A stretch of 64,000 bases of DNA from Thermoplasmatota archaeon (GCA_035526765.1 DATLBS010000016.1:8681-72680), one strand, 5' to 3'. Shown: positions 1 through 64,000, numbered from the stretch's first letter. A program made the numbers and translations. The notes: generated by a model from the letters alone, not told the origin.

Positions 1-2
1 GC

Positions 3-218
3 GCGGACATCTCGGACGACCACCTCGCCTTCATCCAGGCAGGCATCCCCGCCATCGACATCGTGGACGCGGGACGACCCACCACCTTCCCTCCCCAATG
101 GGACACCACCATGGACACCGTGGACAAGCTCGACGCCGCCATGTTGGGGCTGGTGGGGGACACGCTGCTGGCGACGCTGCGCGACCCGTCGCTTCCGGGC
201 CTGCTGCAGGCCCCCTAG
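3..218 (+). CDS. C-terminal fragment of an M28-family peptidase (aminopeptidase-like); the 5' end lies outside the window
   Basis: Frame 3 reads ADISDDHLAFIQAGIPAIDIVDAG...LPGLLQAP then stop. The SDH..F..GIPA pattern is typical of M28 peptidase C-termini. Convergent with the downstream glmM-like gene. Confidence 0.55.
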   Translation, partial: ADISDDHLAFIQAGIPAIDIVDAGRPTTFPPQWDTTMDTVDKLDAAMLGLVGDTLLATLRDPSLPGLLQAP

Positions 219-238
219 ACAAGCAGCGCGCCGAGGGA

Positions 239-1624
239 TCAGGCGGTGGCGGTGAGCTCGACGGTGCGGGTGAGGATGCCCTTGAACCGGTCCACGAGGG
301 CCTGGGCCTGCGCCGCATCGCGGGCCTCGGCCTGGATGCGGTAAATGGGCTCGGTGCCGCTGGGGCGCACCAGCACCCAGCCTTCGGCAAGGTAGGCCTT
401 GACGCCGTCGCGGTCGTCGACGGACTGGATGCCCTTCTCGGCGCCGAGGGCCTCCTTGTAGCGGGCGAGGACGGCCTGCTTCTGCTCGTCGGGGACCTGG
501 ATCTTGTCCTTCACGAGGGCATAGGAGGGGATCTCGGAGAGCAGGCTCGACAGGGGGCGCCCCGTCTTGGCCAGCAGCTCCAGCACGAACGCCATCGCCA
601 TGAGGCCGTCGCGGCAGACCTGGTGGCGCGTGAACATGAGGCCGCCGTTGTCCTCGCCGCCGAAGACCGCCTTGTGCTTCAGCATCTCGCGCGCCACGAC
701 GGGGGACCCCACGACCGTCCATTCCAGCTTGCCGCCGCCCATCGTGACGGCGTCCGCGACGCAGGAGGAGCTGGACACGGCCGTGCACACGACGCTGCCG
801 GGGGGGTGCCTCTTGAGCTCCCACACGCAGCCCAACGCAAGGCTGCGGTCGCCCCACACGTAATCCCCCTTCTCATCGATGAAGATGGCGCGGTCCGCGT
901 CGCCGTCCTGCAGGATCCCCAGGTGGGCCTTGGAGCGCTTGACCTCCTCGATGCAGCGCTTCGAGTTGGCGGGGCTGGGCTCCGAGGGGCGGTCCCTGAA
1001 CGCGCCGTCGAGGACGCAGGAGAGGGGGACGACCTGGACGCCGAGGGCCGACATGAGGCGGGGGGCGGAGACGCAGCCGGCGCCGCCGCCGGGGTCCAGC
1101 ACCACCTTGAGCTTGGCGTTGCGGATGGCCTGCTTGTCCACCTGCCTCAGCACGGCCTCGATGTAGTGGTCGACGGCCCCGGTGTCGGACGTGTGGGTGC
1201 CCACCTCGGGCCAGGGGACCAGGCGGAACTTCTGGGAATAGTAGAGGGCCTCGACCGCAGCTTCCTCGTCCTGGGAGGTCTCGGTGCCGTCCGGGGCCAC
1301 GAGCTTGATGCCGTTGTATTCGGGAGGGTTGTGGCTGGCCGTGATGATGCCGCCGGCGGCGAACCTCTTGTCGCGGACGTAGAGCTGGATGCCGGGGCTG
1401 GGCAGGATGCCGATGTCGACGGTGTGGACGCCCGTGGAGTTGATGCCGGCGCAGAAGGCTGCGTTGAGGTGGGGGCCCGAGGAGCGGGCATCGCGGCCGA
1501 CGGCGACCTTGGCGCCCTTCGGGAGCCAGCTGCCCACCGCCTGGCCGAGACGGACCGCGAGGTCCGGGGTCATCGTGGTGCCGACGACGCCGCGCACGCC
1601 GTTGGTCCCGAACAGCTTGTTCAT
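239..1624 (-). CDS. glmM: phosphohexomutase of the GlmM/ManB family (phosphoglucosamine mutase/phosphomannomutase)
   Basis: Internal ATG start MNKLFGTNGVRG within ORF 239..1690. Carries the TASHNP active-site Ser motif and GGEDNGG-type motifs of alpha-D-phosphohexomutases. Confidence 0.85.
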   Translation of the reverse strand: MNKLFGTNGVRGVVGTTMTPDLAVRLGQAVGSWLPKGAKVAVGRDARSSGPHLNAAFCAGINSTGVHTVDIGILPSPGIQLYVRDKRFAAGGIITASHNPPEYNGIKLVAPDGTETSQDEEAAVEALYYSQKFRLVPWPEVGTHTSDTGAVDHYIEAVLRQVDKQAIRNAKLKVVLDPGGGAGCVSAPRLMSALGVQVVPLSCVLDGAFRDRPSEPSPANSKRCIEEVKRSKAHLGILQDGDADRAIFIDEKGDYVWGDRSLALGCVWELKRHPPGSVVCTAVSSSSCVADAVTMGGGKLEWTVVGSPVVAREMLKHKAVFGGEDNGGLMFTRHQVCRDGLMAMAFVLELLAKTGRPLSSLLSEIPSYALVKDKIQVPDEQKQAVLARYKEALGAEKGIQSVDDRDGVKAYLAEGWVLVRPSGTEPIYRIQAEARDAAQAQALVDRFKGILTRTVELTATA

Positions 1625-1845
1625 CGGGGGTCCGGAAGCCTGGACAGGGGAAAAGCCCGGCGATTGTCGGCCCGATGGCCCCCTGCTCACACGGAGCGCG
1701 CGGAGACCACGAAACGCCTCTTCCTGCAGCAGGCGCCTGGAACGGGGCTCTCCGCGACATCAGCGACATCCGCGTGGAAAGCGAAAACCACCAGGAGATG
1801 CACTGATTCCCCACGCCTTCCGCGTGAAGGGCTGATGGACCTGGG

Positions 1846-2283
1846 CTATCCGACTTCGGGGCTGCCGAAGCTGTCCGCCTTGGGCTTGGCGGTCGCCTGC
1901 GTCTGGAACTGGATCTGCGGCAGCGGGATGGGGGGCGGCAGGCGAAGCTCCTTGGCGAGACCGACGGCCTCGGGGACGGCCATGCCCATGACGGCGCTGT
2001 GGACCTGCTGCGCCATCTCGGGCGGGAGGTTGCGGGAGGCGCCCCATGCGTCCGCGGCCACACCCGCACCGGGGTCGTTGAAGGTGAGGGTCCCCTCGAT
2101 CTTGATGACTCCCAGCGGGCCGTAGCTGGTGGTGTAGCCGAACTCGACGCGCAGGCGGTCGTCCGCCTCGCGGGCGACCAGGGTCAGCGTGGAGTTGTGG
2201 TCGATGCGGATCTGCTGGTTGGGCACGGGGTCGCTGAAGCGGCGCGCCTCGATGGAGCGGAGGACGATCCCCGTGACAGGCAT
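1846..2283 (-). CDS. hypothetical protein of about 145 aa
   Basis: Internal ATG (MPVTGIVLRSIEARRF...) within ORF 1846..2433. No recognisable family. Immediately follows the glmM-like gene on the same strand. Confidence 0.4.
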   Translation of the reverse strand: MPVTGIVLRSIEARRFSDPVPNQQIRIDHNSTLTLVAREADDRLRVEFGYTTSYGPLGVIKIEGTLTFNDPGAGVAADAWGASRNLPPEMAQQVHSAVMGMAVPEAVGLAKELRLPPPIPLPQIQFQTQATAKPKADSFGSPEVG

Positions 2284-2423
2284 GGGGCGCGCGAGGGGGG
2301 GCCTTGATAAAAAGCGGGTGGCGGATTGGACAGATGCGACGCGATGCAGCCGATGCTGGAACCACAGCCTGCCCACATCTTGAGGTTCATCCCCGAGGGA
2401 GCAATGCCGCGAAGGGTTCCCCC

Positions 2424-2780
2424 ATGGCATCATCCACCCGCCTCCAGCAAGCCGACGTCCAGGTCCACGAGCACCGCACCGCCAAGGTCGTCGAGCTCGT
2501 CAGCAGCAGCAGCCGCAGCTTCCAGGAAGCCATCGAGAACGCGCTGGCCGATGCCCGCTCCACGACCCGCGGCATCACGGGCGCCCACGTCGAGAACATG
2601 CACGTCGTGTGCGACGATGGCCGCATCACGGCGTACAAGGTCAACCTGAAGGTCAGCTTCGGCGTGGAGCGCGACTCCGGGCGCGGCTCTTCCGGGAGCG
2701 ACTCGGAGTCCCGCAGCACCGGTTCGCGCGACAGCAGCTCGTCCCGCAACGGCTCGTCCCGCCGCAACGGCTCTGCCTAG
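2424..2780 (+). CDS. dodecin-family flavin-binding protein with a Ser/Arg-rich low-complexity C-terminal tail
   Basis: The core HVENMHVVCDDGRITAYKVNLKVSFGVE matches the dodecin fold signature (..V..V.E.VG.S..S...A.....A...RG...EV...H.V..G.I..Y.V.LKV.F). The tail reads SGRGSSGSDSESRSTGSRDSSSSRNGSSRRNGSA. Confidence 0.7.
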   Translation: MASSTRLQQADVQVHEHRTAKVVELVSSSSRSFQEAIENALADARSTTRGITGAHVENMHVVCDDGRITAYKVNLKVSFGVERDSGRGSSGSDSESRSTGSRDSSSSRNGSSRRNGSA

Positions 2781-2785
2781 ACGCG

Positions 2786-2850
2786 CTCCCGGCGTCTTCC
2801 GTTCCGGTCGTCCTATCCTCTTTTCCTTTTCCCTCGTTGTCCGCGTCAGG
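2786..2850 (+). terminator. pyrimidine/T-rich tract downstream of the dodecin gene (archaeal intrinsic-terminator-like)
   Basis: Runs tcctatcctcttttccttttccctcgttg stand out in a 68% GC background. Confidence 0.35.
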
Positions 2851-2949
2851 CCTTCCGGGCGCATTTTGTGGCGCCGGTTGCCAGGTCTGCCGGACCTTGC
2901 AGGAGGCTCGTTCGGTCTCCGAGCGCGGATGCTTCGAAACGGGACAGGG

Positions 2950-3225
2950 TCAGGCCGTGAGGGCGCGGGCCTGCAGGAACGTCTTGCCACGCCGGGTGAT
3001 GCGGTAGCGGTCCTCCTTGAGGTCCGCACCGGGGCTGAACACGCGGCACAGCAGGCCGTCATCCACGCATTCGTCCAGGGCGAGGCCGAACCAGGATCCG
3101 ACGTCTGCCGAGGACAGCGCCATCTCCGCTTCCAGGTCATCATAGGTAAGGCCGCCGCGCTGGCGGACCGCATGCAGGATGTTCCAGACCCCGTGCATGA
3201 GTGCGGCAAAGCGTCCCCCAGACAT
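2950..3225 (-). CDS. small putative winged-helix DNA-binding protein (91 aa)
   Basis: ORF MSGGRFAALMHGVWNILHAVRQRGGLTYDDLEAEMALSS...RYRITRRGKTFLQARA has an HTH-like layout with a wing motif (RYRITRRGK). It sits just upstream of the sensor kinase gene. Confidence 0.4.
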   Translation of the reverse strand: MSGGRFAALMHGVWNILHAVRQRGGLTYDDLEAEMALSSADVGSWFGLALDECVDDGLLCRVFSPGADLKEDRYRITRRGKTFLQARALTA

Positions 3226-5714
3226 GTGCGCTGAGGGACAAAACGTTGGGCCCCTGGTCCGCGCTGTCCAATCAAGCAGGCCTTAATCGACCCCGCCATT
3301 GCCACGCCGTGGTGACGGCCCCGGCTCCCAGGCAGGTGACCGCCACCGCGGCCGCGCGCGCCACCGTGCTGGCCTGCGCCCTCCTGACCGCGTCGCTGGC
3401 GGCGCTGGTGCTGGCGGGCTGGAGGCTGGGCTGGCCAGTCCTCACCTCGCTGGCCCCAGGGGGCCCCAGCATGATGGCCACCACGGCCTGGGCGCTCATG
3501 GCCCTCGCCGCAGGCCTCCTGGCCATCCGCAGGGGCCGCTTGCCTGCGGTGAGCCTCATGGCGGGCATCCTGGTGGCCACCTTCGGGATGGCCGTGGCCG
3601 CCGAGTACGCCCTGGGGCTGGACCTCGGCGTGGACGGCTGGGGGTGGCGCATCATGGGCAGCACGCCCCCGCCGTCGCCCCGCATCGCGCCCCTCACCGC
3701 GCTTGGCCTCATCGCCGCCGGCACCGCGACGGCGGCCATGGGGAGCGCGAAGGGACGACGCCTGGGCACGCCGCTTGCCCTGGTGGGAGGCGCCGTGGGG
3801 TTGCTGCAGCTCACCACCGACCTGTACGGCACCCGCGTCCCGGGCCGGAACACGCAGATGGCCGCGCACACCGCGCTGGCGATCCTCCTCCTTGCCATCG
3901 GGCAGCTTTCCCTGCGGCCCCACGAAGGGCGCCTGGCGGTGCTGTGGGGGCGGAGCGAGGCCTCCCGTGTCGCGCGACGGCTGCTGCCGGCGGCGCTGCT
4001 GTCGCCGCTTGCCCTGGGCCTGCCCTTCGCGCTAGCCGTCCGCTCGGGCACGCAGCAGTCCCTCTTCGCGCTCGCCCTCTTCGCGGCCTCGACGGCGGCC
4101 CTCGTGACCTCCGTCGTCTGGGTCGTCATCCTCCACCTCGAGCGCACCGGGGCCGCCCGGGATGCCCTCGTCGAGGCGGACCAGCGCAAGACCGCTCTCC
4201 TCACGGCCATCACGGAGACCACCAGCGACTCGATCTCCGTGAAGGACCTCGACAGCCGGTACGTGTACCTCAACGCCGCTGCGGGCCGGCTGCTGGGCCA
4301 TCCGGCGCAGGACCTGGTCGGGACGGACCTGTCGCAGGTCCTGGACGCGGCCACCCTGGCCCGGGTGCGGGACCAGGAGCGCGGCGTCATCGCGACCGGC
4401 CAGCCGGAGACCCGCGAGCAGGTCATCCCGGTGGACGGCGTGAAGCACCTCCTGCTGACCGAGAAGGCCCCGTACCGCGACCTGCAGGGGCGGATCGTGG
4501 GCACCATCGGGGTGTCCCGCGACATCACCGACCGCAAGAAGGCCGAGGAGGACCTGCGCCGCGCCGAGGAGCGGCTGTCCAAGGTGTTCGAGGCCACCCC
4601 GGTCGGCATCGCCCTCACGCACGCCGACGGCCGCTTCGTCGATGTCAACCCCGCCTTCCAGCAGATCACGGGGCGCACCCGCCACCAGCTCTTGTCCCCC
4701 AGCTTCACGGCGTACCAGCTGTGGGAGGACCCCGCTGACCGGGACCGCATGCTCGCGCAGGTCCGCGGCGGCGCCCTGGTGCGCGGCCACGGCGTCCGCG
4801 CCAAGCGCGCCGACGGCCAGCTGCGCGACCTCGAGGTCTCCATGGACCTTCTGGACGTGGGTGGGGAGACGCTGATCCTCACCATCGCGGCCGACGTCAC
4901 GGACCAGGCCTTGGCCGCGCGCCAGCGCGACGCCCACTCCATGGCCTTGGCGGAGCTCGACCGCCTGCAGCGCATCGAGCAGTTCCGCACCGCCTTCATC
5001 AACACCACTGCGCACGAGCTCGCCACGCCCCTCACGCCCATCCTGATCGACATGCGCCTGCTGGCCGGCCCCGAGGTGGAGTGCCTGCCTGCCCAGCAGC
5101 GGCGCGCGCTGGGCTCCCTGCTGCGCAACATCGAGCGGCTGCGGCAGACGGCGCAGGGCGTGATCGACGCCTCGCGCGTGCAGAGCGCCCAGTTGCGCCT
5201 CGACCTGCAGGACCTCGACGTCGCCACCGCCGTTCGGGACGCCGTGGCGACCCATGCCACCCCCGCGCAGCGCGCCGGCGTCCGCCTGGAGATGCAGCCC
5301 GGAGGGTCGCTGTGCGTGCGGGCGGACCCCGGGCGCCTCGCGCTCATCCTGGGCCACCTGCTGGGGAACGCGCTGAAGTTCACGCCCGCGGGGGGCCGCG
5401 TCGTGGTTGCCTGGGGGCGCCGCGATGGCTTTGCCCGGATCCGCGTGCAGGACACCGGGCCCGGGCTGGACGAGGCGCAGCAGGCGCTGCTCTGGCAACC
5501 CTATTCGCAGGTCCATGACCGCATGCAAAGCAGCGCTGTCGGCAGCGGCCTGGGGCTGTTCGTGAGCAGGAACCTCGTCGCCCTGCACGGCGGCGACGTG
5601 GGGGTCGAGAGCCCCATGCCAGGGGGCGGCAGCACCTTCTGGTTCACGCTGCCCCTGGGCAACGGGGACGCCACCGCCGGAACGGGGGGCCAGCGAGGCC
5701 TGCCCAACACCTAA
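3201..5714 (+). CDS. membrane-anchored multi-PAS sensor histidine kinase (start uncertain; a GTG near 3312 is possible)
   Basis: N-terminal TM helices, PAS repeats, a HisKA H-box (TAHELATPLTPI), and HATPase_c G-boxes (DTGPGLDE, GSGLGLFVSRNLVALHGG). No cognate response regulator lies adjacent. Confidence 0.85.
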   Translation: MRQSVPQTCALRDKTLGPWSALSNQAGLNRPRHCHAVVTAPAPRQVTATAAARATVLACALLTASLAALVLAGWRLGWPVLTSLAPGGPSMMATTAWALMALAAGLLAIRRGRLPAVSLMAGILVATFGMAVAAEYALGLDLGVDGWGWRIMGSTPPPSPRIAPLTALGLIAAGTATAAMGSAKGRRLGTPLALVGGAVGLLQLTTDLYGTRVPGRNTQMAAHTALAILLLAIGQLSLRPHEGRLAVLWGRSEASRVARRLLPAALLSPLALGLPFALAVRSGTQQSLFALALFAASTAALVTSVVWVVILHLERTGAARDALVEADQRKTALLTAITETTSDSISVKDLDSRYVYLNAAAGRLLGHPAQDLVGTDLSQVLDAATLARVRDQERGVIATGQPETREQVIPVDGVKHLLLTEKAPYRDLQGRIVGTIGVSRDITDRKKAEEDLRRAEERLSKVFEATPVGIALTHADGRFVDVNPAFQQITGRTRHQLLSPSFTAYQLWEDPADRDRMLAQVRGGALVRGHGVRAKRADGQLRDLEVSMDLLDVGGETLILTIAADVTDQALAARQRDAHSMALAELDRLQRIEQFRTAFINTTAHELATPLTPILIDMRLLAGPEVECLPAQQRRALGSLLRNIERLRQTAQGVIDASRVQSAQLRLDLQDLDVATAVRDAVATHATPAQRAGVRLEMQPGGSLCVRADPGRLALILGHLLGNALKFTPAGGRVVVAWGRRDGFARIRVQDTGPGLDEAQQALLWQPYSQVHDRMQSSAVGSGLGLFVSRNLVALHGGDVGVESPMPGGGSTFWFTLPLGNGDATAGTGGQRGLPNT

Positions 5715-5748
5715 ATGGGGGCCTCGCGTAGGGAGGTTCCCGTAGCGC

Positions 5749-7398
5749 ATGACGAAGTACATCGTCGTCACGGGCGGGGTGTTGTCGGGCCTGGGCAAAG
5801 GCATCACGACGAGCTCCATCGGGACCCTCCTCAAGGCACGCGGCGTGAGCCTGACCGCCGTCAAGATCGATCCCTACCTCAACTCGGACGCGGGCACTAT
5901 GAACCCGTTCGAGCACGGCGAGGTCTTCGTCCTCAACGACGGCGGCGAAGCGGACCTGGACCTCGGGAACTACGAGCGGTTCCTCGACATCCCCCTCACC
6001 CGCGACAACAACATCACGACCGGCAAGGTGTACAAGTCGGTCATCGACAAGGAGCGCCGAGGGGATTACCTCGGCAAGACCGTGCAGATCGTGCCCCACA
6101 TCACCAACGAGATCCGCGAATGGATCAAGCGCGTGGCCAAGAAGTCGAACGCGGACGTGTGCCTGGTCGAGGTCGGCGGCACCGTGGGCGACATCGAGTC
6201 TGCGCCCTTCCTCGAGGCCATCCGGCAACTCCACCGCGAAGTGGGCCACGAGAACCTGTTCCTCATCCACACTTCCCTGGTCCCGGTCGTCGGCGCGGTC
6301 GGGGAGCAGAAGACCAAGCCGACGCAGCACACGGTGCGCGACCTCAAGTCCATCGGTCTCCACCCCGACATGATCGTCTGCCGCAGCGCGCAGCCCCTGC
6401 ATCCCGAGATCCGCGAGAAGATCGCGAGCTTCTGCGACGTCGACGAGGCCGCCGTCATCTCCGCCCACGACGCGCGCAGCATCTACGAGGTGCCCCTCAT
6501 CCTCGAGGAGCAGGGCGTCCCCGACACCATCCTGCACCGCCTCAAGGTGAAGGCCAAGGCGCCCGACCTGGCCCCCTGGCGCGAGCTCGTGGACAAGATC
6601 GTGAACCCCAGCCACCAGGTCACGGTCGCCTTCGTGGGCAAGTACACGGACCTCAGCGACTCCTACCTCAGCATCAACGAGGCCCTGCGCCACGCCGGGG
6701 CGTCCCTTGACACGAAGGTGAAGATCGCCTACATCGAGGGCGAGGACCTCGAGTCGGACGACCGCGAGGCCTGGAAGAAGCTGAAGGAATCCGATGCCAT
6801 CCTCGTCGGTCCCGGCTTCGGCAGCCGCGGCACCGAGGGGAAGATCCGTGCCGTGCAGCACGCCCGCGAGAACGGCGTCCCCTTCCTCGGCATCTGCCTT
6901 GGCTTCCAGTTGGCCATCGTCGAGATGGCGCGCCACCTCGCCAAGCTCCCCCACGCCAATTCGACGGAGATGGACGTCAACACCGCCGACCCCGTCATCT
7001 GCATCCTGCCGGAGCAGTACGAGATCGCGGAACTGGGCGGCACGATGCGCCTGGGGTCCTACGAGTGCGTCCTTGCCATGGGCAGCCTTGCGCACGAGCT
7101 GTACGGGCGCGACCTGGTCTCCGAACGGCACCGCCACCGCTACGAGATGAACCCCGAGTACGTCGAGCGCATGGAGAAGGCGGGCGTCGTCTTCTCGGGC
7201 CGCATGCCGGACCGCCCCATCATGGAGGTCATGGAGCTGCCGCGCATCCAGCACCCGTACTTCATCGGCGGCCAGTTCCACCCCGAGTTCAACTCGCGCC
7301 CCCAGAAGCCGGGGCCGCTCTTCGTCGGCCTCATCCAGGCGGCCCTCGTCGAGAAGGGCGTCCTCAAGGCAGGCCCCGAGCCCGTCGCCGCCGCCTGA
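5749..7398 (+). CDS. pyrG: CTP synthase
   Basis: [25 protein letters not shown] at the N-terminus and a C-terminal glutamine amidotransferase domain (GICLGFQ). Full length 549 aa. Confidence 0.95.
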
Positions 7399-7486
7399 GC
7401 CATCAGCCCAATCAGAAGGGCAGGGACCCGGGACGGGGCGAGAAGTCGCAAAAGAAGAAGGAAGGGAAGAGGAGGGACGGGTCGCC

Positions 7487-8725
7487 CTAGTTGGCGTCCA
7501 TGGCGCCGCTGCGCGCCATGTCGATCCAGCGCTGCGCCACCGCGGGGGTGACGTCGGTGCCCTGGATGCGGACCTTGCGGCCACGCTCGGCGTCCTTGAC
7601 ACGGCGGGAGACCTCTTCGGCGGTCTCGGCGGCCAGCTGCTTGACGCTCAGGATGCCGGCGGCGACCAGGACCTCGGCGCTCTGGGGGCCGATGCCCTTG
7701 ACGCGGATCAGTTCGGCCATGGCCTGCCACTGCTTCACGAGCTCGGGGGTGGCGCCGATGAGGTTGCCGACCTGGTTGGCGTCGATGGCCAGGAGCTGCG
7801 GGATCGTGATGACGCCGTGCGCGTTGAGGCGGGAGGCGTACGCGGGCCCGATGCCCTCGATGGAGAGGATGTGCTGCTTCTCCTCGCCGGCCACGAACTC
7901 GACCGGCTTCTTGGGGCGGCTGGACTGCACGAGGTTGATGTTCTGGTCCTCGAGCTCGCGCTGCTTGACCAGCAGGAGCGTCTCGCGCTTCTTCAGGGAG
8001 GCCAGCTCGGAGTCGAGGGTCTGGCGCAGGGCGGCCTGCTCCATGTCGCGGCGCTCGATGCCTTCCATGGTCTCGTCGACGCGGATGTTGAGCTTCTTCT
8101 GCCCGGCTTCGAGGACGACGACCTTCTCCTGCAGCTCCTTGAGCAGGGGGGAGTTGACCTTGTCGGCCGTGCGCAGGGCGGTGATGTCCTTGGCCATCGC
8201 GCCGACGTCCGCGACCAGCTTCTCGATCGTGGTGCGGTAGGCGGGCTCGCGGCTGAGGGCCTCGGCGCGGGCCAGGGCGTCGGCGGCGTTCTTGAGGGCC
8301 TGGTTGGAGGCGCGCATGGCGCCGTCGTACATCTGGTCGCGGGCGTTGAACTCCCGCTTCATGGACTCCTTCAGGTCGGCAAGGTCGCGGCGGAGGGCGT
8401 CGCGGAACTCGCGGGAGGCCTCCTCCTCGCCGCGGCGCATGTCGGTCATGCGCTCCTGCTCGGAGGCGAAGAGGTCGCGGACCTGCCGCTCGACGTCGAA
8501 GATGACGCCGATGCGGAACAGGAACAGGACGAGGACGACGGTCACGACGAGGGTGGAGAGCAGCAGGGCACGGCTGAGGGCGCCGATCTCGAAGACGCCG
8601 AGGCCGGGCACGTTGCCGAGGCCCAGGATGAGCGCCGTGACGACGCCGAAGCCGAGGATGATCGCGAGAGCCCGGAAGAACTGGACATTGCGCTTGGCAA
8701 AGTCCCCTGCATCGTTGCCGTCCAT
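7487..8725 (-). CDS. membrane protein with a coiled coil and C-terminal tandem helix-hairpin-helix repeats (DUF4332-like)
   Basis: N-terminal TM segments and a long charged coiled coil. The C-terminus reads EGIGPAYASRLNAHGVITIPQLL ... KQWQAMAELIRVKGIGPQSAEVLVAAGI. A paralog lies at 36613..37719. Confidence 0.65.
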   Translation of the reverse strand: MDGNDAGDFAKRNVQFFRALAIILGFGVVTALILGLGNVPGLGVFEIGALSRALLLSTLVVTVVLVLFLFRIGVIFDVERQVRDLFASEQERMTDMRRGEEEASREFRDALRRDLADLKESMKREFNARDQMYDGAMRASNQALKNAADALARAEALSREPAYRTTIEKLVADVGAMAKDITALRTADKVNSPLLKELQEKVVVLEAGQKKLNIRVDETMEGIERRDMEQAALRQTLDSELASLKKRETLLLVKQRELEDQNINLVQSSRPKKPVEFVAGEEKQHILSIEGIGPAYASRLNAHGVITIPQLLAIDANQVGNLIGATPELVKQWQAMAELIRVKGIGPQSAEVLVAAGILSVKQLAAETAEEVSRRVKDAERGRKVRIQGTDVTPAVAQRWIDMARSGAMDAN

Positions 8726-8800
8726 GGAGCCTCCTAGGCAGGTCTAGGATAAGCGTTTTCCTTCTGGAAACGGCGCGCCGGGGCCGAAGGCCTTTAGTGC

Positions 8801-10099
8801 CTAGGAATCCGGGGAGTCCGCCTTCATGAACTCGCGCATCACGACGGTGGCGTAGGACCCTTTCCCCAGGGCGAAGGAGAACACGGGGTCCTCGCCCCCG
8901 TCGGCGGGCACCCAGGCGAGCTCGAGGCCGCGCACGGGCTGCAGGATGCCGCGGCGGCGCCCCTCGGAGGCCACCTCCGGCATCTCGCGCACACGGAACC
9001 CGGCCAGGTCGACCCCGTGCAGGTCAAGGACCTCCTGCTCGATCTCGCCCATCGCCCCCTCGGCCAGGGGCGCGACCAGTCCTGGAAGGACGGCCGTCAG
9101 GGTGGCGCGGCCCAGGTCCAACTCCCTTTGGACCCTGGCGCGGTTGGTGGCGGTGACAAGGTGGGTCTTGGTGCCTTCCTCGTCCATCCCCATGACGCGG
9201 TCGCCGACGTGCGCCTGGTTGAGCCCCATGCCCGCCGCGACACGGGCGGAGAGGATCTCGTTGAACAGCAGAGACTGGTGCGCGTGGACGAAGAGCTGCA
9301 GGAGGTTCACAGGGTGGGCGCAGAGGGCGTACCGCCAATCGCCGGGGCGTTTCTGGAGCCGGCGCAGCATGTCGCGTTCCGGGTCCAATTGGGCGGGGAA
9401 CTGCTCCAGCGCCTTGCCCGGGTCGCGGGTCTCCTCGTAGATGCGGCGGGCTGCCTGGGCCTCCTCGCGCTCGCCAGGCATCGGGTGTCCGACGTAGAGG
9501 CGGACGGCCTCTTCCAGGTCGCCATCGACGAGGGCCTTGCCCACGAGGTGCGTGATGGGGCGGAAGTGGCCGCCGAAGCGCTGCGTGCCGAAGAAGTTGG
9601 GCACGCCACCGTTGGCCACGATGGCATCAAGGGTTCCCTGCACCGCGGCCTTGTCGCGGCTGGACCCCCGCACGCGCAGGACGAAGCGGTTGCCCTCGTG
9701 CGCCCCCGTGAAGCTTGCCTTGCGGGTGGCATGGGCCTCCAGGACCTTGACGTCGGACATCGCAAGGGCCTGCACCTTGGCCATGGGGGCCTTGAAGGTG
9801 AACCACTGCTCCGTGACGGCGCGCTTGTCCTTCATGCCGGCGAAGGCGACGTGCTCGCGCGGGATGCCCAGCTCGCGGGCGGCCTGCATGGCGAAGCGGT
9901 TGGTCTCCCAGTTGCGCAGCTCGATGCGGGCGGCCGTGTACGCGCCGTCGGCGAGGGGTGCAGGGCCAGGTCCGAGCTCGATGACGCGGAAGTCCTCGGG
10001 CTCGGTGCGCAGCTTGCCGCCGATGCCGGGGGTGGTGGAGAGGTAGGAGCGGAGGCCGAGGGCCTGCTCGGATTCCGGAGGCACGGGGTGCTGGCCCAT
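8801..10099 (-). CDS. truD: tRNA pseudouridine(13) synthase TruD
   Basis: Full-length TruD-like sequence (GGKLRTEPEDFRVIE ... FAGMKDKRAVTEQWF). Internal ATG MGQHPV; the track ORF opens at an upstream GTG. Confidence 0.85.
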   Translation of the reverse strand: MGQHPVPPESEQALGLRSYLSTTPGIGGKLRTEPEDFRVIELGPGPAPLADGAYTAARIELRNWETNRFAMQAARELGIPREHVAFAGMKDKRAVTEQWFTFKAPMAKVQALAMSDVKVLEAHATRKASFTGAHEGNRFVLRVRGSSRDKAAVQGTLDAIVANGGVPNFFGTQRFGGHFRPITHLVGKALVDGDLEEAVRLYVGHPMPGEREEAQAARRIYEETRDPGKALEQFPAQLDPERDMLRRLQKRPGDWRYALCAHPVNLLQLFVHAHQSLLFNEILSARVAAGMGLNQAHVGDRVMGMDEEGTKTHLVTATNRARVQRELDLGRATLTAVLPGLVAPLAEGAMGEIEQEVLDLHGVDLAGFRVREMPEVASEGRRRGILQPVRGLELAWVPADGGEDPVFSFALGKGSYATVVMREFMKADSPDS

Positions 10100-10196
10100 G
10101 TTACGTCCCCCACGAACCACAGATTGCACAGAATTCACAGAACGTCGGAATCTGTGTCATCGGTGGAATCTGTGGTTCGGTCGGGCGCGTAACGCC
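10100..10196 (-). promoter_or_regulatory. array of CACAGA(A/T)T direct and inverted repeats upstream of truD
   Basis: On the coding strand: CGAACCACAGATTCC..ACACAGATTCC..TTCTGTGAATTCTGTGCAATCTGTGGTTCG. The 13-nt arms GAACCACAGATT / AATCTGTGGTTC are inverted. Confidence 0.4.
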
Positions 10197-10484
10197 TCAG
10201 TTCCGCTTCTTGAGCTGGGCCGCGAACTCAGTCTCGAATCCGTCGAACTCGGCGATGAGGTTCTTGACGGTGCGCTTGAGGACGACCTCGGGCTTGGCCT
10301 TGCCCTTCGTGCGCAGGAAGATCTTCGGGGTGGAGAGGCTCGGGTGCTCGATGATGTACTCGGCGAAGTCGACGTCCTTGTCCGCCAGGAGCGCCTGCTT
10401 GATCGGGTTGAGGAGGGTCTCGTTCTCGCCGAGGACCTCGATCTCCATCTCGGTGGCCGTGCTGGAGAGGACCTTGAGCTGCAT
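10197..10484 (-). CDS. rpoL: DNA-directed RNA polymerase subunit L (Rpo11)
   Basis: 95 aa, MQLKVLSSTATEMEIEVLGENETLLNPIKQALL...EHP, a typical RpoL/Rpb11 dimerisation fold. Confidence 0.85.
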   Translation of the reverse strand: MQLKVLSSTATEMEIEVLGENETLLNPIKQALLADKDVDFAEYIIEHPSLSTPKIFLRTKGKAKPEVVLKRTVKNLIAEFDGFETEFAAQLKKRN

Positions 10485-10504
10485 AGGGCGCGCGACTTGG
10501 GGCT

Positions 10505-10524
10505 TTTATTTAAGCATGGAGGTC
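10505..10524 (-). promoter_or_regulatory. TATA-like box for rpoL
   Basis: The AT-rich gcTTTTATTTAAGc lies about 25-30 bp upstream of the rpoL start and is unique in the GC-rich neighbourhood. Confidence 0.45.
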
Positions 10525-11076
10525 GGCGGCCTCCCTGGCCTTGCAGCCGCGGGGGTCGTTTTCCGTGCCATTCCACCCCTTCAGGCCTTGGAAGAGGATT
10601 GGAGGGCCTCCACGCGGTTTTCCGAACATGTCGGGTCTTTGGGAGCGTTTGTGACTTGGCCTATGTTTTCCGTAGTATGGTACGGCTCTCCCGCCCACCC
10701 CGGGCCGTCTCCCCGGCGGCTACCCTCCTGGAGCCCCTTTCCGCCCTTGCGGTGGACTGCAACGTGTGCCACGTCCGCGGGGTCATCGACCTTGGGCCGA
10801 TGGAGGCCGGGCGCCTCGGAACATCCTGGGAATCGTTGGGCTGCGTCTTCACGGAAGGCTGCATCGGGCACGTTTGGCCCGAGGCCCTCAATTAGGCCGG
10901 AAGTCCAGGTCGGTTCAGGCCTGCCGCTGCCGGTCGTTGGCCCGCTGGGTAGACTACGTGCCCCGTCTCGGGTCCCTTTGCCCCAGGCCTCCACTTGCGT
11001 CGTGGCTGTGGCCGGCGTTCCGGGCCTGGGGGAAGAGGGAGAGAGGGCGAGGGTGGAGGGAGGGTGAGGAGGTTCC

Positions 11077-11679
11077 TCAGGCCTGGACTTCGAGGCGGCG
11101 GGGGGCCTCGGTGGGGACCAGCTTGGGCAGCGTCACGGTCAGGACGCCGTCGGCCAGGCGCGCCTTGCACCCGGAAGGCTGGATCTCTGCAGGCAGCGGG
11201 ATGGTGCGGCCGACCGGGGTGCCCGTGGCGCGCTCGGTCTGGAGGAGGACCGGCGGGTCGACCTCGCTGCTGGGCAGGACCTGGACCAGCAGGACCCTGT
11301 CGTGGCAGACGACGTAGGCCTGCTCGGCCTGGATGCCGGGCAGCTCGATGCGGACGACGAAGCTGGTGCCGTCGTCGGCCAGGTCGTACAGCGGGGCCCG
11401 CGGCGCCTTGAACTCTGCGTTGCCGGGCAGCGGGTAGCCGATGGCGGCCGTCGGCCACGGCGCATTCCACTGGGCGGAGTAGGGGGCGTACTGCGTCTGC
11501 AGGAGCGGGTTGAAGACGACGTTCTGCGGGGCGTGGCCGAGCACGTTGTAGAGCGAGTTCTGGGCCTGCGCAAGCTCGACGCGGGCCATGTGCAAGGCTT
11601 CCGGGCTCCGGGGGTCGAGGATGCGGACGGGGGCGCTGCGGCGGATCTCGGCCTGCTTCTTGGTGGTGGTCTCCTGCAT
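11077..11679 (-). CDS. small heat shock protein (Hsp20/alpha-crystallin family)
   Basis: Internal ATG MQETTTKK. The ACD core reads FVVRIELPGIQAEQAYVVCHDRVLLVQ...GVLTVTLPK. The purine tract on plus at 11033-11075 is a pyrimidine-rich terminator on the coding strand. Confidence 0.75.
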   Translation of the reverse strand: MQETTTKKQAEIRRSAPVRILDPRSPEALHMARVELAQAQNSLYNVLGHAPQNVVFNPLLQTQYAPYSAQWNAPWPTAAIGYPLPGNAEFKAPRAPLYDLADDGTSFVVRIELPGIQAEQAYVVCHDRVLLVQVLPSSEVDPPVLLQTERATGTPVGRTIPLPAEIQPSGCKARLADGVLTVTLPKLVPTEAPRRLEVQA

Positions 11680-11864
11680 GGTGGTCACGTTGGGCGCGGG
11701 GCCCAGCAGGGCCACCGGAGCGGGGTATTCATCTTCCACCAAAACCAAACAGGTCCGTCGCACGTGCCCCAATGGAAAGCGGCGTGGCAGCCCAGCCGAG
11801 CCGAGGGAGACATCTGGAACGAGGGGGCGGAACCTGGAGCTCCGGCGGCCTCCTGCCCGGAGGT

Positions 11865-12431
11865 TCAGACCTGTCCGCTGCCGTAGTCGTTGGCCAGCTT
11901 GCGGTAGACGACCTGACCCGTCTCGGGGTCCTTCAGCTTGTTGCCCTCGCGCACGAGCTGGTTGCCGCTGGGGCCGAAGGCCTTGATGCAGCCGAGGTCC
12001 ATCTTGTCGGTGGCCAATTGGGGGCCGCCCTTCATGCCGATGACCTTGGCGCGGATGTAGTCGCCCGTCTTGTATTCCTCGTCGACGTACTTGATGTAGC
12101 GCGCGTCGATCTTCGACACGTGCAGGGTGCCCTCGAGGGGGAGGTGCACGCTGCGGCCCTCCTTGCCGCGGACGGCCATGATCTTGACGGAGGCCAGCGC
12201 CTCGGGCTTGATGTACGTCACCATGCCGACGACGACGTCGCCCTTCTCGCATTGGGCCACGTTCTTGCCCAGGGGGGTCACGCTGAGGGTCATGGTCTTG
12301 GGGTCGACTGCCTCGGTGCCGTAGAGGGCGGCCCGGATCTGGGTGCCATCGTCGTAGGTGCCGGTGCCGGGCAGCATCTCCTCGGAGTATGCCAGGGGGG
12401 TGCCAGGCTCGACGGGTCTGCGGTCGCTCAT
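11865..12431 (-). CDS. csl4: exosome complex RNA-binding subunit Csl4
   Basis: S1-like domain followed by a Zn-ribbon region (GDYIRAKVIGMKGG...CIKAFGPSGNQLV). Linked to rpoL, a conserved archaeal arrangement. Confidence 0.8.
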   Translation of the reverse strand: MSDRRPVEPGTPLAYSEEMLPGTGTYDDGTQIRAALYGTEAVDPKTMTLSVTPLGKNVAQCEKGDVVVGMVTYIKPEALASVKIMAVRGKEGRSVHLPLEGTLHVSKIDARYIKYVDEEYKTGDYIRAKVIGMKGGPQLATDKMDLGCIKAFGPSGNQLVREGNKLKDPETGQVVYRKLANDYGSGQV

Positions 12432-12583
12432 TGGCCTTGCGACACGGCCCTTGTTGAAAAACTACGCCGCCCGGCCTGACCCCAGATTTTCACAGAGTTC
12501 ACAGAGGCTGGCTTGGGTTCTGTGAAAGCTGACCCCGTTCTGTGAAATCTGTGAAATCTGTGGTTCGGTTGGGACGAAACCTT
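12432..12583 (-). promoter_or_regulatory. array of TTTCACAGA / TCTGTGAA repeats upstream of csl4
   Basis: On the coding strand: CCGAACCACAGATTTCACAGATTTCACAGAACGG...TTTCACAGAACC...CTCTGTGAACTCTGTGAAAATCTGG. Shares the CGAACCACAGATT head with the truD upstream region. Confidence 0.4.
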
Positions 12584-13261
12584 TCACCGAGTCAAGACAC
12601 GGACGCCATCGTCCCCGGCGATGTACGCCGCGTGGCACAACCCAAGGAAGAGGCCGCACGTCACGACGCCAGGGAACGTCTCGAGGGCGGCCTCCAGCCG
12701 CTCCGCGTCGACGATGCTCTCCCACTTGGAATCCAGGATCCAGTTCCCGTTGTCCGTGACGAAGGGCTTGCCGTCCTTCTGCCTGAGGGTGACCTGTCCT
12801 CCCAGGTGCTCGACGTGGGCCTGCACGGGGGCCTTGCCGAACGGCAGCACCTCGATGGGCAGGGCGAACGTGGATCCGAGGTGCTCGACCAGTTTTGCCG
12901 CGTCGGCCACCACGACCATCTTCCTCGAGACCCGGGCAACGACCTTCTCCCGGGTCAGCGCGCCGCCGCCGCCCTTGATGAGCCGGAGCTGGGGGTCCAC
13001 CTCGTCGGCGCCGTCGATGGTGAGGTCCAACACGGGGTTCTGGTCGAGGGTCGCAAGGGGGATCCCCAGCCTGCGCGCCAGTTCCTCCGAGGCCAAGGAG
13101 GTGGGGATGCCGGTGATGCGCAGCCCCCCCGCGACCTTGCGGCCAAGCGCCTCGATCGTGTAGCGGACCGTGCTGCCGGTGCCCAATCCGACCACCATCC
13201 CCTCGGTGACCAGCTCCGCGGCGGCCTCCCCCGCCTCGCGCTTGAGCGCCTCCCGGTCCAT
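12584..13261 (-). CDS. rpiA: ribose-5-phosphate isomerase A
   Basis: Internal ATG MDREALK. Carries the motifs VGLGTGST, IDGADEVD and LIKGGGGALTREK. Confidence 0.9.
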   Translation of the reverse strand: MDREALKREAGEAAAELVTEGMVVGLGTGSTVRYTIEALGRKVAGGLRITGIPTSLASEELARRLGIPLATLDQNPVLDLTIDGADEVDPQLRLIKGGGGALTREKVVARVSRKMVVVADAAKLVEHLGSTFALPIEVLPFGKAPVQAHVEHLGGQVTLRQKDGKPFVTDNGNWILDSKWESIVDAERLEAALETFPGVVTCGLFLGLCHAAYIAGDDGVRVLTR

Positions 13262-13358
13262 GCGCCCGCCAGCCCGGGGCGACGGAAAAGACGGGCCGGT
13301 CCGCGCGGCCTGTTCAAAGAATGACAAACTCTTCAAGGGGGTCGGGGATCCGCTCCGC

Positions 13359-13979
13359 ATGGCCCTGCGTGCCCTGGCCCTGGTTGCCCTCTCTGCCCTC
13401 CTGCTTGCCCCGGTCGTTTCGGCCCACCAGGCCGCGTACTCCGTGGACAACAAGTACCGCTTCTCCGTCGGGCACCTGAACGAGCCCATCACGACCTACG
13501 TCAAGACCGGGCTGGACCTGAGCCTCAGCCTCAACGACGCCGCCCGCACCGCGGTCCCCCAGCTCAACCCCGGCAACCTGACCGCCACGCTGACCGCCCC
13601 TGACGGCAGCACCCTCAGCCTCCCCCTGCAGAACCAGTTCGGCACCGTGAACCACTTCACCTTCACGGAGCCGTACGTCCTCACCCAGGGCGGCGTCTAC
13701 CGCCTCAAGGTCACTGGCAACGTGTTCGGCTCCGCCGTCGCCTTCGAGAACGTCGCGGTGGGCAGCACGACCCCAGTCCCCGCCATGTCCAACGTGACCT
13801 TCCCCGCCTCCAAGGTCGCCAGCAACCTCGAACTGCAGGACGAGGTCGCCGCCCTGAAGGCCCGCATCGCCGCCCTTGAGTCCGCCCCCAAGGCGAAGGG
13901 CGCCCCGAGCCTCGATGCCATGCCCGCCCTCGTGCTGCTGCTGGCCGCCGTGGCCGTCGCCACCCGCCGTCGCGCCTAG
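13359..13979 (+). CDS. secreted protein with a signal peptide and a C-terminal TM+RRR anchor (PGF-CTERM-like variant)
   Basis: Signal peptide MALRALALVALSALLLAPVVSAHQ. C-terminus ...APKAKGAPSLDAMPALVLLLAAVAVATRRRA. Confidence 0.65.
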   Translation: MALRALALVALSALLLAPVVSAHQAAYSVDNKYRFSVGHLNEPITTYVKTGLDLSLSLNDAARTAVPQLNPGNLTATLTAPDGSTLSLPLQNQFGTVNHFTFTEPYVLTQGGVYRLKVTGNVFGSAVAFENVAVGSTTPVPAMSNVTFPASKVASNLELQDEVAALKARIAALESAPKAKGAPSLDAMPALVLLLAAVAVATRRRA

Positions 13980-14100
13980 CCGCACCCCGAAGCGCTGGCC
14001 GCCCGCACCTGCGCCCGGTACTTGCGCGCGCGCCGCCCCATGAGCTGCCTGCGTGGCGTCCCCCCGCAAGGCCTATCGGCCGAAGCCGGCTGCGCGCCGC

Positions 14101-15630
14101 ATGGGCCGCGCGACCCTTTCCCTCTCGATCCTCCTGCTGCTGGCGCTGGCCGGGTGCTTCGGCGCCGGCACGACGCCTACGACCTCCGGGACCGGGGCCC
14201 CGGGCGCCCAGGCGGGGTACCGCCTGGACTGCGGGCTCAGCAACTGGAACGAGACCTGCCTCGTGCGCGCAAGCCCCAACGACTCGCCCAGCAAGTCCGA
14301 GATCGACGTCGCCGTGAACCCCGCGGACCCCCGCAACGTCTTCGTCGCCAGCAAGGACCTCGACCGCAAGGCCTCCACCTGCGTGTGGGCCGTGGGCCAG
14401 TACACCAAGGACGGGGGACGCACCTGGAACACGACCTACCTCGGCGGTCTCGCGGCGGAGCGCGGGCCAGCGAACCCCCTCTACGGTTGGCACTGCATCA
14501 CGGACCCCATCCTGCAGTACGAATCCGATGGCACGCTGCACTACTCCCTGCAGGCGTACGAGTACAACCCCGCGAACCTGCCGTACTTCCAGGACCCGAC
14601 GGGGCTTGCGTCGCTGCCGCCGACGATGGGGTACATGTTCCACGCCATCAGCCACGACGGCGGGGCCACCTTCCCGACGATGTTCATCCAGCACGTGGGC
14701 GATGCCGGCTTCGTCTACCACGATTACATGCGCATGGGCCGAAACCCCCGCACCGACACCGTGTTCACGATCTGGAACCAGCTCAGCCCCGGCGCCGGCT
14801 CCGTGCCCGTCGTGGTGGCCGTGAAGCATGGCCAGACGGTCGCCCAGCCCCCCTACTACTTCCCCAACCTCTCCAATGCCCAGGACGCCGAGGGGCAGGG
14901 CATCAGCCTGGGGGAGTCCGCGGTCGTGGGCGCAAGCGACGGCACCGTGTACGCTTGGCTGTCCGGCTTCAACTCGGGGGGCCGCGCCGTCCTCTCCCTC
15001 TCCAACGACGACGGGGCCACCTTCACGCAGCCGCGCCAGGTGTGGAGCTTCACGCCCATGGACGACCTCAATGGCACGGAGTTCCGCACCGGCACGAGCG
15101 TGGAGCTCGCCGTCGACACCTCGGGCGGGCCCCGGGATGGCTGCCTGCACGCCGTGTGGGGCGGCAAGGAGGCCGGCACCGTGGGACCCAGCGACATCTA
15201 CGCGCGCTCCAGCTGCGACAAGGGCGCCACGTGGAGCGAACCCGTCCTCGTGAACGCCCTCCACCGCCAGGACGGGCAGTTCATGCCGCGCGTCTCGGTG
15301 GACGGCCATGGCGCCGTGCATGCCGTCTACATGACGCGGGCGTACGACGAGGCCCACCACCACCTGTGGATCGACGCGGAGCACGCGTCCTCCACGGACG
15401 GCGGGAAGACCTGGGCGCAGCGGCGGCTCACGGGGGTCAGCTTCGACGGCGACCTGGGCGTGCACCAGGACGGTTTCCCCTTCATCGGCGACTACATCGG
15501 CATCTCGAGCGTGGGGGACCACACGTGGATGGGCTTCCCGCACACGATGACGGGCCGGGCGGAGATCGCGGTGGCGCACGTGGTGCACGACGACGACGGC
15601 TCCGGCATCGACCACGGCGCCCACGCATGA
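14101..15630 (+). CDS. lipoprotein with BNR/Asp-box repeats (sialidase/glycosidase-like beta-propeller)
   Basis: Lipobox LLLLALAGCFG. Repeated S-x-D-x-G-x-T-W/F motifs (TKDGGRTW, SHDGGATF, SNDDGATF, SCDKGATW, STDGGKTW). Confidence 0.7.
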   Translation: MGRATLSLSILLLLALAGCFGAGTTPTTSGTGAPGAQAGYRLDCGLSNWNETCLVRASPNDSPSKSEIDVAVNPADPRNVFVASKDLDRKASTCVWAVGQYTKDGGRTWNTTYLGGLAAERGPANPLYGWHCITDPILQYESDGTLHYSLQAYEYNPANLPYFQDPTGLASLPPTMGYMFHAISHDGGATFPTMFIQHVGDAGFVYHDYMRMGRNPRTDTVFTIWNQLSPGAGSVPVVVAVKHGQTVAQPPYYFPNLSNAQDAEGQGISLGESAVVGASDGTVYAWLSGFNSGGRAVLSLSNDDGATFTQPRQVWSFTPMDDLNGTEFRTGTSVELAVDTSGGPRDGCLHAVWGGKEAGTVGPSDIYARSSCDKGATWSEPVLVNALHRQDGQFMPRVSVDGHGAVHAVYMTRAYDEAHHHLWIDAEHASSTDGGKTWAQRRLTGVSFDGDLGVHQDGFPFIGDYIGISSVGDHTWMGFPHTMTGRAEIAVAHVVHDDDGSGIDHGAHA

Positions 15631-16523
15631 CCCCTCGACCCTCCTCCCCCAAGCGCCCCGCGAAGCCTGGCCGGACGGCTGGGGCACCGGCCAAGGCCGC
15701 CGGAGGCAAGGCCGGCAAGGCCGCCCAGGAATCCGTCAAGCGCACGGCCAAGGCGACCGCCAGGCCAGGCGGTGGCGCCAAGGCCGCGAGGGCGCCCCGC
15801 GCCCGCAAGGAGGGGCTGGACGAGGCGGTCATCGCGAAGCTGCTGCCGTACCTGCGCGCCCTTCGGGGCTACACGCGCCTCAAGGCGGACGGCCTCGAGA
15901 ACGTCCCGCGCGGTCCTGCCATCCTGGCCGCCAACCACACGGGCTGGCTGGGTCTCGACTACGCCCTGACCGCCCTCGTGCTGCATGACGAGGCAAAGCG
16001 CACGCCGCGCGGGATGGTGCACTCCGCCTGGTTCGGCAACCCCGTGACGGCCCGCTTCGCGCGCCAAGTGGGGCTCAGCAGGGTCTCCAAGGAATCCATG
16101 GCGCAGGACCTGGCGGACGGGCACCTCGTCATGGTGTTCCCCGAGGGCGAGAAGGGGGCGTTCCGCATCGCCAGCGACTACGAGGTGCTGGAGTTCGCGC
16201 GCGGCTTCGTGCGCGTCGCGATGGCGACCCAGTTGCCGGTCGTCCCGGTGGCCGTGCTGGGCGGGGAGGAGTCGAACCCCGTGGACCGCACCATCAAGGG
16301 TTACGAGGAGATGCTGAAGCTGCAGTTGCCCGTGCCTCGCAACATCCTGCCCAAGCCGGTGAAGTGGCGCATCCGGTTCCTGCCCCCCATCGCCTTCACG
16401 GATTACACGGCCGCCGACGCCGACGACGCGGACCGGGTGCACGCCATCGCGGAGGACGTGCGCACCCGCATCCAGCGCGAGCTGCGCAGGCTGCAGAAGG
16501 AACGCGGGCACCCGTACATCTGA
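15627..16523 (+). CDS. PlsC-family 1-acyl-sn-glycerol-3-phosphate acyltransferase-like protein with a Lys/Ala-rich N-terminal tail
   Basis: ATGA overlap with the upstream gene. NHTGWLGLD (NHxxxxD) and FPEGEKG (FPEG) acyltransferase motifs. N-terminus reads PAKPGRTAGAPAKAAGGKAGKAAQESVKRTAKATARPGGGAKAARAPRARK. Confidence 0.75.
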   Translation: MTPRPSSPKRPAKPGRTAGAPAKAAGGKAGKAAQESVKRTAKATARPGGGAKAARAPRARKEGLDEAVIAKLLPYLRALRGYTRLKADGLENVPRGPAILAANHTGWLGLDYALTALVLHDEAKRTPRGMVHSAWFGNPVTARFARQVGLSRVSKESMAQDLADGHLVMVFPEGEKGAFRIASDYEVLEFARGFVRVAMATQLPVVPVAVLGGEESNPVDRTIKGYEEMLKLQLPVPRNILPKPVKWRIRFLPPIAFTDYTAADADDADRVHAIAEDVRTRIQRELRRLQKERGHPYI

Positions 16524-16529
16524 CGCAGG

Positions 16530-16600
16530 CCACGAACGCTCCGCGCCCGATTCTGGACCAACGACAGTCCAACACGTCCTTGGACGACGGGGGCGTCGAC
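16530..16600 (-). repeat. intergenic repeat family, copy A
   Basis: The reverse complement reads CTGGTCGACGCCCCCGTCGTCCAAGGACGTGTTGGACTGTCGTTGGTCCAGAATCGGGCGCGGAGCGTTCG. It matches copies at about 32395, 40570 and 53655. Confidence 0.6.
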
Positions 16601-16786
16601 CAGAACCATGCCATTTGGTGTGTGGAGCGCACGGCCCCGCAAGGTGTTGACAGGTTGCGGCGGCGCGGCTTCGCCGCGCCCCCATGCCATCGCCAGCTGG
16701 AACAACGCGCCGCCGGCCACACACACCCATGGACGGGGACTCCTCGATTTTCGGGCGACCGATGGCTCGCAGGCGGCGACGGTGCC

Positions 16787-17695
16787 TTACTTGTGGCCCC
16801 TGAGTGCCGTGGCGACCTGGCGATGGATGGTGGGGCTCAGCAGGAACCCCCAGTGGTGCATCCACGGCACGCGGACGTTGCGGGCCCCCGGGTGGCGAAG
16901 GATGGAGTTCTCCGCCGGGATGATGACGCCGTCCACGGGGCTCCAGAAATTGGTGGCCTGCACGCCCTCCGGGACGTCCTCGCCCAGCTCCCGCAGGAAC
17001 TCCGCGCCGGGCCGCACCTGGGCGGCGATGCGCAGCACGGGCAGGACGTACGAGAAGTAGGTGCCCTGGTGCGGCGAGCCGAGGAACACGATGTGGCCCA
17101 CCCGCTGCGCGCCGCCGAGGAACTTGAGGTAGTAGCGCGCGACGATGCCCCCCGCGCTGTGGCACACGAGGTCCACCTTGCCGGGGGCGGGGGAGACGGC
17201 GTCGACCATGGCGGAGAGGTGCTGGGCCGCGATGCGGATGTCCCCCAGCAGGGAGTAGGGCAGGCTGACCTCGGCCACGGAGAAGCCCTCGTGCTCGAGG
17301 CGTCGCCGGAAGAGGTTCCAGTAGAGGTGCCGCTGGCCCAGGATGCCATGCACCAGCAGCACGGGCCGTCCGGTGCCCTGCAGGCCCGAGCCCTTGGCCC
17401 GGGCACGCACCTGCCGCTGCTTGCCGCGCTGGACCGCCTTTGCGACCCTGGCCGTGGCCTTCGCCGCCTTGGCCGTGCCCCGTGCCGTCGCCTTCGCCGC
17501 CTTGGCGCTGCCCCGGGCCGTGGCCTTGGCGGCCTTCTTGGCGGTCCGGGCTTCGCCCACGACCCCATCATGGAGGCCTCCTGTCCATGAAGGGCCCGGT
17601 CCGTTCCGCGGGCAGGCTAATAGGGGAGCTTCCCTCGCGTTGCCGCCGATGGCCGACGCCGCCAAGCCCGCGATCCTCGCCGAGACCCGCTTCAC
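16787..17695 (-). CDS. alpha/beta-hydrolase lipase (class 2, LipA/PGAP1-like) with an N-terminal AKATAR-type basic repeat tail
   Basis: Core RPVLLVHGILGQ...VDLVCHSAGGIVARYYLK closely resembles the Bacillus LipA nucleophile elbow (VDIVAHSMGG..YYIK). N-terminus reads TAKKAAKATARGSAKAAKATARGTAKAAKATARVAKAVQRGKQRQ. The start is uncertain and may overlap the divergent 17649 gene. Confidence 0.75.
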   Translation of the reverse strand: MKRVSARIAGLAASAIGGNAREAPLLACPRNGPGPSWTGGLHDGVVGEARTAKKAAKATARGSAKAAKATARGTAKAAKATARVAKAVQRGKQRQVRARAKGSGLQGTGRPVLLVHGILGQRHLYWNLFRRRLEHEGFSVAEVSLPYSLLGDIRIAAQHLSAMVDAVSPAPGKVDLVCHSAGGIVARYYLKFLGGAQRVGHIVFLGSPHQGTYFSYVLPVLRIAAQVRPGAEFLRELGEDVPEGVQATNFWSPVDGVIIPAENSILRHPGARNVRVPWMHHWGFLLSPTIHRQVATALRGHK

Positions 17696-18086
17696 GGTCC
17701 GCGAGGGGCTGGCCTACCGCGCCATGCGAACGGGCGCCATCTGGATGAACAAGCTGTTCTTCGGCGCCCTCATCCTCCTCGCCATCTGGCTCCTGTACGG
17801 CTACACGGTGGGCACGCAGTCCTGCGTCGGGGGGCTCCCGGCCGCCCCCACGAACGGCACCGTGGCGGACCACGGCACCACCCAGAAGTGCAGCATCCTC
17901 CTCACCGAGACCTCCGTCTACCTCGGCTCCATGGCGCTCCTGACGTTCGCGCTCTCGCTGGCCTTCGGCATCCTGGGGCTCGTCGTGGGCAAGCAGGTGC
18001 TGCGCATGGCCCCTGCCGACTCTGAACCCGGCGCCGGGAACGGTGGCGCGGGTGCAGGCGACCTCCCGCCGCCCCCCTCGCCCTAG
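17649..18086 (+). CDS. small membrane protein (2 TM), hypothetical
   Basis: Internal ATG MADAAKPAIL. Hydrophobic helices LFFGALILLAIWLLYGY and LGSMALLTFALSLAFGILGLVVG. Confidence 0.5.
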   Translation: MADAAKPAILAETRFTVREGLAYRAMRTGAIWMNKLFFGALILLAIWLLYGYTVGTQSCVGGLPAAPTNGTVADHGTTQKCSILLTETSVYLGSMALLTFALSLAFGILGLVVGKQVLRMAPADSEPGAGNGGAGAGDLPPPPSP

Positions 18087-18135
18087 CGTCCCTTCCAGAC
18101 CATCCTTTAAGACCGGCCCTTCTGTCCGCGGCGCC

Positions 18136-18738
18136 ATGGGTGCCATCATCGTGACCGGGATCCCAGGCGTTGGGAAGACCACGGTCATGGAGGCCGCCGC
18201 CAAGGCGCGCAGCCTCAAGGTCGCCGTGTACGGCTCCGTCATGTTCGAGGTCGCCTCGGCCAAGGGGCTCGTGCAGTCGCGCGACGAGATGCGCAAGCTC
18301 CCCGCGGACACCCAGAAGTCCATCCAGAAGGAGGCGGCCAGGCGCATCGCCGCCATGGGCGACGTCATCGTCGACACGCACTGCAGCATCAAGACGCCCA
18401 CCGGTTACCTGCCTGGCCTGCCGGCCTGGGTGCTGGCGGAACTGCAGCCCAGCGCCGTCGTCCTGGTCGAGGCGGACCCCCGGGAGATCCTTGGGCGGCG
18501 GCAGGGCGACGCCACCCGGAAGCGCGACGAGGACTCCCTCGAGGCCATCGCGGAGCACCAGGAGTACAACCGCCGCTTCGCGGCCGCCTACGCGACCCTC
18601 ACGGGCGCCACGGTGCACACCGTCCACAACAAGGATGGCGGCGTCGAGGCAGCCCTGCAGCAGATGATGCCCGTGCTGGGCGGCCCCAAGGCGGGCGCTG
18701 CTGGAGCCAAACCCAACGTCCCGGTGGGGGCCCGCTGA
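18136..18738 (+). CDS. adkA: archaeal-type adenylate kinase
   Basis: MGAIIVTGIPGVGKTTV P-loop with the archaeal AdkA layout. First gene of the adk-DUF106-cmk-cbf5 cluster. Confidence 0.85.
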   Translation: MGAIIVTGIPGVGKTTVMEAAAKARSLKVAVYGSVMFEVASAKGLVQSRDEMRKLPADTQKSIQKEAARRIAAMGDVIVDTHCSIKTPTGYLPGLPAWVLAELQPSAVVLVEADPREILGRRQGDATRKRDEDSLEAIAEHQEYNRRFAAAYATLTGATVHTVHNKDGGVEAALQQMMPVLGGPKAGAAGAKPNVPVGAR

Positions 18739-19445
18739 TGGCCAAAGACATGGCGCCGGCGCGCAAGGGCGGCTCCGGCAACCTCGTGAACATCGTGGGC
18801 CTCGTGCTGGTGTTCTTCATCCTCTTCAACGCGGACGCCCGCAACGCGATGGGCAAGTACGCGGGCTACGTGATGGACCCCCTCATCGGCTTCGGCGGCC
18901 GCTACCCCGTCCTGACCATCCTCATCGCCGGCGCCATCCTGGTGGCCGCGACCACGGTGGTGCGCCACTTCACCACGGACTGGATCGAGACCGCCCGCAC
19001 GACGGCCTACTCGCGCCACTACCAGAAGGAGATGATGGCGGCGCGAAAGGAGAACAACACCTACAAGATCAAGAAGCTCACCGAGGCGCAGCCGGAGATG
19101 ATGAAGCGCACGCAGGAGATGAACTCCAAGCAGCTCAAGACGATGCCCATCACGATGCTGGTGGCCGTCCCCCTCTTCGCGTGGGTCAGCACCTTCCTTG
19201 CCGGCCTCGACTACACGTGGTACTCCGCGCCGTGGAACCCCAGCGTCGACATGTTCGCCACCAACGGCATCCTGCCCTTCGGCGCACACGGCTCCAGCCT
19301 CTTCCAGCACTGGATCCTCCTCTACATGACGCTCAGCATCCCGCTGGGCGCCCTCATCCAGAAGACGATGAAGTACTTCGCCTGGAAGGAGCGCTGGCAG
19401 AAGCGCCACCACCCGCACCACGAGCCCGGGGCCCCCAAGGCATGA
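18738..19445 (+). CDS. DUF106 (EMC3/TMCO1/YidC-like) membrane protein
   Basis: ATGA overlap with adkA. Three-TM layout with a charged coiled-coil loop, at its conserved position between adk and cmk in archaea. Confidence 0.8.
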   Translation: MAKDMAPARKGGSGNLVNIVGLVLVFFILFNADARNAMGKYAGYVMDPLIGFGGRYPVLTILIAGAILVAATTVVRHFTTDWIETARTTAYSRHYQKEMMAARKENNTYKIKKLTEAQPEMMKRTQEMNSKQLKTMPITMLVAVPLFAWVSTFLAGLDYTWYSAPWNPSVDMFATNGILPFGAHGSSLFQHWILLYMTLSIPLGALIQKTMKYFAWKERWQKRHHPHHEPGAPKA

Positions 19446-20008
19446 GCCCCCCCACGCTCCCCCCGGCCACCACGGTCACCGTCGGGGGCCTGCCCGGCAC
19501 CGGCACCAGCACCCTGTGCAAGCTCCTCGAGAGGGAACTGGGCCTTCCCTACCACTACGCCGGCGCCCTCTTCCGCGCCGAGGCGCAGCGCCGCGGCCTG
19601 AGCCTCGCCGAGTTCGGCGCCCTCAGCCAGCGCGACCCCTCCATCGACGAGGCCCTCGACGACCGCCAGATCGGCATGCTCCGCAAGGGGGGCGTCATCC
19701 TCGAGGGCCGGCTCAGCGGCTGGCTGGCGGCGCGCCACAAACTCCCCGCCTTCAAGGTCTGGGTCACCTGCGACGACAAGGAACGCATCCGCCGCATCGT
19801 CCGCCGCGACGGCGGCGACGAGCGCGCGCAGCAGGAGGCCACCGAGCGGCGCGAGGCCTCCGAGGCGGACCGGTACCTCCGCTACTACGGCGCCGACCTC
19901 AACGACCTCAGCCGCTACGACCTCGTCCTCGACTCCACCGCGACCGCCCCGGAGGCCCTCGCTGAGGCCGTGCGGGAGGCCCTGGCGCGCCAGGTGGCCA
20001 AGGCGTGA
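19442..20008 (+). CDS. cmk: archaeal-type cytidylate kinase
   Basis: ATGA overlap with the upstream gene. GLPGTGTSTLCKLL P-loop. About 188 aa. Confidence 0.85.
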   Translation: MSPPTLPPATTVTVGGLPGTGTSTLCKLLERELGLPYHYAGALFRAEAQRRGLSLAEFGALSQRDPSIDEALDDRQIGMLRKGGVILEGRLSGWLAARHKLPAFKVWVTCDDKERIRRIVRRDGGDERAQQEATERREASEADRYLRYYGADLNDLSRYDLVLDSTATAPEALAEAVREALARQVAKA

Positions 20009-20082
20009 GCGCGGCCGCGGCACGCAAGGGCCCCGCGCGCTCCGGCGTGCTGCCGGCCGAGCGCCCCCGCAAGCGCCTCGTG

Positions 20083-21036
20083 CGCATGGCCGCGGAGACC
20101 GACGACAAGTACGGCAAGCGGCCCGAGGACCGCACGCTGCCCGAACTGATGGCCGCCGGCGTCGTGCCGCTGGACAAGCCGGCGGGGCCCACCAGCCACC
20201 AGGTGGCGGCGTGGATGAAGGGCGTGCTGGAGGTCCCCGACGTGGGCCACGGCGGCACCCTGGACCCCAACGTCACCGGTGCCCTGCCCGTCACCATCAA
20301 CGGCGCCGTGAAGGCCGTCGGCGCCCTCCTGTCCGCAGGCAAGGAGTACGTCGCCCTCATGCGGCTGCACGAGGGTCGCGGCGAGGCCGACGTGCGACGC
20401 GTCGCGGCCCAGTTCGTGGGCAAGATCAACCAGACGCCCCCCGTACGGTCCGCCGTGGCGCGCCGGCCCCGCATCCGCCGCGTCTACTACCTGGACGTGC
20501 TGGAATGCACGGAGCGCGACGTCCTCTTCCGGGTGGGCTGCCAGGCGGGCACCTACATCCGCAACCTCTGCGTCGACATGGGGCGTGCGCTGGGCACGCG
20601 GGGGCACATGCAGGAGCTGCGCCGCACCCGCACCGGCCTGTTCACGGAGGCAGACCTCGTGACCATGCACGACTGCCTGGACGCCCGCATCTTCTGGCAG
20701 CAGGACGCCACGGACGAGGCTCCCCTGCGCCGCTGTGTCAAGCCCGTGGAGGCCGTCACCGCGCACCTCAACAGCATGACGCTGCGCGACTCCGCCGTGG
20801 ACGCCGTCTGCCACGGTGCCCCCCTTGCCGTCATCGGGGTGGCCAGCCTGGACGCCGGCATCGAGGAGGGCGAACCCGTGGCACTCATGTCCCTGAAGGG
20901 CGAGCTCGTGGCCCTGGCGGAATCCAAGATGACCAGCAAGTTGGTCCTCGACTCCGAGAAGGGCATCGCCGCCACGCCCTCCCGCGTCGTGATGCGCAAG
21001 GGCACCTACCCGCGCACCTGGAAAGCCAAGGAGTAG
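20083..21036 (+). CDS. cbf5: tRNA pseudouridine synthase Cbf5 (TruB family with a PUA domain); an alternative GTG start at 20005 overlaps the cmk stop
   Basis: Contains LDKPAGPTSHQVAAWMK..GHGGTLDPNVTG (the TruB catalytic Asp motif) and a C-terminal PUA domain. No L14e gene separates cmk and cbf5 here. Confidence 0.85.
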   Translation, partial: RMAAETDDKYGKRPEDRTLPELMAAGVVPLDKPAGPTSHQVAAWMKGVLEVPDVGHGGTLDPNVTGALPVTINGAVKAVGALLSAGKEYVALMRLHEGRGEADVRRVAAQFVGKINQTPPVRSAVARRPRIRRVYYLDVLECTERDVLFRVGCQAGTYIRNLCVDMGRALGTRGHMQELRRTRTGLFTEADLVTMHDCLDARIFWQQDATDEAPLRRCVKPVEAVTAHLNSMTLRDSAVDAVCHGAPLAVIGVASLDAGIEEGEPVALMSLKGELVALAESKMTSKLVLDSEKGIAATPSRVVMRKGTYPRTWKAKE

Positions 21037-21037
21037 C

Positions 21038-21961
21038 ATGGTCACCCCCTACGCCGGTTACTGGGCCACGGCCTGGCTACTGGCCCTGCTATCGGGTGGG
21101 CTCGCGCGCCTCATGGGCCAGCGCCCCTGGCGCGCCGCGGGCCTCGGCCTCATGACGGTGCCGCTGTGGACCACGGGCATCGACATCGGACTCTCCATCG
21201 CGCCCCTCGTGCAGGGCGGCACGGTCCTGCAGGCCGCCTCCCGCCGCGCCCTGAGCGACCAGGCCATCGGCGCCATCCTCGTGAACCTTGGCTACCTGGG
21301 CGCCGGGTTCCTCGTGTACGCGACCGACGGCCGCGTGCTGTCGAAGGACCTCCGGGGCCTCGCGCGGGAACTGGCCTCCGTGGTCCCCCTCTGGCGCAAC
21401 GAGGGCGCCTCCGCCGCCGCGGGCCTCGCCGTGACGCCGCTGCTGGCCCTCGGCTTCACCCTGCTCGTGATGCTGACGCAGGGCATCCGGGTCCTCAACA
21501 ACGGCGACGACTCGCAGTACTTCACCAACATGACGCTGTACCACGCGGTCCTCATCAGCGCGGCCGCAGCCCTGGGGGAGGAGCTGCTGTTCCGCGGCCT
21601 GTTGCAGGGCCTCCTCGCGCGCGGCCTCGTGGGGCTGGGGCGTGGCGCCGCGACGACCGTGGCCATCGTCCTGCAGGCCATCGTGTTCGGCTTCGCGCAC
21701 GCCGGGTACGGCAACTTCAGCCACGTGCTCTTCCCTGCCGTGTTCGGGTTGCTGGCGGGCTTCCTCTCCTGGCGGTTCGGGCTGTGGAGCGCGATCGTGC
21801 TGCACTTCCTCGCAGACTTCTACCAGTTCGGCCTCGAGGCGGGCACGCAGGTGGCCTGGGTCTCCTGGCTGGTGCAGGCCCTGTTCCTGCTGAACATCGC
21901 GTTCAGCATTGTTTGGGTTGCGGCGATGTGGCGCCGGCGACGGGTACGTGCCGGGGAATAG
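21038..21961 (+). CDS. CPBP-family intramembrane metalloprotease (CAAX protease/Abi-like)
   Basis: Multi-TM protein with EELLFRG and FGFAHAG motifs. Confidence 0.75.
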   Translation: MVTPYAGYWATAWLLALLSGGLARLMGQRPWRAAGLGLMTVPLWTTGIDIGLSIAPLVQGGTVLQAASRRALSDQAIGAILVNLGYLGAGFLVYATDGRVLSKDLRGLARELASVVPLWRNEGASAAAGLAVTPLLALGFTLLVMLTQGIRVLNNGDDSQYFTNMTLYHAVLISAAAALGEELLFRGLLQGLLARGLVGLGRGAATTVAIVLQAIVFGFAHAGYGNFSHVLFPAVFGLLAGFLSWRFGLWSAIVLHFLADFYQFGLEAGTQVAWVSWLVQALFLLNIAFSIVWVAAMWRRRRVRAGE

Positions 21962-22026
21962 GTCCACGCCGCCGCTGCCGACCCGCGCGGAGGAAGGTCC
22001 ATCCTGAGCGCGTCCTTGCCTGACGC

Positions 22027-23013
22027 ATGCGACTGGACCCCACCCGGGCTAGCCTCCTCGCCATGCTGCTCTCTACCACGGCGCTCGTGCTTGCGTCAGG
22101 ATACGCGGGGGCCCTGGGCGCGGATGAGCACCGCATCCGTCACGCTGGCGTCATGCAGACCTCCGGCGACCAGGACCTGTTCATCAGCTACCCGGTGGAA
22201 GGGCGCCCGGGCGATATCGTACGGGTCGACGAGGATTCCCGTCCCTATCTCGCCGCGGACTTCGACCTCTACCTCGTCCCCCTTGGGCATGCCCAGGACA
22301 TCGTCGGGGGCACAGCACAGATCCTCGCCCACGCCCGCCCTGTCTCGAGGGAGGAACGCGTTGCCCAGACGATCCATTTGGAGCGCAATGGAACCACCTC
22401 CGCCATGGGCAGCGTCCGGGAAGACCCGCGGGCCTTCAGGCTGTTCCTGGGCGAAGGCCGGCCGCCGGTCCTGCAGGCCACCATCCCTCCCGGCGCAACC
22501 GGCATCGAGGTCACATGGGTCAACACGACCGCAGGAATCCCCGACGACACCATGTTCGAGGCTTCCATCACGCGCCTCGACCACTTCTGGGCCAGCTTGC
22601 TCTGGCCGTTCCTCGCAGCCGAAGCCTTGCTGGTCGTCGGGGCCATCATCACCGGCACCGTCTGGCTCCGTTCCAGTCGAGGCCAGCAAGCGCATGGCGC
22701 CGTGGGAACCCGCGGCCTCGACACGGGAGACATCGTCCACCTTGTGGAGGCCGCCGGCACCCACCTGCGCAGGCTGCGGGACACGGTCTGGATCGCAGGG
22801 GTCCTGCTGGTGGCCTGCCTCGCGATGGGGCATGACCTGCTCGTACGCTACCTCGGCGACGAGCCCCAGAGCCCGACCGCCCCAGGTGCGGTCCATCTCG
22901 CATACCTTCTTGCGGCAGCGCTGGCCTTGGGCGCGTGGTTCATCCTGGCCTACCGTTCCAATCGCGAGCTGGAGCGGTGGCGCGCACACATGCGGACTGA
23001 CGCCTTCGCGTGA
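22027..23013 (+). CDS. hypothetical secreted/membrane protein
   Basis: Signal peptide MRLDPTRASLLAMLLSTTALVLASG, and two C-terminal TM helices. No recognisable family. Confidence 0.5.
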   Translation: MRLDPTRASLLAMLLSTTALVLASGYAGALGADEHRIRHAGVMQTSGDQDLFISYPVEGRPGDIVRVDEDSRPYLAADFDLYLVPLGHAQDIVGGTAQILAHARPVSREERVAQTIHLERNGTTSAMGSVREDPRAFRLFLGEGRPPVLQATIPPGATGIEVTWVNTTAGIPDDTMFEASITRLDHFWASLLWPFLAAEALLVVGAIITGTVWLRSSRGQQAHGAVGTRGLDTGDIVHLVEAAGTHLRRLRDTVWIAGVLLVACLAMGHDLLVRYLGDEPQSPTAPGAVHLAYLLAAALALGAWFILAYRSNRELERWRAHMRTDAFA

Positions 23014-23016
23014 GGC

Positions 23017-23286
23017 ATGACGTTCCGCCCCGACCTCTACGTCCTCGCCAGGTTCCTGGAACGCCTGGCCGAGCCAAGGCCCTGGACCCGCGCATCGCTG
23101 CAGCTGGCCGTGCGGCTGAACTACACCCTCTTTGCCCGCTACCTGGACTTCCTCGCCGGGAAAGGATGGGTGCGTATCGAGGCCACAGAGACGCCAGCCA
23201 CCATCGTGCTGACGCATGCGGGACACGAGGCGTGGTCTGCGCTCAGGACCTGGCTTGCAACGTGGCTGAGCGGCTCGAAGCTGTGA
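23017..23286 (+). CDS. small winged-helix protein (89 aa), putative transcription factor
   Basis: Near-abutting the upstream gene. Reads LYVLARFLERLAEPRPWTRASLQLAVRLNYTLFARYLDFLAGKGWVRIE, an HTH plus wing. Confidence 0.5.
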   Translation: MTFRPDLYVLARFLERLAEPRPWTRASLQLAVRLNYTLFARYLDFLAGKGWVRIEATETPATIVLTHAGHEAWSALRTWLATWLSGSKL

Positions 23287-23531
23287 GTGCGAAATCAAGA
23301 CCAGACCCCAGCCCTCGATGACCGGCCTTAGCCGTGCATGGATGGCGCTCGCCAGGGTCGTCGAGAGGGGCACGCGCGGTCGACTTGCGGCCCCGCTTGG
23401 ATCTCGCTGGGCAAGCGCCGAGGGTCGTCGAGCGCGCAGCAGCGCGGTCGACGCCTGAGCGAAGCGAGGGAGACCCTCGGTGCTTGGTGGCGTTCGCGCG
23501 CGGCTGCGCCGCGCGCACCGAACGCTGCAAG

Positions 23532-23617
23532 CGCCGAGGGTGAGATTTGAACTCACGCGGGAGTTTCCCCCCACAAGCTTTCCAGGCTTGCGCCTTACCG
23601 GTCTAGACTACCTCGGC
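23532..23617 (-). tRNA. tRNA-Ser (anticodon GGA), with a long variable arm
   Basis: Minus-strand RNA GCCGAGG-UA-GUC..GGC-..CAAGC-CUGGAAA-GCUUG-[variable arm GGGGG/CUCCC]-GUGAG-UUCAAAU-CUCAC-CCUCGGC-G. Acceptor, anticodon and T arms pair well. Ends are +/-2 nt. Confidence 0.8.
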
Positions 23618-23694
23618 AAAGGAGTCGGGGCATGGCCCCCGGATGTCGCGCGCACAACGGCCTGCTATTTAACGGGAAAGGAAGTCGCAACGCC

Positions 23695-24372
23695 ATGGCG
23701 TGGCTTTGGCAGGTGATGCGGCCCTGGGCGATCCCCCTCGTGCGCGTGGCCTTCCGCATCCGCGTCGAGGGCCGCAAGCACATCCCGAAGAAGGGAGCCG
23801 CCATCCTGGCCTCCAACCACCTCTCGGCCCTGGACCACGTGGTCCTCCCGGCCGTGACGCGGCGGACCATCATCAACATTAGCAAGGCCGAGCACTTCGA
23901 CAAGCCCCTCAAGGCGTGGTTCTTCCGCCACTGGGGCGTCATCCGTCTCCTGCGCGGCAGCGGCGACCAGGCGGCCCTCGATGCGGCCCGCAAGGCCCTG
24001 CGCGCCGGCAACCTGTTCGCCATCTACCCCGAGGGGACGCGGAGCCTCGACGGCAAGCTGCACAAGGGCCACACCGGTGTGGCGCGTCTCGCCCTGGAGC
24101 TGCAGGTGCCCGTCATCCCCGTCGCCATGGTGGGCACCTTCGAGGCCAAGCCGAAGGGGGGCAAGACGAGGTACTTCACGAAGACGGCGGCCATCGTGGG
24201 GGAGCCCCTGGACTTCTCGCGGCATTGGGGCAAGCACAACGACAAGGCCGTGTGCCGCGAGGTCACGGACGAGGTCATGCGCGCCATCCAGCGCCTGTCG
24301 GGGCAGGAGTACGTGGACGAGTACCAGCACAACCCCGCCGTCCCCGGCCACGCCAGGCCCAAGGCGACCTGA
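23695..24372 (+). CDS. second PlsC-family acyltransferase-like protein
   Basis: Internal ATG MAWLWQ. NHLSALD (NHxxxxD) and YPEGTRS motifs. Paralog of 15627..16523. Confidence 0.7.
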   Translation: MAWLWQVMRPWAIPLVRVAFRIRVEGRKHIPKKGAAILASNHLSALDHVVLPAVTRRTIINISKAEHFDKPLKAWFFRHWGVIRLLRGSGDQAALDAARKALRAGNLFAIYPEGTRSLDGKLHKGHTGVARLALELQVPVIPVAMVGTFEAKPKGGKTRYFTKTAAIVGEPLDFSRHWGKHNDKAVCREVTDEVMRAIQRLSGQEYVDEYQHNPAVPGHARPKAT

Positions 24373-24719
24373 TGGGGGTCACGTTCTGGGGCCGCAAGGG
24401 GTCGCAGGAGACCCTCGACGCCATCGCCTTCCTGAAGAAGGAGCGCTACGGGGCCGACCGCGTGCTGGACCTCGACCAGACACCTCCGACGCTTGCGGAG
24501 ATGGTGCTGCTGGCCAAGGGACTGGGGGACCTAGCCGATGCGATCCATCCGCGCCACGCCGACGCAGCTCCCCCCTCCGACGGCGACCCGCTGGGCGCCT
24601 GGCTGGCCGCCGATCCGCGCAGGATGCGTGACCCGTTGCTGCTGACGCCGAAAGGGGCTCAGGCGGGATTCCGTGAGCAGAGATGGCGTGCCTTCCTTGA
24701 CATCGGGAAAGGACGATGA
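24372..24719 (+). CDS. ArsC/Spx/YffB-family thioredoxin-fold protein (arsenate-reductase-like, with Ser in place of Cys)
   Basis: MGVTFWGRKGSQETLDAIAFLKK resembles the N-terminus of the ArsC family (TxYxxxxCxxSR). Overlaps the upstream stop. Confidence 0.5.
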   Translation: MGVTFWGRKGSQETLDAIAFLKKERYGADRVLDLDQTPPTLAEMVLLAKGLGDLADAIHPRHADAAPPSDGDPLGAWLAADPRRMRDPLLLTPKGAQAGFREQRWRAFLDIGKGR

Positions 24720-24781
24720 CTTGGTGCATGTGAGCCACGGAATCTGCTGAATCCAAGTACGAATCCGGGAATCCGGCCACG

Positions 24782-25708
24782 ATGATGAGGCTCGGTGCCC
24801 ACAACTCGATCGCGGGGGGCATGCACAACGCGGTGGCGGAGTGCGTCGCCATCGGCGGGGAGGCGATGCAGGTGTTCTGCAAGAACCAGCGGCAATGGAA
24901 GGCCAAGCCCCTCATGCCCGACGAGATCAAGCAGTTCAAGGACGCCGTGGCCGCCGCCGGGATCGGGCCCGTCATGGTGCACGACTCCTACCTCATCAAC
25001 ATGAGCCACCCCGACGCCGGGAAGCGCGAGCAGAGCCGCCTTGCCTTCATGGACGAGCTGGAGCGCACGGAGGCCCTGGGCATCCAGTACCTGAACTTCC
25101 ATCCGGGCTCCCACGTGCATGATGACAAGGGCAGACGGGACGACCGTGCCCACCGCGACCAGTGCCTCGACCACCTGGCGGCGGCCATGGCGCAATGCAT
25201 CGACGAATCGAAGGGCTACAAGACGAAGCTGGTGATCGAGAACGCGGCGGGGCAGGGCACGAACATCGGCAGCACCTGGGAGGAGATCGGCCGCCTCGTC
25301 GATGCCGTGGGAAGCAAGGACCGCGTCGGCGTCACCGTGGACACCCAGCACTCCTGGGCCGCCGGCTACGACTGGAACAGGAAGTACGACGAGTGCTGGG
25401 ACCAGTTCGACTCGGCGGTCGGCATCGGGTGGCTCGTGGCGTTCCACCTCAACGACTCCAAGCAGCCCTGCGGTGCCCGCGTGGACCGCCACGACACCAT
25501 CGGCGAGGGCCTGCTGGGGCTCGAGTTCTTCCGCACCCTCGTGAACGACCGCCGCTTCGACGGCAAGGTCGGCTACCTCGAGACGCCGGAAGGCCTCGAG
25601 TCATGGAAGCGGGAGCTGGCGTTGCTGCGCTCGCTGCGCACCGATGAGGAGGCCCCCCGACGGGGAAGCTCGGCCCAGTCGCCAAGGTCCCGGCAGGCCC
25701 GTCTCTAG
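24782..25708 (+). CDS. nfo: endonuclease IV (AP endonuclease family 2)
   Basis: MRLGAHNSIAGG...QYLNFHPGSH...LVIENAAGQGTNIG...VDTQH, with TIM-barrel metal-site motifs. Confidence 0.85.
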   Translation: MMRLGAHNSIAGGMHNAVAECVAIGGEAMQVFCKNQRQWKAKPLMPDEIKQFKDAVAAAGIGPVMVHDSYLINMSHPDAGKREQSRLAFMDELERTEALGIQYLNFHPGSHVHDDKGRRDDRAHRDQCLDHLAAAMAQCIDESKGYKTKLVIENAAGQGTNIGSTWEEIGRLVDAVGSKDRVGVTVDTQHSWAAGYDWNRKYDECWDQFDSAVGIGWLVAFHLNDSKQPCGARVDRHDTIGEGLLGLEFFRTLVNDRRFDGKVGYLETPEGLESWKRELALLRSLRTDEEAPRRGSSAQSPRSRQARL

Positions 25709-25834
25709 TCGTTCCCCCACGGTGTCGTCCACCAGCCCCGCACCGCAGGCTCGCGCAAGGGCGGACGCCGGCCGCAGTGGCCGCCAAAGCTGTCCCAGAG
25801 CGCTCTAAGCACCGTCAAGGCCAAGTGAGGCTCC

Positions 25835-26236
25835 ATGGCAACGACCCGCATGGGCCGCCGCGGCGGCCGCAAGACCGTCCGATCGGCTGGCAAGCGCTCC
25901 GTCCGCAAGGTGGCGCGCTCGACCCGCAAGGCGACCCGCAAGGTCGCGCGCACCGCGAAGAAGGCGACACGCAAGGTCGCCCGCAAGACGACGAAGGGCC
26001 ACCGGAAGGTCGCCCGCAAGACGACGAAGGCCAACCGCAAGGTGGCGCGCAAGGGCGCCCGCCGCACCCTGTCGCGCGGCTCCCGGCCATCACGCCGCAT
26101 GAACGAGCCCCGCCGCGAGATGCTCCAGTTCCAGGAGGTCCCCATGGACTCCTCCTACGGATCCGGCTCTTACACGCCGCGCGCGGAGCCTAAGAAGGAG
26201 CACAAGGGCTTCCTTGGCTTCCTCGGCTTCCGCTAG
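25835..26236 (+). CDS. highly basic repeat protein (RKVAR repeats of about 11 aa), histone-H1/AlgP-like low-complexity protein
   Basis: Repeats KATRKVARTAK / KATRKVARKTT / KGHRKVARKTT / KANRKVARKGA. Non-repeat tail ...EPKKEHKGFLGFLGFR. GAGG sits 7 nt upstream of the ATG and a T-rich terminator follows at 26240-26270. The opposite-strand ORF is its mirror artifact. Confidence 0.55.
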   Translation: MATTRMGRRGGRKTVRSAGKRSVRKVARSTRKATRKVARTAKKATRKVARKTTKGHRKVARKTTKANRKVARKGARRTLSRGSRPSRRMNEPRREMLQFQEVPMDSSYGSGSYTPRAEPKKEHKGFLGFLGFR

Positions 26237-26239
26237 GCC

Positions 26240-26270
26240 GCCGGCGACGCTTCTCCTTCCCTTTTTCCCC
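26240..26270 (+). terminator. T/C-rich tract after the basic repeat protein gene
   Basis: cttctccttccctttttcccctattctttggg. Confidence 0.35.
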
Positions 26271-26893
26271 TATTCTTTGGGCTTGGTGCTGAGCTCGGCG
26301 AAGGCCATCTTGCCGCTGAGGCGGTTGACCTTGGCCCACACGGTCTGGCCGACCTGGCCGCCGGGCACGATGAAGAAGTAGCCTTCGTACGCACCCTTGC
26401 CCTCGCCGCGCTGGCCGGGCTGCGTGAGGCGGATCTCGTAGACGCCGCCCTCCTTGACGGCGGCCTCCTGGCGGCGCGCCTTGCGGGCCTTGATGGGGGT
26501 GTGCGCGCCGCAGGCCTCGCAGCGCAGGATGGTGACGCGGGCGTCCTTCTCCAGGTGGGTGTCGGGGGCGCCGCACTCGACGCAGCGCACGTAGGTCTCG
26601 ACGTAGTCCTCCAGGACGCCTTTGATCTTCGACTCCGACACCTTGCCGGTGAACACGAGGCGGTCGCCGTCGATGCCGCCGGCGGTGCCGATCTGGGAGA
26701 GCAGGAACTTCGCCATGTGGTCCGGCTCGCGGCGCGTCGCGGCGATCATCTCCTTGAAGTTGCGCAGCAGCGTCATGCGGCCCTCGGGGATGATCTCGGG
26801 GCGGGGGAGGCTCCAGCGGTCCTTGTTGCCCACGTTCTCCGGCAGCGTCGAGCGCGCCTTCTTCAGGAGAGCGAGGTAGTCGTTCTGGTCCAT
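26270..26893 (-). CDS. translation initiation factor aIF2 beta subunit fused to a C-terminal TRAM domain
   Basis: aIF2-beta core (MDQNDYLALLKKARSTLPENV...CVECGAPDTHL...CEACGAHTPI Zn ribbon) of about 135 aa. Followed by GGVYEIRLTQPGQRGEGKGAYEGYFFIVPGGQVGQTVWAKVNRLSGKMAFAEL, which matches the TRAM beta-barrel pattern. Confidence 0.75.
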   Translation of the reverse strand: MDQNDYLALLKKARSTLPENVGNKDRWSLPRPEIIPEGRMTLLRNFKEMIAATRREPDHMAKFLLSQIGTAGGIDGDRLVFTGKVSESKIKGVLEDYVETYVRCVECGAPDTHLEKDARVTILRCEACGAHTPIKARKARRQEAAVKEGGVYEIRLTQPGQRGEGKGAYEGYFFIVPGGQVGQTVWAKVNRLSGKMAFAELSTKPKE

Positions 26894-26917
26894 GCGGCGG
26901 CCAGGAAGGCGCGGGCT

Positions 26918-28393
26918 TTAAGGTGCAGGGTCCGCGTGGGGTGTGGCGTCCATCCCGGCCACGATCGTGAAGGCGCTGCCCCTGCCGTCGTTCCAAGCCG
27001 CGAACAGGGTGCCATCGACGCTGGCCAATGAGGCCGTCGGGAAGGTCTCGAAGGCCAGTGTGGTCCAGGCCTTGGCGAACTTCGAGTTCCTCGCGGCATA
27101 GTCTGGCGCCTCCTGCAGCAGATGCGCGGGCCCGGTCTCAAGGCCGGGTCCGAGCCGGAAAGCGACCGCGCAGTAGTCGACCTGGGGATGCCCGTCGGGG
27201 GCCATGGCGTTGCAGCGAACGTCCGCCAGCACCGTGAAACCGGTCGCATCCGCGGTGACTGCCAGCGGGTCGTCGCCCCACGAGCCGCGGTCCGCGCTGC
27301 TGGTGCCTTGGTCCAGCTCCCGCAGGAGTGCCACCTTGTCCCAGGCCGTGCCCTGCCTGGTCCAGTTGCGGCCGCCGTCGGTGGATTCTAGGAGCCGCAG
27401 GTCGGTGCAGCCGCCGCCATAACCGATCGCAGCCCCGATGGCGAGGACGTGGGGGCCATCGGAGGCCAGCGTGAAGAAGGTGCAATCCGTCAGGATCGAA
27501 CCGATCGGCTCGGGCCCGTCGCTGCCGAGCTCCAGAATGGTCATGGCGACGGGGACGGTGTTGGCGAAGCTTTCGCCTGAGCCCCGGCCGCAGGCGATGT
27601 GCAGCCGGCCTTCCCATTCCTGGACGTTGGAGGGGTACCAACAGGCGTGGTCCGCCGCCTGCCGCCAAGGATGGCCTGGCCCAAGGTGCCCCTCCGGGTC
27701 TTGCCGTTCGAAGGTCACGCCGGCCAGCAAACGCGACTCAAGGACCAGCCAGGCGACGGCAAGCGTCCCGTCGCGCGCCATCCCAGCACGCAGGTTGAAG
27801 ATGTCGTCCGCCTCCGCGATGGCTTCGGGCGCGGACCAGGCAACGCCGTCGGGGCTGGTCGCGTGCAGCACCCATTCGTATCCCCTCGCCATGGAGGGCA
27901 CTTCGAGGCCCAGGATGCTTCCGGCGGGCGCGCTGGTGGCGAGGAAGGCCAGATAGACGAGGTGGAAGGGGCCGGTGTCCGCGCGCAGGATGGCCGGGAA
28001 ACCGAAGTTGACCACGCCGGGATTGGTCGGGGGCAGCCAGGTGGGAAGCACGGTTGCGGCTCCCATGGTGCCATCGGGTCGCAGCTCGGCAAGGGTGATG
28101 GCCGCAAGGTTCCCGGGCGCCTCCAGCGGGGCGGCGGCATCCCGGGCCACCCGCGCGACGAGGGTCTTTCCCCCACTGTGGTGGACCGCCACGTCGCCGT
28201 CCATGGATTGGGGGGCTGCCATGGGGGAGTAGCAGGCCTGTGTCGGCGATTGGCGGGAGCCCGGAGGGCACGCGAAGGACCAGGCCGGTGGCACGATGGC
28301 CTCCCCGGGTGCGCCGGCGGGCGGCAGGGCCCCTGGGGGGTGCGCGCAGCCTGCCAGCAAGAGCGCCAGCAACACGGGGGTCCAGGTGCGCAC
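26918..28393 (-). CDS. lipoprotein with BNR/Asp-box-like repeats (second copy of this class), GTG start
   Basis: Start VRTWTPVLLALLLAGCAHPP (lipobox LAGC). Contains STDGGRNWT. The upstream part of track ORF 26918..28954 overlaps serS and is rejected. Confidence 0.6.
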   Translation of the reverse strand: MRTWTPVLLALLLAGCAHPPGALPPAGAPGEAIVPPAWSFACPPGSRQSPTQACYSPMAAPQSMDGDVAVHHSGGKTLVARVARDAAAPLEAPGNLAAITLAELRPDGTMGAATVLPTWLPPTNPGVVNFGFPAILRADTGPFHLVYLAFLATSAPAGSILGLEVPSMARGYEWVLHATSPDGVAWSAPEAIAEADDIFNLRAGMARDGTLAVAWLVLESRLLAGVTFERQDPEGHLGPGHPWRQAADHACWYPSNVQEWEGRLHIACGRGSGESFANTVPVAMTILELGSDGPEPIGSILTDCTFFTLASDGPHVLAIGAAIGYGGGCTDLRLLESTDGGRNWTRQGTAWDKVALLRELDQGTSSADRGSWGDDPLAVTADATGFTVLADVRCNAMAPDGHPQVDYCAVAFRLGPGLETGPAHLLQEAPDYAARNSKFAKAWTTLAFETFPTASLASVDGTLFAAWNDGRGSAFTIVAGMDATPHADPAP

Positions 28394-28443
28394 GCGTCCG
28401 CACGGCCTTCCGGGTTTAGAAGCCGTTTCGCACACTCGTTGGC

Positions 28444-29760
28444 CTATGCCGGCGCTGGGCGCATGTGGGTCTTGCCTGCCATGTAGGGGCGCAGGGCCTC
28501 GGGGATGGTGACGGAGCCGTCCTCGTCCTGGAAGTTCTCCAGGATGGCCACAAGGGTGCGCTGGACGGCGATGGCGGTCGAGTTGAGGGTGTGCACGAAC
28601 TCGGTGGGGTCGCCGGGGTTCTTGCGGCTGCGGGTGTTGTAGCGGCGCGCCTGGAAGTCGGTGCAGTTCGAGCAGGAGACCACTTCGCGGTAGGCGCCCT
28701 GCACGGGCATCCAGGCCTCGATGTCGTACTTCTTGGCGGCGATGCTGCCGAGGTCGCCGGTGCAGATGTTGACGACGCGGTACGGGATCTTGAGGGCCTT
28801 GAACAGCTCCTCCGCGTTGGCGATGAGCTCTTCGTGGATGCGCCAGGAGTCCTCGGGGCGGCAGTACACGAACTGCTCGACCTTCGAGAACTGGTGCACC
28901 CGGAAGATGCCCTTCGTGTCCTTGCCATGCGCGCCCGCCTCCTTGCGGAAACAAGGCGAGACGCCAGCGTACCTGAGGGGAAGCTGGGAGTCGGACAGGA
29001 GTTCCCCCATGTGCATGGCGGCGATGGGGTGCTCGGAGGTCGCGATGAGGTAGAGGTCGGGCTGCTTGCCCTTGCCGTCGTCGCCGGCCCCCTCGCCCTG
29101 CACCTTGTAGATGACGGACTCGAAGTCCGCCAGGTCCACGGCGCCCTCGACGGCCTCGCGGCGCAGCATGTAGGGAGGGTCGATGGCGGTGAAGCCCTTG
29201 GCGGCCAGCGCGTGCAGCGCGAAGAACTCAAGCGCGCGCCCCAGCAGCACGAGGTCGCCTTTCATGTAGGCGAAGCGGGCGCCGGCGGCGCGGGCGGCGC
29301 GCTCGAGGTCCGCGAGGTCAAGGCTCTCGAGCAGGTCGACGTGGCTCCTGGCGGGGAAGGCGTGCCGTGGGGTGCCCCCCCAGGCGCGCACCTGCTGGTT
29401 CTCGGAATCGTCCTTGCCGACGGGCACCGAGGGGTGCATGAGGTTGGGGATGGAGCGCAACAACGCGTCGCGCTGTCTCTCCGCCGCAGGCACGTCCGAT
29501 TCCAGGCGCTTGAGCTCCTCGCCCACGGCGGCCATGCGCTCGAGGACCGGCTTGGCGTCGCCGCCGGCCTTCTTGGCCTCGGCGATCATCTTGCCGGACT
29601 TGTTGCGCTCGGCGCGCAGCTCCTCCATCCGCTTGAGGCCGTCCCGCCAAACCTGGTCGAGGCGGCGCACCTCGTCCACGACGCCGGCGTCGCGCCCGCG
29701 TTTGGCAAGGTCGGCGCGCACCACGTCTGGTGTCTCCCGGAGCAGCCGGATGTCGAGCAT
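28444..29760 (-). CDS. serS: seryl-tRNA synthetase
   Basis: N-terminal coiled coil and class II aaRS motifs (FRKEAGAHGKDTKGIFRVHQF, TLNSTAIAVQRTL). Confidence 0.9.
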   Translation of the reverse strand: MLDIRLLRETPDVVRADLAKRGRDAGVVDEVRRLDQVWRDGLKRMEELRAERNKSGKMIAEAKKAGGDAKPVLERMAAVGEELKRLESDVPAAERQRDALLRSIPNLMHPSVPVGKDDSENQQVRAWGGTPRHAFPARSHVDLLESLDLADLERAARAAGARFAYMKGDLVLLGRALEFFALHALAAKGFTAIDPPYMLRREAVEGAVDLADFESVIYKVQGEGAGDDGKGKQPDLYLIATSEHPIAAMHMGELLSDSQLPLRYAGVSPCFRKEAGAHGKDTKGIFRVHQFSKVEQFVYCRPEDSWRIHEELIANAEELFKALKIPYRVVNICTGDLGSIAAKKYDIEAWMPVQGAYREVVSCSNCTDFQARRYNTRSRKNPGDPTEFVHTLNSTAIAVQRTLVAILENFQDEDGSVTIPEALRPYMAGKTHMRPAPA

Positions 29761-29803
29761 CTACGCGGCGCACCCTGGGACGGTCCTTGACCCCTTCGGC
29801 GGC

Positions 29804-30442
29804 TCACTCGGCCGCGGAATGGCGCTCATGCCGCGCGTACATCCAGAGGATGAGCCCGGCCAGGAGAGGGACGAAGACGAGGAACGCCAGGGACGCCAGC
29901 AGGGGCCGGGCGGGCCCCAGGGCCAGGGGGAACATGTAGGCGGCGCTCACGAACGCGAGGGCCAGCAGGGCGATGCCGAGGCCCTCCAGCAGGAAGAGGG
30001 TGGTGCGGCGGCGCTCCATGGCGGCGCTGGGGACCTTTGGCTTGCGCAGGAACGTCGAGTAGGGGCTGCAGACGGTGCAGGTGCCTTCCGGGATGCGCCA
30101 GGGGGGAAGGAGGCGCTGGCAGCGGAAGCAGGTCGTCGGGCCCGTGGGCGGGAGGATGGGGTTCTGGCCCGGGTTGAGGGGGCGGGGCTGCTCCTCCGCG
30201 AGGTGGCGGGGGGGCGGCGACACGGCCGGCTGCAGCGCGGACCAGGCGATGGTGGCCACCAGTCCCACGCCCAGGAGGGTGTAGATGAGCCAGAACAGGA
30301 AACCGAGGGAGCGGAAGGCCTCGTAGAGGAAGAAGTCCTTCGCGAAGTAGCCAAGGAGGGCGACCGTGAACCACACGACGCCGACCACGATGGCGACGAT
30401 GCGGCGCGCCATGCGGGGGGGTGCCGCAGCCGGGACTGCCAT
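29804..30442 (-). CDS. membrane protein with a Cys4 zinc-ribbon-like loop, hypothetical
   Basis: 4 TM helices. CFRCQ...CTVCSPY lies between TM2 and TM3. Confidence 0.5.
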   Translation of the reverse strand: MAVPAAAPPRMARRIVAIVVGVVWFTVALLGYFAKDFFLYEAFRSLGFLFWLIYTLLGVGLVATIAWSALQPAVSPPPRHLAEEQPRPLNPGQNPILPPTGPTTCFRCQRLLPPWRIPEGTCTVCSPYSTFLRKPKVPSAAMERRRTTLFLLEGLGIALLALAFVSAAYMFPLALGPARPLLASLAFLVFVPLLAGLILWMYARHERHSAAE

Positions 30443-30696
30443 GCGGTCCCACGGGGCGGTTGGGCCTTAACGGCTCTCTTTCGGTCCCGACCCGCCCGGC
30501 CGCGCCGCGCGCAGGCACTCCAGCACGTCGTCGGCGGAGCGGAGCAGGCCTCCGGCACCGAGGGCGGACAGGCGGACGACCAGGTGGCTTCCGTGCGCGT
30601 CGATGGGCGCCATCGCGGGGTCGTCGACGCGCAGGGCCGCGGCCATCACGCGCGCCTCCTCCGGAGTGCCGCAGTCGATGCGCATCTCGCAGCGGA

Positions 30697-32235
30697 TCAT
30701 GGCCCCGCCCCGAGGAATCCCTGTCGCGCCAGGTCCGCGTCGAGGGCGGCCAGGAACGGTTCGACGGAGCCCTCCTGGACGACCGCGCCCGCCGCGACGG
30801 GGTGGCCGCCGCCCTCCGCGCCCACGGCACGCGCGGCGGCAAGGCAAGCGGCGCCGAGGTCCAGCCCGGCGGCGACCTGGGCGTGGGTGCCGCGCGTGGA
30901 GACCTGCACGAGGCCATCGGGGCGCCGGGCCAGCATGCACAGGGGCAGCCGGGGCTCGACGACGTGGACCATGCCGATGCCAGCCACCATGCCTGTGTGG
31001 TCCGGGTTGGCGGTCCACGCGACCTGCACGGCGTTGCGGGCCTGCGTGCCCTCCTCGCGCAGGGCGGCAAGGCCCGCCTGCAGGGCCGCCTTGTAGGAGG
31101 TGAAGAGGGCCTGGGCCTCGGAGGCGGCGGCGGGGTCGCCCATGAGGTAGGCCAGCGCGGTGGCGGCGGCGCCTCCGCGGCCGCAGGCATCGACGGTGCG
31201 GAAGACCTGCCGGAGGCTCCTGCCCAGGCGGGCGTTGAAGTCCATGGGCGCAAGGAGCACGTCGTGCGGGGGCGGCGTGGATCCTGCAGCGAGGTGGGCC
31301 GCCACGAGGGCGGACACGAGGCGGGTGCGGCCTTCCTCGTCCAGCTCGTCGACTTCGGCGTCCGGGTCGACGCCGGCCGCAAGCAGGAAGGCGCGGGCCT
31401 GCTCGGGCGTCTGGGCGCCGGGCACGGGAGGCCCTGCGTGCCGGATGGCTTGGGCGAGGTCGAGGCCGAACAGGGGCGGCATGGGCACCACGCGGAGGTG
31501 GCCGGCCGCGCGGCAGCGGTCCAGCAGCTCGCGGTTCCAGCCCTGCCAGCCGCCCATGTGCTGCCAGTCGCCGACTGCCCCGGAGAGGGCGATGGGGCCC
31601 CAGGCCAGGGCGGGCTCGCCGCAGAGCGCAAGGGCGAGCGCGGCGGCGGAGGTGGCGGCGGAGGCATCGCGGGAGCCGTCGAGCCCTTCGGCGCGCGGGT
31701 TCAGGAGGGTGACCGTCGGGTGGGGGGCATCGGGGGGGAGGTTGTGGTGGTCGACCACTAGGACGGGGCGCTGCGGTGCGGCAAGCTCGCTGAAGAGGGC
31801 CAGGTGGCTGGTGCCCTTGTCGAGGAGGATGAGGCCGTCCCATGGCTCCCCGAAGAGGGTGCGGTAATGCGACTCGGTCTTGTCGCGGGAGGCCCGGATG
31901 GTGAAGCGGTGTCCCGTGCGGAGGAGGGCCTGGGCGGCGACGGCGGCGGCGCACAGGCCGTCGGCATCATTGTCGCAGGCGAGGAACCAGTGGGTGCCGC
32001 GGGGCATGCCGCGAATGACGGCGGCGGCGCGGGCGGCAGCGGCCTGGAACCTCGCGGTGCTCACGTCCTCCCTGAAGTCAGGGGGCGCATGAGGGCTTCG
32101 GCCCCGACGGAACGAACGCCGGGTCGGATTTTCCAGGCGAGGCCAATGGGGATGGACGCCAGGCGTCGACCATCGGTCCGTCGTAAAACCGCAACCAGTA
32201 AACACCCCTGTGGCGCCGACGCCGTCGTCCAGCAT
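30697..32235 (-). CDS. DHH/DHHA1 phosphoesterase (archaeal RecJ/Cdc45-like nuclease)
   Basis: Internal ATG (MLDDGV..). FLACDNDADGLCAA, VVDHHNLPPD (DHH), and a C-terminal DHHA1 region with GGGH. Confidence 0.7.
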   Translation of the reverse strand: MLDDGVGATGVFTGCGFTTDRWSTPGVHPHWPRLENPTRRSFRRGRSPHAPPDFREDVSTARFQAAAARAAAVIRGMPRGTHWFLACDNDADGLCAAAVAAQALLRTGHRFTIRASRDKTESHYRTLFGEPWDGLILLDKGTSHLALFSELAAPQRPVLVVDHHNLPPDAPHPTVTLLNPRAEGLDGSRDASAATSAAALALALCGEPALAWGPIALSGAVGDWQHMGGWQGWNRELLDRCRAAGHLRVVPMPPLFGLDLAQAIRHAGPPVPGAQTPEQARAFLLAAGVDPDAEVDELDEEGRTRLVSALVAAHLAAGSTPPPHDVLLAPMDFNARLGRSLRQVFRTVDACGRGGAAATALAYLMGDPAAASEAQALFTSYKAALQAGLAALREEGTQARNAVQVAWTANPDHTGMVAGIGMVHVVEPRLPLCMLARRPDGLVQVSTRGTHAQVAAGLDLGAACLAAARAVGAEGGGHPVAAGAVVQEGSVEPFLAALDADLARQGFLGAGP

Positions 32236-32394
32236 GACGAGTTGGTATCGCGAGCGATGGAATGGGGCGCGCCGAGGCGCGCCCGCCGCACCGCGGGACT
32301 CGCGGAACCACCTTTGTGGCCCATATTCCGCGCGCTCCGCGGTCTTCGCGGTAGTCGGGGTCGTGCGCTCCGCGCACCAAAGAACAACTTTTCT

Positions 32395-32500
32395 GGGGCT
32401 GGACGCCCCCACCGTCACATGGTGTTGGGCGGTCAATGATCCAGAATTGAACGCGGAGCGCCCGACAATCAAGAATCGAGCGTCGAGCGGCCGACAACCG
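32395..32500 (+). repeat. intergenic repeat family, copy B
   Basis: CTGGGGCTGGACGCCCCCACCGTCACATGGTGTTGGGCGGTCAATGATCCAGAATTGAACGCGGAGCGCCCGACAATCAAGAATCGAGCG... Confidence 0.6.
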
Positions 32501-32604
32501 GGAACCTGGACTACCTACTACCCAACAACACGCTGGCGTTAGTGGCAACGACCAACCAGAACGGGAGAAGGAAGGGAAAAGGGATGCAGGCGGACCTGCG
32601 CCGA

Positions 32605-32640
32605 CATTAGTCGACCAGCAGCCGCGCGCCGCCGCGATGG
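32605..32640 (-). repeat. perfect 29-30 bp duplicate of the rps15 3' end (last 9 codons then TAA), about 100 bp downstream of the gene
   Basis: agtcgaccagcagccgcgcgccgccgcga occurs at about 32609 and again at the true gene end at about 32711. Confidence 0.6.
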
Positions 32641-32707
32641 ACAGCCCGGGCTGCGCCCAGGCCTTGCACTCGCGCCGACGCGGGGGGCGTCCGCTCCTTC
32701 GCTGCGC

Positions 32708-33139
32708 TCAGTCGACCAGCAGCCGCGCGCCGCCGCGAGTGTAGTTCCAGTCCGCAGGCAGTTCGCCGCGGGACTGGTAGTACTTGGCAAGGCCGCGGAT
32801 GCGGGACTCCATGAGCTCGAGGCCGCGCATGTTGTGCAGGTCGCGCGTGTTGGCCTGGAGGTGCTCCTGCAGGTGGATGGAGCGCTGCACGAGGTTCTGC
32901 AGGTCCTGGGGGAGCTTGCCGGAGACGCCGGCGTCCTTCATGATCTGGGCGATCTTCTTGCCCGTCAGCTCGTGGACGGACGGGATGCCGTACGAGTCGC
33001 GCAGGATGAGGCCGATCATGGCGGGCTGCTTGCCTTCCTTGGCAAGCTCGACGACCTTGGACTCCGCCTCGCGGGGGAGCATGGGCACCCAGGAGGGCGC
33101 GGCGTCGCGGACGGGCTTGGAGCTGGCGTGGCGGGACAT
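32708..33139 (-). CDS. rps15: ribosomal protein uS15 (S13e-type)
   Basis: Internal ATG MSRHASSKPV. The C-terminal domain reads LQEHLQANTRDLHNMRGLELMESRIRGLAKYY. Confidence 0.85.
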   Translation of the reverse strand: MSRHASSKPVRDAAPSWVPMLPREAESKVVELAKEGKQPAMIGLILRDSYGIPSVHELTGKKIAQIMKDAGVSGKLPQDLQNLVQRSIHLQEHLQANTRDLHNMRGLELMESRIRGLAKYYQSRGELPADWNYTRGGARLLVD

Positions 33140-33272
33140 GGGATTCCTTGAACCTTGGACGTGCACGGTGGCGTCAGTGACGAGCGCCAGGATGCCTGTC
33201 CAGGTCGCTCCACAGGCAGGCCCTATTTAGCCCCGGCGGCTGCCCTTGCCTCGCCCTGGTTGCGCCTGCCAG

Positions 33273-33755
33273 CTACTCATCGGGCGGCGATGGTTTCGGG
33301 CGCAACGCCAGGCCTGCCCGCGCCGCAACGGGGGGGTTGCGCCGGAGGAACGCCAGGATGCTGCGCACGAGGCTGGCGTACCCGGAGGCCGTCGAGGGCT
33401 TCATGAAGTAGCCCGTGGCCTGCGCCAGCAGCGCCTCCCGCTCGTCGTCCGGGTCCTCCGAGGCGGTCAGCACCACGACGGGCCAGCCGTCGAAGTGGCG
33501 GCTCTGGCGGATGCGGTCCACCAGTTCGATGCCGGAGGCGCCCGGCAGGCCGACGTCGATGAGGGCGAAGTCCGGCCAGTCCGCGGAGGACTGGTGCTTC
33601 ATGCGGTCCAGCACACCCCACGCGCGCTCCGCGTCGCCGTACACCTCGAGGCGCGCCGGCACGCCTGCGGCCTCGAACGCATGGGCCAGCAGGCGCTGGT
33701 GCACGACGCTGTCCTCCACCACGAGCACCAGGAGTTCGACCATGCGCTGGCCCAC
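33273..33755 (-). CDS. stand-alone response regulator receiver (CheY-like) protein
   Basis: LVLVVEDSVVHQRLL...ALIDVGLPGASG...VVVLTASED...YFMKP. No output domain. Confidence 0.7.
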   Translation of the reverse strand: MGQRMVELLVLVVEDSVVHQRLLAHAFEAAGVPARLEVYGDAERAWGVLDRMKHQSSADWPDFALIDVGLPGASGIELVDRIRQSRHFDGWPVVVLTASEDPDDEREALLAQATGYFMKPSTASGYASLVRSILAFLRRNPPVAARAGLALRPKPSPPDE

Positions 33756-33829
33756 CGCCGCGTGGCCTTATAGGCCCTGCCGAGGGGGCCGCCGTCTCGG
33801 CTTAAGGGGGACCGCGCGTCGCCCCTGGT

Positions 33830-34774
33830 GTGGCAGGCAGGAGCGACGCCCCAGGGTGGGTGGGCCTCGTCCTGGGCGTGGGCCTGGTCTGGGGCCTCAC
33901 GTACGCCCTTTACCCTGTGGGATTGCGGTCCGTGGGCCCCCTGTGGCTGGCGGCGCTGCGCTTCGACACGTTCTGCGCGGGCGCCTTCGTGGCGTGCTGG
34001 GCCGTCGATGGTGGGGTGCGCATCCCCGCGACGTGGCGCGACGCCGCCGCCATCGCCACGTATGCCGGCCTCAACATCGTCCTGCACAACCTCGCCACGA
34101 TCGGCGGGTCCGCGCACGTCCCCGTGGCCGTCCTGGGCATCCTCGCGGGGCTCACGCCGCTCTTGACCGCCGCCCTGTCGCCGCTGGTGCTGCCGCAGGC
34201 CCGGCCATCCCTGCGCCTCGTCGCAGGGCTCCTGGCCGGCTTCGGCGGCGTCGCCGTCCTGACCCTCGCGCGCCCCGGCCCCCTCGACGTCACGGTGTCC
34301 GCATGGACCTTCGTCGTGTTCCTCGGCTTCCTTGCCTGGGCCCTCGGCTCCGTGCTGGTCAAGGCCGCGGCCTCCCCCATGCCCTCCCTGTCGGTCGGGT
34401 TCTGGGCGGCCCTCGTGGCCGTGGCCATCCTGCAGCCGCTGGCCCTAGGGTTGGAGCCGGCGCCGCGTGTTTCGCTCCCCTTGGCAGGCGTCGTCCTCTT
34501 CATCGCGCTCGTGGGCGGCATCGGCGGGTTCCTGGGCTGGATGCGCCTCGTGCGCGGCTTCGGCCCCGCGCACGCAAGCCTCGCGAGCCTCGTGTCGCCG
34601 GCGGTCGCGAGCGTCGCGGCCGCGGCGCTGCTGGGCCAGCCGCTCGGTTGGGCGCACCTCGTGGCCTACGTCCTGGTGGGCCTAGGATTGGTGGCGGCCG
34701 TCCGCGAACTGGCGCACGGCGCGGTCCGCAAGGAGCCTGCGCCTGCACCGGGCGAGGCCGTTGAGATGACCTAG
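33830..34774 (+). CDS. EamA/DMT-superfamily transporter
   Basis: Ten predicted TM helices in two EamA-like halves. Confidence 0.7.
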   Translation: MAGRSDAPGWVGLVLGVGLVWGLTYALYPVGLRSVGPLWLAALRFDTFCAGAFVACWAVDGGVRIPATWRDAAAIATYAGLNIVLHNLATIGGSAHVPVAVLGILAGLTPLLTAALSPLVLPQARPSLRLVAGLLAGFGGVAVLTLARPGPLDVTVSAWTFVVFLGFLAWALGSVLVKAAASPMPSLSVGFWAALVAVAILQPLALGLEPAPRVSLPLAGVVLFIALVGGIGGFLGWMRLVRGFGPAHASLASLVSPAVASVAAAALLGQPLGWAHLVAYVLVGLGLVAAVRELAHGAVRKEPAPAPGEAVEMT

Positions 34775-34962
34775 GTCAGCCCGATGGGCAGGCAGGTCGG
34801 CATCTGCTGGCTGAAGTGGAAGCAGAACAAGGAACCGTTCCAGCAGGGCTGTGTCACGGCGCTGCAGGTGTGGACCAGGGGGTCCGGCTGGGCGGCCGCA
34901 GTGCCGGAGAATCCGACGAAGGCGATGGTGAGGACGAGGCAGGTCAGCAGCAGGGCACGCAT
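34771..34962 (-). CDS. candidate small secreted Cys-rich peptide (63 aa)
   Basis: MRALLLTCLVLTIAFVGFSGTAAA | QPDPLVHTCSAVTQPCWNGSLFCFHFSQQMPTCLPIGLT. A signal peptide precedes a 4-Cys mature region. Lies downstream of and co-oriented with the PAS-UbiA gene. Confidence 0.35.
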   Translation of the reverse strand: MRALLLTCLVLTIAFVGFSGTAAAQPDPLVHTCSAVTQPCWNGSLFCFHFSQQMPTCLPIGLT

Positions 34963-35027
34963 GGTGGGACCGCCCAGGCATTTTCCGTCGCGGATTTCAG
35001 CCTTGGCCCATGCACCCGTCCTGCGGG

Positions 35028-36404
35028 CTACGCGAGCCAGACCAGGCCCGCGGCCAGGAGGCAGCCGGCGAAGAAGTGCGCCGCGATGGTGCTGGCGCAG
35101 CCCTTGATGAGGGCGCGGTCGCCGTAGTGCCGGACCGCCATGTAGCCAGCGAAGCCCGCGATGGGAAGGGCCAGCAGCGCCAGGAGGGCCCCGCGGGGCA
35201 GCAGGTGGGTCACCGTGACCTCGACGACGACCGCGGCGAAGGCGGCCGCCACGATGGCGACGTAGCCCCAGCGCGCGTTCTTCGTGCCCAGGGTGGCGAC
35301 GAGGTGGTTCTTGCCGGTGGCCCGGTCGCTGGGGGCGTCGGGGAACTCGTTGATCCACAGGATGGCGAGGGTCAGCAGCCCGATGGGGATGCCCAGCAGG
35401 AAGGAGTCCCAGCCGACGTGGCCCGAGATGCCGTAGACGGCGCCCGCGGTCATGAGGGGCCCGAAGTTGAGGAAGGAGCTGAGCTCGCCCAGGCCGCGGC
35501 GGGCGGCCAGTCGGACCGGCGGCGCCGTGTAGAAGAACCCCATGAGGGCGCCGGCGGCACCGAAGGCGAGGACCAGGGGGCGGCCGAGGACGACGAGGAC
35601 GCCGGCGATGGCCAGCGCGGCGACGATGGCGGCGGTGCCCACCAGGAAGGTGCCCTTCGGGGTGATGAGCCCGAGCTCGATGGCGCGCGAGCCTCCGGTG
35701 AACGGCAGGAAGTAGTCGTTGTTGGCCTCGTCCGTGCCCGACTTGACGTCGAAGTAGTCGTTGAAGACGTTGGCCGCGAGGTGCAGCGCGATGCCGCCCA
35801 GCATGACGAGGGTGAACAGCAGCCAGGGGAACGGGTCCGGGGTGTAGCCCTTCCATGCGGCGAAGGCGGCCGCGACCAGGATGGGCACGAGGGTGGCGGT
35901 CAGGAAGGGCAGGCGCCCGATGACGACGCCCTTGAAGATGCGGGTGCCCAGGGTGGTCTTGGGCATGATGGTGGCCGGGTCGACGCCGGGCAGTTCGGTG
36001 GTGTAGCCGCAGTAGCCCGTCTGGACGCCCGAGGCCTTGCCGCCCTTGTAGGTGGGCGTGATGCGGGCGTGCGCGGCGAACCGCGTGCCGTCCTTGCGGA
36101 CGAAGACGGTGTCGCCCTCGAAGGCGCCCTTCGTGCGGGCCTCCTTGAGCCAGCGCGGGACGTGGCCCAGGACGACCTCGCCAGGGCTGAACAGGCTCAC
36201 GCGCTTCTTCCCAACGACCTCCTCGGCCGTGTACTGGAAGATCTGGTGGGCGCCGTCGTTGAAGGTCTCGATGCGGCCCTCCATGTCGCAGGTGATGACG
36301 GAGACGGGGGCCTTGGCGGCCGGCTTGGCGGTCTCGATGGAGACCTGGGGGGCGGGCGCCTTGCGGGCTGGCCTTGCGGCACGGGTGGGGGTGGCCTTCG
36401 GCAT
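35028..36404 (-). CDS. N-terminal PAS domain fused to a UbiA-superfamily prenyltransferase (MenA-like, 1,4-dihydroxy-2-naphthoate polyprenyltransferase-type motif)
   Basis: Internal ATG MPKATPT. PAS segment VITCDMEGRIETFNDGAHQIFQYTAEEVVGKKRVSLFSP...FVRKDGTRFAAHARITP. Then 8-9 TM helices with NVFNDYFDVKSGTDEANN (NDxxDxxxxxD, as in MenA NDYGDAVKGSD). Confidence 0.7.
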   Translation of the reverse strand: MPKATPTRAARPARKAPAPQVSIETAKPAAKAPVSVITCDMEGRIETFNDGAHQIFQYTAEEVVGKKRVSLFSPGEVVLGHVPRWLKEARTKGAFEGDTVFVRKDGTRFAAHARITPTYKGGKASGVQTGYCGYTTELPGVDPATIMPKTTLGTRIFKGVVIGRLPFLTATLVPILVAAAFAAWKGYTPDPFPWLLFTLVMLGGIALHLAANVFNDYFDVKSGTDEANNDYFLPFTGGSRAIELGLITPKGTFLVGTAAIVAALAIAGVLVVLGRPLVLAFGAAGALMGFFYTAPPVRLAARRGLGELSSFLNFGPLMTAGAVYGISGHVGWDSFLLGIPIGLLTLAILWINEFPDAPSDRATGKNHLVATLGTKNARWGYVAIVAAAFAAVVVEVTVTHLLPRGALLALLALPIAGFAGYMAVRHYGDRALIKGCASTIAAHFFAGCLLAAGLVWLA

Positions 36405-36612
36405 GCTCTCAGGTCCCTTGGACAGGAGGGGACACATAAGCGCCACCGTTGGAAACAACTTGCCGGGAGTTGTAAGGGACTCGCGACGTCCGCCCACCCA
36501 CGGCCCCGAATGGAGAACGGAACCCGAAACCTGCAGGCAAGGGGACAGAGCTCACTCTGGTATCTGTGTCCTCGGGGGCTGGGCAGGAGTGTTGGGGAGG
36601 CGGTTGGATGGG

Positions 36613-37719
36613 CTACTGCGCCGGTTCCTTGAGGCGGACGCGCTTCATGCCCTCGGCCGCCTTCTTCCAGCCCTCGACGCGGGCCTCGGTGATCTTGATG
36701 CCGACCACCGTGGTCTCGAGCGAGTCGAGGTAGTCGTTGACCTGCTGCGTGACGGTGGAGGCGGCGCGGCGCTTGAGGGCCGCGATGCCGTCGATGCCGC
36801 TGCGGGCCAGGGCCTCCGCGTACTGGGGGCCGATCCCCTTCACCTTGACCAGCTCGGCCATGGCCTGCCACTGCTGGACGGTCTTGATGGGCACGCCGAC
36901 CTTGCTGGCCAGCTTGGCCGCGTCCTCGAAACACAGGCGCGCTGTCGTGTGGATGCCGGCCGCGCGCAGCTTGTCGCCGTAGATGGCGCCAATCCCCTCG
37001 ATGTCCTCGACAGGGTGGACGTCGCCCGGGTAGTCGTAGTACGCCCGCTCCGTGGGCACCGCGACGCGGGCAGGCCGGGCCACGCGTTCCTGCAGCTGCT
37101 GCACGAACTGGCGACCGTCGGCGGCCTTCCCCGTGGCGGGCACGCTGCCGTCCCGCTTCCGGGAAGACGGGAAAAGCTTGGAGCGGTAGGGTTCGGGCAC
37201 GTCGTCCGGGCCCAGCTGGGGGCGCGCCGGCACCGCCTGCTGGCCCTGCAGGGGCAGCTGCGCCGCGCCGTCGGGGCCGGCCAGGAGGGTGCGCATCTTG
37301 AGGGTCGTGCCGCCCGCGTCGACGCGGATGTAGTCGTTCGTGTAGACGGCCCGCTCCACGGGCCGGGGGTACGTGTAGGCCACCGTGTCCTGGCGCTCGG
37401 TGGGCTGCCAGGAACGGTACGCGGTGGTCACCGTGGGGATGTCGTACACGACGACGTCGGGGCCCATGCGGGGCGTGGGCTTGGCAAGGTGGGCGTGCTG
37501 GGTGGCGCGCATCTCCTCGGTGACCTCGAGGGCCTGGAACTCGATGGCCTGGGCATCCGCGGCGGGATCCGTCGCCCATTGCGCGGGCTGCGCCCCGGCC
37601 TGCATGGCGCCGGCGCGACGGCGGCGGCCCGACTGGGCAAGGACCAGGACCAGCAGGAACACGACGAGGACGCCCAGGGCGACCAAGGAAGCGACAAGGG
37701 TGGGGTCCAGGGCGGCCAT
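36613..37719 (-). CDS. paralogous membrane protein with tandem helix-hairpin-helix repeats (DUF4332-like)
   Basis: Internal ATG MAALDPTLVASLVALGVLVVFLLVLVLA (TM). C-terminus reads IEGIGAIYGDKLRAAGIHTTARLC...QQWQAMAELVKVKGIGPQYAEALARSGI, near-identical in motif to 7487..8725. Confidence 0.65.
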   Translation of the reverse strand: MAALDPTLVASLVALGVLVVFLLVLVLAQSGRRRRAGAMQAGAQPAQWATDPAADAQAIEFQALEVTEEMRATQHAHLAKPTPRMGPDVVVYDIPTVTTAYRSWQPTERQDTVAYTYPRPVERAVYTNDYIRVDAGGTTLKMRTLLAGPDGAAQLPLQGQQAVPARPQLGPDDVPEPYRSKLFPSSRKRDGSVPATGKAADGRQFVQQLQERVARPARVAVPTERAYYDYPGDVHPVEDIEGIGAIYGDKLRAAGIHTTARLCFEDAAKLASKVGVPIKTVQQWQAMAELVKVKGIGPQYAEALARSGIDGIAALKRRAASTVTQQVNDYLDSLETTVVGIKITEARVEGWKKAAEGMKRVRLKEPAQ

Positions 37720-37745
37720 ATCAGGAGTTCCAAGGAGGGGCCGGT

Positions 37746-38414
37746 TTATGGTTTTGCTGCTTCGCTCAGGTGGCGAAAGAGCGCCACGGCGGCCTTGCCG
37801 CGGTGGCTGAGGCGGCCCTTGGCGGCCTCGTCCATCTCCGCGAACGTGGCCGCGTGGCCCTCGGGCACGAAGACGGGGTCGAAGCCGAAGCCCGAGGTGC
37901 CTGCGGGCCGCTCCGCGATGCGGCCCCGGCAGGTCCCCTCGAAGTGGTGGAGGGCTCCCGCGGCGTCCACGTAGCACAGGTCGGCCTGGAAGGCGGCGGA
38001 GCGCATCTCCAGCTCGACGTCGCGCAGCAGGCGCAGGAGCCCGGCGACGCCGACCGTCTCCAGGGCATGGCGGCTGTAGACTCCCGGGAAGCCCCGCAGG
38101 GCCGCGACGAAGAGCCCGGAGTCCTCCAGCATGAAGGGGGCCTGCAGCCCCTGCGCCAGCAGTTGCCTGGCGCCGGCCTCCGTCACGTCGCGCAGGGTGG
38201 CGGCCTGCGGCTCCTGGTATCCCCGCGCGTCGCCGACGACCTCGATGCCCAGGGGCGACAGCATGGCGGACATCTCGGACAGCTTGCCCGGGTTGCCGGT
38301 GACGAAGGTGAGCCGGCGGGGCGCGGGTGCCTGCCCGGGCGGTGTGGACGCGGCGGCGGGATGGGTCGGCCGGCGGACCGGGGCATGGGTGGGCGGCAGG
38401 TCGACGCGCGGCAT
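37746..38414 (-). CDS. non-canonical purine NTP pyrophosphatase (Ham1/RdgB/ITPase family); N-terminus uncertain
   Basis: LTFVTGNPGKLSE...FGFDPVFVPEGHAATFAEM...SHRGKA signature. Confidence 0.8.
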   Translation of the reverse strand: MPRVDLPPTHAPVRRPTHPAAASTPPGQAPAPRRLTFVTGNPGKLSEMSAMLSPLGIEVVGDARGYQEPQAATLRDVTEAGARQLLAQGLQAPFMLEDSGLFVAALRGFPGVYSRHALETVGVAGLLRLLRDVELEMRSAAFQADLCYVDAAGALHHFEGTCRGRIAERPAGTSGFGFDPVFVPEGHAATFAEMDEAAKGRLSHRGKAAVALFRHLSEAAKP

Positions 38415-39055
38415 CAGTGGTACCTGCCACGGCCGCGGATGTCATCAAGCCGCTGCAGGACCGCCGGGGCGCACCGGGCCGTGGCGCGGTACCCTTCCAA
38501 CAGGGCGGCAAAAAGGGTCGCGTGGCGGGCATCGGTGGCGGCCAGGGCCTCCTCCACGAGGTGCAGGTCGACGCCGCGCGGCTCCGGCTCCTCGCCGAAG
38601 GCGCCGAGGCCGAAGTCGATGAGGACGAGGGAATCCACGGACCCGGGCTCCGGCACGAGCACGTTGCTGGTGGTGAGGTCGCCGTGCGTCAGGCCGGCAT
38701 CGTGCAGGGTGCCCGCCAGGCGTCCGAGCCGTGCGAGGCGGGCGTGCGCCGTCGCGTCGTCGTCCGCCTCCAGGACGCTGCGCAGCGTCGGCCCTGGGAT
38801 GCGCTCGAGCACGAGGGTGCTGGTGGCGCGGTCGGCGTCGTAGAGGATGGGCACGGCGACGCCGGCGCGCCGCGCCGCCAGCAGCAGGGCGGCCTCGTCG
38901 CGCGTGCGCTCGCCGCGCAGCCGGTCGTCGAGTCGCGGGTGGCGGTAAGGCTTGGGGAGCCTTTGCTTGGCGACGCAGTCGCGGCCCAGCCATGCAACGG
39001 GCACCACGGTGGCCTCCGCGCCGAGCCGGGGGGCCACGCCCACGCTCACCGCCAC
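38414..39055 (-). CDS. bud32: Bud32-family atypical protein kinase (KEOPS subunit), with a GTG start overlapping the kae1 stop
   Basis: Kinase motifs GDLTTSNVLV and LIDFGLG. Starts in a different frame inside the last codons of kae1. Confidence 0.7.
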   Translation of the reverse strand: MAVSVGVAPRLGAEATVVPVAWLGRDCVAKQRLPKPYRHPRLDDRLRGERTRDEAALLLAARRAGVAVPILYDADRATSTLVLERIPGPTLRSVLEADDDATAHARLARLGRLAGTLHDAGLTHGDLTTSNVLVPEPGSVDSLVLIDFGLGAFGEEPEPRGVDLHLVEEALAATDARHATLFAALLEGYRATARCAPAVLQRLDDIRGRGRYH

Positions 39056-40068
39056 GTCACCTCGACCTCGTCGGTCCGCTGGTAGGGCCGGACCTGGCTC
39101 TGCTCCAGCGGGGTGGGGTCGCCCGCGCGCAGCTTGAGGTGGCCCAGCCAGGCGATCATGGCGCCGTTGTCCACCAGCACGTCGCGCGGCGGGCAGTGCA
39201 GCGAGGCCCCGCGCGCCTCGCACATGCCGCGTGCCATGGCCTGCAGGCGCGCGTTGCAGGCGACGCCGCCGCCCAGCACCAGCTCGGTGCGGCCCGTGTG
39301 CGCCAGCGCGCGCTCGGCGGTCTCCACGAGGGCCCCGAAGGCATGCTCCTGGAAGGCGAAGCTGGCCTCCGCCAGGGGGACTCCCTCCTCGACGAGGCGC
39401 TGCGCGGCGGTTGCGAGGCCCGCGAAGCTCATGTCCATGCCCTTGACGGTGTAGGGCAGGGGGTGCCAGCTCCCGGAGGCGCCTGCCGCCCATTGCTCGA
39501 CCTGCGGTCCGCCGGGGAAGGGGACCCCGTTCTCGCGCGCGAACTTGTCGAGGGCGTTGCCGAGGCCGATGTCGAGGGTCTCGCCGAAGACGCGGTAGCG
39601 GCCACGGGCGAAGGCCAGCACCTGCGTGTTGGCGCCCGAGGCGTAGAGCAGCATCGGGTCATGGGCGCCTGTCATCCCCCGGCCCACTTCGAGGTGCGCG
39701 ACGCAGTGGTTGACGCCGGCCAGGGACTTGCCGTGCCGCAGCGCGAGGGCGCGCGCCATGGTGGCGGCGACCCGCAGGCACGGACCGAGGCCGGGGCCTT
39801 GGCTGAAGGCGACGCCATCGAGGTCGGCGGGCGACAGTCCCGCCCGGTCGAGCGCCCTGTGGAGGAGGGCGGGGGCGGCCTCGGCGTGCTGGTGGGCCGC
39901 CTCGCGGGGATGGATGCCTGCGGCGGGGCCGCCCGGCCGGGTCGGCGGCTGCGTGGCGGGGCGGGCCATGGCGCGCTCGTTGGCCAGGACGTGGCAGCGA
40001 CCGTCCCGTTCCTCGACGATGCCGACGCCCAGGGTGTGGGCGGTCCCCTCGATCCCCAGGACTGGCAT
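39046..40068 (-). CDS. kae1: tRNA N6-adenosine threonylcarbamoyltransferase Kae1 (KEOPS)
   Basis: MPVLGIEGTAHTLGVGIV...HCVAHLEVG...GGGVACNARL. ASKHA fold with metal-binding His pair. Confidence 0.85.
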   Translation of the reverse strand: MPVLGIEGTAHTLGVGIVEERDGRCHVLANERAMARPATQPPTRPGGPAAGIHPREAAHQHAEAAPALLHRALDRAGLSPADLDGVAFSQGPGLGPCLRVAATMARALALRHGKSLAGVNHCVAHLEVGRGMTGAHDPMLLYASGANTQVLAFARGRYRVFGETLDIGLGNALDKFARENGVPFPGGPQVEQWAAGASGSWHPLPYTVKGMDMSFAGLATAAQRLVEEGVPLAEASFAFQEHAFGALVETAERALAHTGRTELVLGGGVACNARLQAMARGMCEARGASLHCPPRDVLVDNGAMIAWLGHLKLRAGDPTPLEQSQVRPYQRTDEVEVTWR

Positions 40069-40138
40069 CGCGGGGCGACCCTGGGCACGCGTGTTAAGGC
40101 TGCGGCTGGCGCGTCGTGGGAGGTCAAGCGGCAGCGGG

Positions 40139-40504
40139 CTACAGGTTCGCCGGGACGTCCTTGGCGGCGCCCTTCTTGGCGGCTTCCTGGATCTTCTTGC
40201 TGCGCATCTTGGCGTCGTAGCCGGTGGCGCCCTCGAGGAACTCGTTCCAGCGGCGCTGCGTGTCCTGCGCGACCTGCAGGGCTTCCTTGTCGCCGGCTGC
40301 GACCTTCACGGCGAAGCCCTTGTCGGTGACGGTGTCGACCTGGAACTCCTTCTTGCCTTCGTAGCGGACCTTGATCTGGGGCATGCTGCCGTAGGCGCCG
40401 CACAGCCAGTCGCCCTCCTTCTTGTGCGAATCGAAGCAGGCGTCGAAGATGTCCGGGAGGCTGACCTTGGCGGCGTGGCCCGGCTTGACGGGGTAGGACT
40501 GCAT
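40139..40504 (-). CDS. hypothetical small protein (about 121 aa) with a Lys/Ala-rich C-terminus
   Basis: Internal ATG MQSYPVKPG. Ends ...KKIQEAAKKGAAKDVPANL. No family recognised. Confidence 0.45.
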   Translation of the reverse strand: MQSYPVKPGHAAKVSLPDIFDACFDSHKKEGDWLCGAYGSMPQIKVRYEGKKEFQVDTVTDKGFAVKVAAGDKEALQVAQDTQRRWNEFLEGATGYDAKMRSKKIQEAAKKGAAKDVPANL

Positions 40505-40569
40505 CGGCCATGGCACTTGCGGTACCGCCTTGAGCCTTGCGAGGGGGGCAAGGGCGCCGTGGGGATGCA

Positions 40570-40660
40570 AGCCTTGTGTGCGCGTAGGGTCGATGGCCGA
40601 GCGCTCCACGTTCGGTCCTGGATCATTTGACAGGCCAACACCCTGTGTGGTGGGGGAGGT
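40570..40660 (-). repeat. intergenic repeat family, copy C
   Basis: Reverse complement reads CGTGCTAGACCTCCCCCACCACACAGGGTGTTGGCCTGTCAAATGATCCAGGACCGAACGTGGAGCGCTCGGCCATCGACCC. Confidence 0.55.
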
Positions 40661-40925
40661 CTAGCACGAAGGTTGCCTTGTGGTGCGCGCAGCGCACTGC
40701 CACGCAACCGCCGCGACACCCCCTCGCGGGCGCGGCTGCGCGCGCCCCTATTCCATCGCTTGCTCGAACGACGCGCCGCCGCCACCCACCCGTCCACCTT
40801 GAGCTCGGGTCTTCACGGCGACCGATGGCTCGTCAGCTTGATTGCAGGCAGATCAACAAGGAGCGACTTCGTGCCGCTACGGATGCAGAAGCGAGCCAAA
40901 ATCAGCGTCCAGGTCCTTGGTGCGC

Positions 40926-41612
40926 CTATTCGAGGTGCCGCAGCAATCCCTGCGGGGACGCCACGACAAGGTCCGCGGAGGGATGGGACGGCGCCGTCGG
41001 GTCCACCCACACGGTCCGCATCCCCAGTGCGTGTGCTGGCTCGATGTCGAAGTCGAGGGAGTCCCCGACCATCAAGGCCTCCTCGGGCCGCACGCCAAGC
41101 TTGTCCAGCACGTGCAGGAACGCCTGTGGCGAGGGCTTCCAGTGGCCGATCTCGCCGGAGATGCCCACGTAGTCCACCAGCGGCCCGAGGCGGAACTGCT
41201 CGACCTTGGGCCGCTGCACGTGGCCCGGCCCGTTGGTCAGCAGCGCCACGCGCGCGCCAAGCTGGCGCGAGGCGGCGATGGCCTCGGTGGCCCCGGGCAG
41301 AAGGCGCAGGTGCTGCACGACGTGGAGCCGGAAGTGCTCCCCCAGCGTCTCCCCCAGCAGGGTGCCCTGCGTGCCCAGGCGCTGGCTCAGCAGCCCGAGG
41401 CGCTCGCCGATGTACCACCACCGGCCGGTGGCGCGGAACGAGGCCATGTTGAGCGCCATCACCTGCGCGTACTCGGACCGCACGCGCGGCTCGGGGATGC
41501 CCGCGGCCGCGAAGTGGTCGCGCGCGAGGTCGCCGATGGCGGCGTGCTCCGCCTGCCGCCAATTGATCAGAGTGTCGTCCAGGTCGAACAGGACCGCCTT
41601 GGTGTCCCGCAT
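40926..41612 (-). CDS. HAD-superfamily hydrolase (phosphatase)
   Basis: Internal ATG MRDTKAVLFDLDDTLI (DxD motif I). ...LLTNGP..., K (HWKPSPQ) and GDSLDFDIEPAHALGM (motif IV). Confidence 0.75.
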   Translation of the reverse strand: MRDTKAVLFDLDDTLINWRQAEHAAIGDLARDHFAAAGIPEPRVRSEYAQVMALNMASFRATGRWWYIGERLGLLSQRLGTQGTLLGETLGEHFRLHVVQHLRLLPGATEAIAASRQLGARVALLTNGPGHVQRPKVEQFRLGPLVDYVGISGEIGHWKPSPQAFLHVLDKLGVRPEEALMVGDSLDFDIEPAHALGMRTVWVDPTAPSHPSADLVVASPQGLLRHLE

Positions 41613-41766
41613 CCAGCCCGCGGCACCGAGGGGGGCAGGAGGCTCGCGGGGCACGGCCTCGGATGCGGGACCGGGCCACTTGAAGGCGCCGATGAGGGGA
41701 TTTGTCCCTGGACGATTCAAGGGATGCACGACGCTTCTCAAATAGGAAGAGATCGGACGGGGAGGT

Positions 41767-41982
41767 ATGTTCCGGACCCTGGTGTGGCCCGCCCTCGCCT
41801 TCCTCACGGGCGTGGGGGCCCTGAAGGCGGCGATCCCTCTCGAAAGCCTGGCGCTGATGGCCGTGGGCCTTGCCCTCAGCTCCTTCGGGCTGCTGCGCCT
41901 CATGCTGCGCGACGTGGAGCCGCGCTCGCGCCCGGCCTTCACGCCGATGGCCACCGCGGTCCGCGTCGCCGACGACGACTAG
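41767..41982 (+). CDS. small 2-TM membrane protein (71 aa), hypothetical
   Basis: A strong GGGGAGGT lies 4 nt upstream of the ATG, and an AT-rich patch (ctcaaatagg) upstream. Hydrophobic helices. Confidence 0.45.
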   Translation: MFRTLVWPALAFLTGVGALKAAIPLESLALMAVGLALSSFGLLRLMLRDVEPRSRPAFTPMATAVRVADDD

Positions 41983-42106
41983 GCGACCCCAGCCGGAAGG
42001 CTAGGCGACCCCAGCCGGCAGCGCACCCTTGCAGCGGCGGCCGCAAGGCGGCAGGACGGGGCGAACGCTGGCAATCCTTTCCCCGATGGCAGGCGCGCGG
42101 CGGCGG

Positions 42107-43519
42107 CTAGACCTGGATGGGCACGGGGACGAAGGTGAGGATGAAGACGGCCAGCACGATGGCGGCCAGCACGAGGCGCTTGCGGTCCAGCTGCGTGCGG
42201 TCGTTGAGGGGCGGCGCATGCTGGATGCCCGTCATGAGCAGGAAGAAGGCCATCAGCATCCACGAGTTGAAGAGGAAGGCCAGCACCATGAGGCCCCCCA
42301 CGGCGGCCCACGCCACGTACTTCATGCGCTCTCCCAGCACGGCGCGCGCCACGTGGCCGCCGTCCAGCTGCCCGGCGGGCAGGAGGTTGATGCCGGTGAC
42401 CAGGAGCCCGACCCAGCCGGCCAGGAACGTGGGATGGGTGAGGTAGCCCTCGTTGTGGAACGCCTTGTCGAGGAGCTGCACGAGGAGGGGGTCGCCCAGC
42501 CGGAGCAGCCCGTCGTCCCACTCGAGATCCAGGTCGACGGAGCGGGTGCCCTCGGGCAGGGCGATGGTGCGGCGTTCCCCCGTGCCAGGCCGGAGGCTGC
42601 GGGTGCTGGTGTCCGTCACGGTGGTGCCGTCCGCCTTGTGGAGGGTCGCGGTGGCCGTGTATTCCCATGCCTCGGTGGCCTCGGGGGGTGCCGTGACGTT
42701 GAAGGTGACGAATCCCGCGGTGGCGTTGGCGGCCAGGTGGGCGTGCCCGGATTCCGTGGCCATCGTGAAGGGCGCGTCGGCGGAGAGGATGGGGTGGCCC
42801 ACGTCCGGCAGCGGCTGCGCGCCCGCCCCCGTGAGGAAGGCGCCCAGCAGGATGACGGGCAGGGTCACGAGGAAGCCGACGAGCGGGCCGGCGGCGCCCA
42901 CGTCGAAGAGCGCCTTGCGGTCCGGCATCGGGTCGCGCATCGAGATGAAGGCCCCCAGCGTGCCGAAGGGCACGAGGATGGGTGGGGCCGGGATGAAGAA
43001 CGGGAGGCTGGCCCGCAGCCCGTGCCGGCGGGCGACGACGTAGTGGGCCAGCTCGTGCAGCCCGAGGATGAGCATGAGGGGGAGGGCGAACGTGAGCGCC
43101 CCCCAGGCGAGGTCGCTGGCGTCCCACAGCACGGACCAGTCGAGGTCGCGGCCGCCGGACCTGTAGCCGTGCCACGTGATGGCGCCGGACACCACGGTGG
43201 TGGCAAGGGTGGCGAGGAGCAGCCCGACGTGGAGGCCGGTGCGGTGCTGCGCCGCGGGCGGCCGGCTGGCGACGAAGAGGATGTCCTCGCCGGACTCGCG
43301 GCGCACGAACACCAGCATCTCGGGGTCCGCGGCCTGGATCTCGGCGCGGGCCGCGGCGAAGCGGGCATCGAACTCCTGCGCGGGGAACATGAGGTAGAAC
43401 AGGTGGGCCGCGACGGTGCTCCGGACCTTCTCCTCGCGGGCGTCGTAGACGCGGAAGTGGCGCTGCACGATGCGGCGCAGCGCCGCCTGGTCGAGCCCGC
43501 CGGGCGCCGCCTGGTCCAC
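42107..43519 (-). CDS. site-2 protease, M50-family zinc metallopeptidase (start possibly a downstream ATG)
   Basis: HELAHY (HExxH) within a TM helix, plus an LLPAGQLDGGHV (LDG) motif. Has an inserted extracytoplasmic domain. Confidence 0.8.
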   Translation of the reverse strand: MDQAAPGGLDQAALRRIVQRHFRVYDAREEKVRSTVAAHLFYLMFPAQEFDARFAAARAEIQAADPEMLVFVRRESGEDILFVASRPPAAQHRTGLHVGLLLATLATTVVSGAITWHGYRSGGRDLDWSVLWDASDLAWGALTFALPLMLILGLHELAHYVVARRHGLRASLPFFIPAPPILVPFGTLGAFISMRDPMPDRKALFDVGAAGPLVGFLVTLPVILLGAFLTGAGAQPLPDVGHPILSADAPFTMATESGHAHLAANATAGFVTFNVTAPPEATEAWEYTATATLHKADGTTVTDTSTRSLRPGTGERRTIALPEGTRSVDLDLEWDDGLLRLGDPLLVQLLDKAFHNEGYLTHPTFLAGWVGLLVTGINLLPAGQLDGGHVARAVLGERMKYVAWAAVGGLMVLAFLFNSWMLMAFFLLMTGIQHAPPLNDRTQLDRKRLVLAAIVLAVFILTFVPVPIQV

Positions 43520-43582
43520 GCCGCCGCCACCGGGACCTGCGGCTTAAAGGAAGAGGAACCGGGACGAGGGGCGCGCCGGCCG

Positions 43583-44803
43583 TCAGGCAAGCGTGTCGAG
43601 GGTGCGCGCTGCGGAGGCGCCGACGCGCTCACGGTCCGCCTTGGGGGTGAACACCCAGGCCCGCCAGTGGTCCATGCGGGCCTCCTCCAGGACCTTGACG
43701 AGGCGGCTGGCCACCGGCAGGGGCACGAGGTCGCCGTCGCGCTGGCGGACCTGCAGCCGCATCTCGCGGAACTTGGGCGGGTGGGGCACGTCCAGCAGCA
43801 CCAGGCCCTCGTCGACGCCCGCGTCCTGGGCGATCTCGGCAGCAAGGCGCCGGCGTTCGCGGGGCCGGTCGCTGAGGCGCAGCAGGGCCGCCGTGTTGGG
43901 CTGGTCGGGGCGGCCCTCGTAGGCGCGCTTGAACAGGCGGCGGTCCTCCAGGCGGGCGACCAGGGCCGCGGGCCCTCCGCCGCCGGCGCGCAGCCGCTGC
44001 AGCAGGCCGTCGTCGGTCTCGCGCTCCAGCTCGTGCAGCCGGACGCCGGTGGCCTCGATGTGGCCGCGCACCGCGGCCTGCAGCATCGATTCGCTGCTGC
44101 GCACCGTGTGGTGCAGGTACACGGCAGGGTACATCAGGAACCGCGTGGTGAGGATGGCCTCGGCCGCGATGAGGCCGGACTCGTCCAGCACGACGGCGGG
44201 GCCGTCGGGGGAGTCGCCCGCGCGCAGGACCTCGATGAGGCGGTCCGCGTCCACGGCCGTGCGCACGCCGGTGTAGTGGGCGTCACGCAGGAGGTAGTCG
44301 AGGCGGTCGGCATCGAGGCTGCCGCTCACGATGGGGGCCAGGGGTCCCTTGCCGCCGATGCACTCCGCGACGGCCAGGGGGTCGAGTCCTGCCTGCCTGA
44401 GGGGATCCGCCAGCGGGCCCCACCCGACGAGGTCCATGCTGGCCTGCTCGTGGCGGCGGCCCTCCTCCTTCACGAGTTCCTCGAAGGCGTGGCTGAACGG
44501 GCCGTGGCCGACGTCGTGCAGGAGGGCGGCGGCGCGCACCGTGTTGGCCTCCCATTCCCCCAGGCCCAGTGCCTTGGCGAAGCGGCCCGCGAGGTGGTGG
44601 GCGCCAAGGCTGTGCTCGAAGCGCCGGTGGTGCGCACCCGGGTAGACGAGGTGGGCGGTGCCCAGCTGGTGGATGCGGCGCAGGCGCTGCACGACGGCCG
44701 AGTCGACCAGCGGCAGGGCCCAGTCGTCGATGCGGATCGAGCCGTGGATGGGGTCGCGCACCGTGATGGGCAACGGCGGGGCCAAGGCCCCGCCCGTCAT
44801 CAA
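43583..44803 (-). CDS. HD-domain phosphohydrolase (dGTPase/COG1078-like)
   Basis: RFEHSLGAHHLAGRFA...AALLHDVGHGPFSH. ATGA overlap with the upstream membrane protein gene. Confidence 0.75.
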   Translation of the reverse strand: MMTGGALAPPLPITVRDPIHGSIRIDDWALPLVDSAVVQRLRRIHQLGTAHLVYPGAHHRRFEHSLGAHHLAGRFAKALGLGEWEANTVRAAALLHDVGHGPFSHAFEELVKEEGRRHEQASMDLVGWGPLADPLRQAGLDPLAVAECIGGKGPLAPIVSGSLDADRLDYLLRDAHYTGVRTAVDADRLIEVLRAGDSPDGPAVVLDESGLIAAEAILTTRFLMYPAVYLHHTVRSSESMLQAAVRGHIEATGVRLHELERETDDGLLQRLRAGGGGPAALVARLEDRRLFKRAYEGRPDQPNTAALLRLSDRPRERRRLAAEIAQDAGVDEGLVLLDVPHPPKFREMRLQVRQRDGDLVPLPVASRLVKVLEEARMDHWRAWVFTPKADRERVGASAARTLDTLA

Positions 44804-46488
44804 GCAATGGGCCGCGCGCTGGCCTGGGCGTAGCCCAGCGGGCCGCGCGGGCGGAACCATTCCGGGCGCAGCAGGCGGCTCACCATGACGGCGGCGGCCA
44901 GCGCGGCCGCCAGCGCGATGCCGTGCATGACGGCCTGGACGGCGCCGTCCTGCGAGGCAAGCGCCGTCCCCACGGCCACCAGCTGGCCGTGCGTGCTGGA
45001 CTGCGTCCACACGGAGAGCGGCAGCTCGAGCAGGGCGATGGCGACGACGCAGAGCCCGGTGCAGGCGGCCAGCGGCCAGGCCACGCGCGCGCCCTGCAGC
45101 TGGCCGGCGGCGCGCGCAAGGCGCGCGATGGCGACCCCTGCGAGGGCTGCGCCCAGCAGGCGCCAGAGAGCCAGGACCCCGGGGCTGCCGTTGAACTGGA
45201 TGAGGGCGGCATCGGTGGGGTCGTAGTGGGCGGAGAAGGAGTTGCCCAGGCACCACGTGGCCCAAGCGGTGACCAGGAGGAGGGCGGCGCCGGTGCGGGG
45301 GGAGCGCAGCGCCTGCGCGGCCAGGGCGACGGGGGCGCAGGCCAGCATCCAGCCCCAGACGGGGCCGTCAAGTAGCACGGTGGCCAGGCCCGCCAGGGCG
45401 AGGCTGGCGGCGAGGGCCGCCCCGTGGAGGGTGATCCAGAGTGGGGCCGGTGGCGTGCCATGCACGGGGGGCCCGGAGAACAGGCGGACGCCGTCGCGGT
45501 GGATGCGCCAGGCGGGCAGGAGGGGGACGAGGGCCAGGAGGAGGAACTGCAGGTGGGCGCGCAGGTCGGAGCCGAAGGTCTGCCCGGTCTGCAGCAGCGG
45601 CTGCTCGATGCGGTGGAACAGGGTGGCCACGAGGCAGGTGGCCGCCAGGGCGCCGGCCAGCCACGCCTCGACGCGTCCCGCCCCGGTCCAGGCCTCCTCG
45701 CAGAGGGGGCCGGTGCGGGGTTCGCGCAGGAAGCGGATGACCTGCCATGCCTTCGTGGCGCCGGTGACGAGGAGGCCCAGCAGGATGAGGGCGACGAGGG
45801 GGAGGGCCACGCGGTACGGGTCGCCGGCGGGTCCGCCGGGGGTGCCCGTGACGAGCCGGAGCGCGCCCCAGGTGGCCAGGCCGAGGAAGGGGGTGGCCAG
45901 AAGGAGGACCCCGGCCTGGCGGTGGAGGAGTTCGGTGGGGTCGGGGACGGGGGCATCGTCCCAGGGTGCGGGGTCGGCGGGGGCCACGAGGCGCTGCAGG
46001 CCCCAGAGGAGGGCGAGGACGGTGGCGAGCAGGAGGCCGAAGACGGGCAGCAGGGCGGAGGGAAGGGCGGGGCTGTTGGAGGCCAGCAGGTTGTTGGCGA
46101 AGCTGCCGCCGCGGGATCCCTGCGCGGCGAGGAGGAGGACGGTGGGGAAGGCGGTCTGCACGAGGTTCACGAGCACATAGGTCCCCAGGAACAGCACCAA
46201 GAGCGTGCCGCCGCGCTCGAGCCACGCCTGCACGCGCGGGACCCGCCGCATGGTGATGGGGGCGGCCAGGGCGGCGGCCGCGATGGCGATGCCGAGGCCG
46301 ACGAGGACCCCGGTCAGGAGGACGGGGGCGCCGGTGGCGAGGTTCTGGTTGACCTCGGTCTGCGACTGCGTGTCCGGGGCGAGGAAGCCCTCCTCCTGCA
46401 GCTGGGCACCCAGCGCGAGGCCCGCGAGGGCCACGGCGGCGCCGGCGGCCACGACCAGGACGCGGCGTGGCACCTGCATGCCGGCCAA
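44800..46488 (-). CDS. large polytopic membrane protein (more than 12 TM), hypothetical
   Basis: 562 aa of repeated hydrophobic helices. Co-transcribed with the HD-domain protein. Confidence 0.55.
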   Translation of the reverse strand: MAGMQVPRRVLVVAAGAAVALAGLALGAQLQEEGFLAPDTQSQTEVNQNLATGAPVLLTGVLVGLGIAIAAAALAAPITMRRVPRVQAWLERGGTLLVLFLGTYVLVNLVQTAFPTVLLLAAQGSRGGSFANNLLASNSPALPSALLPVFGLLLATVLALLWGLQRLVAPADPAPWDDAPVPDPTELLHRQAGVLLLATPFLGLATWGALRLVTGTPGGPAGDPYRVALPLVALILLGLLVTGATKAWQVIRFLREPRTGPLCEEAWTGAGRVEAWLAGALAATCLVATLFHRIEQPLLQTGQTFGSDLRAHLQFLLLALVPLLPAWRIHRDGVRLFSGPPVHGTPPAPLWITLHGAALAASLALAGLATVLLDGPVWGWMLACAPVALAAQALRSPRTGAALLLVTAWATWCLGNSFSAHYDPTDAALIQFNGSPGVLALWRLLGAALAGVAIARLARAAGQLQGARVAWPLAACTGLCVVAIALLELPLSVWTQSSTHGQLVAVGTALASQDGAVQAVMHGIALAAALAAAVMVSRLLRPEWFRPRGPLGYAQASARPIA

Positions 46489-46559
46489 ATCGGGGGACGG
46501 GGCCTTAACGGTTCAGGTGGGGATGGGGGGACGGCAGGTCGGCGAGGCCCCGCCGCCGA

Positions 46560-46700
46560 AGCTAGCCACGGAACGCACGGAACTTCGCGGAAACTGAAAA
46601 CCACCTTCTCTGCAGGCTTCCGTGGGTTCCGTGGCCATCTTCCGTGGGCCCTTGGGTCTTCCGTGGGTGCCGTGGCCAGAAAGGGGAGTGCCTCGCGCGT
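46560..46700 (-). promoter_or_regulatory. array of CCACGGAA direct repeats with inverted TTCCGTG copies, upstream of the membrane-protein/HD operon
   Basis: On the coding strand: GGCCACGGCACCCACGGAAGACCCAAGGGCCCACGGAAGATGGCCACGGAACCCACGGAAGCC...GTTTCCGCGAAGTTCCGTGCGTTCCGTGGC. Confidence 0.4.
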
Positions 46701-46731
46701 TCCGCGACCGCGTGAAGGCCGGGCCACCAAC

Positions 46732-47592
46732 CTAGGCAACACTGATGCTGGAGGCCGAGGGGGCCTGCTGCCCGGACCCGCCCACCATCTCCATCTCGAA
46801 GCTCGAGCCCATCGTGACGCGCATGCCGTCGCGGGCCGCGACGGTGGGGACGCCGGTCCGCTCCGTGATGCGCTGCGCCCATACGCCCGGGTCGCCCTCC
46901 TTCAGGGTCTTGTAGCCGAAGTGGGTGAGCAGCAGGAGGCGGGGGCGGATCTGGTCGGCCAGGCGCTCCACGTCGTCCGTGCACATGTGGTGGGGGATGC
47001 GGTCGTTGCCGCCGCGGGTCATCTGGCATACCACCATGCGGGAGCCCGCGTGCAGGTCCGCCAGTCCGTCGAAGTAGGTGCCGTCGGGGATGTAGCTGAA
47101 CTGGCCGTTGGTGAGCTTGAGGCGGTAGCCGACCGTGTCCGGATCCGAGTGGTCCTGCCGCGTCGCCGCGACCTCGTACATGCCCTCGAGGGTCAGGGTG
47201 CTACCGGCCTTGACCTCGTGCAGTTCCTTCACCATCTGCGAGTGGTACTTCGTGATGACGGGGCCGATGGGCTCCCCCTGGGCTCCCGTGGTGCCACGCA
47301 GCACGGAGCGGGGGGCGACGAGGGTTCCCTTGCGGTCCAGGCCGCCCCGCGTGATGCCCTCCAGCAGGATGGCGGCATCGGTCCAGTGGTCGGGGTGCGC
47401 GTGCGTGACCAGGACGGCGTCCGTCTTGGTGGGGTCCAGCCCGTAGCGGTGCATGTGCACCAGCGCCCCCGGCCCTGGATCGAGGTTAGCCCGCAGGCCC
47501 CTGTCCCTGAGGTACATGCCGCCCGTCTGGCGGAGCTGGCTGATGGTGGTGAACCGGCCTCCGCCGGTCCCCAGGAATGTCAGCTCGGTCAA
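46732..47592 (-). CDS. metallo-beta-lactamase-fold hydrolase
   Basis: MTELTFLGTGGG...VLVTHAHPDHW (HxHxDH). Confidence 0.75.
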   Translation of the reverse strand: MTELTFLGTGGGRFTTISQLRQTGGMYLRDRGLRANLDPGPGALVHMHRYGLDPTKTDAVLVTHAHPDHWTDAAILLEGITRGGLDRKGTLVAPRSVLRGTTGAQGEPIGPVITKYHSQMVKELHEVKAGSTLTLEGMYEVAATRQDHSDPDTVGYRLKLTNGQFSYIPDGTYFDGLADLHAGSRMVVCQMTRGGNDRIPHHMCTDDVERLADQIRPRLLLLTHFGYKTLKEGDPGVWAQRITERTGVPTVAARDGMRVTMGSSFEMEMVGGSGQQAPSASSISVA

Positions 47593-47727
47593 CCCAATTC
47601 ACGGACGCAACAGCCCCGTCCATGCTTTTCATGGTTCCGCCGCTCCGAGGTGCCCCGTGCGGCGCCGGCGCGAGACAGGCCCAGGCGGACGACAAAGCTT
47701 ATCGGAGGACCCCCGGGATTGGCGGGC

Positions 47728-48534
47728 GTGAAGCTCCTGGCGCTTGGGTTGTCCATGGCCATGCTGCTCCTGCCGGCGGCGCAGGCCACCGCGGAGGACC
47801 TCGTGGCGGCGTCGGCCTTGTGCGCCGGCCCCCCCTGCGGGTACATCACGCCCATCGTGGACATGGAGTTCGCGGCCAAGCAGAAGTGCCCCGGCTCGCC
47901 TGGCAGCATCGACCTCTCCAAGTGCACGCCAGTGCCCGCCAGGGACCAGTCCGTCGAGGCCAAGGGCACGTTCCGCTATTACTGGAAGGAGTCCGAGGAC
48001 CTCACGTACCCGCCGGATGCGCAGCAGCCGGTGGTCGTCACCTTCTCCGGCGTCTCCACGAACCCGAAGTGGCTCACCTTCAAGGTGGAGCCGGCCAGCA
48101 TCACCATCGACGCCGTGGCGCTCATGGACCCCCGCAACCTCGTCGTGGACCAGAGCAACCCGGCCAGCCCCGTCGTGTACTACGAGTACAAGCAGGACAT
48201 CACGGTCACCTTCACCCACTCGGGCGACCCCGACGCCGCCGCCCTGCAGAAGGTCGCCGCGAAGAAGGGGCTCGTGGAGCTGTTCCTCAAGGCGAAGTCC
48301 AGCGCCAGTGGGACCTACTTCAAGGAGGGCTTTGGCGTGGAGTCCTTCCGCTTCGACGGCCGCTCCGTGGCAGACCCAAGTGTGGTCACGCGCACGATGA
48401 CGCAGGTGGACAACGGGGTCACCCGCACCGTCACCGTGACGGAGCGGCCCACGCAGGCGGCCCCTGCCGGTCTCCTCGCGCCGATGGCCGGGCTGGCCCT
48501 GGCCCTCCTGGCCATGCGCCGCCGAACCACCTAA
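47728..48534 (+). CDS. secreted protein with a signal peptide and a C-terminal TM+RRR anchor (PGF-CTERM-like variant), GTG start
   Basis: VKLLALGLSMAMLLLPAAQA | TAEDL. C-terminus ...PTQAAPAGLLAPMAGLALALLAMRRRTT. Same C-terminal architecture as 13359..13979. Confidence 0.6.
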   Translation: MKLLALGLSMAMLLLPAAQATAEDLVAASALCAGPPCGYITPIVDMEFAAKQKCPGSPGSIDLSKCTPVPARDQSVEAKGTFRYYWKESEDLTYPPDAQQPVVVTFSGVSTNPKWLTFKVEPASITIDAVALMDPRNLVVDQSNPASPVVYYEYKQDITVTFTHSGDPDAAALQKVAAKKGLVELFLKAKSSASGTYFKEGFGVESFRFDGRSVADPSVVTRTMTQVDNGVTRTVTVTERPTQAAPAGLLAPMAGLALALLAMRRRTT

Positions 48535-49499
48535 GGCCGCTCCCGCGGGGTGCCAGGCTCCACCACGATGTGCCGACCCAGGAGGTCGCTGCGCTTGAGG
48601 CCCACGATGGGCGCGGACCCGACGACGAGGCGCCCAGCCCGCGGCGCCTCCCGGTAGAACACGTGGTTGCCCTTGGCGCCCAGCCACGTGCCGACGTGCA
48701 CGCCATGCGTGGGCGCGCGCCGGGGGATGCCGGGCAATGGCTGGCGCACGGGATGGTCCTCGATGCGGTGAAGGGCCCGCTCGACAGCGTAGCTGGACTC
48801 GAGGCGCAGCCGCAGCTCGTCCGCGCGGCGCTCCACGATGTCCCACGGCACGGGGCGCGCCAGCATGGGGAGGACCTCGCGGTGGCTGCGGTTCTCGGGG
48901 ACGCGGTACAGCAGCGAGACCGCGCGCTCCGTCTGGCGGGCCGTGGGGCGGTCGAGGCCGCGCTGGATGGTGAAGTACGCGTCGGCGCCCTGCTCGCGCA
49001 ACCGCCGCTCCACCCGCCAGGCCTGCGTCATGCCGACCTTGGGGAGCGTGCCGTAGAAGGCGGCGTAGACGAGGTGCTCGACCCCCTTGAACGAGGACAC
49101 GCAGGTGCACGCCGAGGGGTCCAGCTGGCAGCGCGGCTCGAAGACGCACTCCGGCGACTCCAGCCCGCAGCACGAGGCGCACTGGGCGTCCTGGGTCACC
49201 ATCCTGGCCTGGGGGCATGGCTTGTGGGTGCCCTGCTCGATCCTGCCGACGCAGGTGCGCATGCCCTCGATGCGCCACGCGAAGCTGCCCCGCAGCGGCA
49301 CCGCGGTGAGCCCTTCGGGCAAGGGACCCTCGGCGGGGTCGGGGGGCGCCGCCGTTTCAGCGACGGCCAGCAGGACGGCCGCAGGCTCTGCGCAGGGAAG
49401 GGGAGGGCCCGCGGCGAGGGACTGTCCGGCCCCGCCGTCCAGCGCGGCACGAGACGGGGGCGATGGGTGCTCGACCTGGCCGACGATGTGCAGGCGCAT
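48531..49499 (-). CDS. hypothetical Cys-rich protein
   Basis: Internal ATG MRLHIVGQ. Cys cluster CVGRIEQGTHKPCPQ...CASCCGLESPECVFEPRCQLDPSACTC. Sits in an operon with cca. Confidence 0.45.
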   Translation of the reverse strand: MRLHIVGQVEHPSPPSRAALDGGAGQSLAAGPPLPCAEPAAVLLAVAETAAPPDPAEGPLPEGLTAVPLRGSFAWRIEGMRTCVGRIEQGTHKPCPQARMVTQDAQCASCCGLESPECVFEPRCQLDPSACTCVSSFKGVEHLVYAAFYGTLPKVGMTQAWRVERRLREQGADAYFTIQRGLDRPTARQTERAVSLLYRVPENRSHREVLPMLARPVPWDIVERRADELRLRLESSYAVERALHRIEDHPVRQPLPGIPRRAPTHGVHVGTWLGAKGNHVFYREAPRAGRLVVGSAPIVGLKRSDLLGRHIVVEPGTPRERP

Positions 49500-49501
49500 C
49501 C

Positions 49502-50932
49502 TCACCGTTCCCAGGGCCGCCGCGCCAGCACCAGGTCGGCGACCACCGGCGCCCACTCGTCGGGGACGCTGGCAGGGTCGTCGAGCAGGCGGGAACCCGG
49601 CATGGCGTCCTGCACGTGGCGGCCCAGGGGCAGCCCGGGCAGGTGCGCGGCAAGCCAGGTCGGCGCCGTGCGGTGCCGCACCAGGAGCTCCACCGCGAGC
49701 CTCCCATCCGCGCCCTTGCGGACAGGGCCCGCCGCATCGGGGTGGGTGCTCCACTTGGCGCGGAACCGCTCCACGTTGGGCGCACCCGAATCGGGGGGGC
49801 CGGCATGGACCCGCGTCGGGGGCAGCTCGGCTCCGGAGGCCAGCCACTGCAGCAGGACCTGCTCCTCCCTTGCGTCGGCGGTGGCGGTGGCGCGCCGGAC
49901 CGGGAAGCCTGCAGCCTCCAGGGCCGACTCCACGGTGCGGGCGGCCTTCTGGAACTGCGGGAACACGATGTCGAGGCGGTCCGTCCGGGGGCGCAGCAGC
50001 AGTCCCATCCAGCCTTCGTTCCGTTGCGCAAGGGCGGCGTGGAGGGCGGTGGAGGGCTCGGCGCGCGCGGGGGACGGGTCGAAGAAGCGGGCGTGCGGCG
50101 CGGCGCGGTAGGCGCGGGCGGCATCGAGGGCCTGCGCCAGCGTCGGCTCCTGGACGGCGGCGGCGCAGTTGCGGGCGGGGTCCACGGGGTCGACGACGAC
50201 GAGGCAGGCGACGTCATCGCTGACCTCGTCCGCGCCAAGGGCGATGCGGCGCGGGCGGGCGTCGGCGGCCAGCCAGTCGACGAGGCCCGCGAAGGAGCCG
50301 AAGCGGGCGACGAGGACCTCGACGAGGTAGCCGGAGAAGCCGCCGAGCGCGGTCTGGGCGCCGTAGGCTCCGATGCCCTTCATCCATTTCTTGGCCAGGC
50401 GCACCTCCCCCTCCCGGCCCCCCAGGGCGGCGCGCACCCATGCGGTGTGGAAGGGCGTGCGGTCGACGGCGCTCATCCTGGCGGTGGCGCTTGCGACGCG
50501 GTAGGCGGGGACCAGGTCCACCTGCAGGCCCCGGAACGTGCCGATGAGGTAGGGGTGCTGGGCGTAGCGCTTGTGCGAGCCCGACAGGACACGGGGGCCG
50601 ATGGCGAGGGACACCTGCTCGAGGCGTTCCTGCGGCACGGCGGGGTCGAGGAGGAGGAAGCAGTCCAGGTCTGCTCCGCCGCGCAGCCAGGTGCCCTTCG
50701 CCACGGAGCCCTGCACGCTGGCCTGCCCGGGCACTCCCTCCCTCTGCAGTTCGGCGTCGAGGCGGGCAGCGAGATCGGCGGCCACGCCCTGCAGGGCCTG
50801 CTGCTCCGCCTGTGTGGGGGTGATTCGGTCGAGGACCTGCCGCTCCAGGACGCTCAGGGGCGGGGCCGGGGCGGGACCAGTGGAGCCAGTGGGGCCAGTG
50901 GGGCCGCGGTTCGGAGGGGCCGCCTTCATCAT
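49502..50932 (-). CDS. cca: archaeal class I CCA-adding enzyme (tRNA nucleotidyltransferase)
   Basis: Start MMKAAPP. GSVAKGTWLRGGADLDCFLLL (the Pol-beta NTase GS..G.....D.D motif). About 476 aa. Confidence 0.8.
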   Translation of the reverse strand: MMKAAPPNRGPTGPTGSTGPAPAPPLSVLERQVLDRITPTQAEQQALQGVAADLAARLDAELQREGVPGQASVQGSVAKGTWLRGGADLDCFLLLDPAVPQERLEQVSLAIGPRVLSGSHKRYAQHPYLIGTFRGLQVDLVPAYRVASATARMSAVDRTPFHTAWVRAALGGREGEVRLAKKWMKGIGAYGAQTALGGFSGYLVEVLVARFGSFAGLVDWLAADARPRRIALGADEVSDDVACLVVVDPVDPARNCAAAVQEPTLAQALDAARAYRAAPHARFFDPSPARAEPSTALHAALAQRNEGWMGLLLRPRTDRLDIVFPQFQKAARTVESALEAAGFPVRRATATADAREEQVLLQWLASGAELPPTRVHAGPPDSGAPNVERFRAKWSTHPDAAGPVRKGADGRLAVELLVRHRTAPTWLAAHLPGLPLGRHVQDAMPGSRLLDDPASVPDEWAPVVADLVLARRPWER

Positions 50933-51774
50933 GCCGCACCGCCGAGGGAGAGCTGCGCCTGCGCTGGCCCGGCGGGGCGGTCCGCCATGAGGTGCTCCGC
51001 GCCGGTGGCCTTCACCAGCACCTTGCGCATCAGTTCCTCGGCGGCGGCGCTGCCCAGCAGGGGGTCGTCGCCGGGCAGGGCGTACAGGGGGTCGCGCGGG
51101 GGCACGTCGATGCGGGGGCTTGCCCGTCGGCTGAAGAGGTCGCGGTAGCCGCGGCGGACCGCGTCGCCCACGACGACCTTGTCGAGCCCGGCGGGGACCT
51201 GCGCGAAGCCCGCGTGCTGCAGCTCGGCCTGGAAGACTGGGCGTCCCAGCAGGGTCTGCAGGACGGCCAGGGCCAGGCGGGCGCGCTCCGCCTCGGGACG
51301 CGGGGAGTCCTCGAGGGCACGGTGGACGCGCTGGTGGAGGCTCCAGTGGGCCTCGGGGTTGGCCAGCTTGTATTCCTTGCTGGGCGGGCGGTCGAGCTCG
51401 CGCAGGGTGCCGGCCTCCGCCATCGCCTGCAGGTAGCCAGCCACGGTGAGGCGGTGGATGGGGGCGCGGCGGCCATCGGAGAGGGCGCGCGCGATGCCGG
51501 AGATGGAGTCGTGGTCGTGCTCGCGCAGGTGCTCCACGATGCGGTCGCGCAGGGTGGCCTCGCGCGAGAGCCGGCGAGGGGGCGCGGCCGCGGGCTCGCC
51601 GCGCGCGGACGGCAGGCCCTGGGCGGCGCGGGGCCCTGGCGCTGGGTCGTCGCCGCCTTCTTGACGCGGTGCGGCGGTGACGGCCGGGGGGGACGTTGGG
51701 GAGGCTTGCGGCCCCGGCGTGGGAGACTCCTGGTCCTTCGCGCCCTCCCGCTCCCCCGGCACGCACCTGGTCAC
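50929..51774 (-). CDS. hypothetical protein with a Pro-rich N-terminus and a winged-helix-like segment
   Basis: ATLRDRIVEHLREHDHDSISGIARALSD.... Its stop overlaps the cca start. Confidence 0.4.
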   Translation of the reverse strand: MTRCVPGEREGAKDQESPTPGPQASPTSPPAVTAAPRQEGGDDPAPGPRAAQGLPSARGEPAAAPPRRLSREATLRDRIVEHLREHDHDSISGIARALSDGRRAPIHRLTVAGYLQAMAEAGTLRELDRPPSKEYKLANPEAHWSLHQRVHRALEDSPRPEAERARLALAVLQTLLGRPVFQAELQHAGFAQVPAGLDKVVVGDAVRRGYRDLFSRRASPRIDVPPRDPLYALPGDDPLLGSAAAEELMRKVLVKATGAEHLMADRPAGPAQAQLSLGGAA

Positions 51775-51804
51775 AAAGCTGATGACAATAAGGGTGCCGG
51801 GGCC

Positions 51805-52737
51805 TTAGGTGAAACGGCGAAGGGGGCCGGTGGGGCCGAAGAGGTAGCGGAAGGGGGAGCCCATGACGTGCTGGAAGCGTTTGAACGCGGTCGCGAACTC
51901 GCCGCGGAACTCGTCGGCCATCGTGGCGCCGAGGAGGCCGACGAGGAGGCCCCCCGGGATGTCGGTGATCCAGTGGATGCCGAGGTAGAGGATGCTGAAG
52001 GCGAACAGGGCCGTGTTGGCGATGAGGAACCAGAGGAAGCCGCGGTGCTCCCAGTCCCGCAGGGTGTAGCCGCGCCGCTTCATGGCCCACCAGGCCACGC
52101 ACACGAGCCCGAAGGGGATCGCGATGTGCAGGCTGGGGAAGGCGTTGTCGAGGGGGTCGTGGGCGAGGAAGAAGCTGTGCCAGCCTGGGCCGGCATTGTA
52201 GAGGAGGCTGCGGACGCCGGGCACGTAGCGGCTGGTCACCTGGACGTTGAAGAAGATGTAGAACGGCACCGCCAGGAGGTAGATGATGGAGTACGTGAGG
52301 GCCGCGAGGTCGGCCAGCTCCTTGTCGTCGCGGTACGCCCACAGCATGACCGCGAAGTAGGTCAGGAAGACGTAGACCCAAAGGTAGTGGACGTTCAGGA
52401 CGGCCGTGAGCGCGGGGGTCTCCAGCGCGTGCTGGATGTGGTAGACGGCGGGGCCCTCCATCTTCCAGATGAGCCAGGTCTTGTCCCCGAAGACGCCGCG
52501 CACCCGGTCGTTGAGGCTGTCCACCCAGCCCTTCTCGACGACGATGACGGCGAACAGCAGGAAGTTCCACGTGTAGTCCGTGGCCAGGCGCACCATGTTC
52601 GACCAGATGCTGCCCGCCCAGCGCCGCCGCTCGAACCACCAGATGGCCAGCGGCGTCGTGGCCAGCACCGACCAGATGGTCACCGTCCCGAGCGAGACCG
52701 CCACGGCCGCCGAGGCTTCCCTCCTGTAGATAAACAA
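51805..52737 (-). CDS. PAP2-superfamily membrane phosphatase/phosphotransferase (Aur1/sphingomyelin-synthase-like)
   Basis: 6 TM helices. FPSLHIAIPF (PSGH-like) and LGIHWITDIPGG (the H...D motif). Confidence 0.6.
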   Translation of the reverse strand: MFIYRREASAAVAVSLGTVTIWSVLATTPLAIWWFERRRWAGSIWSNMVRLATDYTWNFLLFAVIVVEKGWVDSLNDRVRGVFGDKTWLIWKMEGPAVYHIQHALETPALTAVLNVHYLWVYVFLTYFAVMLWAYRDDKELADLAALTYSIIYLLAVPFYIFFNVQVTSRYVPGVRSLLYNAGPGWHSFFLAHDPLDNAFPSLHIAIPFGLVCVAWWAMKRRGYTLRDWEHRGFLWFLIANTALFAFSILYLGIHWITDIPGGLLVGLLGATMADEFRGEFATAFKRFQHVMGSPFRYLFGPTGPLRRFT

Positions 52738-52834
52738 ACTCGTCTCCTGATAAGGGGCTTATAGCCCTCTTTTGAGGCGCTCATAGACCCTTAAATACTT
52801 CATTTTCTTGGCGAGAGTGCCCGGAAGGACCCTC

Positions 52835-53383
52835 ATGGCTGTCATCCACATCCAGAACGTCGTCGCCAGCACCTCCATCGGCGAGGAGCTCGACCTGAAC
52901 GCCATCAGCGCCACGTTCAGCAATGCCGAGTACGAGCCCGAGCAGTTCCCCGGCCTCGTCTTCCGCGTGCCCGAGCCGAAGACGGCAGCGCTCATCTTCC
53001 GCAGTGGCAAGGTCGTCTGCACCGGCGCCAAGTCCATCGAGGAGGTCCACACGGCCGTCGGCATCGTGTGCGACCAGCTGCGCGCCAACGGGTTCGAGAC
53101 CATCGACGACCCCGAGATCACGATCCAGAACATCGTCGCCACCAGCGACCTGGGCGCCGAGCTGAACCTCAACGCCATCGCGATCGGCCTCGGCCTGGAG
53201 AACGTCGAGTACGAGCCCGAGCAGTTCCCCGGCCTCGTCTACCGCCTCACCGACCCCAAGGTGGTCGTCCTCATCTTCGGCTCCGGCAAGCTTGTGTGCA
53301 CGGGCGCCCGCAAGAAGGAAGACGCCGAAGAGGCAGTGGACAAGATCACGGCCGAGCTCAGCTCCCTGGGCCTGCTGTTCTAG
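52835..53383 (+). CDS. tbp: TATA-box binding protein
   Basis: Two direct repeats: [37 protein letters not shown]... and [39 protein letters not shown].... Confidence 0.9.
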
Positions 53384-53559
53384 ACACTCTCCTCGACGGG
53401 ACCGCAGGGTCCGCAGGCTCACCCGAGCGTGAAGCATTCCAACGGAGCATTCCTTCCCCCCACCCATCGGTCGCCGTGAAGACCCGATGGGTGCCATGGG
53501 TATGTGGGGGCGGCGGCGGGTTCCTGCATGCGATGGAAGGGGCGCGCGAAGCGCGCCCC

Positions 53560-53650
53560 GCCGAACCTGCGGAACGCACCCGACTTCACGGAAACCGAAC
53601 TCACGAAGGATTCCGCGGGCTTCCGTGGGTTCCGTGGCAAAATTGAGCGG
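53560..53650 (+). promoter_or_regulatory. array of CACGGAA/CACGAAG direct repeats and TTCCGTGG inverted repeats upstream of the secreted-protein island
   Basis: GCGGAACGCACCCGACTTCACGGAAACCGAACTCACGAAGGATTCCGCGGGCTTCCGTGGGTTCCGTGGC. Confidence 0.4.
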
Positions 53651-53654
53651 CTTG

Positions 53655-53760
53655 TCCTGGTGCTGGACGCCCCCGCCGCCACCAGGTGTTGGACTGCCAA
53701 CGATCCAGAATGGAACGCGGAGCGTCCGACCCTCAAGAACGCCGTGGAGCCCGGGAGTCC
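53655..53760 (+). repeat. intergenic repeat family, copy D
   Basis: CTGGTGCTGGACGCCCCCGCCGCCACCAGGTGTTGGACTGCCAACGATCCAGAATGGAACGCGGAGCGTCCGACCCTCAAGAACGCCGTG... Confidence 0.6.
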
Positions 53761-53893
53761 GACGCAGGACCAGAAGCAAGCCATCGACAGCCAATGAACG
53801 GTCCTCGGTGCCCTGGAGACCCTGAGGCCTTGCGATGCACGCTCCGGAACGGTTTCGCTCTCCTTATCCATCGGAGAGGAGTCGGCAGCCCCC

Positions 53894-54739
53894 ATGCGCC
53901 GCCTCCTTGCCCTCGGCCTCCTCCTCGTCTTCGCCCTCCCCGCGCAAGCGGCCTCTGCCCCCGTCGCCCCGGTCGTCCCCGTCCTCGCCGAGGTCCAGGC
54001 CGCCGACACCGACCTCAACCTGCCCATCCAAGGCTTCAACGCCTTCGTGGGGTACTACGATGCCAACGTCAACGGCCGCTTCGACGGCGTGGCTCCCGAC
54101 GAGCCCGCCTACCTGGACCTGGACGCCTCCCGCAGCGCCACGTACGCTGACCTGCGGCTGTCGCCCTTCGGAGGCCTGCCCGCGGGTGTCCCCGTCCAGG
54201 TCGGGGACATCGACGTGGGGCGCGCCCTGCTGACCCCCGTCAACGCGTGGTTCATGCGCGCCCCCGATGGCGCCTGGGTGCTGGACATGGACGGCAGCAT
54301 GACGCTCTCGGTCGCCGACATCACGTTCCCCTCTGGCGTCCCGACGAAGGTGGCCGCTGGCGCCGCGGGCCTCGGCACGAAGGTGGTGCGCGTGGAGGGG
54401 TCGCAGCCGGGCACCGTCTCCGCTGCCCGCCGGGACCATGGCCTCGCTGACCCTGTCTACATCGAGATGGATGCCTCCACCAGCGGCATTGGCCGAGTGA
54501 CCCTGGGCGACCTGCGCATCACGCCGCAGCCTTCCTTCACCGACCAGCGCCTTGCCGGCACCCCCGACCCTGTGGTGGACACCGCGGCGGGCGAGGCGCA
54601 GGGCTCCTCCGGCCCTTCCGCGTGGCGCGCCCTCGACTGGCTGGTGGTCGGCCTCGTCGTGCTGAACCTCGTGGGGCTCATCGCGATCACCCGCCGCCTG
54701 AACCAGCTCAAGCTGCCGCCCAAGAACCCCTTCAAGTGA
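53894..54739 (+). CDS. secreted protein with a signal peptide and a C-terminal TM anchor, hypothetical
   Basis: MRRLLALGLLLVFALPAQA | ASAP.... C-terminus ...WLVVGLVVLNLVGLIAITRRLNQLKLPPKNPFK. Confidence 0.55.
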   Translation: MRRLLALGLLLVFALPAQAASAPVAPVVPVLAEVQAADTDLNLPIQGFNAFVGYYDANVNGRFDGVAPDEPAYLDLDASRSATYADLRLSPFGGLPAGVPVQVGDIDVGRALLTPVNAWFMRAPDGAWVLDMDGSMTLSVADITFPSGVPTKVAAGAAGLGTKVVRVEGSQPGTVSAARRDHGLADPVYIEMDASTSGIGRVTLGDLRITPQPSFTDQRLAGTPDPVVDTAAGEAQGSSGPSAWRALDWLVVGLVVLNLVGLIAITRRLNQLKLPPKNPFK

Positions 54740-54942
54740 ACGCTGCGGCCATCGGCCGGGCAAGACGGTCCGGCCACCGCGACCACGCCGCCTAGCCGGG
54801 GAGCGGCGCCAAGGAGCCGTCACGGGGCAGCCGGCGACGCTCGATCCAGCTCCACGCCGCCAGGAGGCGGGCCCGCAGCGATGGGAGAGCGCAGAGCCAG
54901 CGACGTCCAGGGGGGAAGGAGCAGGAGGGGGTCGGGCACGGC

Positions 54943-56685
54943 TCAGGCCTCGGTGAAGGCGGGGCTGGTCGCCGTGGCTCCCGTCGTGGACGTGGCGCGG
55001 AACACCAGGTGGGTCCCCGCGGGCACGGACATGCTCTTGGCGTAGGTCCCCCACGAGTCCTTCGGGAGCGCGGTCCAGGCGCCGCCGTCTAGGCGGACCT
55101 CGACCTTGGCGATGGCCTGGCCGGAGGAGACCGCGGTCTCGACCCACCAGTGGTTGGTGAGGGTCTTGGGCGTGAACGTCGCCGCGAACGTCGCCGGCGA
55201 TGGGGCCGTCGAGGTGGTGGACGTCGGCGTCGGGCTCGACGTGGCCGTGCCCGTGGACACGAGCCAGGCCATGGGCGGAGACATGGCGGTGCGGCCGTCC
55301 ACGTCCTTGGCGGTGGCGAGGACCGTGGAGCCCTTGGGGGCGCTGAAACTGGCCGCCCACGTGCCCCACGACGTCTTCGCAAGCGCGTGTGGCGACCCGC
55401 CGTTGACGGTGGCGGACACGCTGGCCACGGTGGCGCTGGCCGTCACCTTGAGGTCCACCCACCACGCGTTGGAGCCCGATGCGGGCGCGAACGTGGCCGT
55501 GAAGGCCGCGGCGGGGGCCGGGGCCGGGGCGGACCCGTACGCCAGGGCGCGGTCGGCGCGCACCAGGCCGGCGCCGGAAGCGGTGTCGCGGCCGGCAGGG
55601 CCGACGTCCTGCGCGGTCGCCTCGAGGGCCTGCCGCACCTGCACGTTCGTGTAGGTGGGGTGCGCGTTCCACACGAGGGCCGCGGCGCCGGAGACGTGCG
55701 GGGCGCTAAGCGAGGTGCCGCCGCCGTAGAGGTAGGCGTTGTTGGCGCCGTGCCCCGTCGTGTAGATGTTCGAGCCGGGTGCAGCGAGGTCGACCTGCAG
55801 GCCCTTGCTGGTCGTGCTGCAAGTGGCCAAGGCCTGGTCGATGCAGCCCACGGCGATGACGTTGCTGTAAGCGGCGGGGTACAGGACGCAGTCCGCGCAT
55901 CCGCCGTTGCCGGCCGCGGCCACCAGGAGAAGGCCCTTGCCCCACGCGTAGTCGACGGCGCTCTGCACGGCGGAGCTCGGGGTGGGGCCCCCCACCGACA
56001 TGGAGACGATGCGGGCGCCGTTGTCGGCGCACCAGCGGATGCCCATCGCGATGTCGGAGTCGTAGCCCTGGCCCTGCGAATCCAGGACCTTGACCTCCTT
56101 GAGGGGGGCGTTCGCGATGCCGGCGACCCCGAGGCCGTTGTTGATCGTCGCGACCGCGACGCCGGCGGTGCGGGTGCCATGGCCGCCGTCGTCCCAGGGG
56201 TCGCTGTCGAAGTTGACGAGGTCGGTGCCGCCCACGTAGCGGGCCTTCAGGTCCTCATGCGTGTAGCGGACACCGGTGTCCAGCATGCAGACCGTGGCCG
56301 CAGGGCCGCCAAGCGAGGTGCTCCAGGCGGCGGGCGCGCCGATGGCCTGGGGCGCGTACTGCTTGCCGAAGCCGGGGTCGGTCGGCGTGAGCCCGAGGGC
56401 GTGCGAGACCCCATCCGCCTCGATGGAGCGGACGCCGCTGCGCCCGTGTACGTGTTCCTTGAACGCCTTGCCGTGCGGGGCCTGCACGACGGCGAAGCCC
56501 AGGGCCTCGTCGATGGCGAGGACATCAGCGCCCTCGTAGTCGCCGTGCGGCTGGAGGCCGGGAGGCATCCGGTCGAAGTGGACGACGAGGCGCTGGGGCG
56601 GGTCGTCGGCTGCGGGGGCGGCGGCCGCGACGCCGGTGCCCAGGAGGGCGGCGACGAGGATGCAGGTGGTCAGGAGGATCTTCAT
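54943..56685 (-). CDS. secreted subtilisin-like serine protease (S8) with two C-terminal WWVE-type beta-sandwich modules
   Basis: Signal peptide MKILLTTCILVAALLGTGVAAAAP. Catalytic triad context D (MLDTGV), H (HGTRTAG), S (GTSLSAPH). Two roughly 90-aa repeats: FTATFAPASGSNAWWVDLKV...VNGGSPHAL...WGTWAASF and FAATFTPKTLTNHWWVETAV...LDGGAWTAL..WGTYAKSM. Confidence 0.85.
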   Translation of the reverse strand: MKILLTTCILVAALLGTGVAAAAPAADDPPQRLVVHFDRMPPGLQPHGDYEGADVLAIDEALGFAVVQAPHGKAFKEHVHGRSGVRSIEADGVSHALGLTPTDPGFGKQYAPQAIGAPAAWSTSLGGPAATVCMLDTGVRYTHEDLKARYVGGTDLVNFDSDPWDDGGHGTRTAGVAVATINNGLGVAGIANAPLKEVKVLDSQGQGYDSDIAMGIRWCADNGARIVSMSVGGPTPSSAVQSAVDYAWGKGLLLVAAAGNGGCADCVLYPAAYSNVIAVGCIDQALATCSTTSKGLQVDLAAPGSNIYTTGHGANNAYLYGGGTSLSAPHVSGAAALVWNAHPTYTNVQVRQALEATAQDVGPAGRDTASGAGLVRADRALAYGSAPAPAPAAAFTATFAPASGSNAWWVDLKVTASATVASVSATVNGGSPHALAKTSWGTWAASFSAPKGSTVLATAKDVDGRTAMSPPMAWLVSTGTATSSPTPTSTTSTAPSPATFAATFTPKTLTNHWWVETAVSSGQAIAKVEVRLDGGAWTALPKDSWGTYAKSMSVPAGTHLVFRATSTTGATATSPAFTEA

Positions 56686-56739
56686 GAGGGTCACGTGGGC
56701 GGTCTTGGGCGGGCCGGAGGCGCTCCGGAGCGGGCGCGG

Positions 56740-56879
56740 GGGCGCCAAGGGGGTAGGCGAAGTCGGAGAGGAAGGGGAAGAGGGCGGAGAGGCGGAGAGG
56801 AGGGAGGATAGGCGAAAGGAGGGGGGCTGGAGGAAGAGGACGGAAGGAGATGGAGGAGGGGAGAAGATGTGCGGCGCGC
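56740..56879 (-). terminator. long pyrimidine-rich tract on the minus strand downstream of the glycoside hydrolase gene
   Basis: Plus strand reads gagaggaaggggaagagggcggagaggcggagaggagggaggataggcgaaaggaggggggctggaggaagagg. Its complement is C/T-rich. Confidence 0.35.
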
Positions 56880-58517
56880 CTACGTCCAGGTGTAGGTCGT
56901 GCTGGTGGCGGTCTGGCCCGTGCTGGCGGTGGCCACGAAGACCACCTTGCTGTTGTTGGGCGCGTTCAGGCTCTTGGCGTACGTGCCCCAGGAGTCCTTC
57001 GGCAGGTCCACGAGGGACCCGCCGTTGATGCGGACCTGGACCTTCGTGACGGCCTTGTTGGCCGTGACGCCGGTCTCGACCCACCAGTCGTTGCCCAGCG
57101 ACTTGGGCGAGAACGAGGCCGTGAAGGCCGTCGTCGTGCTGCTGGCGGAGGTGCTGGTGGCGGGGGCCGCGGTGCCCGTGCTGGTGGCGGTGGTGCCGGA
57201 GGTGCCGGTCACGGTCGCGTACGAGACCATCCAGGCCACCTTGGGCGACACGGCCGCATGGCCGGTCGTGTCCTTGGCCGTGAAGACGACCATGGACCCC
57301 TTGGGGGCGCTGAAGCTGGCCGCGTACGTGCCGTACGAGGTCTTGCCCAGGGCGTGTGCGCTGCCGCCGTTGACGGTGGCGGAGACCCCCGAGAGGGCGT
57401 GGTTGCCGGTGACCTTGGCCTCGACCCACCAGGCGTTGGCGCTGGAGGTCGGGGTGAACGACGCCGTGAAGACGGTCGCGGAGGTCGTCGTGGACGTCGT
57501 GGCGGGCGGCGAGGTCGTCGTGCTGGAGGCACGCTCGGCCTTCACGCCGGCGATCCACACCAGCGCGGCGGGCTTCTGGATGCCAGTGGTCTTGCTGGCC
57601 AGGCCCCAGTAGCGCTCCGCCATGCCGTAGTAGTTGGCGAGGTCCATCGTGGGCGAGTCGTACCAGGAGCGGTAGATCATCGCCTGCACGCCGAGGGCCT
57701 TCAGGTCCTGCATGTGGCTGAAGAACTTCGCGAGGGCGTCCTTCTGCATCGTGAGGTACGTGGGCTCCGGGTAGCTCGAGAGCGCGATGTCGGTGAGGAC
57801 GATCGGCTTGTTGAACAGCGTCTTGAGCTTCTGGACGCCGGCCAGCGTGCTGTCGTACAGGTTGCTGTAGGCGGTGCCCGTCTCGTGGGTGGAGCCACGC
57901 ATCCCCTGCAGGCCGGTGAAGTCGCTCTTGGCGGCGATGCGGTCGAAGTTGTGCCAGTTCTCGCTGCCCCAGTTGCCGAAGGCCAGGACGACCTTCGCGT
58001 TGGGGTACCGGGAGTGGATGTAGTCGGCCATGTCGGCCATGTAGCCGTCGAACGGCTCGTAGGTCGAGATGCCACCCTTGTTGAACTCCGACTCCAGGAA
58101 CACCATGACGGGCTTGCCGCCCATCTTGGAGTTCATGTGGTCCGTCATCTGCTGCGCCAGCTGCTTCCAGTGGGCGCGGTCCTTCTGTGCGTTGTGGAGG
58201 CTGCTCCAGCAGCCGTTCTCGACGCAGGAGGGGGTGATGTCGTCGCCCCAGTAGTAGAAGTGGATCGCGGGCGTGACGCCGGCGTTGTTCATGTTGGTGA
58301 GCTGGGTGTCCGCGGAGCCCCAGCCGGAGCTGAGGGTCCAGGGGCCGATCCAGAAGGTGCCGTAGTCGGCCTTGACGCCGGCCGAGGCCTGGGCCGCCAT
58401 CGAGGACGACTCCATGCCGAAGGCCATGCGCCCGGGGGTGGTTGTTGCGGACGCTGCCAGGGGCAGGGCCCCCAGCAGCAGCCCGAGGCTCATCAGTCCG
58501 ATCAGGGTGCGTTTCAT
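56880..58517 (-). CDS. secreted glycoside hydrolase (TIM-barrel, clan GH-A-like) with two C-terminal WWVE-type modules
   Basis: Signal peptide MKRTLIGLMSLGLLLGALPLAASA. VMVFLESEFN and AFGNWGSENW resemble the acid/base and nucleophile regions of GH5/GH26-type enzymes. A Thr/Ser linker leads to FTASFTPTSSANAWWVEAKV... and FTASFSPKSLGNDWWVETGV.... Confidence 0.7.
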   Translation of the reverse strand: MKRTLIGLMSLGLLLGALPLAASATTTPGRMAFGMESSSMAAQASAGVKADYGTFWIGPWTLSSGWGSADTQLTNMNNAGVTPAIHFYYWGDDITPSCVENGCWSSLHNAQKDRAHWKQLAQQMTDHMNSKMGGKPVMVFLESEFNKGGISTYEPFDGYMADMADYIHSRYPNAKVVLAFGNWGSENWHNFDRIAAKSDFTGLQGMRGSTHETGTAYSNLYDSTLAGVQKLKTLFNKPIVLTDIALSSYPEPTYLTMQKDALAKFFSHMQDLKALGVQAMIYRSWYDSPTMDLANYYGMAERYWGLASKTTGIQKPAALVWIAGVKAERASSTTTSPPATTSTTTSATVFTASFTPTSSANAWWVEAKVTGNHALSGVSATVNGGSAHALGKTSYGTYAASFSAPKGSMVVFTAKDTTGHAAVSPKVAWMVSYATVTGTSGTTATSTGTAAPATSTSASSTTTAFTASFSPKSLGNDWWVETGVTANKAVTKVQVRINGGSLVDLPKDSWGTYAKSLNAPNNSKVVFVATASTGQTATSTTYTWT

Positions 58518-58886
58518 GGTCAGGTTCCGGGGCGCGTTTCCCGATGCAGAAGCACCAAGGTTGTCCGCGCCCGACCTGCCTTCCTCCCCCCCGTCCGACT
58601 TAATCGACCATCGTAGCCCTTATTGGGGACAACGGACCCGCGGGAATTCCCATATCAGTGTTCCCCCTCGCCGCGCCTGCCTCCCTTCTTATATAGCGCC
58701 CAGGGACGGAGCGCTGGTGTCCATCCCAGCGGGTCTGCATCTCCCGGAACGCCCCCCGCAGCAAGCCCACAGACGCTGAAGCCACGCACCCTTTTCCGGT
58801 CCAGACCAGCCGGAGCCCCCGGGGTGCCGCACTGACATCTGCGGGCCCTGCCCACCCCTGAAGCCTCAAGTAGTCCGTGGACGAAG

Positions 58887-59699
58887 GTGGAGTGGTCCCC
58901 ATCCGGGGGCACGGAGCTGGTCCACATCAAAGACAAGGTCCTCATCGTCGACGACGAACCCGATGTCCTGGAGAGCACGGCCCTCCTCGTGGAGGCCCTG
59001 GGCTACCAGGCCATCCGCCTGTCGGACCCCGCCGAGATCCTCGAGACCGTCGAGCAGGAGCAGCCCGGCATCCTGCTGCAGGACCTCAAGATGCCCGGCC
59101 TCAACGTGGCCGGCCTTGTCGCCGCCCTACGGCTGAACCCCCTCACAGCGGAGGTCCCATTGGTCTTCTTCAGCGCCGGCGGCGACCTGCCAACGACCGC
59201 GGCCCGCTATGACGCGTGGGGCTACCTCGCCAAGCCCTTCGGGAAGGAGGAGCTCGCCCGCCTGCTCAACCAGGTCCTCGGGGCTCCCGCCAAGCGCACC
59301 GGACCCTGGCAGGGCCGCGACATGCAGCGCGAGGTCCGCAGCGTCTTCCACGACTACTGGAACCTGCTGGCCGCCCTCAGCAACTACATCCTCATCCTCG
59401 ACCGCGCCAAGGGCCTGAGCGCCGAGGCCCAGAAGTCGGTGCGCGGACTCGACGAGATCATCCTCAAGCTCGAGTCGAAGACCGACCGCCTCAGCGCCTA
59501 CATCATGGCCCTCGTCGGCAGCATCGAGCCCGTCCCCGTCGCCCAGACGGCGACGCAGGCCCGCGGCGGCCGCTCCGGCGGCTCCGAGGGCGGCGACACC
59601 GGCCGCGCGTCCGGCCCCGGCCGCTCCGGCGGCACGGGCGGCAGCGGCTCGGGCCGTGTGTCCGGGCCTGGCAAGGACGACAACACGCCCACGGCGTGA
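58887..59699 (+). CDS. response regulator receiver protein with an uncharacterised C-terminal region and a Gly/Ser/Arg-rich tail (non-ATG start per track)
   Basis: KVLIVDDEPDVLE...ILLQDLKMPGLNG...LVFFSAGGD...GYLAKPF. C-terminal tail RGGRSGGSEGGDTGRASGPGRSGGTGGSGSG. Confidence 0.7.
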   Translation: MEWSPSGGTELVHIKDKVLIVDDEPDVLESTALLVEALGYQAIRLSDPAEILETVEQEQPGILLQDLKMPGLNVAGLVAALRLNPLTAEVPLVFFSAGGDLPTTAARYDAWGYLAKPFGKEELARLLNQVLGAPAKRTGPWQGRDMQREVRSVFHDYWNLLAALSNYILILDRAKGLSAEAQKSVRGLDEIILKLESKTDRLSAYIMALVGSIEPVPVAQTATQARGGRSGGSEGGDTGRASGPGRSGGTGGSGSGRVSGPGKDDNTPTA

Positions 59700-59745
59700 C
59701 ACACCTCCTTCCTTCCCTCTCTCCTTCCTTCTCCCGTTCCCTTTT
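59700..59745 (+). terminator. pyrimidine-rich tract after the response regulator gene
   Basis: cacctccttccttccctctctccttccttctcccgttcccttttctgtgg. Confidence 0.4.
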
Positions 59746-60349
59746 CTGTGGCCTCAAGTCGCCAAATCCTTCTCGTCGTCACGGCCATGTTCACGGACCG
59801 GTGACCGATCTGTACTGCACCCTTCGCCTCGGTGCCATGGCTTCCGGCACGGCCATCAGGTACGCGACGTCCCGAACGACGAACCACCGTTCCAGCTAGG
59901 ACGCCCTGTTGCCACTGCGATGTGCCGGAACAAGGGCCGGCCAAGCCACCGAGTGACCCTTTGGGACGCGGCAGCACTGCGGTTGCCAAGAAGGAGACGC
60001 AGCGGCAACCCTTGATGGCCGATGCCAGGGCTGGATTCCAAGACCTGCGCAACGCGCTGGAACCCGCTGGTCCAAGTTCATAGAGGGCGATGCCAGGCAC
60101 GTCCACGGATGCTTGATGCGGACTGGGGGCTGGCAGGTGGCGAAGCGGAGCCCTGATTCCTCGCGGATGCCGCGGAACACGCGGAGATCCCCATCTCCTG
60201 GGGCGAAGGTTCCCCATCGAGAGGTCTCCGTTCTCCGCGCCCGCCGCGTGCAAGGTCGACAGGCGCGCCTGCGCCGCCCGCTGGCAATGCACAAGAGGTG
60301 ATGGCCGGGGGGGGGGGGCGGGGCCCCAGGCAACGGGTCCATCGCAGCG

Positions 60350-60410
60350 ATGGAACGCAAAAAAGGACGCGAAGAAGGAAGGGGGGAAGGGAGGAGGGAT
60401 GCTCGCTGGC
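60350..60410 (-). terminator. pyrimidine-rich tract (minus strand) after the FG-GAP gene; inverted counterpart of the 59700 tract
   Basis: Plus strand reads cgcaaaaaaggacgcgaagaaggaaggggggaagggaggaggg, so the complement is T/C-rich. Confidence 0.4.
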
Positions 60411-62570
60411 CTACGGCCAGGTCGTCGTGCCCGAGGTCGCGACGGAGCCCGTCGTCGAGGTGGCCCGGAACTGGACCTGCGCGCCATGGTCCACGTGCAT
60501 GGACTTGGCCCACGTGCCCCAGTCGGTCTTGGCGAGGGCGATCCAGCTGCCGCCGTTGACGCGGGCATCGACGGAGCCCACCGGCTCGCCGTTGGAGGTC
60601 ACTGTGACCTCGACCCACCACTCGTTGATGTTCTTCGACACCGTGAAGGTGGGCGAGAAGCCCGAGGGCGGGCTCGTCGTCGTGCCGCTGGTGGTGGTCG
60701 ACGTCGTGGTCGTCGTGCTGCTGGTGGTGGTGGTCGTGCCGCCGCCCGGGCAGGTGACCAGGGTCGCGTCCGTGTTGGAGGGCGGGATCCACTGCCTGCA
60801 CGAGCTCAGGTCCGCGCTGCCGGCGGTGCCGGTGGCGCGCATCTGGACGATGGTGCCCTGCGTGATGTGGTACGAGGCGGCCCAGCCTCCCCAGGACTGC
60901 TTGGTCAGGGGCTGGAACGGTCCCCAGGCCCCGTTGTAGAGGCGGACCTCGACCTTGGCCAGGGGCTCGCCGTTGGTGGCCACGTTGGCCTGCACCCACC
61001 ACTCGTTGCCGCGGAAGGCCGTGAAGGTGGCGTCGAAGGCACCGGAGGGCGGGGGCGGGGGCGGGGGCGGCGGCGGAGGCGGGGGCGGCGGGGGCGTGCC
61101 CTGGCCACCGGTCAGCGTGGGGTAGGGCAGGTGCGGGTACACGGAGTTGTAGGCCACGTGCGTGTCGAAGACCAGGACGCCGCCGCCGCTGACGGTGGAG
61201 TCGCCGGCGCCGACCTCGACGACCCACTGCATGGTGCCGGTGCCCCAGAGGTCCGCGAGGATGGGGGCGCGGCTGACCTTCCAGTGCGTGGTCGGCACGA
61301 AGGCCTCCTTGGCGCCGGTGCGGGAGTCGAGGTACCAGATGCCGTCGCCGCCGGTGCCGGGGCCGTTGGCAAGGACTTCCTGGACGCCGTCGCCGTCGAC
61401 GTCGCCGAGGGTGAGGTCCTTGTTGCTCCAGTACGTGTTCAGGCTCTGCTTCCAGACCAGGTTGCCCTGGCCGTCGTAGCGGTAGAAGTTGCCAGGCCCG
61501 GTGACGTCCCAGTCGTACTGGGGGTCGATGCCGCCCTTGTGGCCGATCGTGTTCCAGTCGGCCCAGTAGATCTCGTTGCGGCCGTCGTGGTCGGCGTCCA
61601 CGATGACGGGGTGCGTGTAGGTCAGCGGATTGCCGCCGTTGACGTCCTGCTTGGCCCAGAGCACGGAGCCGCCCGTGCTGAAGGCGATCAGCAGCGCGTG
61701 GTCGTTCTCGAAGTTCGTGGTGTCGTGCGAGTCGCGGGCGCCGACGATGAAGTCGAGGCCGCCGGAGCCATCGATCTGGCCGATGGCGCCGCCGACGGGC
61801 ATGGCGCCCGACCGGAGGTTGTAGTGAGCGGTGACCGAGTAGCTCCAGCGGGTGGCGCCGGTGCGGCCGTTGAGCTGTGTGACGACGCCGCCGTCGGAGT
61901 TGAACATGACCTCGGGGTAGCCGTCACCGTCCATGTCGCCGGGCACCATCTCGGTGTTGCCGCCACCGATGCACTTCTTCCAGTACAGGCTGCCGTCCTG
62001 GCGCAGGGCGTAGAGGCCGGACTCCTCGGTGCTGCCAAGGATCTCGTAGCGGCCGTCGCGGTCGAGGTCGACCAGGACGGGCTTGGAGTCGGAGCCGGGG
62101 TTGGAGTAGCAGTCGCTGAGGCGGCGCTCCCATTCCTTGACGAAGGAGAAGTGGCCGGTGGTGCTGCCTCCGGGGTTGAAGCGGTACGAGGTGACGTAGG
62201 CGGCCGAGTTCTGGAGGACGATGCGGACGGTGCCGGCGGAGTCGAACACCGCGGCCTCGGGTCCGTTGAAGGTGCGGGCGCCCCAGCTGGAGGGGAACGT
62301 CGTCTTGAGCTCCGCCAGGATGGCGCCCGTCTTGGAGTCGAAGACGTACGCGTACTGGTTGTCGTTCTGGGCGATGATCTCCTTCCGGCCGTCGCCGTTG
62401 AAGTCGAAGACCTTGGGGGGGTTGCCGTCGAAGTTGCGGAACGGCACGGTGGGGTGCGCCGTGTTGGTCCAGATCGTGAGGGATTGGGTGGTTGCGGCCT
62501 CGGCGCCTCCCAGCATGGCGACGAACACCAGCGGGAGCACGAAGAGGGCGGTTGCTGCAAGCGCCTTCAT
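60411..62570 (-). CDS. secreted FG-GAP/VCBS-repeat beta-propeller protein with a poly-Pro linker and two C-terminal WWVE-type modules
   Basis: Signal peptide MKALAATALFVLPLVFVAMLGGAEA. Repeated FG-GAP Ca-binding loops (FDFNGDGRKEII, VDLDRDGRYEIL, GDMDGDGYPEVM, VDADHDGRNEIY, GDVDGDGVQEVL). P16 linker, then FDATFTAFRGNEWWVQANV... and FSPTFTVSKNINEWWVEVTV.... Confidence 0.8.
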   Translation of the reverse strand: MKALAATALFVLPLVFVAMLGGAEAATTQSLTIWTNTAHPTVPFRNFDGNPPKVFDFNGDGRKEIIAQNDNQYAYVFDSKTGAILAELKTTFPSSWGARTFNGPEAAVFDSAGTVRIVLQNSAAYVTSYRFNPGGSTTGHFSFVKEWERRLSDCYSNPGSDSKPVLVDLDRDGRYEILGSTEESGLYALRQDGSLYWKKCIGGGNTEMVPGDMDGDGYPEVMFNSDGGVVTQLNGRTGATRWSYSVTAHYNLRSGAMPVGGAIGQIDGSGGLDFIVGARDSHDTTNFENDHALLIAFSTGGSVLWAKQDVNGGNPLTYTHPVIVDADHDGRNEIYWADWNTIGHKGGIDPQYDWDVTGPGNFYRYDGQGNLVWKQSLNTYWSNKDLTLGDVDGDGVQEVLANGPGTGGDGIWYLDSRTGAKEAFVPTTHWKVSRAPILADLWGTGTMQWVVEVGAGDSTVSGGGVLVFDTHVAYNSVYPHLPYPTLTGGQGTPPPPPPPPPPPPPPPPSGAFDATFTAFRGNEWWVQANVATNGEPLAKVEVRLYNGAWGPFQPLTKQSWGGWAASYHITQGTIVQMRATGTAGSADLSSCRQWIPPSNTDATLVTCPGGGTTTTTSSTTTTTSTTTSGTTTSPPSGFSPTFTVSKNINEWWVEVTVTSNGEPVGSVDARVNGGSWIALAKTDWGTWAKSMHVDHGAQVQFRATSTTGSVATSGTTTWP

Positions 62571-62924
62571 GGCCGATGGCTCCGTCCCCACGTGCATAAG
62601 GCCGCAGGGACACGTTGGCGGTCCAACAGAAGGGGCCGCACATCTACGGAGGCGCCCGGCCATCGATGCCGGGGTTTGCCGGACAGTCGCGAGCCAGAGC
62701 CTGACCGCATCGCCACGCAACAAGGAACCGCGTGTGGCACGGCCGGCCCGTGGCGCCAGGCCACTCGCCCGGCAGGCCCCGGAAAGCCAGGCCCTGGGCC
62801 CTGAGGCCAGTTGTCGTACGCCTCTCGCGGCCGTCGCCGCGCCTCCGGGAATCCGCCTTGCGTCAGGCCCAGGAGGCCGGCTCGCCGCAGGTTGGACCGG
62901 AAAAGGGGAAGGTGGCGAGGCGCC

Positions 62925-64000
62925 TCAGTGGGCCCGCAGGGCGGAGGCCGAGCCCGGCCATGGCGCATCGTAGGCGGCATCCAGGTCGAACACGAGGAGG
63001 GCCCCCTTGCGGGAGCCGTCCAGGGGCTCGACGGGGAAGACCAACTGCATCTTGCCGTCATGCCGCAGCTCGTGCAGCACGGGCCCGCGGCTCATCTTCC
63101 AGTCCTCCAGGGGCAGGAACGCCTCGGCGGAGCCGGTGGCGGCGGAGAGCCGCCAGATGCCGTCGTAGCCGCCGCCGGGGCCGTTGGCGAGGATGGAGTA
63201 GGAGCCGTCGCCGTCCAGGTCCACGACCGCGATGTCCCGGTTGCTCCACCAGGCGTCGATCTCGCGCACCCAGACGTCGTTGCCGGCGTCGTCGAGGCGG
63301 AAGGCGTGCGCCGGGCCCAGCCGCTCCCAGTTGCCGGGGCGGTGGCCGATCGTGTTCCAGTCCATCCCGAAGATGTCCATGCGGCCGTCGCCGTCCACGT
63401 CGACGACCGCCAGCTGGGTGTAGCTCAGCGGGTTCGCCCACTGGGGCTGGCGCATCCACACCAGCTCGCCCTGGCCGCCCGCGCCGCCATGGATGGCGAA
63501 GACCGCCATGTGGTCGTTGGCGAAGGTATCCGGTTGCCCCGGTGGCGCGTACCGCGCCACGTAGAGGATCTCCTTCTGGCCCTGGCCGTCGAGGTCCGCC
63601 ACGGTGACCTGGGTGGGGATGGCGGCCGGCGTGATCCCGGCGGAGCGCGAGTCGTACGTCCACCGGGTCGCGCCAGTCTTGGCATCGAGCACGGCGACGA
63701 CGCCGTTGTCGCCGGCCACGATGGCCTCGGCATGCCCGTCGCCGTCCAGGTCGGCCACGGCGGGGGCCCCGTTGCCTCCTGTCCAGCACTGCTTCCACTG
63801 CGTGGCGCCGTCGGCGCGCAGGCCGAAGGAGCCGCCGTCCTCCGTCTGCACGATGATGAGCTTCTCGCCGCCGCCGACGTCGGCGATGGAGGCCTTGGCG
63901 TCCATGCCGGGGCTGCGCACGCATTCCGTCATGCGGCGCTCGAAGGTCTTCGTGAACTCGAAGTGGTCCTCCGTGCTCTTGGCGGCGTCGTAGCGCCACG
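62925..64000 (-). CDS. paralogous FG-GAP-repeat protein; the 5' part extends beyond the window end and it lacks the C-terminal modules
   Basis: The frame stays open to the window edge (…HFEFTKTFERRMTECVRSPG…) and parallels the HFSFVKEWERRLSDCYSNPG region of 60411..62570. Contains ADLDGDGHAEAIV, VDVDGDGRMDIF and VDLDGDGSYSIL. Confidence 0.7.
   Translation of the reverse strand, partial: WRYDAAKSTEDHFEFTKTFERRMTECVRSPGMDAKASIADVGGGEKLIIVQTEDGGSFGLRADGATQWKQCWTGGNGAPAVADLDGDGHAEAIVAGDNGVVAVLDAKTGATRWTYDSRSAGITPAAIPTQVTVADLDGQGQKEILYVARYAPPGQPDTFANDHMAVFAIHGGAGGQGELVWMRQPQWANPLSYTQLAVVDVDGDGRMDIFGMDWNTIGHRPGNWERLGPAHAFRLDDAGNDVWVREIDAWWSNRDIAVVDLDGDGSYSILANGPGGGYDGIWRLSAATGSAEAFLPLEDWKMSRGPVLHELRHDGKMQLVFPVEPLDGSRKGALLVFDLDAAYDAPWPGSASALRAH

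Follow-up and report, generated by a model that had tools for sequence, protein, structure and literature searches.

What could a protease, a glycosidase-like protein and a beta-propeller from a single archaeon have in common that would lead all three to end in the same repeated domain? The genes in question lie at the end of the 64,000-nucleotide stretch of DNA analysed here (hereafter the window), for which a sequence-only reading had proposed an archaeal source. This origin was corroborated by the identity of the GH-like protein with NCBI VM286_05385 from a Candidatus Thermoplasmatota archaeon metagenome-assembled genome (MAG), and by relatives that are also archaeal. The locus contains the following features:

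54943..56685, minus strand: S8 subtilase, secreted, 580 aa, with two C-terminal CBM63-like modules (Peptidase_S8)
54946..55197, minus strand: S8 module M2, aa 497-580, extreme C-terminus (HMM 127.9 bits)
55255..55512, minus strand: S8 module M1, aa 392-477 (HMM 119.6 bits)
56880..58517, minus strand: GH-like protein, secreted, 545 aa, with a clan GH-A-fold domain and two modules
56883..57134, minus strand: GH-like module M2, aa 462-545, extreme C-terminus (HMM 126.7 bits)
57222..57479, minus strand: GH-like module M1, aa 347-432 (HMM 125.4 bits)
57483..58517, minus strand: GH-like (beta/alpha)8-barrel domain, aa 1-345 with the signal peptide included
58887..59699, plus strand: response regulator, REC domain and an uncharacterised C-terminal part (Response_reg, E 1.1e-16)
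60411..62570, minus strand: FG-GAP beta-propeller protein, secreted, 719 aa, with two modules (FG-GAP_3)
60414..60668, minus strand: FG-GAP module M2, aa 635-719, extreme C-terminus (HMM 125.0 bits)
60777..61046, minus strand: FG-GAP module M1, aa 509-598 (HMM 118.9 bits)
61047..61094, minus strand: poly-Pro(16) linker before FG-GAP M1 (coordinates from aa 493-508)
62925..64000, minus strand: FG-GAP paralog without modules, cut by the window end (FG-GAP_3, E 1.1e-14)

Inspection of the sequences revealed hydrophobic, signal-peptide-like N-termini on the S8, GH-like and FG-GAP proteins alike (MKILLTTCILVAALLGTGVAAAAP in the subtilase). The Peptidase_S8 domain of the subtilase spans aa 129-373 (E 2.6e-53, 181.7 bits compared to a cut-off of 21.8). 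In the FG-GAP protein, six stretches matched FG-GAP_3 above its cut-off (E 4e-14, 53.4 bits) and Beta-prop_CGLA matched with an E-value of 1.6e-10; a PDB sequence search returned zero relatives, and the description of this propeller as adhesin-like found no support. The neighbouring paralog is indeed devoid of modules, a profile search having found none in 62925..64000. It matches residues 177-529 of its orthologue in locus L009 up to window base 63998, and about 175 of its N-terminal residues lie beyond the window end. Base composition showed no sign of a foreign-island origin of the locus.

The catalytic domain of the GH-like protein is predicted to fold as a (beta/alpha)8 barrel of the clan GH-A type, yet, unlike clan GH-A families such as GH26, GH5, GH10, GH1 and GH53, it matched no sequence family in Pfam, NCBIfam or PDB. 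Clan GH-A enzymes carry an Asn-Glu acid/base pair where strand 4 ends and a Glu nucleophile where strand 7 ends. In the GH-like domain, strand 4 bears E-S-E-F-N instead of N-E, with E142, E144 and N146 invariant, while strand 7 contains an invariant D243 and no invariant Glu; E301, located after strand 8, is also invariant.

The sequence-only reading had described a tandem module shared by the protease, the glycosidase-like protein and the propeller. Profile searches recovered all six copies where they had been proposed, each of about 85 aa, with pairwise identities ranging from 34 to 64%, and found no further copy in the 64,000-nt window. GH-like M1 is 64% identical to S8 M1, and GH-like M2 is 52% identical to S8 M2. 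Leave-one-out E-values were 1.5e-24 for S8 M1 and 5.3e-12 for FG-GAP M1. The linkers reported earlier are also present, as Thr/Ser/Pro-rich stretches and as a Pro run ahead of FG-GAP M1 whose longest uninterrupted length is exactly 16.

The module had been likened, as an impression, to expansin domain 2 (D2, CBM63). The NCBIfam model expansin_EXLX1 matched FG-GAP M2 (E 8.1e-10, model positions 107-176 of 194) and S8 M2 (E 1.3e-6, positions 106-176), both matches being confined to the D2 part of the model. Pfam Expansin_C (PF01357) matched FG-GAP M2 with an E-value of 7.7e-4; the best copies of the window scored 20.0 and 17.0 bits, the latter for S8 M2, below the gathering threshold of 24.6 bits. 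Among 70 diverse copies of the module, 23 matched Expansin_C at E <= 0.01 (best 4.5e-7), and the only other Pfam families found, DUF4249 and Big_7, were marginal (2 members each, E > 0.005). Expansin_C was also matched at E <= 1e-5 by 17 of 150 relatives (best 6.5e-15), some of which exceed the Pfam threshold, for instance with 29.0 and 32.4 bits. When a profile of the 70 copies was searched against PDB, the top seven hits were exclusively expansin D2 and Phl p 2 (4jcw, E 1.5e-4), and hhalign aligned the module with four canonical D2 domains over 68 columns (95.9% probability, P 5.2e-9). The AF2 model of S8 M1 (pLDDT 84) is an Ig-like beta-sandwich, and the predicted module fold is of the expansin D2 type; all of the top eight Foldseek hits of the module model belong to the expansin D2 family. 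A word-indexed protein search gave no match with a single module as query and just 15 short fragments with the 70-copy alignment. An Ig domain of a biofilm-associated protein (7dm0, E 0.002 with a six-copy profile) was no longer retrieved with the 70-copy profile and was therefore judged a chance Ig-like match. Five independent methods (Pfam, NCBIfam, the PDB profile search, hhalign and Foldseek) thus bear out the initial impression and support the view that the module is a divergent homologue of expansin D2 (Pfam Expansin_C, CAZy CBM63).

In BsEXLX1, residues W125, W126 and Y157 stack on cellohexaose, and expansin D2, which resembles type-A CBMs, binds to Avicel (PMC5072189, PMC11040781). Alignment with hmmalign placed these three residues at module positions 17, 18 and 50, which fall in the W-W and S-W-G motifs and are aromatic in 95%, 98% and 94% of 521 copies, respectively. 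By homology, they would form an exposed aromatic strip on the module surface. The module could thus be pictured as a stand-alone Ig-like beta-sandwich, in which the W-W pair and the W/Y of the S-W-G motif would stack onto sugar rings of an insoluble, flat-surfaced glycan. The modules might alternatively be inert Ig-like spacers in the manner of PKD or Big domains, serving to extend the catalytic domains. We consider this very improbable: the D2 ligand-platform residues are 94-98% conserved, sequence homology specifically links the modules with a family of carbohydrate-binding domains and not with PKD/Big, and an extreme C-terminal location does not serve spacing. The earlier concern that the module might prove to be a common, already named domain was justified insofar as it belongs to a named family, but it represents a divergent and narrowly distributed branch whose use is undescribed, and not a generic PKD/Big spacer.

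The other half of an expansin is missing. Searches for the N-terminal, GH45-like DPBB domain (D1) returned zero matches in the three window proteins and in the 150 relatives, and the best score against EXLX1, 38.3 bits, falls short of the full-model cut-off of 100 bits. According to published surveys, D1 and D2 are both kept in every microbial expansin, less than 1% of which carry an extra domain (PMC11040781), and CAZy sets CBM63 apart from enzyme-borne CBMs partly for its different role (PMC5072189). CBM63 has been regarded as the part of expansins responsible for binding. The module family is small, with 435 clusters among 1.84 billion, and all its named members come from archaeal MAGs except for one partial protein labelled Egibacteraceae. 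Our literature searches turned up no account of expansin-family proteins in this archaeal lineage. We propose that the domain split from expansin D1 in uncultured Thermoplasmatota-type archaea, where tandem multiplication and shuffling have spread it, behind flexible Thr/Ser/Pro linkers, over many Sec-secreted proteins.

Proteins of the family contain one to seven tandem copies. The last module coincides with the protein end in 200 of 253 module proteins, and the first module adjoins the N-terminal signal peptide in 89 of the 253. A beta-sandwich that ends unrelated secreted proteins is the pattern of the type IX secretion system (T9SS) C-terminal domain, a sorting signal of Bacteroidota, and the shared domain could by this token be a sorting or secretion signal, or else a dockerin-like plug for a scaffold. 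Both the tandem copies, up to seven, and the modules found next to the signal peptide depart from the single-copy, strictly C-terminal arrangement of a T9SS sorting domain. Moreover, the modules yielded zero matches to dockerin or C-terminal-domain families, the conserved locus lacks a scaffold or cohesin-like partner, and the homology points to a CBM, making this explanation highly unlikely. The dockerin/cohesin analogy drawn earlier likewise found no support, as neither a signature nor a partner was found: in a Pfam search no module matched Dockerin_1, whose only weak match (E 0.0037) corresponds to an FG-GAP Ca-loop of the module-less paralog.

We therefore favor, with a probability of roughly 0.6, a reading in which a divergent expansin-D2 CBM, present in tandem, tethers exported enzymes to insoluble polysaccharide. 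All three module-bearing proteins of the locus would be exported and held, by the avidity of at least two module copies, on a polysaccharide in particle form, for instance a cellulose-like polymer or another crystalline component of cell walls. Enzymes so held would consequently act on the polymer or particle rather than diffuse away.

The partners of the module, which comprise glycosidases, esterases, proteases, phosphatases, lysyl oxidase and propellers, bear on what that anchorage might be. Carbohydrate-related domains co-occurring with it are CBM60, CE2 esterase and GH-like domains, and PKD is found as well. The non-carbohydrate partners include S8 and M10 proteases, metallophosphatases, a phosphoesterase, a dual-specificity phosphatase and lysyl oxidase, in proteins taken to be archaeal by family membership only. 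This mix fits a general immobilisation, possibly on the producer's own cell surface, at least as well as it fits targeting to a polysaccharide substrate. The same domain, with the same chemistry, might then recognize the archaeon's own envelope, through S-layer glycans or extracellular polysaccharide, and act as a cell-surface anchor for carbon-, nitrogen- and phosphorus-scavenging exoenzymes, by analogy with SLH or cell-wall-binding domains. Proteases, phosphatases and lysyl oxidase have non-polysaccharide substrates, and another C-terminal anchor is absent from most module proteins, namely the 200 that end with a module. Furthermore, BsEXLX1 binds the peptidoglycan of its producer avidly, and a review suggests that it may be located on the cell (PMC5072189). 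Since the co-occurrence of CBM60, CE2 and GH-like domains points instead to external plant or microbial polymers, and the conserved W-W/Y strip is a cellulose-type platform, we regard anchoring to the envelope as possible but rather unlikely.

The response regulator noted within the island proved to be a member of a locus that is syntenic across MAGs. We identified at least 30 loci by scanning genomes with one alignment through one peptide pattern, a procedure that makes this number a lower bound and the set pattern-biased. Orthologues of the response regulator are 51-78% identical. Its gene is divergent from the GH-like gene, which it adjoins on the opposite strand in six loci (L001, L002, L011, L019, L025 and L027); in L009 it lies beside the S8 gene, and the GH-like gene was not detected there. 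The module-less FG-GAP gene precedes the module-bearing one in nine loci. Across loci, only short AT-rich, TATA-like blocks align in the region between the response regulator and GH-like genes, and this alignment revealed no convincing operator motif. On a broader and more speculative reading, which we hold to be unlikely, a CBM63-type tether would be common to the entire set of carbon-, nitrogen- and phosphorus-scavenging exoenzymes of these archaea, keeping them on the glycan coat of the producing cell or on the cell-wall remains of other microbes. The response regulator, the new GH-A-fold family, the two FG-GAP proteins and the S8 protease would then together form the archaeal equivalent of a polysaccharide-utilisation locus, and CBM63 would be an old autonomous module recruited by expansins rather than an expansin-specific part.

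Should tethering by the D2-like modules hold true, D2 would behave in hundreds of secreted proteins like any other CBM, shuffled between hosts and repeated in tandem, a finding that bears on the origin of expansins. It would also provide a functional handle for the many secreted proteins annotated as "hypothetical" in uncultured Thermoplasmatota from soil and groundwater, and suggest a polymer-attached lifestyle for these archaea. The locus stands out as conserved and probably regulated, with a GH-A-fold domain of no sequence family, and the module itself is a candidate small binding tag for enzyme immobilisation.

The closest known relatives are the D2 domains of expansins (BsEXLX1/YoaJ 2bh0, Clavibacter 4jcw, fungal EXLX1 7wvr), which resemble the module in sequence, Ig-like sandwich, length of about 85 aa and W-W...Y/W aromatic platform. 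The module differs from them in having no preceding DPBB D1, in its one to seven tandem copies, in its many kinds of catalytic partners, in its named members from archaeal MAGs and in the position of most copies under the Pfam threshold. The grass group-2/3 pollen allergens Phl p 2 and Phl p 3 are D2-only members of the same family; the module profile matched Phl p 2 (E 0.015) and Foldseek also found grass-allergen structures, but these are single-domain plant proteins without enzyme fusion. Type-A CBM-tagged sets of cellulolytic bacteria (CBM2 and CBM3, borne by cellulases, xylanases and other enzymes) likewise reuse a module with planar aromatics through Pro/Thr/Ser linkers; their CBM families are unrelated, however, and the archaeal tagged set adds proteases, phosphatases, lysyl oxidase and propellers. 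Finally, the dockerin-cohesin cellulosome also marks a diverse enzyme set with a common C-terminal module, but the archaeal modules lack its Ca-binding dockerin repeat, the search for a cohesin scaffold found none, and the module is a homologue of a CBM rather than of an adaptor between proteins.

Three genes of the window code for otherwise unrelated proteins that each end in two copies, M1 and M2, of the same module; they are listed here together with a module-less neighbour:

54943-56685, minus strand: S8 subtilase gene with modules (Peptidase_S8, E = 2.6e-53)
56880-58517, minus strand: glycosidase-like (GH-like) gene with modules, without family match
60411-62570, minus strand: FG-GAP propeller gene with modules (FG-GAP_3, E = 4e-14)
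62925-64000, minus strand: second FG-GAP gene, module-less, extending beyond the window end

Alignment of the six copies revealed 17 invariant columns and pairwise identities of 34-64%, and leave-one-protein-out HMMs, each built from two of the proteins, detected the module pair of the protein left out (E = 5e-12 to 2e-28, with database size set nominally to one million), thereby bearing out the claim of the sequence-only reading that two terminal modules of ~85 aa are common to these three proteins. All three share a layout consisting of a signal-peptide-like N-terminus, a main domain of their own, low-complexity linkers and the two terminal modules. The linkers were also as had been described, with a poly-Pro run of exactly 16 residues and the others rich in Thr, Ser and Pro. 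Scanning the six translated frames of the full 64 kb detected no seventh copy, and confirmed that the second FG-GAP paralog lacks modules.

Pfam searches with single window copies always returned Expansin_C (PF01357), below threshold (20.0 and 17.0 bits compared to a cut-off of 24.6), while the NCBIfam EXLX1 model matched M2 of the FG-GAP protein (E = 8.1e-10) and M2 of the S8 protein (E = 1.3e-6), in both cases only over model positions ~106-176 of 194, which correspond to expansin domain 2 (D2). Relatives supplied 521 full-length copies, of which we aligned 70 that were less than 55% identical. Expansin_C was matched singly by 23 of these 70 diverse copies at E ≤ 0.01 (best 4.5e-7), other Pfam matches being marginal (DUF4249 and Big_7, n = 2 each, E > 0.005). 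The seven best matches of the 70-copy profile among all PDB sequences were all either expansin D2 domains or Phl p 2, an allergen consisting of D2 only (E-values: 4jcw, 1.5e-4; 7wvr, 9.8e-4; 9ms5, 4.8e-3; Phl p 2, 0.015; YoaJ, 0.096), and hhalign aligned the 70 copies with four canonical D2 domains over 68 of ~77 columns (95.9% probability, P = 5.2e-9). Since the Pfam, NCBIfam, PDB-profile and hhalign results concur, the module is, as judged by sequence, a divergent homologue of expansin D2/CBM63, and the initial impression of such a relationship was correct.

To locate putative binding residues, we aligned BsEXLX1 (YoaJ; sequence identical to PDB 2bh0) to the module HMM. BsEXLX1 W125 and W126 aligned with the W-W pair of the module and Y157 with the W/Y of its S-W-G motif; aromatic residues occupy the three equivalent positions in 95%, 98% and 94% of the 521 archaeal copies, respectively. 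In BsEXLX1, W125, W126 and Y157 form a linear aromatic row making CH-pi contacts to cellohexaose, and its D2 binds Avicel in the manner of a type-A CBM (PMC5072189, PMC11040781). Since D2 is homologous, the aromatic triad of the module is probably surface-exposed as well. Both this conserved aromatic strip and the specific D2/CBM63 homology speak against the modules being inert spacers, an explanation that we disfavour. Our preferred reading, which we hold at a probability of about 0.6, is that the host enzymes would be exported and then retained on an insoluble glycan by their tandem type-A-like CBM63 modules.

Searching 1.84 billion representative proteins exhaustively with a profile yielded 435 matches at E ≤ 1e-3 and 209 at E ≤ 1e-30, making this a small, sharply bounded family distinct from canonical expansins, which are far more numerous. 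All but one of the organism labels obtained were archaeal MAGs (Thermoplasmatota, Thermoplasmata, 'Methanobacteriota' and 'uncultured Halobacteriales' of 59-74% G+C); the exception was one partial protein labelled Egibacteraceae bacterium, and the genome scan for module loci, resting on a single peptide pattern, is no proof of absence from bacteria. Proteins carry 1-7 modules, the last of which forms the C-terminus in 200 of 253 module proteins, while a module directly follows the signal peptide in 89 of the 253. This N-terminal placement, together with the tandem arrangement and the fact that no partner was found, speaks against a sorting signal or dockerin-like adaptor, which we also disfavour. 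A DPBB domain (expansin D1) was found neither in the three proteins of the window nor in any of the 150 best members of the family.

Partner domains of the module among the 150 best family members (counts)
Two-repeat ~170-aa domain without family match, downstream of N-terminal modules: 39
FG-GAP propellers: ~30
GH-like barrel: 17
PKD: 10
SBBP propellers: 10
Peptidase_S8: 5
Metallophosphatase: 5
CBM60: 4
Lysyl oxidase: 2
M10 metalloprotease: 2
DUF7948: 2 by Pfam (12 in the BLAST cluster of relative P0160, DUF7948 + PQQ_2)
Phosphoesterase: 1
CE2+GDSL esterase: 1
DUF4015/GHL10: 1
Dual-specificity phosphatase: 1

Tagged proteases, phosphatases and lysyl oxidase would be better accounted for if the same binding chemistry were directed at the cell's own glycan coat, echoing the avid binding of BsEXLX1 to the peptidoglycan of its producer (PMC5072189); we regard this main rival of our preferred reading as rather unlikely. 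Proteins of the most frequent partner class (39 of the 150; for example P0168, P0135 and P0203) have 3-4 N-terminal modules followed by two ~170-aa repeats, each opening with AWPREGS and closing with DTDAPL.

In homologues of the GH-like protein, the module alternates with PKD and CBM60. The GH-like domain (57483-58517, minus strand) has a confidently predicted clan GH-A barrel fold, has no match among Pfam, NCBIfam and PDB sequence families, and has more than 180 homologues, mostly archaeal. E142, E144 and N146 on strand 4 (motif E-S-E-F-N), D243 on strand 7 and E301 are invariant, whereas neither the N-E pair nor the strand-7 Glu canonical for clan GH-A is apparent, strand 7 bearing an Asp. 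The domain is a candidate new GH family of the GH-A fold, set apart by Pfam, NCBIfam and PDB only.

M1 of the S8 protein is 64% identical to M1 of the GH-like protein, and their M2 copies are 52% identical, whereas M1 and M2 inside one protein share less (39-50%), indicating that the M1-M2 pair was transferred as one cassette. By sequence, the modules form subtypes that follow their position in the protein. At position 53, Tyr replaces Trp far more often in C-terminal-most modules (88 of ~187) than in the others (46 of ~334) among the 521 copies.

Further features of the region are:

49502-53383: housekeeping genes at the left boundary (CCA-adding enzyme, PAP2 membrane protein, TATA-binding protein)
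53894-54739, plus strand: ORF coding for 281 aa, at the start of the island as first delimited
58887-59699, plus strand: response regulator gene, 51-78% identical across loci

The proposed island is a conserved chromosomal locus and not a compositionally foreign insert, since its gene set recurs in related loci; G+C is ~70% across the whole window. The window is archaeal, given the TATA-binding protein (E = 1.6e-65), PAP2 protein and CCA-adding enzyme immediately left of the locus. Long ORFs listed on both strands at 49502-53383 are mostly high-GC artefacts. The product of 53894-54739 has a signal-peptide-like N-terminus and a hydrophobic C-terminal helix, with no family match, no module and no recurrence in related loci.

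At least two module-bearing genes are adjacent in 13 of 30 related loci, and the S8 gene with modules accompanies the conserved set in L001, L002 and L009. In six MAG loci (L001, L002, L011, L019, L025 and L027), the response regulator gene neighbours the GH-like gene, lying on the other strand in divergent orientation; in L009 it lies beside the S8 gene, no GH-like gene being detected there. It is more conserved than the adjacent enzymes (as much as 78% identity across its full length, ~82% in REC), and its C-terminal ~130 aa have no family match. The intergenic region common to the loci contains merely short AT-rich, TATA-like blocks. The response regulator gene is separated from the 3′ terminus of the FG-GAP gene by a ~700-bp gap (59700-60410) without a convincing ORF, which holds a run of ~12 G near 60305-60320 and in which Rfam and ARAGORN found nothing. 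Elsewhere, ARAGORN called a 98-nt tRNA-Leu(CAG) (16256-16353, minus strand), absent from the Rfam gathering search, that may be intron-containing or a false call. In nine related loci, the module-less FG-GAP paralog is without exception the immediate upstream neighbour of its module-bearing counterpart, which suggests that the two propellers work as a functional pair. Both match the lambda-carrageenase propeller family in Pfam and so might be enzymes rather than adhesins.

The domain family itself is already known, and automated annotation labels a small number of relatives PF01357 or 'expansin'. Our literature search found no paper linking expansin/CBM63 modules to Thermoplasmatota, and none describing an enzyme-borne CBM63 lacking D1. 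We rate the module as a variant of the known expansin D2/CBM63 family, the variant itself being new. In surveys, microbial expansins always retain D1 and D2 together (PMC11040781), whereas the archaeal proteins, in the window as in 150 relatives, carry the module without D1.
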